From a virus (Duplodnaviria > Caudoviricetes), in the IMG/VR virus record IMGVR_UViG_3300042844_000089, positions 1 to 34,056 of that record: 34,056 bases of DNA; one strand, 5' to 3'. The notes beneath the pieces were generated by a model. It made no database searches and had not been told where the DNA came from. It was given only the letters and a program-made list of their open reading frames with translations. Within the stretch, counting starts at the first letter, position 1. Each line of letters opens with the position of its first letter. The translations under genes were made by a program, and so were the position numbers. Positions 1-34,056 of this stretch are shown here, one piece after another.

Positions 1-96
1 CGCTCTTGGTGATCCTGGATACACGGCGATTCCTCGTTTCCATGCGGCCGGGAAGACTCGAACCAGAAGTGACACGCCCAGGTCAACCGGGCTATC

Positions 97-888
97 ATGC
101 CTGTCATGATCCCCGTACTGCCGGGGATCGGGAAAGGGGAAGGCATGTACGAGAAGCCATCGCGCCCATGGACGGGTATCGCGCCGTCCGCCGCCGCTCT
201 CTCACAGCTCGACTACGAGGAAATGAGCGTCCTGGCTCTGCTGTCCTGGTGCAGCGTGACCAACCGGCCCGTCACGTCGGCGGACCTCGCCACGATCAAG
301 GACCGCGACGGCACCCCGCTGGGTATCGAAGAGGCGCGCGAGATCGTCCGGAGCCTCACCGAAATGCGCATCATGTCCGTGCTCGGCATGGCCAACACGC
401 GACCCCTGTCGGTGCTCCTGGGTGGATTCCAGCCGCGTTCCGGCGCCCGGCGCCCAGGCGCTCCGTTCCGGCCGTCGGCGCCTCACGCGGCGCCGCCGTC
501 CCGCAAGCCGGGGCAGCGGCCCGGCAGGACTCAGGCACCCGCCTACAAGTGGGTCTTCAAGAACCGCCGCGTCGAGACCGGCCTGGAGATGTCACCGGGC
601 ACCCCCTCCTTCGTGATGCCGGAGGCGGAGCGCCTGCGCAAGGCTCAGCTCGACATCGAACAGGGCCTGCACGGCGACGACCTGGTGGCCGCCGCGAACG
701 GTCGGCTCGATGTCCTGAAGTCCCGCATCGCCCTGTACGAGCGCTGGCTGCGGAACGAGCCGGGACATCCCACCCTCGCGAAGGTGCTGGAGAAGAAGCG
801 CAATGCGGTGCCCGAACTGGAGTTCCAGGTCGAGCGGGCCCAGGTGAAGCAGGCTGAACTGGAAAAGGAGAAGAGTGATGCTGTCTGA
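97..888 (+). CDS. Putative winged-helix DNA-binding protein (replication-initiator-like N-terminus, coiled C-terminus)
   Basis: 263-aa ORF with GC3-biased codons; N-terminal LDYEEMSVLALL...VTSADLA...GIEEAREIVRSLTEM pattern resembles a wHTH; overlaps the next gene. Confidence 0.55.
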   Translation: MPVMIPVLPGIGKGEGMYEKPSRPWTGIAPSAAALSQLDYEEMSVLALLSWCSVTNRPVTSADLATIKDRDGTPLGIEEAREIVRSLTEMRIMSVLGMANTRPLSVLLGGFQPRSGARRPGAPFRPSAPHAAPPSRKPGQRPGRTQAPAYKWVFKNRRVETGLEMSPGTPSFVMPEAERLRKAQLDIEQGLHGDDLVAAANGRLDVLKSRIALYERWLRNEPGHPTLAKVLEKKRNAVPELEFQVERAQVKQAELEKEKSDAV

Positions 889-1120
889 CAACAGCAAGGG
901 GTTCCGACGGGAGATCTCGGGCGTCACGACGGTCGACGAAATGCGCGACGCGTTGACCATGCTCAAGGTCTACGGGGTGACCGGCGATGCCGAGATTCAC
1001 ACCTTCCTGCATGTCGGCTGGACCGGTCGGCCCGTCGAGCCCGGCGAAAAGCCGGATCCCCTGGGGCGCAGCGCCAGCATCGCCGTATGGGCGATGACCG
1101 ACAGGGAGCTTCTGCCGTGA
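875..1120 (+). CDS. Hypothetical protein
   Basis: ORF overlapping both neighbours, preceded by AAGGAG. Confidence 0.7.
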   Translation: MMLSDNSKGFRREISGVTTVDEMRDALTMLKVYGVTGDAEIHTFLHVGWTGRPVEPGEKPDPLGRSASIAVWAMTDRELLP

Positions 1121-1563
1121 ACGCCTCCGAGCGGCGACAGGAGGAGTACCGGCGCCAGAAGGCGGAGCGCAAGAGGCTCCGCGAGCTGGAGGAAGCGGAA
1201 CGCATCAGGGCCGAGCAGTCCATCCGCACAGTGCTCGACCGGCATCACCCGGAGGGCATACCCGCCGACCTGGTGGAGGGTATCTGCGGAATCGCGAACC
1301 GGCTGATCCGGAAGATCGCCCTGCTGGAGAAAGTGATCCGCGAGATGCATGACGGCGTGCACAAGATCGCCGAGGAAGCGGCCTGGCGTGATGTGGCCGG
1401 ATACAAGGAGTGCGCGCGGCAGGTCCGGGAGCACGGTGAAGAACTCGGCCTCTCCCCGGAGGTTCTCGACAGTCTCCTGCGGAACCTGGTCGCGATGGAG
1501 GAAAGGGAGAGGGCGGAGCGCGACCGGGCGGCGTCCAGTCAGGTGGAGTGGAGCCGTGGCTGA
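1117..1563 (+). CDS. Hypothetical coiled-coil protein
   Basis: GTG start in a GTGA overlap, GGGAG upstream. Confidence 0.7.
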   Translation: MNASERRQEEYRRQKAERKRLRELEEAERIRAEQSIRTVLDRHHPEGIPADLVEGICGIANRLIRKIALLEKVIREMHDGVHKIAEEAAWRDVAGYKECARQVREHGEELGLSPEVLDSLLRNLVAMEERERAERDRAASSQVEWSRG

Positions 1564-1810
1564 CGGTCGCACCCGCGAGGCGTACGAGGGCTTACTGGAG
1601 CTGTTTTCCGGGCCGCAGGACAGCGGAACGCTCGACCTGCTGCTGGGGGTGTACACCAGGCTGCTCGCGCAGTTCTTACGGGATGAGAGCAAGGCGCTGC
1701 GGATCATGGGCATGGAAGAGCCGGGACCCCTGTGGGCCCCGGCTCTTCTTGAGGAACGGGCTCGCGCGGTGATGAATCTGGGAGCCAGGGCCGCCATGCT
1801 GGATCCGTGA
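1556..1810 (+). CDS. Hypothetical protein
   Basis: GTG start after GGAG; coupled to both neighbours. Confidence 0.6.
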   Translation: MADGRTREAYEGLLELFSGPQDSGTLDLLLGVYTRLLAQFLRDESKALRIMGMEEPGPLWAPALLEERARAVMNLGARAAMLDP

Positions 1811-1989
1811 CGAAGTTCAGACCACCCTCCTGGGCGGAGCCGGAGCCCGGCGAAGACACCATCGAAATCGAATATGTATGCGAAACCACGAAGGAGCTGC
1901 ACCCGCCGCCGCGATGGCGTGTCTGGTACAGCTCCTTCCGGCACTGGCGTCAGACGCTGGTCTCTTCATGTCTGCCGACGAAGAAGTAG
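1807..1989 (+). CDS. Hypothetical protein
   Basis: GTGA overlap; last gene of the rightward run, overlapping a convergent gene by 40 bp. Confidence 0.45.
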   Translation: MTKFRPPSWAEPEPGEDTIEIEYVCETTKELHPPPRWRVWYSSFRHWRQTLVSSCLPTKK

Positions 1990-2204
1990 CCGTTCTTGCG
2001 CGGCACGCCCTTGCCGGTGTTGCGGTTCTCGTGCAGGCTGCTGGTGTTGATCGAACGGTGGTTCTTTCCGCTCGGGTGGCTGACAATGTTGGCCGAGGCG
2101 TAACCCGTATAGAACGCTGTAATCCTGATCCGACGCCCCCCGTCGCGCGGGTCGGCCGATTCATAGATGTTGTTCTTCTCGATCTGGTAACTCTCGTCGC
2201 TCAC
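1950..2204 (-). CDS. Hypothetical protein
   Basis: GTG start in a GTGA overlap, AAGGAG upstream. Confidence 0.65.
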   Translation of the reverse strand: MSDESYQIEKNNIYESADPRDGGRRIRITAFYTGYASANIVSHPSGKNHRSINTSSLHENRNTGKGVPRKNGYFFVGRHEETSV

Positions 2205-2998
2205 TTCTCTTCTCCTTCTTTTGGTATGGCGGAGACCGTCCTGATCTCCAGCCGCTGGCCACAGAGAGCCAGGATTCTTTCCGCCCATCCGAGAGTGAGC
2301 GTCACCTTTCCGGTGAACATCTGACTCACATGCTTGGTACTCAGATTCAGGCGGCGTGCCACCTCGACCTGCTTGATGCCCGCTTCGGCAAGCGCTTCCT
2401 TCACCTGCGCCCTAAGGAGTTCCTGCGGACCAGGGACATCGCCCTCGTTCAGGGCTTTCGACAGCTCGGCGAGTCGACTTCCCCACCAGGCAGCCTGCTT
2501 CTCATCGGCCGGTACAGGGATCGTGTTCCAGTATTCGAACAGTTTGTAAATCTGCTCGACGAACTCTTCCGCCTGCTGAGCATTCCCGAACCGCTGCATG
2601 TATCTGACATCGGGAAGAATTTCCAGCCCTGCCAGACGGCCGATCTTCTTCAGGCTGTCGTACGGCACATAGGTGCCCTTGTCCTTGACCTTCCACTCGC
2701 GGACCGCCTTCTTGAAGCCGTTGGCGACAGCCTCTGCGGCCTGCGCCCGACGGTTCAGATGCCGATTGGTCTGCCGGGCCTCCGCCAGGGCGGCCACCGG
2801 GTCGGCCCGTTCGTCACCATGCAGCAGGTCGGCGATCCGGGTATACAGCGGGCCCCAGGTCAGATCGTCGTGCGAGGTGTTCTGGATGATGTGGTTGATC
2901 TCGCTCATGAGTGCGGCGAACCGGCCATCGCAGCGATGACACCAGCCGTGATCCGCGCAGTGCCTGGTCTGGCGGCAGGGCACCTGCTTCTCCTCCAT
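2201..2998 (-). CDS. Protein with C-terminal XRE-family HTH
   Basis: C-terminal ALAEAGIKQVEVARRLNLSTKHVSQMFTGK is a Cro/CI-type HTH; N-terminal Cys/His cluster; AGGAG RBS. Confidence 0.75.
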   Translation of the reverse strand: MEEKQVPCRQTRHCADHGWCHRCDGRFAALMSEINHIIQNTSHDDLTWGPLYTRIADLLHGDERADPVAALAEARQTNRHLNRRAQAAEAVANGFKKAVREWKVKDKGTYVPYDSLKKIGRLAGLEILPDVRYMQRFGNAQQAEEFVEQIYKLFEYWNTIPVPADEKQAAWWGSRLAELSKALNEGDVPGPQELLRAQVKEALAEAGIKQVEVARRLNLSTKHVSQMFTGKVTLTLGWAERILALCGQRLEIRTVSAIPKEGEEK

Positions 2999-3000
2999 GC

Positions 3001-3330
3001 TCAACTCCTGTCGGGAACGAAGATCCAGGCCGGTCGGCTCAGCACTGACAGCTTGAGTTCCTCCGCCGCCGCCACTAGAAGCCCGTCCCACGTCAGGTAC
3101 TGGTCTTCGGAGCCCTGATATGGGCCGACGAACACAGGCTCACCCGGTTCGAGATCTTTGAAGGTTTCGGGTATCGCCAGGAAGAAGTCGTCTTCGTCAT
3201 ACCCTCCGCCTTGCATCGGCATCACCAGCCCCTTCTGAGGGCGTGCGTCAGAGAACTCCCAGCGCTGGGCGCCTTCCACGGGTTCCACCTGAATGCCGTA
3301 CGCCACGTAGCAGCTAACACGCGAGCCCAT
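3001..3330 (-). CDS. Hypothetical protein
   Basis: ATG overlapping the upstream gene; coding-like composition. Confidence 0.65.
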   Translation of the reverse strand: MGSRVSCYVAYGIQVEPVEGAQRWEFSDARPQKGLVMPMQGGGYDEDDFFLAIPETFKDLEPGEPVFVGPYQGSEDQYLTWDGLLVAAAEELKLSVLSRPAWIFVPDRS

Positions 3331-3631
3331 CCTGGTCACCCCAGTCGAAGAGTTCGTACAGATGCCAGGCCTGACCGCCATCACTTCTGGCCGACTTGCA
3401 GTAAGCCGCGTTTTCGGGTATTTCAACCCCCGTCCTGAAGGTTCTGAACTTCCGTTCAGGCGCTTCATTTCCAGCAAAGCTCCCCTCGTACCAGAGCTGG
3501 AAGGTGACCGGCGCCCTCGGCCCGGTCCCGAGGTAACCGCACTCGGCATGCAGAATCGCCCCCGGGATCCGGACGACGAACGGTTCACCTCCGGCGATGA
3601 CGACTTTCGTCAGCATTCTGCGATCAGCCAC
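3314..3631 (-). CDS. Hypothetical phage protein
   Basis: ORF with LWYE...RKFRTFRTG...WHLYE pattern seen in small phage proteins. Confidence 0.65.
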   Translation of the reverse strand: MADRRMLTKVVIAGGEPFVVRIPGAILHAECGYLGTGPRAPVTFQLWYEGSFAGNEAPERKFRTFRTGVEIPENAAYCKSARSDGGQAWHLYELFDWGDQDGLAC

Positions 3632-3917
3632 CTCGCGCCTCCCGCTCCCTTTCGCCGCGAAGTTCCATCGCGAAGTCGTATCCTTCCCAGCTGTCGACTC
3701 CAGCGCTCCGCAGGGCCTTGAGGGTGTCGACGTCCTCCCTCATTTCCGCGATCTGCTGGCGCATTTCCGCAGCCAGATGCGCCTCCGCCAGGAGCATAAG
3801 CATCGACTCCTTGGCTCGGCTGCTATAGAAGGCGATGGAGGATTCATGGCGCAGCAGATCCCGGATCTCCCTCAACCGGTCTGCGTCCGGCACCTCGCGT
3901 GCCACTTCTTCAGTCAT
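3624..3917 (-). CDS. Hypothetical phage protein
   Basis: C-terminal LKALRSAGVDSWEGYDFA motif recurrent in phage proteins; ATGA overlap. Confidence 0.7.
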   Translation of the reverse strand: MTEEVAREVPDADRLREIRDLLRHESSIAFYSSRAKESMLMLLAEAHLAAEMRQQIAEMREDVDTLKALRSAGVDSWEGYDFAMELRGEREREARGG

Positions 3918-4735
3918 TTGATTCCCATCTCTTTCCGCAGCCGGTCGGCTGCTTCCTGGGCCGATCTCGCCGCCCTGTCCAGTTCCCTGATGGTGCTCTC
4001 CGCCTGATCCTTCGTCTTTTCCAGTGCGGCCACCCCCCGGCTGAACTCCTTCAGCGCGTCCGCCGCACCCTCGGGTGACAGCCTCTCTTCCCAGGCGTAA
4101 TCAGACAGCTCGACACCGAGGGCCGCCTCCAGCCGGTCCATCAGCTCCAGCCGCCGCCGGTCCTTCTCGCTGAAGATGCCACGCTGGCGCCGGGTCTGCT
4201 GCTCCTGCTCGTAGAACTTCGCACGCAGTGCACTTTCCTGCTTCCGGAGAGCCTTCGTGCGCGTTGTCTCGGTATTCGTCAGCAGGGTCCGGAGCAGGGC
4301 GGCCGTGATGACGATGTCCCTCTCTTCGGGTTTCTGGAGCACCTTGAAACGGCGCCCCCGGCCGCCTGGCATCATCAGACCCCAACCCTTGGGCAGTTCA
4401 CCCTCCTGCACGATTCCGGCGTGAGGTACCACCAGCCAGAACATGTTGCAGTGCGGCCACCAAGCCTCGGCCTTCTTGGGGTTCTTCAGTTCCACGAGCC
4501 AGTCAGCCCGGCTGACCTTCAGCTCGCAGACCTCGATCGTCCCACCGCCCCGCGACGACCACAGGCCAACATGTACCGCATCCGCCCGGCGCCCGGAGTG
4601 ATCGGGTGCGGTGACCTCCGTCAGATAGATGGCACCGGCACCGGCCAGACTGAGCTGATCCTTTTCGGCGATGAAATGCAGGTTCAGCAATTCATCCAGC
4701 TCTTCCGTTGTCATGTCGCCATTCGGCGTGGCCAT
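3914..4735 (-). CDS. MmcB-like PD-(D/E)XK nuclease with coiled-coil tail
   Basis: EV...RRADAV...ELKVSRADW...K motif arrangement. Confidence 0.7.
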   Translation of the reverse strand: MATPNGDMTTEELDELLNLHFIAEKDQLSLAGAGAIYLTEVTAPDHSGRRADAVHVGLWSSRGGGTIEVCELKVSRADWLVELKNPKKAEAWWPHCNMFWLVVPHAGIVQEGELPKGWGLMMPGGRGRRFKVLQKPEERDIVITAALLRTLLTNTETTRTKALRKQESALRAKFYEQEQQTRRQRGIFSEKDRRRLELMDRLEAALGVELSDYAWEERLSPEGAADALKEFSRGVAALEKTKDQAESTIRELDRAARSAQEAADRLRKEMGIK

Positions 4736-4749
4736 GGCATTCCTTTCCG

Positions 4750-5577
4750 TCAGGAGGCCGAAGCCATTTTCTTGTTGTAGTAGCCGAGTGCCGCATTCAG
4801 GCCGTCGACCGTCACACCCAGCCGCTTGGCCGCACCCTTGCGGTCGTAGCCCTGCTCCTGAGTCAGTTCCCGGTAGTCCTCAGCGATCCGAATGTACTTG
4901 GGGGTGTTCAGGACCGGCTTGCAGTCGGGGTCGTCGATGTCGTCCCACGCCTCGGTGGGCAGCCACCCTTCGCGTTCTGCATGTTTCATCGTCCGCGACA
5001 CGGCAACGAGCTTGCTTCCCGTGTCGAGCGGATTCACGTCCCAGAGCTTGTCATGCAAAAGGGCGATCACTCGTACGGTTGACAGTTGAATGCGCTGCTG
5101 AGTGCCAGCCCGGATGAGGTTGATCGTCAAACGCGCCACGCCGCTCTCGTTCGACAGGACGGGTGCAGAGAAGCCCTGGACCGCAAGGGCTTGAAGCCTG
5201 CGCCGGGCGCCCGTGGCGTCGGCCCATCCACCCCTGGATCCCGGCCTGCTCTCGTGCGGCATGGGGACTCCGAGAATTGCGTCCGAATTGACCCGGAGCA
5301 TGGTCGGGAGATCCCCGCGAAGAAGTTTACGGACCTGCGAACCCGACACCCCTGATCGTTCGGCGATATCGCTGGATGACAGACTCGCCCGAACCAGCTC
5401 AACGGCATACGCATAGGCTTCGTCACTCGGAGCACGCGCCGGTCCATCCTCCTTCATCGCACGATACTTCTCCCGGTCACTCCGCCTGCGCGCCTCTCTG
5501 CACTCTTCGCGTGTGCATCCATACCGCAGGCATGACGCCATACCATGGCGTACTTGAGAGTTTTTTGGCCTACTCAC
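4750..5577 (-). CDS. Multi-HTH DNA-binding protein with N-terminal Cys/His motif
   Basis: HG..CLRYGCTREEC motif, three HTH-like segments, ARRRLQALAVQG motif familiar from actinophage proteins. Confidence 0.7.
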   Translation of the reverse strand: MSRPKNSQVRHGMASCLRYGCTREECREARRRSDREKYRAMKEDGPARAPSDEAYAYAVELVRASLSSSDIAERSGVSGSQVRKLLRGDLPTMLRVNSDAILGVPMPHESRPGSRGGWADATGARRRLQALAVQGFSAPVLSNESGVARLTINLIRAGTQQRIQLSTVRVIALLHDKLWDVNPLDTGSKLVAVSRTMKHAEREGWLPTEAWDDIDDPDCKPVLNTPKYIRIAEDYRELTQEQGYDRKGAAKRLGVTVDGLNAALGYYNKKMASAS

Positions 5578-5595
5578 TCTCTTCTCCTTTTCCGA

Positions 5596-6108
5596 TCAGC
5601 CGTAATACGACTGGCGCATATCCTCGTAGTACGCTTCTTCTTCTTCCTGGCGCTCTCGGTCGAAGTCCGCCTCGGTGCAGCCCGGCAGTTCACAGGGCCA
5701 CGGCTGGACTTTCCGTTCGTCGGGATAGCAGGCCTTGCACCACCGGTGGTCCTCGCACCGGTGACCCGGCTCGTCAGGCATGTCGCACGGCGGAGTCGGG
5801 AGCTGGCAGGTGTGCTCGGCGGGCACCGTCTCGACGATCTTCAGTCCGTGGCGGCAGTACATCCCCCGGTCGGGGGGCCTCACCTTGTCGAGGGGGCGCC
5901 AGTACCGCTCACCCGCGACTGTCCCCAGGCGCACGCTGGCGTCGGTACGCTCCTTCACCTCGCCGGTGATCTCCACCTCGTCCAAGGCGGTGACCATCGC
6001 ACCGATCCAGGGCCAGTCGCACCCCGGGGCCGCGCACGCGTCACGACCCCCCTCATGCGCGATCAGTGAATCGTCCGGACCGTTGACGTAGTGCTTGTGG
6101 TTGAACAT
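5596..6108 (-). CDS. Cys-rich hypothetical protein
   Basis: ORF with AAGGA RBS and multiple Cys/His clusters. Confidence 0.7.
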   Translation of the reverse strand: MFNHKHYVNGPDDSLIAHEGGRDACAAPGCDWPWIGAMVTALDEVEITGEVKERTDASVRLGTVAGERYWRPLDKVRPPDRGMYCRHGLKIVETVPAEHTCQLPTPPCDMPDEPGHRCEDHRWCKACYPDERKVQPWPCELPGCTEADFDRERQEEEEAYYEDMRQSYYG

Positions 6109-6111
6109 TCG

Positions 6112-6309
6112 TCAGTCCTTCAGCTCGAAGGCTTCTTTGAACTCCTTCTCGCTGAGCGAGTAGAACTCGGGCTCCTCCTTGAATGCCGGGCATGTCTGGT
6201 ACCAGGTCACCATCGGCGCGTCGGTCACGGGGTGCTTGAATCGGGCCACCACTTCGGCTTCACGCTGGAGCACCCGGCGATGCCGGTACAGCTCGTGCGG
6301 GATGGTCAC
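6112..6309 (-). CDS. DUF1653-like small protein
   Basis: LYRH...EVV...HPVT...MVTW...EF..F pattern. Confidence 0.5.
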   Translation of the reverse strand: MTIPHELYRHRRVLQREAEVVARFKHPVTDAPMVTWYQTCPAFKEEPEFYSLSEKEFKEAFELKD

Positions 6310-6671
6310 GACTCGACCTGCTTTCTCGTCGCCGCATACTGCTCGGCGCGGCGCCGCTGGATGTCATAGACCCAGGCGGCGATCACAGCGGCATGCTGGA
6401 TCAGCTCGGCCTCCAGCTTGTCCAGGTCGGTCTCGGCGTACGCCTCCTGCTGCTCCTCGGAGGCGATGTGCCGCCAGGTCAGGCGCCCCTCGGCCGCAGC
6501 GCGCTTGCAGTTCTCGCGGACCAGGTCGGCTGCGAGTTCATCCCCTGGCAGGCCGGTTCCGTCCGGGTGCCGCTGGTCACCCCACTGCTTGATCTGCCGC
6601 TGGCGCTCGTCGTCGACTTTCTCGGCGAAATCGCCAACGCCGGGTGTGGCGAAAATCCTCGGATAGCTCAT
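6306..6671 (-). CDS. MazG-like all-alpha NTP pyrophosphohydrolase
   Basis: ERQRQ..WG.Q, EE..E and ELIQ.AAV..AW motifs. Confidence 0.7.
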   Translation of the reverse strand: MSYPRIFATPGVGDFAEKVDDERQRQIKQWGDQRHPDGTGLPGDELAADLVRENCKRAAAEGRLTWRHIASEEQQEAYAETDLDKLEAELIQHAAVIAAWVYDIQRRRAEQYAATRKQVES

Positions 6672-6967
6672 ACTCCACTCCCCTTCTTCACTACCTCAAA
6701 CTCGACTCGCTGGACTTCGATATAGCGGGACCCGAGGAACCCCCTCTTGCGCCACCAGGCACGCACGATTCCGCCATCGAGCACAACTTCGGCCGGTACC
6801 GTGCGGTCGCTTCTGTGGTTCGTAAAGGTGCCGCCGAATCCGCTCGCGGTCGCGCAGTCGTGAAAAACTTCCAGATACTGGTGCATGCGCACCGAAAGTT
6901 CATGAACATCGACGTCGTCTTTATCGATGATCTGAACCTCCGCACGCTTCGACCAGGTGACTTTCAC
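6668..6967 (-). CDS. Hypothetical protein
   Basis: 4-bp overlaps at both ends. Confidence 0.65.
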   Translation of the reverse strand: MKVTWSKRAEVQIIDKDDVDVHELSVRMHQYLEVFHDCATASGFGGTFTNHRSDRTVPAEVVLDGGIVRAWWRKRGFLGSRYIEVQRVEFEVVKKGSGV

Positions 6968-7434
6968 TCCGCCTCACCCTCCTCTTTTATCGAACCGCCG
7001 GGAAGCAGCTCATCCAGAATGTTCGTCGGGCCGGGCTTGCCCTTGCCCCACTCAGCCATTCCCGCCATGGCCATTGCCAGGAAAGCCGCATCGCTGGCCG
7101 ACATGCGGACCTCGACCTTGCGGCCGACCGCACCCTTCGCCCCATCCGTGATGCGCACCGCGAAGCAGAGGGCCGTCACCGACTCCTCGCCCCGGCGCCA
7201 CGCGATCTCCTGCGGCCACACCGTGCTGATCGGCTGGGCCAGCCAGGTCGCCGGGCGACGCTCCCGCCGCATCGACTGCATCCTGAGTTTCGCGTACGCC
7301 AGGTGCAGGATGTGATCGATCTCCCGGGCCGGATCCGAGTGGACCCAGTCGCTCCCGGTCCACTCGTCCAGCACAGCCCGCACGTCGGCCAGCGCATTCA
7401 GCGCCACCTCGGCACGCGTCGGCTGGTCACTCAT
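6964..7434 (-). CDS. Hypothetical protein
   Basis: Coding-like ORF coupled to neighbours. Confidence 0.65.
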   Translation of the reverse strand: MSDQPTRAEVALNALADVRAVLDEWTGSDWVHSDPAREIDHILHLAYAKLRMQSMRRERRPATWLAQPISTVWPQEIAWRRGEESVTALCFAVRITDGAKGAVGRKVEVRMSASDAAFLAMAMAGMAEWGKGKPGPTNILDELLPGGSIKEEGEAE

Positions 7435-7600
7435 CCTCGTCACCCTCTTCCGGCGGAAGGATAATCCTGGGCAGGTTCAGTGCGGACTTCGGCGTAAACC
7501 GGTTCAGGGCTTTTCCGTAGACCACCCCGGCCAGAATGACAAGGCCGGGAAGCGCCGCCCCCACCAGGAGGAACACCACGAGAAGTCCGGCGCCCTTCAC
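7427..7600 (-). CDS. Small membrane protein, 57 aa (MKGAGLLVVFLLVGAALPGLVILAGVVYGK...), absent from the ORF track
   Basis: Translated by hand; GTGA overlap with the upstream stop, fills the gap exactly, hydrophobic N-terminus. Confidence 0.65.
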   Translation of the reverse strand: MKGAGLLVVFLLVGAALPGLVILAGVVYGKALNRFTPKSALNLPRIILPPEEGDEDE

Positions 7601-8118
7601 CGCTTCCGCTCCTTCTGGGCCAGCTCGCTGATGCTTTCCAGCTTTTCGAGGATGTGTGCCGGAGCCCCCTCACACCGAGCCTCACTGAAGATCTCGCCGA
7701 GCGAAACCGGATCGTCCATGCAGCCGTACGCCTTGTTCACGTACTCGTGCTTCCAGTAGGCGTCGTCCTGGCGCATGCGCCAGATACGCATGGTCCGCAC
7801 CGCGAGCAGGGCCCGTCCCCTGTTGACGCACCCGGCGCTCGAACACGGCTTCCCGTCCAGGACAGCGTGGACGAGCTGTACGGGGTTCTCGACGGCCGGA
7901 GGGATCTCTCCCCCCGGCGCATCCGGCGTCGTGATGACCGTGTTGGCGCTCACGGAGAAGCCGTAGCCGTAGTCCATGACGACCGACCGCACGGGATGCG
8001 GCGCGTACTCGACCTTGTCGTACACGTCGACCACGAATCCGGCCATGCCTTCGCCGTTTTCTTCCAGGCTGACGTACTGGCCGACGTACTGGTCGAGTGC
8101 GTGGATGTCCGTCGTCAT
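7597..8118 (-). CDS. Hypothetical protein
   Basis: ATG 1 nt after the upstream stop; GGAAGG RBS. Confidence 0.65.
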   Translation of the reverse strand: MTTDIHALDQYVGQYVSLEENGEGMAGFVVDVYDKVEYAPHPVRSVVMDYGYGFSVSANTVITTPDAPGGEIPPAVENPVQLVHAVLDGKPCSSAGCVNRGRALLAVRTMRIWRMRQDDAYWKHEYVNKAYGCMDDPVSLGEIFSEARCEGAPAHILEKLESISELAQKERKR

Positions 8119-8119
8119 C

Positions 8120-8380
8120 TCAGCCTTCCCGTTCCGTGATCGCCTTGTGGACCTTCTCCGCCCAGGGCTGGAAGTCGTTTGCGCATTCCATGACCGTGAG
8201 GTGGAAGCTCGCTTCAAGTCCCGGATCACCCGGCCTGAAGCCCTCCAGGCAGGATGCCATCCATCCGAGGCACTGTATGGATTCGTTGCGGCTGAGGCCG
8301 TAACCGTCCTCCAGCGCGAAGAGGATCTGGTCGATCTCGCCGAGCGCCTTCTCGCCGCTGAAGTCCGGATTGCCGGTCAC
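8120..8380 (-). CDS. Hypothetical protein
   Basis: GTGA overlap. Confidence 0.6.
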   Translation of the reverse strand: MTGNPDFSGEKALGEIDQILFALEDGYGLSRNESIQCLGWMASCLEGFRPGDPGLEASFHLTVMECANDFQPWAEKVHKAITEREG

Positions 8381-8805
8381 GGAGCTGTCACCAGTTCCGG
8401 AAGCGCCATCGCGTCGGGAGCCCTGTGGTGCGTCACCAGACCGTGGCGGACCTCCGTCCATGCGCCGGGCGCCTGCGGGTGGACCATCACAGCGGTGTCC
8501 GACCCGGCATACACGACCCTGTCCACGGCGTACGCGAGGGAGGTGAGCCACGGCCCGAAGGCGCTGCGGTCGAGGAGTCCCTCGACCTCGACCGTCGAGC
8601 CGATCAGAACGAGCGACCGGCCCGAGATCATCACGCCGGTCCGCAGCATGCGCGCATCGGCAGTCTGGAGCCTTCCGGCGTCCCGCGCCTCGATGCCTGC
8701 CAGCTCCGCCATCTGCCGCATGCCGCCGTAGTCCGGTCCGACGAGCAGGATGGCCAGACCCTCGTCCGGCCTGCCGAGCAGGTGATGTGCTCCGACTGTA
8801 CCCAT
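8377..8805 (-). CDS. Hypothetical alpha/beta protein
   Basis: AAAGGA RBS; first gene after the promoter at 8856-8878. Confidence 0.6.
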   Translation of the reverse strand: MGTVGAHHLLGRPDEGLAILLVGPDYGGMRQMAELAGIEARDAGRLQTADARMLRTGVMISGRSLVLIGSTVEVEGLLDRSAFGPWLTSLAYAVDRVVYAGSDTAVMVHPQAPGAWTEVRHGLVTHHRAPDAMALPELVTAP

Positions 8806-8855
8806 CAGGGGTTCCTTTCCGAAATGCCTTGCTGTCAAGCCTTGTTGGTAACTTC

Positions 8856-8878
8856 AGCCTACCACGGCCCAGGCCACT
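8856..8878 (-). promoter_or_regulatory. TAGGCT -10 box with upstream TGGCC-N2-GGCC(A/G) inverted repeat (copy 1)
   Basis: Minus strand reads AGTGGCCTGGGCCG-TGG-TAGGCT; same motif at 21336 and 23577. Confidence 0.6.
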
Positions 8879-8889
8879 CCGAAACAGGA

Positions 8890-8918
8890 ACAGGCCCCTC
8901 CGGCGAGGAGGGGCCTGT
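8890..8918 (-). terminator. Putative intrinsic terminator
   Basis: 12-bp inverted repeat ACAGGCCCCTCC/GGAGGGGCCTGT just after the deaminase stop, followed by TCCTGTTTC. Confidence 0.65.
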
Positions 8919-8929
8919 CACGTGTCCTG

Positions 8930-9496
8930 TCAGCGCTGGAAGTCGAGCTGACCCTCCGGCCAGACGATCCGGGCTATCCGGGTGGTGTTTTTGATCTGCT
9001 TCACGCAGCCCTGGCATGGTTCGTCGGTCACGTACATCGTCGCGCCGTCCAGCCGATACCGGGACTCCACGTCGGCAAGGGCATTCTGCTCGGCGTGGGA
9101 GGCCCCGCAGATCCCGGGCCCCGTGTCGTACGAGCTGCCCGGCTCGACCGAGTCCTCACAGCCACCCTCGGATGACCACTCCTTGCCGCATGCGCACTTG
9201 AAGAGGAAGTAGCAGTCGGAGCAGACCCAGTCGTACTCGGGATCGCCGCTGGGGCAGATCTGACAGGCCTTGCCGTACGCTTCGGCCAGCCGGTAGTGCC
9301 GACCCCGTGGGCATTCGCCCTTCAGGCAGCTCGGACCGCCCGGCCATGTGCCGTTGAAACCGGCCCCGATGATCCGGTGGTCGGCATCAAGGATGCACGC
9401 CCCGACCTGGCGCCTGGTGCAATCCCCGCGAAGAGAAACCGCCCTGGCTACGCCGAGCCCCCAGGAGTCCCAGTCGGGGCGTGCGAGTTCCTTCAC
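8930..9496 (-). CDS. dCMP deaminase family protein with Cys-rich insertion
   Basis: [20 protein letters not shown] and PCQGC zinc-deaminase motifs; GTG start overlaps the csp stop. Confidence 0.9.
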
Positions 9497-9696
9497 AAAA
9501 GCGTGACACCCTCGGCCTGCGGGCCCTTCTGGCCCTGCGTGACGGCGAAGTCGACCCGCTGTCCCTCTTCCAGGCTGCGGTAGCCCTGCGCGTTGATCGC
9601 GGAGTAGTGCACGAACACGTCGGGCCCCCCGCCGTCCTGGGCGATGAAGCCGAAGCCCTTCTCCGCGTTGAACCACTTCACGACGCCTTGAGCCAT
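9493..9696 (-). CDS. cspA: Cold-shock protein (CspA family)
   Basis: [18 protein letters not shown]...DVFVHYSAI: canonical RNP1/RNP2 cold-shock domain. Confidence 0.97.
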
Positions 9697-9756
9697 GTTC
9701 CTTCTCCGGTCTATCTGTAATTCTGTACCTATTCCGGAAGGTAATCTACACGGTCC

Positions 9757-10908
9757 CTACAGCGTCTCGCGACCATTCACCGGAAGATCCAGCAGCGTTC
9801 CGTCGGCCAGCTTTCGCCTCAGGTTATGGACGAGAGTGTCACGCTCATTTCTGTTGAGAACACCCCTCCGCATCACCGTGGAGCCGGGCTCACAGTACCG
9901 TGAGAAGGACGCCATCAGGGCCTCCAGCTCCTCCGGATGGCGGGCACCCATCTCGCGCCTGGCGGCCTGAGCCGCATCCCTCCAGGGTCTCTTGATCCCA
10001 TCCTGCCTCAGGGCGACTTCCCGGATCAACTGGCGCTTATGCGTTTCGCATTCACGATGACGCTGGGCAAGAGCCCGCAGGAAGCGCCTCCGGTTGATGA
10101 GCTTCATCGCATCCTCCTGTCCCATCTCCCGCAGACTCTCCATGTCGACCGAGGGCAGCGTGATGGTGGGATGAGGATCAGACCCGAACAGCTCGGAATG
10201 TTCCTTCAGTAGTTCCGAGAGCGCCTCGGACCACCGACGCAGAACGAGGGGGTGACGGAGAGCGTCGTTGCGGTCCTCGACGGACTTGATGTCGCTCGCC
10301 GCCGCCTTCTTCACCTCTCCCGACCCGCCGGAAATCAGCCGACGGACTCCGGGCGTGACCGGTGCGACGAGCAGGCCAAGTCTGACTCCGTCCTCAACCG
10401 ATTCGAGGCCGTCCTTGTAGCTCAGATTCCACAGCGGGTCTCTTCCCGCCAGGCCTCTGCGCAGCCTTTCCCCGGCACACAGTTCACTGAATTCCTCCTG
10501 GTAGTGCCTCGAAAGAATGGACAACGCGGCCAGAAAGCTGTCCTTGTTGGCACCTGGAGCCATCTCCCAGCCCTGAAGAGCATGCTTTTCCTTCAGGAGC
10601 TGGTTCACCTCCCCGAAGCGCTTCATCATCAGGTCTGATCTGCGCCGTGTAGCACTGAAGCGACTATCGCCCAGGAGTTCCATGCGCTCCACGCTGTTCA
10701 GAAGTTCTCCACATCCGAAGTAGAGAGCGTCGGACCAGCTATCGATCCAGTCGTCACTGGCCAGTGCTTCACGTACGGATTGGTGAACCTCTCCAGTGGC
10801 TTCGGCTATGACCGTTGTGACCAGAACGGAGAAATCCACCTCCCACCAGCGACGGAGATCTTCGTAGGACATGTATCGAACGTCCTTCAGTTTCATGTAC
10901 GATGGCAT
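9757..10908 (-). CDS. Hypothetical helical protein, possibly with an internal duplication
   Basis: 383-aa ORF; EALASDDWIDSWSDAL resembles DALRHPLVLRRWSEAL. Confidence 0.7.
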   Translation of the reverse strand: MPSYMKLKDVRYMSYEDLRRWWEVDFSVLVTTVIAEATGEVHQSVREALASDDWIDSWSDALYFGCGELLNSVERMELLGDSRFSATRRRSDLMMKRFGEVNQLLKEKHALQGWEMAPGANKDSFLAALSILSRHYQEEFSELCAGERLRRGLAGRDPLWNLSYKDGLESVEDGVRLGLLVAPVTPGVRRLISGGSGEVKKAAASDIKSVEDRNDALRHPLVLRRWSEALSELLKEHSELFGSDPHPTITLPSVDMESLREMGQEDAMKLINRRRFLRALAQRHRECETHKRQLIREVALRQDGIKRPWRDAAQAARREMGARHPEELEALMASFSRYCEPGSTVMRRGVLNRNERDTLVHNLRRKLADGTLLDLPVNGRETL

Positions 10909-10989
10909 GTTCGTCTCTTTTCCAATCGATGAAATGGAATCGGCGCGACCATCTTGAGTTGATGGCCGCGCCGCTTATACTTCGCTTCG

Positions 10990-11205
10990 TCAGGCGGAAT
11001 TCTCGTCGGGGAGCCTGTCCACGTACGCCGCCTTGCTGCGCCAGCGCGTCGGGCAGGCGGTGCAGCGGATCTCCGAGTAGTCACTGCGGGTGCGGTGGTA
11101 CCCGTTGTAGGCCGAGTAGTTCGCCTTCCGGGTGGCCACCACCCAGTGCGCGAAATGTTCCTTGCGGTTCCGGCAGGCCGTTCCCGATCGCCCCTTGTCA
11201 CTCAC
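10990..11205 (-). CDS. Hypothetical zinc-ribbon protein
   Basis: NYSAYNG...SDYSEIRCTAC..RWRSKAAYV motif; start uncertain. Confidence 0.65.
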   Translation of the reverse strand: MSDKGRSGTACRNRKEHFAHWVVATRKANYSAYNGYHRTRSDYSEIRCTACPTRWRSKAAYVDRLPDENSA

Positions 11206-11237
11206 GTGGCCATGACTGTCCCAGCCTGAACCAAGGG

Positions 11238-11666
11238 TCACTTCAGATCGCCCGTCTCGTCGGTGTGCTTCATCCCCTGAGCGGCCCGCAGAAGACGCGC
11301 AGCGTCCTTCAGGAGCTGTTCAACATCACCGTCGCCCTCCACGAACTCGACGTCGCCAAGATCCTTCATCTCCTGAATGCTGCACTCGGCTTTCCGGATG
11401 CGCGTCAGGGCCTCGTTGATGTTTCCGTGCAGGCTGCGCGCCGACTGCCGCAGGAAGCGGTTCGTCTCGGCGATCAGCGAAGCCTCCAGGAAGAGATCGC
11501 GAGCCAGTTCGGGGATCTCCGGGGGGTTGCCGAAGTCGACCTCCGGAGCGAAGGCGTGGCCCTTGCCGCCGACCTTCAGAGCGGTGTGGACCTCATCCCA
11601 GCGCCGGGTATCGAGCGAACCGAGGACCGTGGCGACGTCGTAGACGCTTTCGATCTTCGGCATCAC
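11238..11666 (-). CDS. Hypothetical protein
   Basis: Coupled ORF. Confidence 0.65.
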   Translation of the reverse strand: MMPKIESVYDVATVLGSLDTRRWDEVHTALKVGGKGHAFAPEVDFGNPPEIPELARDLFLEASLIAETNRFLRQSARSLHGNINEALTRIRKAECSIQEMKDLGDVEFVEGDGDVEQLLKDAARLLRAAQGMKHTDETGDLK

Positions 11667-11851
11667 GGCCGTCCGAAGTTCCGGTTCGTGTGGCCGTTGG
11701 CGTACGGGTCGGGCGTGACGTCCCGCTCGCGCAGACCGGTCTCTTCGTTGACCCTCGTCGGGGCCGGAGCAGGATGCGCCTCGCCGTCCTTGTTGCTGAC
11801 CGGCTGCTTCCAGCCGGAACTGTCGACGTAGTTGCCGTCGCCTCGCGCCAT
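11663..11851 (-). CDS. Small hypothetical protein
   Basis: GAGGAG RBS before ATG. Confidence 0.6.
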   Translation of the reverse strand: MARGDGNYVDSSGWKQPVSNKDGEAHPAPAPTRVNEETGLRERDVTPDPYANGHTNRNFGRP

Positions 11852-11872
11852 GCGTCTCTCCTCATCCGAAGG

Positions 11873-11904
11873 GCGAGGCCCCGGTTGTCGGCCGGGGCCT
11901 CGCA
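11873..11904. terminator. GC-rich hairpin (terminator or processing site)
   Basis: GCGAGGCCCCGG/CCGGGGCCTCGC 12-bp inverted repeat in an intergenic gap. Confidence 0.5.
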
Positions 11905-11981
11905 GGCTGGATCCGGTCGGCGGACTTCTCCGACGACTTTCACCGCAGTTCTTCAACTGTACCGCAGGGGAACGGAGTTGA

Positions 11982-12221
11982 CTACTCCCCCTCGTACAGG
12001 ACGGCGCGGGTCATCTTGGAGGTGATGTCCATCCGGCCGTCCTCGTACGCCAGGAAAAGCTGGATCTCTTCAGGGGTGAAGTTCGGGTACTTCTCGGCCT
12101 TCTCGCGGATCACCCTGGCCGTCGCCTCGTCCGGCATGTCCTCAGACAGGGGCGGGCGCCGCTTGATGCGGACCCGGTACCTCGGCCTGCCCTGACTGCC
12201 GTCGTAGTCACCCAGATGCAT
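11982..12221 (-). CDS. Hypothetical protein
   Basis: TGATG coupling. Confidence 0.6.
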   Translation of the reverse strand: MHLGDYDGSQGRPRYRVRIKRRPPLSEDMPDEATARVIREKAEKYPNFTPEEIQLFLAYEDGRMDITSKMTRAVLYEGE

Positions 12222-12502
12222 CAGGTCACGTCGCTCACGGTGAAGACCTCCATGGGCGGCGCCTCGGGACCGAAAGGGATCAGCGCCGTCGCGAAGTCCT
12301 CCATGTGGACCGGGGGGTGGCCGTCGCCGAAGAACTGATCCAGGGTGATCCGCGAAAAACCCGTTCTGTAGATCACGCGGTAGACAGGCTCGACGCCACC
12401 CGGCCTGGACACGAAGACTTCGAGCTGATCGCGAGCCAGCCCGAAGACGGCGTCCCTGAAGTCGTTCGCGCTGCACACGGTGGTGATGTTCTTGCGCTTC
12501 AT
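12221..12502 (-). CDS. Hypothetical protein
   Basis: ATGA coupling. Confidence 0.65.
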   Translation of the reverse strand: MKRKNITTVCSANDFRDAVFGLARDQLEVFVSRPGGVEPVYRVIYRTGFSRITLDQFFGDGHPPVHMEDFATALIPFGPEAPPMEVFTVSDVT

Positions 12503-12822
12503 CGACTACCCCCTCCCAGGGAAGTGATGGCCAGCGAGATCAGCAGGTCGGCCGCAGTCCCATCGACCTCCTCTATGTAGCCGTCCTCGTCGAGACTTCC
12601 CTCGACATATCCGGCTTCAATGAGCGCCTTTTCCAGATCGCTCCCCCGGCTTGAGTTGCCGAAAGGCCGCTTCCCGCTGAAGTCCGCCTTCTTCCTCCAG
12701 AGGGTCAGGAGGAGGGCGATGAGGTAGTCCCCGACCGTCCGGGCTCCCGCATCGTTTTCCTCCGGCATGGGCAGCGAGAGAATGTCCTCGCCGCTCGGTG
12801 TCGTCTGGATCACTCTGCTCAC
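12499..12822 (-). CDS. Hypothetical phage protein
   Basis: NDAGA.TV.DYL..LL..LW....FSGKRPFGNS motif recurrent in phages. Confidence 0.75.
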   Translation of the reverse strand: MSRVIQTTPSGEDILSLPMPEENDAGARTVGDYLIALLLTLWRKKADFSGKRPFGNSSRGSDLEKALIEAGYVEGSLDEDGYIEEVDGTAADLLISLAITSLGGGSR

Positions 12823-13313
12823 TTCTTCCCCTCCTTCAGAAGGATCTCGACTTGCTCCTGAAGGCCCTTGTCGCCCTTGTAGACATGCCTCTGGCTGATG
12901 AAGTTCCGCAGCGCAGCAGCCGTTTCGTGTGACTCCATGGTCAGTCTGGCCAACTCCTTCTCATCCTCCGGAGAAAGCCGCTTGAGGAGATCGGATCCGT
13001 AGGTGTTGAGCTGGCCGTTCTTGCCGTCGTCCCAGAAGACGAGCAGTTTTCCCGTGCCGGAGTGAACGCCCGTGACCGTGCCGTGCCTGAGCCTGACGTA
13101 TCCGTTGCTCATCCGTTCGGAGATCGTGAAGGGGATACTTACGGCCTTCTTCTCCAGGCGGAGCAGGCGGTCGACCTCGGCCACCAGCTTGGCCCGGTCC
13201 GGGTATCGCAGCTCCCGGCCAAGCGCCCTGGTCAGCCAGTTACCGTCATCATCCACGCGCAGATCGAACTTCTCTCCGCCGCGCGCGATCCGGCCTGCCG
13301 AATACTCGCTCAC
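12819..13313 (-). CDS. Hypothetical protein
   Basis: GTGA overlap, GGGAGG RBS. Confidence 0.65.
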   Translation of the reverse strand: MSEYSAGRIARGGEKFDLRVDDDGNWLTRALGRELRYPDRAKLVAEVDRLLRLEKKAVSIPFTISERMSNGYVRLRHGTVTGVHSGTGKLLVFWDDGKNGQLNTYGSDLLKRLSPEDEKELARLTMESHETAAALRNFISQRHVYKGDKGLQEQVEILLKEGKK

Positions 13314-13579
13314 CAGGGCCTCCCCTTGGGTTCGTTCGACGTGTCCCGCGTGGCACGGTAGACCCAGCTCCACTGGGTGCCCCCGGTCATCCGCACTGCC
13401 ACCTGCCGGGCGCTCTCGACGATGTACGCGGTGCCGTCTTCGACGGTGATCCCGTCCCCTCCGTGGAGGAAGGGGAGGTCGGGCATCGAACGCCCCGTCG
13501 AGGCGATTACCGCAACCTCGTACGGCTGCGGGCGCCCGTTCGGCCTTTCCAACTCGACTACCCTGATGAAGTCGGCCAT
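13310..13579 (-). CDS. Hypothetical protein
   Basis: AAGGA RBS; first gene after the tRNA array. Confidence 0.65.
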   Translation of the reverse strand: MADFIRVVELERPNGRPQPYEVAVIASTGRSMPDLPFLHGGDGITVEDGTAYIVESARQVAVRMTGGTQWSWVYRATRDTSNEPKGRPW

Positions 13580-13684
13580 ACTTTTTCCTTTTCTTCATCT
13601 TTCCGACAAGTACACTGCGGGGATTTCTCCCAGAAGGACCATCATCAGGTATCTAGCCCGACGGGGTACCCCGCGCCTTCATTG

Positions 13685-13757
13685 CGCTCCTGGCAGGATT
13701 TGAACCTGCGACGTCCGACTTAGAAGGTCAGCGCTCTATCCCCTGAGCTACAGAAGC
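13685..13757 (-). tRNA. tRNA-Arg(UCU)
   Basis: GCTTCTG/CAGGAGC acceptor, CTGAC-CT TCT AA-GTCGG anticodon arm, GGTTCAAATCC T arm; no CCA. Confidence 0.93.
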
Positions 13758-13768
13758 ATTTCTCAACC

Positions 13769-14164
13769 TCACCAGATGTCGTAAAACATCCGGCGGGACC
13801 TTTTCTCTGCTTTCTCGTAAAGCCTTTTCTCGAAGTCACCCTTCGCCCGGCGCGCAACGTCGAGCTTGCTCTTCACGTATCGCCGGTTGGCCCGTTCGTG
13901 CTTCTGGGCCCAGTACGTGCGGGTCGAACTCGGAGTCCAAGCCCCCGTGTAAGTCCACCAGCTTGCGGTACGCCGGACCTTCTGAGGCTGCGGTCGCCTA
14001 CCCTTCTCTTCAGCGTCACGTAGTTCCGCAGCGCTGTATCGAAGGTCATAGACAGTGTGCTCGCGAACGGGGACAGTGGGGCGTCCCCGCCAGTACATCC
14101 CGTACCCGTCAGGCCATTCCCGGGTATCGAACTTCCCTGGAATGTGGTGTGCAGTCTTGCCCAT
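13769..14164 (-). CDS. Basic Arg/Trp-rich hypothetical protein under uORF/hairpin control
   Basis: AGGAGG RBS; 131 aa. Confidence 0.8.
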   Translation of the reverse strand: MGKTAHHIPGKFDTREWPDGYGMYWRGRPTVPVREHTVYDLRYSAAELRDAEEKGRRPQPQKVRRTASWWTYTGAWTPSSTRTYWAQKHERANRRYVKSKLDVARRAKGDFEKRLYEKAEKRSRRMFYDIW

Positions 14165-14174
14165 CGGAATAGAT

Positions 14175-14228
14175 CCTCCTAGGGCCGCGAATTTCGCGGA
14201 CCTAAGTGAACCCGGTGAGGAAGTTCAT
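14175..14228 (-). promoter_or_regulatory. Leader uORF (MNFLTGFT*, 14228-14202) whose UAG lies in a hairpin covering the downstream RBS
   Basis: CTTAGG-T-CCGCGA-AAT-TCGCGG-C-CCTAGG-AGG; the uORF has its own AAGGGG RBS. Confidence 0.6.
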
Positions 14229-14274
14229 GAGCCCCTTACGCCTTCCCGTGAGGAAACGACGACATCCACTTACG

Positions 14275-14392
14275 TGAGGAGAGCAGGATTCGAACCTGCG
14301 ATCACCGCTGACCCGCGCCGTTGCGTACGCCTAGCGCGGAGACGGATCAACCGGATCGTGTCCGGCCCCATAGGCCACTCGGGCATCTCCCC
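14275..14392 (-). ncRNA. Atypical tRNA-like RNA (118 nt): 5-nt anticodon loop, 51-nt variable arm
   Basis: GGGGAGA/TCTCCTC acceptor, class-II-type D arm, CCGGA-CACGA-TCCGG, canonical GCAGG-TTCGAAT-CCTGC T arm. Confidence 0.8.
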
Positions 14393-14402
14393 TGGTAGAA
14401 CA

Positions 14403-14597
14403 TCAGATGATTCCGCGCCGGACCATCTTCTGGACCAGCTTGCCCGTCTTCTCCCGGTGCCTCTGCGCGGCCTCCAGGCCCTTCGACTTCTCGATCTCGT
14501 CGGACTTGATGCCGCGATGCGTCACCACCATGTCGACCCACTCGGCCGTCAGGGGTGGACTGATCGCCTCCTTGATCCTGTCGTACCTCTTGCCCAT
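14403..14597 (-). CDS. Small hypothetical protein
   Basis: GAGGAG RBS; 64 aa. Confidence 0.7.
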   Translation of the reverse strand: MGKRYDRIKEAISPPLTAEWVDMVVTHRGIKSDEIEKSKGLEAAQRHREKTGKLVQKMVRRGII

Positions 14598-14621
14598 CTT
14601 CTCCTCTTTCCGTTGTTTTTA

Positions 14622-14737
14622 GTGAGCCTCATCCCTAGCCCACGCGGCGCACCGGCCTTGTTCTGCTGCGCTTCTCAACCGATCCGGCCATCGGGCGGAG
14701 GGTGACCGAATTCCACTCCCCTCTATCGAGGTTCCAC
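14622..14737 (-). ncRNA. Candidate structured RNA in the tRNA-Gln trailer
   Basis: Closing helix CCTC/GAGG region plus CCGAT/ATCGG and GCGCA/TGCGC hairpins; no credible ORF. Confidence 0.35.
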
Positions 14738-14748
14738 CACGTGCTACG

Positions 14749-14820
14749 CTCCCCAGCCTAGACTTGAACTAGGACTCCCGATTCCAGAGACCGGTGGTCT
14801 GCCAATTAACCTACCGGGGA
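14749..14820 (-). tRNA. tRNA-Gln(CUG)
   Basis: TCCCCGG/CTGGGGA acceptor, CCGGT-CT CTG GA-ATCGG anticodon arm, G73. Confidence 0.92.
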
Positions 14821-14834
14821 TCGTTATTCAATTA

Positions 14835-14935
14835 CCTGGCAACCGAACGGCAAACACTCCGCGCACGGGCTGAATCCGCCTCTTCATTCCACCCGCCACA
14901 GTGGACTGACGTCAACAGCTTACCGTTCGGCCAGG
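14835..14935 (-). ncRNA. Candidate structured RNA with a long bulged closing stem
   Basis: CCTGG/CCAGG plus 13-bp CCGAACGGTAAGC/GTTTGCCGTTCGG; the G-U pairs form only on the minus strand. Confidence 0.55.
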
Positions 14936-14937
14936 AT

Positions 14938-15014
14938 GCAGAAGAAGTGACCCGAACGAGCTTGAATGTGAACACCCAATCCGCTTAGTGCTCTCGTTCA
15001 GGTTCTCGACCTGC
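14938..15014 (-). ncRNA. Candidate structured RNA
   Basis: 11-bp ACCTGAACGAG/CTCGTTCGGGT enclosing a GAGCACT/GGTGTTC hairpin. Confidence 0.45.
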
Positions 15015-15034
15015 GGACGACTCCCTCTACAACG

Positions 15035-15111
15035 TGGCCCCGACCAGAATCGAACTGGTGACCTCTCGCTTTTCAGGCGAGCGCTCTAACGCAAAACTGA
15101 GCTACAGGGCC
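15035..15111 (-). tRNA. tRNA-Phe(GAA)
   Basis: GGCCCTG/CGGGGCC acceptor, CTCGC-CT GAA AA-GCGAG anticodon arm; enlarged D loop lacking GG. Confidence 0.9.
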
Positions 15112-15152
15112 AGGGTCCTCTCCTCGCATCCGAAGACGCGCGAAGAGGATGG

Positions 15153-15326
15153 CTAAATGTCCATGGCGATGTCCTTGGCGCAGTCATTGTGCAACCAGCG
15201 CCGACAGTCTTCTCCATTTACATCTTGATCGTATGGATCGATCGTCCAGAAAACGTCTCTCCCGACCGTTCCCACCACTTTGCAATGATCGCACTTGCGT
15301 CGCAGCTTTTTCTTTGCTTCCACCAT
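15153..15326 (-). CDS. Small zinc-finger-like protein, 57 aa (MVEAKKKLRRKCDHC...DPY...LHNDC...MDI), absent from the ORF track
   Basis: Translated by hand; GAGGAG RBS, CxxC...HxxC. Confidence 0.75.
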   Translation of the reverse strand: MVEAKKKLRRKCDHCKVVGTVGRDVFWTIDPYDQDVNGEDCRRWLHNDCAKDIAMDI

Positions 15327-15379
15327 TTCTCCTCTATTCGAATACCCTTGAATCGAGTTCGAGGTGAAATGGTCTTGCG

Positions 15380-15451
15380 TGCACCCGACTGGAATCGAAC
15401 CAGTGCATCCACTTTAGGAGAGTGGCGCTCTATCCCCTGAGCTACGAGTGC
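15380..15451 (-). tRNA. tRNA-Arg(CCU)
   Basis: GCACTCG/CGGGTGC acceptor, CCACT-CT CCT AA-AGTGG anticodon arm. Confidence 0.93.
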
Positions 15452-15452
15452 T

Positions 15453-15595
15453 TGGCCCCTCCACTGATAAGTTAGGCAGGAGGGCTCCCTTCAACACCTC
15501 CTGGAATGAGGTTGGCGTTGAACTCACTTGACTCACTCACCATCCGACGGATAGCCACCGAAGCGACGAACTCCATCAGACGTTTTCCAGGGCCA
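15453..15595 (-). ncRNA. Candidate multi-stem ncRNA with cUUCGg tetraloop and kissing loops, filling the Asp-Arg spacer
   Basis: TGGCCC/GGGCCA closing stem; TCTGATGGA/TCCGTCGGA; GTCGC-TTCG-GTGGC; CAGGAGG/CCTCCTG; TTCAACG/TGTTGAA loop-loop complementarity. Confidence 0.6.
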
Positions 15596-15596
15596 G

Positions 15597-15674
15597 CGCA
15601 CCTGACGGGATTTGAACCCGCGAAAATCTCCGCCTTGACAGGGCGGCGAGGACTCCAGACTCCTCCACAGGCGC
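15597..15674 (-). tRNA. tRNA-Asp(GUC)
   Basis: GCGCCTG/CAGGTGC acceptor, CCGCC-CT GTC AA-GGCGG anticodon arm, G73; 8-nt variable loop. Confidence 0.92.
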
Positions 15675-15683
15675 ATGATTTAC

Positions 15684-15953
15684 TCAGTTTGCTGAAGCTA
15701 CGGCATGCCACTCTGCGGTGACATCGCTCCCCACTTTCTTACATATCAGGGAACCGCCACTAATCGTGATCCCCTTAGCCCCTTCCGGTGCACATGGAAC
15801 GTTCACCCATCGCTTGATGACCGGATGTGCAGGTGCAGAACTCTCTCGCCCTCCCTCTACTGGATCCTGGGAATCTTCTCCTGCGCATGATGTCGCAGCG
15901 AAAATCAAACCAAGCGCTGCAAATCCGTAGACGATCTTACGCATTTTCCTCAT
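15684..15953 (-). CDS. Putative lipoprotein
   Basis: MRKMRK + hydrophobic stretch + ATSC lipobox; C-terminal Cys pair. Confidence 0.7.
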   Translation of the reverse strand: MRKMRKIVYGFAALGLIFAATSCAGEDSQDPVEGGRESSAPAHPVIKRWVNVPCAPEGAKGITISGGSLICKKVGSDVTAEWHAVASAN

Positions 15954-15978
15954 TCTTTTCTCAAGAATCATTCCCATG

Positions 15979-16050
15979 TGCGCCCTACTGGACTTGAACC
16001 AGTGCACGAAGATTAAGAGTCTCCTGTTCTACCAACTGAACTAAGGGCGC
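15979..16050 (-). tRNA. tRNA-Lys(CUU)
   Basis: GCGCCCT/AGGGCGC acceptor, GGAGA-CT CTT AA-TCTTC anticodon arm. Confidence 0.93.
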
Positions 16051-16076
16051 CCGACATTCGGTTTTTCTTCTTTCTC

Positions 16077-16394
16077 CTATCGTACCATGCGCTGAAGGCT
16101 CACGTCCCAACTGCACTCCATGCGAAGCCTGTTGAGATCCTCGCCTCCGGCCGGATCATCCTTGTCGCATCGCACCCAGCCGGTCTCCTCAGACCACTTG
16201 GAATACCAGCCATACTCCTGGCATTCCAGAATTCCCGGCCAGATGCCGCTCCATCGCGTGTTGCACGACATGCCCTTGCAGGAGCAGTTCAGCCGTTGGT
16301 AGCCGTTCCACCTGCACCGGGCCACATCGCAGCCGTCCTGGTGGAATTCTCCGGGCTTTACTGCACAATCGGGACAGTTGGGTAGTTCTTCCAT
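16077..16394 (-). CDS. Cys/Trp-rich hypothetical protein
   Basis: GGAGG RBS; CPDC.V.PG..H..GCDVARC motif. Confidence 0.8.
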   Translation of the reverse strand: MEELPNCPDCAVKPGEFHQDGCDVARCRWNGYQRLNCSCKGMSCNTRWSGIWPGILECQEYGWYSKWSEETGWVRCDKDDPAGGEDLNRLRMECSWDVSLQRMVR

Positions 16395-16412
16395 CACTTT
16401 CCCTCCCTTGTG

Positions 16413-16485
16413 AGCCCCTGACCGGAATCGAACCGATGGCATCTTCATTACGAGTGAAGCACTCTACCGACTGAGTTACAGGGGC
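16413..16485 (-). tRNA. tRNA-Thr(CGU)
   Basis: GCCCCTG/CAGGGGC acceptor, CTTCA-CT CGT AA-TGAAG anticodon arm. Confidence 0.93.
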
Positions 16486-16487
16486 GC

Positions 16488-16660
16488 GAGAAAGTCACCC
16501 TGCTACCACCAGGCACCCGCACGCCTGGCAGGCGACTCTCTCTGTGCAGGTTGCCAAACCTGCGGTCCTCGACTAACTGCCGACGGCGCGGGAACTGCGG
16601 ATCCCGAGAGGATGGACGACGTCAGGGAAAGAGGATCTCTCACTGCACCTCTCGGGATCC
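16488..16660 (-). ncRNA. Candidate structured RNA(s): three consecutive hairpin domains
   Basis: 13-bp perfect GGATCCCGAGAGG stem; GCAGGTT/AACCTGC; 12-bp GAGAGAGTCGCC/GGTGACTTTCTC with G-U pairs enclosing CCAGGC/GCCTGG. Confidence 0.5.
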
Positions 16661-16662
16661 AG

Positions 16663-16796
16663 CTCTTTCGACAGGATTTGAACCTGCGTTAGCGCGGTGG
16701 GGCCACTCCATCCCTTGCGGGATGGTTCGAGGCTTTCACCTCTGGGGACTCAATCCCCTGCAACCGCGCCGTCCTAGGCCACTAGACGACGAAAGA
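16663..16796 (-). ncRNA. Atypical tRNA-like RNA (134 nt, Glu/Gln-type body) with a 64-nt three-hairpin domain in place of the anticodon loop
   Basis: TCTTTCG/CGAAAGA acceptor, GTCTAGTGGCCTAGGAC D arm, GCGCGGT/ACCGCGC stem, TAAC variable loop, GCAGG-TTCAAAT-CCTGT T arm. Confidence 0.85.
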
Positions 16797-16806
16797 GTCT
16801 TGCAAG

Positions 16807-16903
16807 AAGGTGTGGCCGGATTCGATACCGGCACTGAGTCGCCTTTATCCAGCGATATATCTACCGCATATCAGCGAGACCTCTACTGTTGGGTTACACA
16901 CCT
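16807..16903 (-). ncRNA. Atypical tRNA-like RNA (97 nt) with expanded anticodon/variable region and 8-nt T loop
   Basis: AGGTGTG/CACACCT acceptor (extendable to 9 bp), TAACCCAACAGTAGAGGT D region, GCCGG-TATCGAAT-CCGGC T arm. Confidence 0.7.
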
Positions 16904-16907
16904 TCAG

Positions 16908-16980
16908 TCGGGGTGACGAGATTTGAACTCACGACCTTCCGCTCCCAAAGCGGATGCTCTCCCAACTGAGCTACACCCCG
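16908..16980 (-). tRNA. tRNA-Pro(UGG)
   Basis: CGGGGTG/CACCCCG acceptor, TCCGC-TT TGG GA-GCGGA anticodon arm. Confidence 0.93.
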
Positions 16981-16990
16981 TGGATTACGT

Positions 16991-17254
16991 TCATCCGTAG
17001 TCAAGCACCTTCATGAACCCGTCCGCATGCAGTTTTTCCGCCATCTCGCAGTCCTTCTTCTTCCTTGCCGGGGACGGGAGGGCCCAATCGCAGGTGCCCG
17101 GATTCAGGAAAATATCCTTTCTCTCGCGGTCGTACTCGATCGCATTGAACGAGTTGCAGAAGAAGTTCCCGTTGTACACGATCACGTCCCCGCACTGCGG
17201 GCATAGAACCGTCGTCGGCCTGGCGCCACTGTGGCGCAGCACATGCTGACTCAC
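16991..17254 (-). CDS. Small zinc-ribbon hypothetical protein
   Basis: GGGGAG RBS; CPQCG..IVYNGNFFC...CDWAL. Confidence 0.75.
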   Translation of the reverse strand: MSQHVLRHSGARPTTVLCPQCGDVIVYNGNFFCNSFNAIEYDRERKDIFLNPGTCDWALPSPARKKKDCEMAEKLHADGFMKVLDYG

Positions 17255-17312
17255 AACTCCCCTTTCCGGTAAAGAGGTTCCGGGGCGACAGGGGTGAACA
17301 CCCCGGAACCAG

Positions 17313-17385
17313 CAGGGACGGCAGGGCTTGAACCTGCAACCGCTGGTTTTGGAGACCAGTGCTCCACCAATTGAGCTACATCCCT
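17313..17385 (-). tRNA. tRNA-Trp(CCA)
   Basis: AGGGATG/CGTCCCT acceptor, CTGGT-CT CCA AA-ACCAG anticodon arm, G73. Confidence 0.93.
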
Positions 17386-17389
17386 ACGC

Positions 17390-17440
17390 GGCCAAGAGGA
17401 TTCTTCGACCATCCTCTTGGCCACATCTCCACTCTACCGC
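17390..17440 (-). promoter_or_regulatory. Putative tRNA-array promoter (-10 TAGAGT, 17431-17436) followed by a 12-bp leader hairpin
   Basis: TGCGGTAGAGT, then GGCCAAGAGGAT/ATCCTCTTGGCC immediately before tRNA-Trp. Confidence 0.5.
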
Positions 17441-17479
17441 AGAACTTCGTTGTTATGTAGCACTTTTCAGTGAACAGAG

Positions 17480-18115
17480 TCACCCGTTGGAGATCCGCCG
17501 GAGGAACGAGAAGCCCGTTCCGTTGCTCGTGCACGTCTGGAGGGCGACCGATGCACCGAGTCCGGCCGACGGGAACCTGCCACCCTGACTGCCCCTCTTC
17601 GCCCAGCCGTGGGCGTAGACCCGGTACGTGCCTGCCAGCGCGCCGGATCCGATGACAACCTTCCGCCCCACGGGCAGGTCGTCCATCCAGTACCAGCCCA
17701 GGTAGTTGTGCCCGGCGAGGGTGCGCACCCCGGCCGGGCGGTACAGCGTCAGCTTCCCGGCGTCGATGCACCGCTGCGCCGACTTGACGGATGATCCGCA
17801 GTACACGTACCCGGAGATGCGTGTGACCTTCGCCGGTTTCTTCGCCTTCGCCTGGACCGTCTTGACACTGACGACGGGCCGCCGCGCAGGAACCCGGAGC
17901 GTTGCCTCCGCCTTCATCACGACGGGCGCGGAGACGGGCTCGGCCACGAGAATCCTGCCGAGCGGAGGGAGCGAGACGCGCTGTCCCTGCTGAACCGGAT
18001 CGACACTGCCTCGTTCCGGCGTGCTCGCCACGCGGTCGGATGCCACGCAGACGGTCATCGCCAGAAGGGCGCACGCAGAACCGAGGACCCGCATGCGCCT
18101 GCTTCTTGATGTCAC
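17480..18115 (-). CDS. Secreted sortase-like protein
   Basis: Signal/anchor N-terminus; TLAGHN...L..G..V.I...YRV...VALQTC matches the sortase His/TC spacing. Confidence 0.6.
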   Translation of the reverse strand: MTSRSRRMRVLGSACALLAMTVCVASDRVASTPERGSVDPVQQGQRVSLPPLGRILVAEPVSAPVVMKAEATLRVPARRPVVSVKTVQAKAKKPAKVTRISGYVYCGSSVKSAQRCIDAGKLTLYRPAGVRTLAGHNYLGWYWMDDLPVGRKVVIGSGALAGTYRVYAHGWAKRGSQGGRFPSAGLGASVALQTCTSNGTGFSFLRRISNG

Positions 18116-18256
18116 TTTTCCTCTTCCTGGAGTCTCATGAAAAACCTACACTCCCCCAACCGAATGTACCCGTAATTTCATCAGTCCTCGTTCTCCGGGT
18201 TCTCCGGAGTGCCCGGAGGCACTTCGCCCGCGCCTCCGCAGCCCGTACCACACCAG

Positions 18257-18550
18257 TCACACATCTCGTCCACCCCCTGCCAGCTTCCTCGACACCCTGG
18301 CAATCGCCTCGGTGTACTTGCGGTCCTTCTCCTGAGTCTCACTGTCGAGGCAACTGAAGGGAACGAGAGCCGGATGCTCCGGATTTGTCCTGAACCTCCA
18401 CACACTCCATGCGTCGTGAACATCGGACAGGGTGACGCGGCTCCCCTGGACCAGGACCAGCAGTGCGTAGCTGTCCAGCAGCTCCGGCTTGCCCTCCAGG
18501 GAGGGAAGCTCCGCGAGGAGCATGCGGCGTACGCAGTCGACGTACCTCAC
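18257..18550 (-). CDS. Hypothetical protein with an RyR-domain-like motif
   Basis: VHDAW..W....HPALVPF..L..E.QEKDR. Confidence 0.65.
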   Translation of the reverse strand: MRYVDCVRRMLLAELPSLEGKPELLDSYALLVLVQGSRVTLSDVHDAWSVWRFRTNPEHPALVPFSCLDSETQEKDRKYTEAIARVSRKLAGGGRDV

Positions 18551-19725
18551 CGGCCGGTTCCCATCGGGTGGACCGTCGCCGTCACGCCATCGTCGTCCTT
18601 CATGTTCACGGGGATCGGATCGAGGAATCTGACCTCGACCTCCTTCTTGCCGGGACCCACCCGGTACAGATGCGCGTGCGCGGCCCGCATGTGCGGCGGC
18701 TGCTTCCTGCCCGTCGGCACTCCGGATTCCTGCCGCTCCCGCAGCCAGCGCATGTTGTCTTCGATCTTCGCGCCGATGCGGTAGCCGACCTGGTGGGTCT
18801 TCGCGGGCTTGATCTTCGGCTTTCCGCTTCCGGGCCGCGCGGGCGGCCGGTCGTTCTTGCCGTCAGAGATCTCCGACGTCCGCGAGCAGGCGTACAGCAT
18901 GTGCGACACCACCACTCGGGCCATCATCCGCAGGTAGTCCCCGATGACCGGGGCGCCGCCAAGCGGACCCGTCATCTCATCGGACCAGCGGAAACCGTTC
19001 TCGCTGATCTCTTCGACGAGACCATCCAGGGTGAAGTCCGCCGTCATGGGCAGCGTCAGGTGGCACACGTCGAAGTCGAGCATCTGCTTTTTGTCAGAAC
19101 TCAGCACCTCGGACATGACCATCACGTGAAGGGCGTTGACCACGGGATCGTGCGTACTGCGGACCAGGGAAGCCCTGCGGCCCGGCTTCGTGAACGCGGT
19201 TCCGGGAACGCTCAGCTCCCGGAACTTCATCTCGCCGCCGTCCGTGCGCGGGTATTCGTCCGAGACGGCCCCGGCGACGTAGAAGCCCATCACCCTGCCC
19301 GGCTTGCCGTCGGCATGCATGAACTCCGGGCAGCCCGTGAGGCTGAAGAACGGGTTCGGGTGCCGCAGGCGCCGGAAGACGGATCCGGGGATCGTCGCGG
19401 TCGACCCCATCCCCATCAGGGACCTGGTCATCGCCGGATGGACGTCGTAGATCTCGCGGCTCTCCTTCCAGTACAGGAAGGGCATGACGTCGCGCACGGT
19501 GTCGGCTATCAGGCTCTGCAACTTGCGCTCGCGGATGCGCATCAGCCGGTCAGCGGCCTCTGCGGCACCGTCCTTGTCGAGTCCGGTGGCCAACCCGAAC
19601 AGCTTCATCTCGCGCAGCTTGTACTCGGCCGCCTCCATGTACTGGCGGACCGTGTCGTTGATGTAGTACGGGGTGAGCTGCTCTCGTGCGGGAACCCTGA
19701 TATCGGGAAAGTCGACCTTCTGCAT
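18547..19725 (-). CDS. Hypothetical protein with C-terminal PHxRxxHxHxYxxGPG motif
   Basis: 392-aa ORF; QPPHMRAAHAHLYRVGPG. Confidence 0.75.
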   Translation of the reverse strand: MQKVDFPDIRVPAREQLTPYYINDTVRQYMEAAEYKLREMKLFGLATGLDKDGAAEAADRLMRIRERKLQSLIADTVRDVMPFLYWKESREIYDVHPAMTRSLMGMGSTATIPGSVFRRLRHPNPFFSLTGCPEFMHADGKPGRVMGFYVAGAVSDEYPRTDGGEMKFRELSVPGTAFTKPGRRASLVRSTHDPVVNALHVMVMSEVLSSDKKQMLDFDVCHLTLPMTADFTLDGLVEEISENGFRWSDEMTGPLGGAPVIGDYLRMMARVVVSHMLYACSRTSEISDGKNDRPPARPGSGKPKIKPAKTHQVGYRIGAKIEDNMRWLRERQESGVPTGRKQPPHMRAAHAHLYRVGPGKKEVEVRFLDPIPVNMKDDDGVTATVHPMGTGR

Positions 19726-19756
19726 TTCTTACCCTTTCCGAAAACCAACTCAGTCG

Positions 19757-20233
19757 TTACGCGCTCGGCGTGCCCAGAATCTCCACATCCAGGTCAAGCC
19801 TCTCCAGCGCTTCCTCGATCTCGAACTTCAGCATGCCGGAATCACTGTCCACCGGGATCCTCACCTTCACCACGAAAATCACGTCGCGATGGGTCGGCTT
19901 CTGCTTTTCCCAGTGGCCGTCGATCCGATTTCGAAGCGCCTCCAGCAGGGGCTTCTCCAGCAGCCACTCCTTGGCTCGCCTGCGGTCCCGCCGAAGCTCC
20001 ATCAGGCGCTCGATCTCACCGTCCAGGCAGTCCTGGGCCATCTCGCCGTTTGGCATGGGGCCAGAGAAGTACATGTCCAGGGTCTGATGGATGAACATTT
20101 GAGGACGATTGCCATCCGTCAGGAAGTTCAGCAAGTTCTGCGCGTACCGTATCTCCATATCGGAAACTCGGTGGACTTGATTCTGACCATCCACCCAGTA
20201 CTCGCTCTGGAGCAACAGCTCCCTGCGTTCCAC
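19757..20233 (-). CDS. Hypothetical protein
   Basis: GGAGGGGAG RBS; coupled. Confidence 0.7.
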   Translation of the reverse strand: MERRELLLQSEYWVDGQNQVHRVSDMEIRYAQNLLNFLTDGNRPQMFIHQTLDMYFSGPMPNGEMAQDCLDGEIERLMELRRDRRRAKEWLLEKPLLEALRNRIDGHWEKQKPTHRDVIFVVKVRIPVDSDSGMLKFEIEEALERLDLDVEILGTPSA

Positions 20234-20673
20234 TACTCTCCCCTCCTCCCCAGCAGCTTGCCCAGCAGGTTCCAGCTCCGGCCGCCGGGCTCCATCTTTC
20301 CCGGATACGGCTCACGTCCCGGCGTGTCGTCGCTGATCCGCCACCCCGGCATACCGGCGAAGCCCGGATCCACGGCCTCCTCGCGCATCCTGGGCGGACT
20401 CGTCACGAGGACCGTGTACAGTCGCCTGGGGGCCAGCTTGTCCAGGTGTAGCCAATACACAGGGAAGCCCCGGTCGTGTTCGATCCGTAGCAGGCGGTCA
20501 TCGGCGAGCGGCTGCATTCCGACGCCCTTGAGGTAGAGCCCCATCTCGATCGTCCAGCCCGTGTGGACCAGCTTGATCGACGATCCGCCGGTCGTGATGG
20601 TGCAGGGCTCGTCAACGTTCAGGCTCTTCAGGTCGAGCCGGTTCCGGTTCACCCGCACTGGATGCCCCTCCAC
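20233..20673 (-). CDS. Hypothetical protein
   Basis: Coupled ORF. Confidence 0.6.
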   Translation of the reverse strand: MEGHPVRVNRNRLDLKSLNVDEPCTITTGGSSIKLVHTGWTIEMGLYLKGVGMQPLADDRLLRIEHDRGFPVYWLHLDKLAPRRLYTVLVTSPPRMREEAVDPGFAGMPGWRISDDTPGREPYPGKMEPGGRSWNLLGKLLGRRGE

Positions 20674-21041
20674 AGGTCACGCGGCAGCGGCCAGTACCAG
20701 CGATAGCGGCTGCCGTCCGAATCCGAACGTTCCACCTGGATGCCACCGATCCTGGACAGCTCCAGCCAGTACTCGCGCCACGGCGTGAGGGCGGCCACGT
20801 CGAGCCAGCCGTCGCGGTCGATGGGTGACATGTGCTCGTCGTACCCACGCGGTGTGCAGTGGAGGCTCACCCACTGATCGGGAATGCCGATACCGATTCC
20901 CGCCTCGGCGCCATCGGCAAGCTGACTGATGATCACCAGATCGGCTCCGACCCCGATGTACCGCCGACCGCCGACCAGCGGCTGCTCACCACTCCGGTCG
21001 GCCATCGTGCGCAGATCGAGTCGCGTGCCGTCGAGTCTCAT
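20649..21041 (-). CDS. Hypothetical protein
   Basis: ATGA overlap. Confidence 0.6.
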   Translation of the reverse strand: MRLDGTRLDLRTMADRSGEQPLVGGRRYIGVGADLVIISQLADGAEAGIGIGIPDQWVSLHCTPRGYDEHMSPIDRDGWLDVAALTPWREYWLELSRIGGIQVERSDSDGSRYRWYWPLPRDLWRGIQCG

Positions 21042-21280
21042 GACGGCTGCCCCATCGGACTGCCAATGTCCTCCAGCGCGTCCTCGACCGCTTCGATCAC
21101 ACCCTTCAGGGCGCTGACGGCCTGCTGATACGTGCCGTCGTGCAGTTCCACGGGGAGCTTCTTGACGCCTGCCGCGAGCTGACCACGCAGGATGTCGAAC
21201 TGATCCTTCGGTGTCGGCGCCTGCCTGAGTCTCTCCTCGTACCATTTTCCACGGTAAGCCGTGAGCACCGGCCGTTCCAT
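21038..21280 (-). CDS. Hypothetical protein
   Basis: AAGGAGGGAG RBS; first gene after the promoter motif. Confidence 0.7.
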   Translation of the reverse strand: MERPVLTAYRGKWYEERLRQAPTPKDQFDILRGQLAAGVKKLPVELHDGTYQQAVSALKGVIEAVEDALEDIGSPMGQPS

Positions 21281-21335
21281 TTCTTCTCCCTCCTTGGCCC
21301 CGGATCTTCAACCGGGGCCGTACGTCATACAGTTG

Positions 21336-21365
21336 AGCCTAACAGATGGCCTGGGCCACTGTCAG
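21336..21365 (-). promoter_or_regulatory. CTGACA-N18-TAGGCT promoter with TGGCC-CA-GGCCA inverted repeat in the spacer (copy 2)
   Basis: Minus strand reads CTGACAGTGGCCCAGGCCATCTGTTAGGCT. Confidence 0.65.
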
Positions 21366-22879
21366 CCCCGCCGGGCGGAAGCCGCCTGCCGCTCCGTACG
21401 TTCCGGCCGCAGCGCGCGCACGTTCGTCACGGCCGCCGTCTCCTGCTCCTCCAGCAGAACCTCTTCGAGCACGTCGCCGGTGAACACGTCGCCGACCGGC
21501 TCGCAGTACAGCGCCTTCAGGCTCTCGTACTCCTCGGCCGCACGCTGTGCCGTCCTCGCCACCTCCGCGAGGATCTGATCCAGCTCGCGGCCTTCGTCCT
21601 GAAGTGCGGTTTCCGTCGCCCGGCTGACGTGCGCCAGACTCCTGCGGAGGGTCCGCTCCCGCAGGATGCGAGCCGCCACCAGCGGTTTCGCCGTGTCGTC
21701 AAATGAGGCGGACTCCAGCTCCAGCGCGTAGGGCAGCACCTTCTCGTAGGTGCTCACGCCCGCCATCTCCACCTCGAACGCGATGCACTCGGGGGTGATG
21801 GTTCCTTCCCTGGCGGCGATCCCCGCCGCCGCTCGCGCGATCACGCGGAGACGTTCGTCCGCGATCAGGTCGACCTCGTTGATCTGATACGAGTGCCCGT
21901 ACTTCATCATCGAGCCGACGAGACTCCGCTCGACGCGGTCCTGGCCGTAGCCGTTGAAAACCACCGGCTTCTCGCGGTGCTTCTCCTCGACCTGGATGAC
22001 CATGCGGGGGCGCCTCTTGACCGGCTCGAAGGGAACAACTTCGAAATCATCCAGCCCGAAGCCAAAGTCCCGGTGGTCCGACGAGTCGGCCCCGTCCTTG
22101 AGCACGGGGCTGCACACGACTCGGGTTTTCTCCACAACGGAACTCATGTGACCATGAACCTCTTGGGCGAATGCCAGTCCAGTGTTGTCACAATCAGCCA
22201 CGATGATGACTTCAGAGGCTCCCTTGAAGTAACGACAGTACTCAAGCCGCCACTTGTTGTTTCCGGCGCCCGAGAGTCCTGTAGTGAAAGTCTCCTCAGG
22301 GAAGTCGGCCTTCATCCGGTCGACGTCTTTTTCCCCTTCCAGAATCCAGATGCGACGCCCCTCCCGGGCGGCCTGGATAACTTCCGAAAGCCGGTAAATC
22401 ACACGCCGAATCTCGGCAGGAAGACCCCACTTTTTGCCGTACTTCATTTCCTCGTTCGGCCACCACTGGGCGAAGGGCTGCTTGCAGCCATCGCCTTTTC
22501 GTGAGCATCGCGCAACGGCGTAAAGGAGTACGCCCCGCTCATCCGTGTAGCGGTACTCGGCGGCCTTCTGCCCGCCGCATCCGTGATTTTTCTGGCAAGG
22601 CATCCACAGATCCACACGGCGCTGCCGGTATTCCTCCTTGTCGCCCTCTCCGAGGATGTCCCTCCAGGAGAGGCCGAGTGCGGCAAGGATGTCATCCCGT
22701 TCACAGTGGGCGTGGCAGTTGAATACCACGTCCATACCCTTGGTGCCCTGGCTCACGCTGAGACTCGGGCTGGCGTCATCATGGGCGGGGCACTGGAAGA
22801 CCTGACCGCCGCCCGCCCGGGACCTCTTGGACCCGGCTGCATCGAGGGCCGCAACCATGATCTCGAATCCGTTCCCCAT
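21362..22879 (-). CDS. DNA primase (zinc-binding domain + TOPRIM) with a DnaB-NTD-like C-terminal domain
   Basis: CPAHDD..PSLSV...CHAHC zinc finger; ILEGEKD and VADCD TOPRIM motifs. Confidence 0.85.
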   Translation of the reverse strand: MGNGFEIMVAALDAAGSKRSRAGGGQVFQCPAHDDASPSLSVSQGTKGMDVVFNCHAHCERDDILAALGLSWRDILGEGDKEEYRQRRVDLWMPCQKNHGCGGQKAAEYRYTDERGVLLYAVARCSRKGDGCKQPFAQWWPNEEMKYGKKWGLPAEIRRVIYRLSEVIQAAREGRRIWILEGEKDVDRMKADFPEETFTTGLSGAGNNKWRLEYCRYFKGASEVIIVADCDNTGLAFAQEVHGHMSSVVEKTRVVCSPVLKDGADSSDHRDFGFGLDDFEVVPFEPVKRRPRMVIQVEEKHREKPVVFNGYGQDRVERSLVGSMMKYGHSYQINEVDLIADERLRVIARAAAGIAAREGTITPECIAFEVEMAGVSTYEKVLPYALELESASFDDTAKPLVAARILRERTLRRSLAHVSRATETALQDEGRELDQILAEVARTAQRAAEEYESLKALYCEPVGDVFTGDVLEEVLLEEQETAAVTNVRALRPERTERQAASARRG

Positions 22880-22990
22880 TACCCCGTCCCCTTCAAACCT
22901 TATGTGCTAGTTGACCGTTGGGTCCGGTTCGGGCATAGATCCCCGAAGACGCCACACTTGTGCCATCAGGCCGGGCGGGCGCCGGAGACC

Positions 22991-23530
22991 TCATTCTGCC
23001 ACCCGGTAGAGCGGACCGTCCGGGTCGTACGTGACCGAAACCTCGAAACCCTCCGAGTCGATCACGATCCGGTCCCCATCGACCCGGAGGACTTCACCGG
23101 CCCGCCTCAGGGCGGTCTCCGAGTCGAGGTCCGTAAGGGTGAGGACGGGGGCGGAGGTGTTACCGAGGAGGCGTTCCAGCTCATCGGACCTGAGGCCCGG
23201 AGCGTACACCAGACCCGCCTTTCCGACGTGCTCGTGGCCTGTCCCCGACGCGTACGTGATGAGCGGCATGCTGCGCAGCTCGCGCGCCACGGACCGGGGT
23301 TCCCCGCCGCCCAGCATCCTGCCGATCGCGGCCCAGGTGGGCTCGTCGGTCCGCAGGCCGGGCAGCAGCGCCAGAACTCTGACGCCGGAAGCGGCGGCCC
23401 CGATCAACATCTGCGCGCAGAGCACCTCGGGGTATCCGTCGGAGCCGTTCGAGACCACAGCGGTGATCGTGTTCTCCTTGAGGCCCCAGCCGGGCCGGGC
23501 CATGGTGATCGGACCTGCCGAGATCAGCAT
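22991..23530 (-). CDS. Degenerate DnaB/RecA-like domain protein
   Basis: Manual alignment to the Walker A region of the neighbouring DnaB, but lacks GKT. Confidence 0.5.
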   Translation of the reverse strand: MLISAGPITMARPGWGLKENTITAVVSNGSDGYPEVLCAQMLIGAAASGVRVLALLPGLRTDEPTWAAIGRMLGGGEPRSVARELRSMPLITYASGTGHEHVGKAGLVYAPGLRSDELERLLGNTSAPVLTLTDLDSETALRRAGEVLRVDGDRIVIDSEGFEVSVTYDPDGPLYRVAE

Positions 23531-23576
23531 CTCTTCCGCTCCCTCTGGGTCGACAACATCAACTTGCCTGCGTCAC

Positions 23577-23601
23577 AGCCTACTACATGGCCCAGGCCAC
23601 T
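23577..23601 (-). promoter_or_regulatory. TAGGCT -10 box with TGGCC-TG-GGCCA inverted repeat (copy 3)
   Basis: Minus strand reads AGTGGCCTGGGCCATGTAGTAGGCT. Confidence 0.6.
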
Positions 23602-23625
23602 TCTACTGACAGGTCACTCGAAAGA

Positions 23626-23970
23626 TCACTCGTCGTATGAGCCGCCCTCGCCCTCCCAGACGCAGATCAGGGCACGCGCTCTCGCCCGGGACGCTTTCCG
23701 CCGTTCACGCTTGAGTCGCGCCGCACGCGTGGCGCCCCGCTCGAAAATCTTCTGCACCCTCACGCCGGGCCGTTGGGTCGTCAGGTGGAAGATGTTCCGG
23801 CCGCATCCGTCGAAGCAGACCGTCGGGTAGTACGTCTTGCCCGTCACGAACTTGTTCCGGTCCTTCGCCGCGTCGGCCGCCCCGCTCAGGGTGTATGCCT
23901 GCTTGCCGCACGGGTTGCGGGACGTCTGGGCGATCTTGGCGAGGTCTTCAAACGTGATCTTTTTCTTCAT
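23626..23970 (-). CDS. Basic zinc-finger-like hypothetical protein
   Basis: CGKQAY....A..AA...Y..C..C...FHLT motif; GGAGGAG RBS. Confidence 0.7.
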   Translation of the reverse strand: MKKKITFEDLAKIAQTSRNPCGKQAYTLSGAADAAKDRNKFVTGKTYYPTVCFDGCGRNIFHLTTQRPGVRVQKIFERGATRAARLKRERRKASRARARALICVWEGEGGSYDE

Positions 23971-24069
23971 CAGTCTCTCCTCCGATGAGCCCCGGCGACA
24001 CAGCGCCGGGGCTTGCTCCACACACCTGCACAGATCTCCACACATGAACCGACGGATCTCCATAACGCC

Positions 24070-24519
24070 CTACTTCGCCCGGTAGACCGTTCCGCCGACG
24101 ATCTCCTCGTCGGATGCCCGCATGAAGCGGGCGGTCACTTCCTTGATCTGCGGAAGGTCCCGGAACTTGAAGGTCTTCGGAGGGTTCATCGCCTGCCGCT
24201 TGCCCAGGTCGAGCTGACCGATCACGGCCAGCAGGTACCGGTCGCACAGGGCCAGCTTCGCCGCCTCCCACGTCCACACCTCGAACCACTCCCGGATCAC
24301 GTCCCGCCGACCGCTGGCGGCAGCCGTCCCCAGTCGCTTCCGGTACCTCTCGGCCAGACGGTCGGCATGCTGGTACTGCTCGCCGATCCACTCCCGCTCC
24401 GCCACCAGGCGCGGCGCGTCACGGGGCTCGATCACCCACAGCTCCCCGGGCGGAACGAGACGTCCCAGCGGACCGAAGTCGTCGGCACTCAGATACTTTC
24501 CCTTGACCGGCGTTGTCAT
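24070..24519 (-). CDS. Hypothetical protein coupled to dnaB
   Basis: ATGA overlap. Confidence 0.7.
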   Translation of the reverse strand: MTTPVKGKYLSADDFGPLGRLVPPGELWVIEPRDAPRLVAEREWIGEQYQHADRLAERYRKRLGTAAASGRRDVIREWFEVWTWEAAKLALCDRYLLAVIGQLDLGKRQAMNPPKTFKFRDLPQIKEVTARFMRASDEEIVGGTVYRAK

Positions 24520-25874
24520 CGTGCCCCCATGAACGCTTCGGACATGTTGACGAATCGGCTGTACTTGCCGTCGAACAACATCTCGCGCTGCGCCGTGATG
24601 CCCCCACGGTTCTTCGCGAGGATGATGTCGGCGGCCTTGCCGCGCTCCGTCTCCGGGTCATGCTTGAAGGGAAGATTGACGAGGATGGCCACGTTCGCGT
24701 CCTGCTCAATCTGGCCCGACTGGCGCAGATCAGTCAGCTTCGGAATGTTGTCCTCGCGCTTCGCCGAGTCGCGGTTGAGCTGTGCCAGCACGATGACCAC
24801 GACATCCAGCTTGCGAGCCATCTTGCGCAAGGCATTCGATACACTGGCTACATCCTGCGTTTCGTTCCCCGTTGGATTGTCGGGCGCCACGATCTGGATG
24901 TAGTCAATCACGACGACCTTGACACCCTTGTCCTTTACGAGCTTGCGCGTTTTCAGCGCAATCTCGCCTACCGTCTGCCCCGAGTCGTCATCGATGTACA
25001 ACGGGTAATCCTGCTGGGCCGCGTCGTACTCCATGAGGCGTTCGATGGCCTCCGTACCCACGGTACCGTCTCGAATTTCCTCAAACGGCACGTTCGCTGC
25101 TGCGGCTGCATTGCGCTGACCGAGATCGAGGCATTTCATCTCCAGCGAGAAAATTGCCGCAGGGATTCCGTTGTCGGCAACGTTCCTGGCGATCTGTGCA
25201 CCAAGGCAAGTCTTCCCATGGCCAGGACGTCCAGCGATCACGATGTACTGTCCGGCCCGCATCCCGCCGGTCAGCTCGTCGATGTCGGGAATGCCCATCG
25301 GGATCCCGGGTTCCTGCTTCTTGCCGTACAGGATGTGCCCGAGTGCCGACTCCGACGCCTGGGCGGCCGTGTGCATGGTTTCCGACTTGACCGAGACGTC
25401 GATCACGTTGGAAACGTTTGTAGCCACCTGACCGGCCACTTCGCCGTACGGCAGTGCTCCCGACTGCACGAGAGCACTGGACTCCAGCAGAACCGCGTGG
25501 AGCTGACGCCTGCGGTACAGGCTGAGCAGGGTCCTCGCATCACCGTCCGCGCCGGTCAGGACTCCGGCCCGGCCCGGCAGGCCGTGAACGTGATCGAACA
25601 GCTCCTCGGTCAGCTCACCCTTTTCGCGGAGTTCCGCCACGACAGATACGGGATCCGTTGGCCGGTTGTCCACGAAACAGGCCAGGAACGCCTCGTATGT
25701 GAGGCGGTTCAACGGACCATGGAACACCTCGGATCCGGCATCCCGGAGAACTTCGGTCACCTGGTCCCGGCAGTCGAGGGGATGGCCGTCGGAAACCAGC
25801 AGTTCCCCCAGGACGGCCGTCTCGGCCAGCGGATCGACCATTGTCGCCATGCCGATTGAGCGCACTTCAGCCAC
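24516..25874 (-). CDS. dnaB: Replicative DNA helicase, DnaB family
   Basis: AGRPGHGKT, FSLEM, IDYIQ, AQLNR, DLRQSGQIEQDA and KNRGG motifs. Confidence 0.97.
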   Translation of the reverse strand: MAEVRSIGMATMVDPLAETAVLGELLVSDGHPLDCRDQVTEVLRDAGSEVFHGPLNRLTYEAFLACFVDNRPTDPVSVVAELREKGELTEELFDHVHGLPGRAGVLTGADGDARTLLSLYRRRQLHAVLLESSALVQSGALPYGEVAGQVATNVSNVIDVSVKSETMHTAAQASESALGHILYGKKQEPGIPMGIPDIDELTGGMRAGQYIVIAGRPGHGKTCLGAQIARNVADNGIPAAIFSLEMKCLDLGQRNAAAAANVPFEEIRDGTVGTEAIERLMEYDAAQQDYPLYIDDDSGQTVGEIALKTRKLVKDKGVKVVVIDYIQIVAPDNPTGNETQDVASVSNALRKMARKLDVVVIVLAQLNRDSAKREDNIPKLTDLRQSGQIEQDANVAILVNLPFKHDPETERGKAADIILAKNRGGITAQREMLFDGKYSRFVNMSEAFMGAR

Positions 25875-25901
25875 GTCTACTTTTCTCCATTTCCGGTACC
25901 G

Positions 25902-26987
25902 CTACGGATTTCCGAAACGCCTTCTCTTATCACCGGCCCGCTCGGCGGCCAGCTTCCGCATCAGCTCTGCGGCCTTCTGCTGCTCCTCGGGGCTGAGCAC
26001 CTCACGCCCCTCCCGCCGGGGAATGACGAAACCGTTCCTCTTTGGAACGAACCCTGCGGGGACTGCGACCTCATGGGCCTGAGGTGCTGCCGACTTGGTG
26101 GCCTTCGGAGGTGCGCCCAGGTCGGGGATCTTGCCGATCAGGAGCTGCTCCGGCATCCGGATGTGCGAGTTCAGCTCGGCGGCCAGCCGCTTCGCGAGAA
26201 CGCGGGGCTGCCATCCCAGCGCCAGCACGGGGGCCGCCGCATCGGCGATCCTCTTGCACTGACCCGGCATCAGGCGCAGCTTCGGGTCCGTGAGCCCGGC
26301 CGTGAACTCCTCCAGTGCACCGGCGAAATCGGCGGCGGGTCCCGAAGTCGCCGTGGGCACGTTCGGCTTGACGGTCATCGGAGTGTCCAGACCCGACAGG
26401 TCGAACTCGGGTTCCTCCTGGACTGCCGCGCTGGCCATTGATTCAAGCGGGGGGGCTTCAATGGCGGGAATCATCACCGATTCCTCCGGCCCCTTCACTC
26501 GTCGAGGTCGCTCGCGGATACCCTTCCCAGTGCCGCGATTCACTTTTTCCGTCGAGCGGAAACGATCTCCCGTCGCAGTCGGATCCTCGCTGAGGGACAC
26601 CTCCCGAAAGGTTGCATGGGGAGGCATTTTCGTGGACTTCTCTTTGTCGAAAACGCTCAGAAAGCCCTCATAGTCCTGGCCTGGATCCACTACAAATTCA
26701 TACTCTCCGCCACCCCCATCTTTCGTGTTGATGTTGGTTCTGCGGAGTGCCCCGTTTTCAACCAGATTGCGAAGTGCTTCACGGACCGTCTTTGTTGAAA
26801 ACATGCCGTCCATGATCTGCACGAACCACTCGGCCGTGGCCCGGAAGCCATGCTCCGGAAACGCCATCGTCTCGTGCTTCGTGCGCCCCTTGGCCAGTAG
26901 GTAGACCCGGCAAGCCGTGTGGGTGATCTTCTTGTTCAGGATCACCCAGTCGTCGGCATTTGTGTAGTGACGTTCCGTCCTGGCCAT
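25902..26987 (-). CDS. Putative phage-type replication initiator (N-terminal wHTH)
   Basis: YT..DDWVI....IT.TACRVY...TVREALRNLVENG wHTH pattern; directly upstream of dnaB. Confidence 0.7.
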   Translation of the reverse strand: MARTERHYTNADDWVILNKKITHTACRVYLLAKGRTKHETMAFPEHGFRATAEWFVQIMDGMFSTKTVREALRNLVENGALRRTNINTKDGGGGEYEFVVDPGQDYEGFLSVFDKEKSTKMPPHATFREVSLSEDPTATGDRFRSTEKVNRGTGKGIRERPRRVKGPEESVMIPAIEAPPLESMASAAVQEEPEFDLSGLDTPMTVKPNVPTATSGPAADFAGALEEFTAGLTDPKLRLMPGQCKRIADAAAPVLALGWQPRVLAKRLAAELNSHIRMPEQLLIGKIPDLGAPPKATKSAAPQAHEVAVPAGFVPKRNGFVIPRREGREVLSPEEQQKAAELMRKLAAERAGDKRRRFGNP

Positions 26988-27019
26988 TGCGGTGCTACCC
27001 TTCCAGCAGTGATGTTTTC

Positions 27020-27047
27020 AGGCCCCGATCTCACCTGATCGGGGCCT
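27020..27047. terminator. Hairpin between the initiator paralogs
   Basis: AGGCCCCGATC/GATCGGGGCCT 11-bp inverted repeat; the T-rich tail is on the plus strand. Confidence 0.5.
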
Positions 27048-27060
27048 CACTCTTTGCCCC

Positions 27061-27438
27061 TCAGGCGCAAGCCAGTTCGGGAACTTCATACCGGCTCAGC
27101 GAACCGTCGAGAACCTTCTGGATGGTGGGCGGGTAGCCCTCCTCCTGGAAGCGGATCTTCGATCCGGCCAGGTAGGTCGCGAATTTCGTCAGGGCTCCAG
27201 CAGCGAGAAGCTCCTGAAGTGCAGAGGATCCATCACCCCCGCTGGCCCAGTCGGCCCACTCTCTGGTGACGGTGAACCTCTTCCCGCCGAGTCGTTCTTG
27301 CTGGGCCTCGTAGCAGAAGCGGGCATACAACGCTATGGACCCCGCCGACAGATCCTCGTCCCCCAGAACCCAGTCGGCCAGCTCTGTCTTCGCACCGTAC
27401 CGCTGAAGCTCGTATGCCGTGAGAGGAAGCGTACTCAT
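27061..27438 (-). CDS. Short wHTH paralog of the initiator N-terminal domain
   Basis: AAGGAG RBS; DWV, F.vT.EW and AL..L...GAL blocks shared with 25902-26987. Confidence 0.7.
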   Translation of the reverse strand: MSTLPLTAYELQRYGAKTELADWVLGDEDLSAGSIALYARFCYEAQQERLGGKRFTVTREWADWASGGDGSSALQELLAAGALTKFATYLAGSKIRFQEEGYPPTIQKVLDGSLSRYEVPELACA

Positions 27439-27514
27439 GTCGTTCTCCTTTCCGAGCCACGAGCGTACCAGGTCCAAGTTCCGCAACAACAAGACCCGCC
27501 AACAACTTTGACTG

Positions 27515-27926
27515 CTAGAAGAAGTCCGGGTTGATCATGTAGATCGGCTCCCCGTTCGCCTCGTCCTCAAGCATGGCGATCCCGCCGTCGATGTCGAGAC
27601 GGTCGAAGTCCTCTTGCGTCACAGGTCCCGCGTAGTGCGACGGCAAATCCTCGGCCAGTCTCAGCAGGCCATCCTCAGTACGTTCCAGCAGCCCCGACTT
27701 TTCGAGCACGCCGAGGGCGCGCTTGATCTGGCTCACGGAGAGCCGCCCCCCCTCCTCCTTGGTACCTCTCCACGACCTCAGCCCTGGAGAAGGAGGCACC
27801 GAACTCCACATTGTCCAGCAATGTGGAGTTCATGAGGAGTGCCCGAGTCCCGCTGTCGCCATCCCCCGGGATGAGGAGTGCACCGGCGATCGTGTTCCTG
27901 CGCCACTTCAGCCCACGCTCAATCAT
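27515..27926 (-). pseudogene. wHTH protein split by a single-base frameshift near a G7 run (27746-27752)
   Basis: MIERGLKW...FSRAEVVERY and KEEGGRLSVSQIKRALGVLEKSGLLER join on deleting 1 nt. Confidence 0.6.
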
Positions 27927-28004
27927 GTCTAGACCTCTTCTTCGGTGATGTTGATGAAACAGTACCACACGAGGTCCATATGGGCACATCAAGAGGCACT
28001 CCCT

Positions 28005-28175
28005 GCACCTATGCGTATAGGGGTAGAGGTTACGTCGAGGTCAGAGCACCTTCCCCATTTAAGGTACCCCCCATGGGTACCTGTAGGGGTAAGGGCTTAC
28101 CCTTTTATGCCGCGTCGATAAGCCCCTGACCTGCGAGAATGGGGCCCCGGGCTACGGTAAGAAGGTAAGAAGTAT
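28005..28175. other. Candidate replication origin or control region
   Basis: Lower-GC non-coding divergence point with clustered palindromes and GGTA repeats. Confidence 0.4.
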
Positions 28176-28607
28176 TCCTCCTCGTCAGAGAGGGCTCTTC
28201 CGCTCGGTCAGGCTTGCAAGCTGGGATGGGTTCCCCACCCACCCAGCCGCACCCGACCTCCCTTCAGATCCCTCTCTTCCTCGTCGTCACCAGGGCCGCG
28301 CCGCTCCGCGCCGCGCCGGGACGGAGGGAGGACATCGCTTCGCTCGGGGGAGAGACATCTGTGGCTGGCACGGGTGGCCGGGTGCGGCACAACCTTCGAA
28401 CCGATCGCCAGCACAGGCATCCGGTAGGCCAGCCGTTCGCCTGCGAGCCGGAGGCCGCGCGGGCGTCTCCTGGGGTGCGGGCTGGCGCCGTCGGCCGCCT
28501 GCGGGCCACTGGGGCCCTTCGGGGGACGTGAGAGACGAGAGTCCCGAAGGCTGTTCGGTGACTGAACTTCTCTGGTAGACTGTTCGATATCGGACAGGGG
28601 AGACGTG

Positions 28608-28925
28608 ATGTCGTACGAAGTGCTGACCTTGGAGCAGATCCGGACTCTGACGGGTCACGAGCAGACGGACGCGGTCCGCATGGCTCTGCGCCGGGCCGGG
28701 GTCCAGGCGGCTGGCATCACCCAGGGGGACGCAAGTTCCTGGCCGCCGAGAAAGCTCTATGCGGCGAACGCGGTGTGGCACGTCTTCAGCTCCCGCATCC
28801 TCGCGCACATGACGAAGGATCCGTCCGTAAGGGATTTCTGCTGGGAAGTTTTCGGCAGGCTGATCAAAACCACCGTTTCGGTCGAGACCGTACGGACCAT
28901 TTTCACGGAGAGGCTGGACGGATGA
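28608..28925 (+). CDS. Hypothetical protein, first rightward gene
   Basis: GGGGAG RBS; TAGACT -10 at 28576-28581. Confidence 0.7.
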   Translation: MSYEVLTLEQIRTLTGHEQTDAVRMALRRAGVQAAGITQGDASSWPPRKLYAANAVWHVFSSRILAHMTKDPSVRDFCWEVFGRLIKTTVSVETVRTIFTERLDG

Positions 28926-29302
28926 ACAGCGGCAAATTCGACGCCAAGCTCGACAGGATCGAGAAAGCCGTATGGCGGGAGATGTCCCGGGCGAGCGGCG
29001 AGTGGGACCGCAAGCGCGTCGCGGAACTCGTCTTCGATCTCGACCTCATCAGCATCACGGAACCCCCCTTCCGGCTGCCTGGTGCACGGCTGGTCCTGGA
29101 GCGCCTCGCCGAGGAGTACCCGGACCAGGTCCAGAAGCTGCCGGGCAAGCTCTTCACGTACCGGGTGCTGGCGGCGCCCAATATCGTGAAGGTCATCGCC
29201 CCGAGGGATCTGCTGGAGCAGGCGCAGGCGAAGTCCGGCCTGGATGAGGAGGCCGCCGTGACGGCCGCGCTCCGGGTGTACCTCAAGCTCCTCAACGCGT
29301 GA
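28922..29302 (+). CDS. Hypothetical protein
   Basis: ATGA overlap. Confidence 0.7.
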   Translation: MNSGKFDAKLDRIEKAVWREMSRASGEWDRKRVAELVFDLDLISITEPPFRLPGARLVLERLAEEYPDQVQKLPGKLFTYRVLAAPNIVKVIAPRDLLEQAQAKSGLDEEAAVTAALRVYLKLLNA

Positions 29303-29354
29303 GGAGGGTTCATGATTCCGCCAGATCCGCCCTTCGGAAAGGACGCAGTACCCC

Positions 29355-29765
29355 GTGATCCGCCACGATCGTCTCCTCATCAGCAGAAAACCCTACGCCT
29401 TCGACCTGTCAACCCTGACGGTGAAGCAGAGTCCCCAAGGTGACCGCTTCTACCTTCGCGGCTCCGTGGACGCGGTCTGGTTCCGCAAGAGGGAAGGCGT
29501 CGTCCGTGCCTGCCTGGGTCCGCTCAGGCTCTGGGGGCAGTACCTGCCCGAGCCCGTCGACATCACGGACCCCCTTGCGGTTCTCGCCGCCGACCTGGAT
29601 GGCCGTTACGGCGGCGACACGCAGGGCCGCTGGGACGGCGAAGGGTACTGGGGTGCGCAGAAACCTGCTGTAATGGAGCAGCATCTGGCGATTCTTCAGC
29701 CGATGCTCAGCAATCTCCCCGCGCTGCCTGACGGATACTCGGGCTGGTGGACCTTCCAGTCCTGA
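29355..29765 (+). CDS. Hypothetical protein
   Basis: AAAGGA RBS, GTG start. Confidence 0.7.
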   Translation: MIRHDRLLISRKPYAFDLSTLTVKQSPQGDRFYLRGSVDAVWFRKREGVVRACLGPLRLWGQYLPEPVDITDPLAVLAADLDGRYGGDTQGRWDGEGYWGAQKPAVMEQHLAILQPMLSNLPALPDGYSGWWTFQS

Positions 29766-29794
29766 CGCGGCGGAACCGGAGAGGGGACCCCGTC

Positions 29795-30028
29795 GTGGGC
29801 TGGTTTTTCGAGGACAAGGTGGAGCTGGTCTCCACGGGCAAGGTCATCGCCGTGGAGCGGTCGACGGGCAGGCGCACGTCGGGGCTGGGCAAGGTGGCAC
29901 TGCTCGCGGCGGTCATCTGGCTCTTCGGGTCGGATCACGGCGGAGGCCAGCAGGCGCAGCCTCGTCCGGATGTGACGCGGACCACCCCTTCCGCGCAGCC
30001 CTCCAGCCCCGCCGGAACCCTCCGCTGA
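29795..30028 (+). CDS. Small membrane-anchored protein
   Basis: One hydrophobic segment (VALLAAVIWLF) and a Pro/Thr-rich tail; start uncertain. Confidence 0.55.
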   Translation: MGWFFEDKVELVSTGKVIAVERSTGRRTSGLGKVALLAAVIWLFGSDHGGGQQAQPRPDVTRTTPSAQPSSPAGTLR

Positions 30029-30063
30029 TTCCCAACTCGACTGGCATTTGGTAGAGTTGAGGA

Positions 30064-30309
30064 ATGAAGAGCTTGAAAGAGATCAAGAAATCCAGCAAAA
30101 CGGACCAGCGGAAGATCCTGAAGAACTGCCAGACGGGTATGTTCCTCGGCTTCACGGGGCTGTTCATTCCCACCTTCGCGCCACTGGCCACCGGTTCAGT
30201 TCTCCCGACCCCGCTCGCCCTGAGTCTGGCTGGCGTGGGCGGCGGCACGGCCCTGATCGCGAACGTCGTGACCAACCTGCTCACGGACGACGAGAAGTCC
30301 GGTTCGTGA
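30064..30309 (+). CDS. Small two-TM membrane protein, probably leaderless
   Basis: TAGAGT -10 (30052-30057) ends 6 nt before the ATG; two hydrophobic segments. Confidence 0.6.
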   Translation: MKSLKEIKKSSKTDQRKILKNCQTGMFLGFTGLFIPTFAPLATGSVLPTPLALSLAGVGGGTALIANVVTNLLTDDEKSGS

Positions 30310-30340
30310 ATCACGTGAAGAATTCACGAGAGGATGCCCT

Positions 30341-31780
30341 GTGACCACACACATCTGCGAGTTCGAGCCGCCGGACGGCGACGCGTTTGCCGTCACCACG
30401 CGGGCCGAGAGCCGGGCGGCCGTTTCGGCAACGCTGTGGGCTGCGGCCGAGCACCATATCGTCGCCGAATGGATCTGCTGCGAGCCGCTGGCGCCGGGCC
30501 ACAAGCTGTGCGCCAAGGGGTACGCCGCGCTCGGCATGGTGAAGACGCTCCTCGTGGACAGCGATCCGGAGAAGGCGTGGAATCCGAACGCGCCGCTGCT
30601 GGACGCGGTCCTGTCCATGCTGCCCGACGCTGCCCGCCTGCAAGTCGAACTCGCGAGCATGCGCCACCTGCTGCGCACGGAGAACCAGCGCGCCAACTCG
30701 GCGATCGATCGAGAGACGACCACCGAGGATGCCGAGGAGGAACAGCGCCTGGCCCTGTCGGCCGCGCTCGGTCTCGGCATCGGCGCGCCGTGGGATGCGA
30801 TTCGGGAACGCGCGGGCGAACTGGCCGAGAGTGGTAATCGGGCGGCCGAGGAGGTCGACGCCGACACGGTCGCGAGCCGCGCAGCCCAGGTGATCACCAT
30901 GATGGGCGCCGAGATTCGCGAGCTGAAGCAACGGCCCGACCGGGCCGCCGTGCTACGGGAAGTAGCCGATGAGTGCGACAAGGCCGGAGCCGCCTACGCC
31001 GCCCGAGCCCAGAACGAGCACGCCGCTGGCGTCTTCGCGCTGATGGAGACGTTCCTCCGCAAGGCGAGCGAGGCCGAGTATGTGGCCACGCCGTGTGACT
31101 TTGCGGGCTGCGAGCCGAACGCAGAGCCGTGCTCCACCCACGAACGGCTGATGGCCCACGCAGAAGGTGATCACGAGCTGTGTGCGCCGGACTGCGGGCC
31201 CGAGCTGCGCCGCGTGGTTGACGAGATGCCACCAGCCGACACGCGTCCGTGTCGCGGCGACGGATTCGAGTCGTGGCTGAAGGTGCAGCGCGACCTGTGC
31301 TCCGACTACCCGTCGCCCGCATGGAACGTGATGGACGGACTGCTGGATCAGTACCGTCTGCATGCCGACACCGGGACCCCGCTCAGTGAGCACGTCTGCG
31401 AGGGGCGGGCGGTCGGCGACTGTGACTGCCTGGAAAACGTGCCGTACCTGCCCGGAGCGGCCGAGCTTGAGGAGAAGCCGAGCGTGAAATCCGCGCCGTC
31501 GAAGCCTGTGGCCGCTGGCGAAGCCGTGGGACCAGCCGACGACTACGAAGCGGTGACCGGGCATTCGATCACCTGCCTCGTGGTGGCGGGCGGCGGCGGC
31601 GACCCGGACTGTCCCACCTGCCACCCGAAGTTCGGCATTCCCGGCTGCACCTGCCGTCCCTGGACGCGGCAGACGGATCCGCCGCGCTATCTGGACCAGC
31701 CGGGTGACACGCTCGACATGATCGGCGGCTGGGGGGTGGGCGACGACTGCCCGCACCATACGGTAGGAGAATCCCGATGA
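30341..31780 (+). CDS. Mosaic Cys/His-rich hypothetical protein
   Basis: 479-aa ORF with coiled segments and several Cys/His modules. Confidence 0.75.
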   Translation: MTTHICEFEPPDGDAFAVTTRAESRAAVSATLWAAAEHHIVAEWICCEPLAPGHKLCAKGYAALGMVKTLLVDSDPEKAWNPNAPLLDAVLSMLPDAARLQVELASMRHLLRTENQRANSAIDRETTTEDAEEEQRLALSAALGLGIGAPWDAIRERAGELAESGNRAAEEVDADTVASRAAQVITMMGAEIRELKQRPDRAAVLREVADECDKAGAAYAARAQNEHAAGVFALMETFLRKASEAEYVATPCDFAGCEPNAEPCSTHERLMAHAEGDHELCAPDCGPELRRVVDEMPPADTRPCRGDGFESWLKVQRDLCSDYPSPAWNVMDGLLDQYRLHADTGTPLSEHVCEGRAVGDCDCLENVPYLPGAAELEEKPSVKSAPSKPVAAGEAVGPADDYEAVTGHSITCLVVAGGGGDPDCPTCHPKFGIPGCTCRPWTRQTDPPRYLDQPGDTLDMIGGWGVGDDCPHHTVGESR

Positions 31781-32025
31781 CCGACCCGACCGCCGACGAA
31801 CTCACTCGCCAACGCCAGCAGCTCATCGAAGCCATGTCCGGAGTCAGCGAAGAACGCTGGTGCGCCGGATGGCTTCACGGCCTGGAGCAGATCCTCCACA
31901 AGGAAGGCGGCATCTGGGAGATCATCGGCCGCTCTACCGGCTGGCCTGTCGGCGACTATAAGGAATGGACCTGGTTCCCGTGGGGTGAGGCGGCGGAGAT
32001 CTTCGCCAAAGAGGCGCAGCGATGA
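31777..32025 (+). CDS. Hypothetical protein
   Basis: MSGVSEERWCAGW..GLE motif; AGGAG RBS. Confidence 0.75.
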   Translation: MTDPTADELTRQRQQLIEAMSGVSEERWCAGWLHGLEQILHKEGGIWEIIGRSTGWPVGDYKEWTWFPWGEAAEIFAKEAQR

Positions 32026-32092
32026 CCACGGCCTTCGGGTCTGGGCGCGCACCCTCCGGATAACGCCCGACAACCCTATGAAGGACTGGTTC

Positions 32093-32464
32093 ATGACCGA
32101 CCTGCCTGATGACGGCCAGCGCGACGAAGCCGCCCTCGGAAGAGTCCGCGCCCTCCTGGCCCGGTGGATCAAAGCCGGGGCGCCGCCGCTCGGCGTCTCG
32201 CTGTCCCGCTGGTGGGACAAGCGCCTGGTCGAGTTGATTACCGCCCTCGACGACCCGAAGGACCGGACCGACCCCACCACGTGGCCCCGCTGCCCGCACT
32301 GCCAGATGCCGCACGACCTCACGCCCGGCAGCGTGCCCGTCATCGTCTGCGAGTCGATCCGCCAGCGCATCGCCGAGGCCGCTCGTCTGCACAGTCTCGG
32401 TGATCACCGGCTCTGTTCCCGGGCCCACTGCGACGTGATCCGGCAACGCGACGAGGGGTCATGA
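32093..32464 (+). CDS. Hypothetical protein
   Basis: AAGGA RBS; CPHC motif. Confidence 0.6.
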   Translation: MTDLPDDGQRDEAALGRVRALLARWIKAGAPPLGVSLSRWWDKRLVELITALDDPKDRTDPTTWPRCPHCQMPHDLTPGSVPVIVCESIRQRIAEAARLHSLGDHRLCSRAHCDVIRQRDEGS

Positions 32465-32655
32465 TGCGTGAGCTGAACGCCTGCGGCTTCTCCCCCGAGA
32501 CGATCGCCGCCGAGTATGAGACCGACGCGGCCCTCGCCGAAGCCGGACAGAACATCGACGACCCGTACTTCAGGGCCGCATGGTCGGCCGAGAACGTACA
32601 CCGGACCCTCGACTGGATCGAGTCCGGAATCCTCGGGAAGGAAGCCACGGCATGA
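32461..32655 (+). CDS. Hypothetical protein
   Basis: ATGA overlaps. Confidence 0.65.
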   Translation: MMRELNACGFSPETIAAEYETDAALAEAGQNIDDPYFRAAWSAENVHRTLDWIESGILGKEATA

Positions 32656-32945
32656 CGGAGATTCCGGACTGGCTCGTCACCTACATGGTCAAGCGCGACG
32701 AACAGCGGGCTGATGCCGTCGCCGACCTCCTCGGCTCCCTCACGAACCGCGAGCGCGGCCTTGTCCACGACATGGCCGTGATGGGCTACGTGCAGGGTCT
32801 TCAGCGGCCTCTGGGTGACGGTCTGAAGAAGGGTGACGACCCGAAGATCGTGAGTCTCGTGATCGACGCATGCCTCGCCATGCCGGACCTGTACCGGACA
32901 GTCGCCGCGATCAGTAGAGACCAGCCCCTGCGGGACGCCCCGTGA
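32652..32945 (+). CDS. Hypothetical protein
   Basis: ATGA overlap, AAGGA RBS. Confidence 0.7.
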   Translation: MTEIPDWLVTYMVKRDEQRADAVADLLGSLTNRERGLVHDMAVMGYVQGLQRPLGDGLKKGDDPKIVSLVIDACLAMPDLYRTVAAISRDQPLRDAP

Positions 32946-33439
32946 GCGACTTCACGGGCTCCGCCGTCCTCTCTGAATGTGGCCGCTACCGGTACTCCCT
33001 CAGCCGTTCCTGGGCCGACGGGCCGACGGCCGTCTTCATCATGCTGAACCCCTCGACGGCCGACGCACTGGCCGACGATCCGACCATCCGGCGCCTGGCC
33101 GGAACCAACGGGTTCGCCCGCCTCTGGGGCTGCGGCTCCCTGTTCGTGGTCAATCTCTACGCCTGGCGGGCGACCCGACCGGCCGACCTGTGGACGGCCG
33201 AGGACTCGGTGGGGCCCGACAATGACATGTACCTCCGCGCCGCCGTGGCGGTCTCCGCCGCGACCGGTGGTCCGCTGGTCGCGGCCTGGGGTGCGAATGC
33301 CAGGGCGGACCGGGTGGCCGACGTGCTGAAGATCCCCGGCATGGACCGCCTGACGGCGATCGGGGTGACGAAGGCGGGCCAGCCGAAGCATCCGCTGTAC
33401 CTGAAGTCCGATCTCACTCCGCAGCCGTGGTCTCCATGA
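32942..33439 (+). CDS. DUF1643 family protein
   Basis: CGRYRYSLSRSW, FIMLNPSTAD...DDPTIRR, NLYA.RAT.P, AAWG and TK.G.PKHPLY motifs. Confidence 0.9.
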   Translation: MSDFTGSAVLSECGRYRYSLSRSWADGPTAVFIMLNPSTADALADDPTIRRLAGTNGFARLWGCGSLFVVNLYAWRATRPADLWTAEDSVGPDNDMYLRAAVAVSAATGGPLVAAWGANARADRVADVLKIPGMDRLTAIGVTKAGQPKHPLYLKSDLTPQPWSP

Positions 33440-33480
33440 TGTCAACAGTGCTGTGGTAGAGTGGTTTTCAGGTTGAAGGA

Positions 33481-33530
33481 AAACCCCGGAGCGCCTGCTC
33501 TCGCCAACAGATTCCGGCGCTCCGGGGTTT
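33481..33530 (+). promoter_or_regulatory. 15-bp leader/terminator hairpin downstream of a TAGAGT -10 box (33457-33462)
   Basis: AAACCCCGGAGCGCC/GGCGCTCCGGGGTTT. Confidence 0.55.
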
Positions 33531-33553
33531 CTGCATCACGGACGGAGAAGAGA

Positions 33554-34056
33554 TTGACTTCCGAGGTTTCCCTCGACGACATGCCCCGCGCGGTCTACGA
33601 GCCGTACGCCCTTCTCCTCGACGGCACGGGCGTCGCGCCCTCCGTCGAGCGCAACGGGTATGGGCGCATGCTGCTTACCCATCTGGGCGAGCGCACCCGG
33701 ATGACCATTCAGTTCCGGCTCAACGGCCGGAAGTGGCAGTGGGGGCAGTCGCACCTGTTCATCGACGGCAAGTCCGTGCCGCTGGCGCAGGGGGCTGACG
33801 CCTACATCGCGATCTACCAGGACCCCGACAACGGGCGCCGGAACCACACGCCGGAGGGTGCGGAGAAGTTCGTTCCGCCCGAGACCGAGTCCGTCAGTAG
33901 GCGTGACCTGCCTGTCTCTGTGGCCCGTGAGATGCGGGGGCTGTGGGAATTCGCCGAGAGCGGTGACTCTGTCACGGTCCGGGCGGAGATCACAGTTCAG
34001 CGCGACCGATACCTCGTCGTGGTGGAGCCCGTCGCGAGCGGTCCGAAGATCATCTA
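33554..34056 (+). CDS. Hypothetical protein, truncated by the window end
   Basis: TTG start after GGAG; frame open to the window edge (translated by hand). Confidence 0.65.
   Translation, partial: MTSEVSLDDMPRAVYEPYALLLDGTGVAPSVERNGYGRMLLTHLGERTRMTIQFRLNGRKWQWGQSHLFIDGKSVPLAQGADAYIAIYQDPDNGRRNHTPEGAEKFVPPETESVSRRDLPVSVAREMRGLWEFAESGDSVTVRAEITVQRDRYLVVVEPVASGPKII

Follow-up and report, generated by a model that had tools for sequence, protein, structure and literature searches.

In the tRNA array of a soil phage we find a 118-nt RNA gene with the frame of a transfer RNA, in which the place of the anticodon arm is taken by a stunted arm and the variable arm is long and ends in a self-complementary tip. 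We think that this element is almost certainly a real non-coding RNA under selection, neither an artefact nor a decaying gene, since the lengths of its loop and long arm are conserved among homologues, its stems show compensatory changes, and an independent strain carries it without any indel. It apparently represents an undescribed conserved family, with a new testable feature, within the known kind of phage tRNA-like RNAs. The window, i.e., the whole stretch of 34,056 nucleotides that was analysed, is a 34-kb fragment of a GC-rich phage and amounts to about 18% of its genome according to CheckV. In BLAST searches against cultured phages, the tRNA region and the flanking genes match Streptomyces cluster BM phages (Satis, JustBecause, and Frankenweenie), which points to a Streptomyces-type host. 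Nine ordinary tRNAs, all on the minus strand, are annotated by ARAGORN in the region from 13684 to 17385. The coordinates of the element are collected in Table 1.

Table 1. The tRNA-like element, its parts and the preceding reading frame (positions in the window)
Feature	Positions	Strand	Support or remark
118-nt tRNA-like RNA gene, G1 to A73	14275..14392	-	Family model R1, 132.5 bits, by construction
Acceptor stem, 5' strand (partner 14276-14282)	14386..14392	-	Changes on both sides in 5/7 pairs; 100% of cells paired
Class II-type D arm with A14, G15, G18, G19	14367..14383	-	Those positions invariant in 7/7; one compensatory change
Stunted anticodon-equivalent arm, invariant 5-bp stem and 5-nt loop (14356-14360)	14351..14365	-	Stem and loop length fixed in 7/7
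UGAY, 5' strand of predicted tandem sheared G.A/A.G motif (partner 14301-14304)	14346..14349	-	UGA invariant in 7/7
Long variable arm: lower stem, internal loop, upper stem	14305..14345	-	8/9 upper-stem pairs change on both sides
Self-complementary hexamer CGUACG in apical loop (14321-14330), predicted kissing-loop site	14324..14329	-	Palindrome in 7/7
Canonical T arm	14283..14299	-	Family alignment and covariation
Discriminator A73, then encoded C74; CCA not encoded	14274..14275	-	A73-C74 in 7/7 members
64-aa ORF, function unassigned	14403..14597	-	10 nt upstream of the 118-nt RNA

Six homologues were found, which are 69–83% identical to the window element (69–93% in pairwise comparison of the seven members), and all of them keep the 5-nt loop and a variable region of 51–53 nt. 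A metagenome scan covering 39 of the 64 parts of the collection, in which only the D and T arms were fixed, returned 120 loci; four metagenome loci (L216, L236, L238, and L243) have the architecture of the element, and a viral scan with the short arm fixed added L268 and L271. A second viral scan, with a pattern for the 3' side that left the short arm and its loop free, gave 19 loci, among them the same two and the window's own genome, and no new members. The family model R1, built from the seven members and run over 297 loci, scored only copies of the seven at 126–140 bits, as is the case by construction, with the next match at 61.6 bits. None of the long-centre metagenome matches reached an E-value of 1e-10 with this model, and no version of the same stem with a 7-nt loop occurs among the 297 loci. 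Among the long-centre metagenome matches listed, most resemble what we take to be archaeal intron-containing tRNAs.

At least four gene contexts are represented, including tRNA arrays (window, L268, and L271), the vicinity of a single tRNA (L236), and a position between ORFs (L216), and the seven sequences may stand for some three or four lineages. BLAST searches with the element against cultured phages and plasmids, and with L271 and L268 against phages, gave matches of the size of the T arm only, and no cultured phage in the collection searched has this RNA family. The exact anticodon-arm pattern was found at seven viral loci, six of them unrelated to the family, while the single GTDB match (L273) and the viral matches L269 and L272 were set aside as chance matches in other DNA. 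Many unrelated viral contigs combine a class II D arm and intact acceptor and T arms with a long variable centre (L016, L028, L033, L038, L077, L098, L104, L108, and L125, among others), none of which belongs to the family.

The fold is well backed by the alignment of the seven members, in which 97.4% of the cells are paired and 16 of the 33 pairs show changes on both sides. None of 500 shuffles scored as high, a figure that is not to be read as a probability since the shuffle ignores relatedness, and slid controls were 32–52% paired. The covarying pairs are five of seven in the acceptor stem, eight of nine in the upper stem of the variable arm, two of five in the T stem, and one of three in the D stem; the 26-44 pair, which extends the stunted arm, covaries as well. 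On the short stem and the lower variable stem covariation is silent, since both are invariant across the members. In the long arm, the 5' strands of the upper stem are only 38% identical, and the asymmetric internal loop (UCU opposite GUCAG) is invariant. At the base of this arm UGAY faces WGAU in six members and AAAU in L271, so that the partner strand has GA in six of seven members and AA in one. We infer tandem sheared G.A pairs at this base, in a k-turn-like arrangement, the k-turn being defined by tandem sheared G.A/A.G pairs beside a bulge or junction (PMC10573300). An alternative partner for UGAY is the invariant GUCA.

Both ARAGORN and an Rfam search of the whole window at gathering thresholds missed the element, and a permissive Rfam search scored it as a tRNA with 39.4 bits (E 5e-6). 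Its folding energy as a single sequence is unremarkable (z −0.99) and the short stem of the window copy has a pairing probability of about 0.3, due to a competing fold; the support for the fold therefore comes from the homologues. The initial annotation had described intact acceptor, D and T arms, and these are all present, as an acceptor of 7 bp with one G.U, a class II-type D arm, and a canonical T arm. It had also given a 5-nt loop CACGA on a 5-bp stem and a 51-nt variable region (14350–14300), both of which stand and, as it had proposed to check, are conserved in the homologues. Regarding its hairpin in the variable region, the long arm was right but the apical GCG-UA-CGC helix was not, for it needs a 2-nt loop where the homologues have an open loop of 10–11 nt; neither the conserved self-complementarity of the tip nor the tandem GA at the arm's base had been noticed.

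The possibility of a sequence error, also raised there, is answered by contig X2, from an independent soil run of another study, which spans 13619–15469 with 48 substitutions in 1851 nt and 0 gaps. The odd lengths of loop and arm hold in this independent strain and are thus not due to an assembly indel. If the gene were a pre-tRNA with an intron, a pseudogene in decay, or the product of misassembly, this would account for its excess length as a tRNA and for the resemblance between UGAY and WGAUC at either end of the long arm, of the kind left by a small duplication. However, inspection of the seven-member alignment reveals no excision that restores a canonical anticodon arm, RtcB was found in none of the five records searched, and both the strong covariation and the ungapped independent strain argue against a pseudogene or an error. 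We regard this explanation as largely refuted, its probability being barely appreciable.

The 5-nt loop occurs in all seven members with four sequences: CACGA, CGCAA (three members), CCUAA (two), and CGAAA. The would-be triplet shifts among ACG, GCA, CUA, and GAA, and no member has U at position 33. With a loop sequence that drifts in this way, neither decoding nor frameshifting is likely, and we think that the element is very probably non-decoding, as the initial annotation had suggested. Some of its other proposals do not find support in these data: neither a frameshift-promoting RNA nor a tRNA-Ser(CGA) lacking positions 37-38 agrees with a triplet that changes across the members and with the lack of U33, and the alternative 7-nt register of the loop needs the loss of position 26, and a compensatory A12-U pair in L268 backs the standard register of the D stem. 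In that shifted register the element might be conceived as an unusual translating tRNA of the allo-tRNA type, with diverse anticodons and missense or frameshift decoding. The covariation of the 26-44 pair and the invariant C and A that flank the triplet would suit such a tRNA, the anticodons of allo-tRNAs are highly diverse (PMC5389517), and extensions of the variable arm can be tolerated in translation (PMC7590224). Yet U33 is absent, the loop is closed by an A-U pair, and even the most favourable register leaves the arm short by one base-pair step. Across related phages the triplets would stand for Arg, Cys, amber, and Phe, and SerRS rejects a bulged variable arm (PMC7590224), so that translation by this RNA is improbable.

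With regard to tRNA identity, the 7-bp acceptor, the 5-bp T stem, and the D/T elbow residues of a canonical class II tRNA are present, and all seven members lack the conserved anticodon and the 7-nt anticodon loop containing U33 of such a tRNA. [quoted passage not shown] For tRNA-Leu, A15:U48 and A20a are needed, and for tRNA-Tyr its anticodon (PMC9976931). The element does have the A73 of tRNA-Leu, but with G15:C48 and a pyrimidine at 20a, and the Tyr anticodon is absent from it. Moreover, a bulge in the stem of the variable arm blocked the serylation of allo-tRNAs (PMC7590224). For these reasons aminoacylation, which the initial annotation had held possible, appears doubtful. Acceptor pairs 3–7 drift freely. 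Processing of the RNA as a tRNA by the maturation enzymes of the host is likely, judging from the invariance of the elbow and of A73-C74 and from the presence of C74 also 3' of all nine canonical tRNAs of the window.

The apical loop of the long arm contains a 6-nt palindrome in all the members, CCUAGG in five and CGUACG in two, in the order N, hexamer, and then (R)CAA or CCA. The two alleles differ at positions 2 and 5 of the hexamer, which cannot pair within one loop since only two bases lie between them; they would pair across two molecules. Among the five CCUAGG members, identity in the adjoining stem is as low as 39%, and CTAG is depleted about tenfold in the window (12 observed versus 113.5 expected), in L296, and in L297. 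The palindrome was noticed post hoc, after inspection of the data. The chance that a random loop of 10–11 nt contains one is about 9–11%, and of 135 possible double changes 9 preserve a palindrome. The covariation may amount to one event, since the unresolved tree does not reject that the CGUACG allele arose only once (p-AU 0.247). The computed duplex energies of the two hexamers are −8.0 and −6.4 kcal/mol, and folding predicts that the palindrome is partly paired intramolecularly in the window, L238, and L268. Palindrome switching has been used as evidence for the intermolecular kissing loops of OLE and GOLLD that were confirmed by cryo-EM (Kretsch et al., bioRxiv 2024.12.08.627333). The element displays this mark of a symmetric kissing loop, a palindrome kept in 7/7 through compensatory change between two alleles, possibly in one event. 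In our opinion the balance leans towards homodimerisation of the element by kissing of its apical palindromes. The prediction of this model is that both natural alleles homodimerise without cross-dimerising.

An exposed and conserved apical loop would also be in keeping with a tRNA-framed antisense RNA whose loops pair with target mRNAs. The C4 RNA of phage P1, an RNase P substrate, is such a tRNA-framed antisense RNA. In our case no exact complement of the tip lies elsewhere in the window (18% of the phage genome), and G001 and G002 have one unmatched site each versus 3–7 control matches, so an antisense role has a slight probability. A self-assembling structural RNA, dimeric or of higher order and comparable to GOLLD, ROOL, and OLE, could have a role outside defence and use the tRNA frame for processing and stability only. 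The palindromic tip and the complementary loops of a two-arm relative in cluster BM phages agree with this explanation, ROOL is found near tRNA islands and forms RNA-only cages (bioRxiv 2024.12.08.627333), and natural RNAs of less than 200 nt form oligomers (bioRxiv 2026.07.01.735769). Nevertheless, only one intermolecular contact is evident, and the acceptor end, A73-C74, and the elbow are as strictly kept as in a tRNA, which suggests recognition as a tRNA; we consider a purely structural role fairly unlikely.

This two-arm relative is a second class II-type look-alike of 118–119 nt, located in cluster BM phages near FtsK and outside the main array, with two long arms that have complementary loops. 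Within each of the eight aligned sequences CCAG in one loop goes with CUGG in the other, invariantly, giving four invariant pairs plus one variable pair, and 21 of 42 pairs covary. It was observed at L141:907-1028, L142:903-1023, L143:914-1034, L144, L145, L146, L222, L223, L224, and L242, where GenBank has no annotation for it or labels a part as tRNA-Ser. The element family and the two-arm RNA are mutual best non-self matches (43–49 bits) and share the length of 118 nt, the D arm, A73-C74, and loops that are able to kiss; they differ in that the two-arm RNA has a long arm at the anticodon position and two complementary loops, whereas the element has one palindromic loop. The slot of the window element holds a different look-alike in all 10 of the other BM-type loci, among which L007 and L009 are near-copies of L002. 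This D-loop-insert RNA (L001:7881-7981, and the same slot of L002, L003, and L005–L011) carries a long hairpin within its D loop as well as a stub arm whose GACG loop is invariant, and it is absent from G000, G001, and G002. The complete genomes G001 (260 kb) and G002 (153 kb) contain one copy each of the element family and neither the two-arm RNA nor the D-loop-insert RNA, the usual slot of the two-arm RNA being empty in G001. G003 and G004, which both supplied sequences to the models of these two RNAs, have both of them and lack the element family. The comparison of these four genomes hints that the element family and the two BM look-alikes have interchangeable roles. Other tRNA-framed RNAs of 170–230 nt, with a conserved multi-helix insert, were seen at L001:6981-7213, at L003:6969-7137, and in L271 upstream of the element, and they also match unannotated DNA of other Streptomyces phages. 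In L008 (about 4245-4712), a tRNA-Asn is split by approximately 400 nt resembling an HNH-type ORF, the motif having been recognised by eye.

For decades, the tRNA clusters of phages have been known to include tRNA-like RNAs that do not decode and have no assigned function, for example species 1 and 2 (RNA C and D) of the T-even phage T4. To our knowledge there is no report of a stunted anticodon arm together with a self-complementary variable-arm tip in the T4 RNAs, with which the element was compared by description only. Class II tRNAs for Ser, Tyr, and Leu (RF00005) share with it the 7/5 acceptor branch, the class II D arm, G15:C48, the T arm, and a long variable region, whereas the element has a 5-nt loop, neither U33 nor a fixed anticodon, A73 on a Ser-like body, and a variable region of 51–53 nt with a non-canonical base, an internal loop, and a palindromic tip. 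Allo-tRNAs and irregular tRNA polycistrons (Mukai et al., PMC5389517) are described as having long variable arms and variable sequences at the anticodon position, come also from soil and phage sources, and in some cases are charged but do not translate. As reported in that source, however, allo-tRNAs mostly have 8/4 or 9/3 branches, G73 or U73, and real anticodons; the element has A73, the 5-nt loop, and a 7/5 branch that is backed by covariation. GOLLD, ROOL, and OLE are likewise phage or bacterial non-coding RNAs, ROOL often lying near tRNA islands, and have symmetric kissing loops with switching palindromes (bioRxiv 2024.12.08.627333), but they are several hundred nt long and not tRNA-framed, and the element has no Rfam match to them.

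YrlA (RF02553) is a tRNA mimic that is present in phages and serves as a substrate of tRNA enzymes (PMC4201824), with a permuted topology and a linkage to Ro60, neither of which the element has; no RF02553 match falls on it. A Y RNA-like partnership with the Ro60 protein of the phage might be thought of, given that three of four complete related genomes encode a TROVE protein. On the other hand, G002 has the RNA without a Ro60 match, RNA and Ro60 are about 52 kb apart in G001, Ro60 has its own weak YrlA-like neighbour, and the topology of the element is not permuted, contrary to that of YrlA (PMC4201824), so this partnership is very improbable. In BM-type phages the weak YrlA-like RNA, below the gathering score, is situated just upstream of Ro60 (L293:4180-6069, L294:3669-3779, and L295:3433-3503). 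Rfam 15 has no family for the element beyond the weak tRNA match, and no description of the family was found in the open full text of PubMed Central and bioRxiv. The term "anticodon-less tRNA", where it appears in PMC13434031, denotes a cleavage product.

Taking all this into account, our reading of the element as a processed, non-decoding, dimerising tRNA mimic, which would engage a tRNA-binding protein of the host as a decoy or scaffold, is a tentative one, with somewhat less than an even chance of being right as a whole. The maturation enzymes of the host would excise the RNA, as a tRNA, and the mature RNA would have no decoding role. The apical palindromes would join two copies in a kissing-loop homodimer, in which a tRNA-binding protein of the host would meet a pair of tRNA elbows and a pair of invariant short stems. 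The invariant short stem, the tandem GA base, and the internal loop might form the protein-binding surface. The dimer would thereby become a two-headed decoy or a scaffold; as its target, a defence enzyme directed against long-arm tRNAs is the most plausible candidate.

A decoy role, already raised in the initial annotation, would fit the data. Mycobacteriophages avoid a nuclease-sensitive tRNA-Ser(NGA) (PMC10264068), and a nucleotidyltransferase toxin selects tRNA-Ser through its long variable loop (PMC11162799); it is from these systems that the link with defence is drawn. We count in favour of the reading as a whole that no canonical long-arm tRNA appears, judged by length, among the Rfam tRNA matches of G001, G002, and G003, and that the BM two-arm RNA has complementary loops. 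A decoy specific for Ser is weakened by A73 and the irregular arm base, which depart from real tRNA-Ser, and an anti-phage enzyme attacking serine-type tRNAs is a possible but rather unlikely partner. More speculative still, large actinophages might have an RNA-only anti-defence based on interchangeable tRNA-framed RNAs, matured by the host, that work as kissing-loop multivalent mimics and soak up tRNA-attacking enzymes, this family being a homodimeric version. If the decoy role is true, it would constitute a new RNA-based counter to tRNA-depleting immunity; if only the dimer is true, the element would be a natural tRNA-framed RNA that self-assembles. A small structure backed by covariation, with a sharp prediction, is now available in a kind of phage RNA long known without a function. 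Cultured cluster BM phages (Satis and JustBecause) carry the related RNA and are amenable to deletion and complementation. Standard tRNA finders miss or mislabel such genes.

Regarding the surroundings of the element, the 64-aa ORF also precedes the RNA in genome G001 and shares 67% identity with the ORF that precedes the RNA in L268. It has no PHROG family and was not seen upstream of the other five family members, and a search with its back-translated pattern recovered the window's own genome only, despite the 67% homologue in G001. A scan for promoters and terminators gave nothing above chance. Contigs of the RNA run X3, which indicate presence and not expression, cover neighbouring parts of the array, and none of those listed crosses the element. 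Three spacers between tRNAs on the minus strand of the window (15455-15590, 14835-14935, and 14620-14745) are structured and conserved with BM phages and have no Rfam match. Further along the array, at about 16663-16796 (minus strand), a body of the tRNA-Glu/His type has a multi-hairpin insert of about 60 nt in its anticodon arm; it was missed by ARAGORN and Rfam, and a contig of the RNA run covers 16585-16891. Next to it, at about 16807-16904 on the same strand, lies a tRNA-like element of irregular form, with what appears to be an 8-bp acceptor stem, an 8-nt T loop, and a long central arm.

Follow-up and report, generated by a model that had tools for sequence, protein, structure and literature searches.

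A conserved RNA with predicted pseudoknots in the tRNA cluster of cluster BM Streptomyces phages

Locus and genomic setting

The window, that is, the whole stretch of 34,056 nucleotides of viral DNA analysed here, is a linear virus record that is ~18% complete. Its tRNA cluster matches that of the cluster BM Streptomyces phages Frankenweenie, Kela, Satis, Quantum, Kradal, EhyElimayoE and JustBecause, and, judged by sequence, the window comes from a Streptomyces phage that is Satis-like (cluster BM), of which it is a fragment. All nine tRNAs of the window are encoded on the minus strand. The space from the discriminator base of tRNA-Asp to position +1 of tRNA-Arg is occupied by an element of ~145 nt (Table 1), which a first-pass annotation had described as a tertiary-folded non-coding RNA of no known class. 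Every stem quoted in that annotation occurs in the sequence, and all of them are minus-strand sequence, that is, they lie on the tRNA strand.

The element begins directly after the discriminator base of tRNA-Asp in 14 of 14 homologs. In 12 of these, 5 nt lie between the end of its last helix and the next tRNA, and in the remaining two 6 and 22 nt, a spacing that persists though the next tRNA is tRNA-Arg in the window and tRNA-Phe elsewhere. Across eight BM clusters, none of the 82 tRNAs encodes CCA and all 82 are followed by a C, while CUGG stands directly 3' of 18 of the 74 non-Asp tRNAs. The other tRNAs of these clusters are separated by very short spacers and carry no comparable trailer. 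No reading frame is conserved in the 14 homologs, which measure 146–153 nt and whose stops differ by frame, and neither a sigma-70-type promoter nor a terminator was found on the minus strand.

Table 1. Coordinates of the element, its predicted parts and other genes in the window. Pairing is given in cells (pair x homolog) over 14 homologs.
Feature	Position	Strand	Remarks
Phage cold-shock protein	9493–9696	-	PF00313, E 6e-31
131-aa protein, very basic, Trp-rich	13769–14164	-	Lies at the end of the tRNA cluster; 76–84% identical across BM loci
tRNA-Arg(CCU)	15380–15451	-	Downstream of the element; replaced by tRNA-Phe in all 13 homologs besides the window
Whole predicted ncRNA, ~145 nt	15452–15596	-	14 unique homologs; covariance model matches; ends inferred from tRNA boundaries
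3' strand of 3' H-type pseudoknot	15457–15462	-	Followed by 5 nt, then the next tRNA
P2, 3' strand, RCY core	15469–15472	-	1–2 nt after P4
P4, GGG/CCY, 3 bp	15474–15489	-	41/42 cells, no two-sided change
Long helix, 3' strand GGUGUUGAA	15490–15498	-	Column counts, 14 homologs
P1, 3' strand YUCCRGR	15500–15506	-	The next base, A15499, is invariant and unpaired
Invariant AAC linker	15511–15513	-	14 homologs
Long helix, 5' strand UUCAACGCC	15514–15522	-	Loop 1 of the first-pass annotation; pairs with 15490–15498
P3, 5' strand GAG, invariant	15523–15525	-	Pairs with CUY 15508–15510
P2, 5' strand, RGY core	15526–15529	-	Pairs with 15469–15472
Purine-rich linker	15530–15540	-	Invariant G, AG, AG and C
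Long hairpin (window: 11 + 5 bp)	15541–15582	-	Variable apical loop, UUCG here
P1 pseudoknot, 5' strand YYYGGAR	15585–15591	-	96/98 cells paired, 2/7 pairs with two-sided change
Invariant 5' leader CUGGC	15592–15596	-	First C likely C74 of the tRNA
tRNA-Asp(GUC)	15597–15674	-	Directly upstream of the element in 14/14 homologs; without encoded CCA

Homologs and range

Blastn with the window as query recovered the element in four phage records, and the Frankenweenie copy as query added three more; four of these seven records were retrieved for comparison. Full-length blastn matches are restricted to BM phages. Pattern scans yielded 9 loci in IMG/VR, of which 6 are true, and 115 loci in metagenomes, of which 10 are true and 105 are due to chance; another scan gave 83 loci with 7 true ones, each on an already known contig. 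When the neighbouring gene for the 131-aa protein served as probe, the element was present at 8 of 8 loci. From 19 extracted copies, 14 unique ones were kept, the other true loci being repeats on the same contig or copies with identical scores. The homologs are 57–72% identical to the window in the hand alignment of 14 rows, which split into two clades of five and nine. A further ~30 BM relatives came to light as proteins only.

A covariance model found exactly one match per record in 6 of 6 BM records, and none in seven other tRNA-rich actinophages or in two other viral contigs. A GTDB pattern scan returned 50 loci, none of them true by the covariance model. The model also gave no match in three actinobacterial genomes or in 151 genomes of the genus Streptomyces, both weak tests, in which scoring covered 150 and 20, respectively, of ~3,000 candidates in each genome. 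No place in a plasmid search covers more than 25% of the element, and further homolog searches brought no new full-length copy. To date the element is known from a single phage cluster, and its general impact is limited accordingly. Rfam gives no match to it, either at gathering score or at E<=10, in the window or at seven homolog loci.

Predicted fold of the element

Pairing was counted column by column in the hand alignment of the 14 homologs, one cell being one pair in one homolog. In the window, the model consists of 48 canonical pairs. Within P1, the stems of the long hairpin and P4, 95% of 336 cells are paired, compared to 40–53% in slid registers, and 12 of 24 pairs show two-sided change. 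The strands of P1 lie ~85 nt apart and are held together through C-G/U-A and G-C/A-U exchanges. The leader may be engaged as well, as its UGGC can pair with GYCA at 15532–15529 (four of four pairs in five homologs, three of four in the other nine).

The long hairpin contains the 9-bp stem and the GUCGC/GUGGC extension of the first-pass annotation, and both are borne out by the homologs: 117/126 cells are paired in the outer stem, with two-sided change in seven of nine pairs, and 67/70 in the inner stem, with two-sided change in three of five, or 10 of 14 pairs in all. The internal loop between them, GUYC/UA (15571–15568 and 15553–15552), is near-invariant. The UUCG tetraloop is confined to the window, as the apical loops of the homologs comprise 4–8 nt and vary in sequence.

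Further downstream, the GUGAG/CUCAU stem (58/70 cells) reduces to a conserved GAG/CUY core, P3, which is paired in 40/42 cells with one-sided change only; the remainder of the stem is not conserved. Inside P3 starts the long helix, whose two ends are paired throughout (UYC/GRA 42/42, with U-A/C-G exchange; GCC/GGY 42/42) and whose middle is mismatched in many homologs. The first-pass annotation had seen in this pairing a potential kiss between the loops of two hairpins. The pairing is conserved at both ends, but it forms a 9-bp helix inside a pseudoknot and not a contact between hairpins, because the strands of the supposed second hairpin serve other, better conserved helices. One of the remaining elements is P4, whose loop contains the 5' strand of the 3' H-type pseudoknot (15479–15484); in 13 of 14 homologs this pseudoknot comprises 6 bp, in the remaining one 5 bp, with U-A/G-U exchange.

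P2 is an RGY/RCY pairing that is Watson-Crick in 42/42 cells and includes two covarying pairs, while slid registers reach 0–18/42. A 3-bp helix with two covarying pairs of this kind also arises in 134 of 500 column shuffles, and P2 was found post hoc and registered by hand; we therefore regard it, from the alignment, as only moderately supported.

Two further stems of the first-pass annotation turned out to be specific to the window. The closing stem UGGCCC/GGGCCA is paired in 52/84 cells (62%) with no two-sided change in six pairs, and the CAGGAGG/CCUCCUG hairpin in 41/98 cells (42%) with none in seven. As a whole, that annotation was right about the kind of object and partly wrong about its fold.

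An unbiased helix scan found 10 covarying helices that are fully compatible, where the null gives 3.3 on average; a count as high was reached in 5 of 500 shuffles; five of the ten belong to the adopted model and five are alternatives left out of it. As the 14 rows form two clades, several of the covariations are single events. RNAalifold recovered the long hairpin, UYC/GRA and P4, and missed the pseudoknots. It also proposed a pairing between the tRNA end and RGYG, which was not adopted as it uses bases of the acceptor stem. Nested-fold stability is unusual in the window only: its minus strand folds at -58 kcal/mol with a z score of -2.8, 2 of 200 shuffles being as good, and in the comparison across homologs it gives a z score of -3.4, while the other 13 homologs give z scores of -1.1 to +1.1. 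A plus-strand RNA was rejected, its fold having a z score of +0.7.

The covariation in the homologs, together with the conservation and the lack of an Rfam match at E<=10, agrees with a tertiary-folded RNA outside the known classes, and we are highly confident that the element is a real structured RNA. The alignment comprises 57 invariant positions, 22 of which are unpaired in the model. The predicted fold is that of a compact RNA with three pseudoknots, a kind that is, to our knowledge, rarely predicted.

A proposed stable RNA released from the tRNA cluster

We postulate that the element is a stable RNA of ~145 nt, freed by tRNA processing and locked at its ends, that acts in trans on a protein, as its ligand or decoy, a reading to which we give an even chance. 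The element would be co-transcribed with the tRNA cluster and released by host enzymes, through 3' maturation of tRNA-Asp on one side and an RNase P cut at the next tRNA on the other. Resistance to nucleases would then come from P1, close to the 5' end, and from the H-type knot, at the 3' end. The conserved unpaired bases, namely the GUYC/UA loop, AG..AG and AAC, may provide a binding surface or tertiary contacts. Action in trans would proceed by protein binding, and the partner is the least supported step of the proposal; candidates are a host protein of anti-phage defence or of translation, or the basic 131-aa phage protein.

The exact filling of the space between the tRNAs, despite the change of the next tRNA from Phe to Arg, supports a stable RNA, as does the presence of a second covarying non-tRNA RNA in the cluster. 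Since none of the 82 tRNAs encodes CCA and trailers are absent elsewhere, host enzymes presumably mature them, and the other BM tRNAs need no ribozyme. Against this stands the strict tie to the tRNA's 3' end, which fits a processing ribozyme too. The element is intact even at a locus (L021) where the anticodon arm of tRNA-Asp is replaced by an insert of ~400 nt; this insert may be recent, because the element beside it is identical to that of JustBecause. The insert (~4705–5115 of that locus) contains an open reading frame that, by eye, may resemble a PD-(D/E)XK nuclease.

One soil RNA run contains exact contigs of this phage across both the tRNA cluster and coding regions. One of these contigs comprises tRNA-Asp and 14 nt of the element (15582–15595), and contigs of this kind cannot show RNA ends. 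Among the RNA pieces listed, none spans the rest of the element, which is evidence neither way.

Small non-tRNA RNAs in a phage tRNA cluster have a precedent in RNAC and RNAD of phage T4 (PMC3014915, in excerpt), and the element is likewise a non-tRNA RNA gene inside a tRNA region. Blastn found no homology with RNAC or RNAD; the likeness is one of location.

Possible self-cleavage and the HDV-like and glmS folds

As the main alternative, and as the first-pass annotation had also considered, the element could instead be a self-cleaving ribozyme that carries a new active site on a double-pseudoknot scaffold of the HDV/glmS type, which we consider unlikely. Cleavage, given the same standing, would fall just 5' of P1, at most 5 nt from the tRNA-Asp discriminator, and would free the tRNA and leave an RNA with a 5'-OH; in all 14 homologs P1 starts 5 nt past the discriminator, and the cut itself is hypothetical. 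Theta ribozymes cut at most 5 nt from the 3' ends of phage tRNAs (PMC10879173, in excerpt).

The modelled strand order (P1a, hairpin, P2a, P3a, loop, P3b, P1b, P1.1b, P4, P2b) is HDV-like, with the long helix taking the place of P1.1. Within this order, support is good for P1 and the long helix, whereas P2, P3 and P4 have 3 bp each and are weaker, P2 alone lying within chance (134/500). The 7 bp of P1 (96/98 cells) exceed the minimum of at least 6 bp for HDV-like ribozymes, P3 has 3 bp, and the long hairpin would be an insert in J1/2; structured inserts at this place speed HDV-like ribozymes (PMC4908430, in excerpt). A further likeness is that P1 follows, at 5 nt, the discriminator of a phage tRNA whose gene encodes no CCA. 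The invariant unpaired GGC, AAC and A15499 would sit near the base of P1, and an invariant C, paired in the modelled P4, would lie 4 nt before P2b if P4 frays.

Several features that define the class are missing. HDV-like ribozymes have a G1 in a G-U wobble at the cleavage site (PMC8495972, in excerpt), whereas position 1 of P1 is U in 13 homologs, C in one and never G, and the first pair is U-G in 12, C-G in one and U-A in one. P1.1 comprises one or two pairs in the class (PMC4908430, in excerpt), compared to 9–10 nt per strand in its equivalent here. The catalytic C is the first base of J4/2 (PMC10879173, in excerpt), while J4/2 of the element has 1–2 nt (A or UG). L3 is longer, at 11–13 nt, and the 3' pseudoknot is an addition. 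A relaxed HDV descriptor, run without a positive control, matched 0 of 14 homologs, and the Rfam models HDV-F-prausnitzii and glmS found nothing at E<=10. Neither a CCA-adding enzyme nor RtcB was found in 5 of 5 BM genomes. We dropped the invariant 5' CUGG as a ribozyme signature, since a C follows all 82 tRNAs and CUGG follows 18 of the 74 non-Asp tRNAs.

Theta ribozymes are gut phage RNAs of ~56 nt with a minimal HDV-like fold that lacks P4, in contrast to the 145 nt of the soil actinophage element, which has P4 and a further pseudoknot (PMC10879173, in excerpt). With glmS, the element shares a core double pseudoknot whose first strand is at the 5' end and is followed by a hairpin, as well as a further pseudoknot (P3/P3.1 in glmS) 3' of the core (PMC11602151 and PMC8495972, in excerpt). 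Unlike glmS, it has no G1, shows an HDV-type P2 in place of the P4 strut and is flanked by tRNAs, not located upstream of glmS or any gene; RF00234 gave no match at E<=10 on the element, with the controls detected. Cleavage depends on Mg2+ in HDV-like ribozymes and on GlcN6P in glmS. As defining HDV features fail and RF00234 does not match, the element is filed in neither class.

It is doubtful, but conceivable from the model, that the element represents a new self-cleaving class, with a nested pseudoknot in HDV order, a P1.1 extended over one complete turn of helix, and a third pseudoknot. The putative active site, no less doubtful, would comprise the invariant GGC, AAC and bulged A and would cut tRNA-Asp from its precursor. 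A hammerhead core is absent from the 14 homologs. Resemblances to Twister, SAM-I, cobalamin, IGR-IRES and k-turn structures were rejected as not conserved across homologs.

Remaining explanations

Pseudoknots at both ends, the fixed abutment to tRNA-Asp and the fixed 5-nt gap to the next tRNA would suit an element that acts in cis within the pre-tRNA, where it would fold on itself, prevent tRNA misfolding and block exonucleases or set the RNase P leader before it is degraded. We regard this as improbable: 57 invariant positions, 22 of them unpaired, exceed the needs of an insulator, and the other tRNAs of the cluster manage with very short spacers. Readings other than a stable RNA, self-cleavage or a role purely in cis share only a small part of the probability even when taken together.

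One of these, a Y RNA-like partner of a phage Ro60 protein, is highly improbable. BM phages do encode Ro60, a TROVE protein being present in 5 of 5 BM genomes tested, and Ro60 pull-downs have recovered RNAs missed by bioinformatics (PMC4201824, in excerpt). The element has neither the 5' Ro motif nor the tRNA-like T and D arms of YrlA (PMC4201824, in excerpt): GNCGAAN0-1G is absent near the 5' end, with internal matches in 2 of 14 homologs, the T-arm motif is absent in 14 of 14, and RF02553 does not match. Moreover, the ro gene of Satis (85275–86888) lies ~39 kb from the element (125868–126018), against the 4 kb expected of a Y RNA, and a separate YrlA-like RNA stands just upstream of that gene. 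This unannotated YrlA-like Y RNA, beside a Ro-like gene and upstream of gene 136 (positions 5979–6087 of our locus L300, minus strand), scores 43 bits (E 1.3e-7), below the gathering score of 69.

Conservation at the DNA level or by neutrality, as a remnant or a binding site without a functional RNA, would fit the narrow range of one phage cluster. We give it very little weight, as compensatory changes, long-range ones included, occur at 57–72% identity, and G-U/G-C/A-U exchanges preserve pairing on the tRNA strand only.

A conformational switch, as the first-pass annotation had suggested, formed by a closed multiloop and two kissing hairpins, can scarcely be upheld, for its alternative stems exist in this phage only, where they match the conserved ones in strength (duplex energies of -10.8 and -11.2 kcal/mol, compared to -9.6 and -10.3 kcal/mol) and are used by the minimum free energy fold of the window, while across 14 homologs the closing stem and second hairpin are poorly paired without two-sided change, and a downstream gene to regulate is absent.

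Novelty and implications

The element is apparently a conserved, undescribed pseudoknotted RNA. We found no description of it in a literature search that left subscription journals mostly aside. The genome announcement of Satis and JustBecause mentions tRNAs only (PMC6687918), as does the excerpt of the Frankenweenie announcement (PMC10652959). A virus-wide screen lists three IMG/VR candidates of 76, 50 and 42 nt with Streptomyces hosts (PMC10690425), which may overlap part of the element.

Since Satis and JustBecause are cultured phages whose host is a laboratory strain, tests of both main readings would take only days. If the element cleaves itself, it would add a ribozyme class or measure how far the HDV scaffold can be rebuilt, and a new class would form a bridge between the folds of HDV and glmS. 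Should it prove to be a stable RNA, it would reopen the old question of what small non-tRNA RNAs such as T4 RNAC and RNAD do in phage tRNA clusters. The tRNA clusters of BM phages appear to hold several such small RNAs.

Other RNAs and genes

A second conserved non-tRNA RNA of ~100 nt is predicted at ~14835–14932 (minus strand). It has a long terminal stem, ends in GCCA in most copies and follows tRNA-Phe in relatives; 17 of its 33 predicted pairs covary among eight sequences, and Rfam gave no match. On this comparative evidence, the cluster carries at least one more conserved, covarying non-tRNA RNA.

Several tRNA-like features were also observed on the minus strand. At 14275–14392, a tRNA-like sequence with a long insert was missed by ARAGORN and scores 39.4 bits with the Rfam tRNA model. 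By eye, a Glu-like tRNA body in which several hairpins replace the anticodon loop is seen at ~16664–16797, and a tRNA-like element with an unusual arm at ~16808–16877. An exact contig of the RNA run spans 16585–16891. In Satis and Kela, tRNA-like ends surround an insert of 100–160 nt just upstream of tRNA-Asp (~5693–5930 of locus L001 and ~2640–2810 of locus L004), a split feature that is absent from the window. Spacer segments at ~16500–16635, ~14617–14707 and ~14165–14235 are 68–92% conserved in BM relatives and include a hairpin just before the start of the gene for the 131-aa protein.

The 131-aa protein belongs to no Pfam or PHROG family and has distant homologs in Streptomyces; it is possibly an RNA-binding protein. 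For the phage cold-shock gene, the RNA depth of 826 in its bin likely derives from host csp transcripts.
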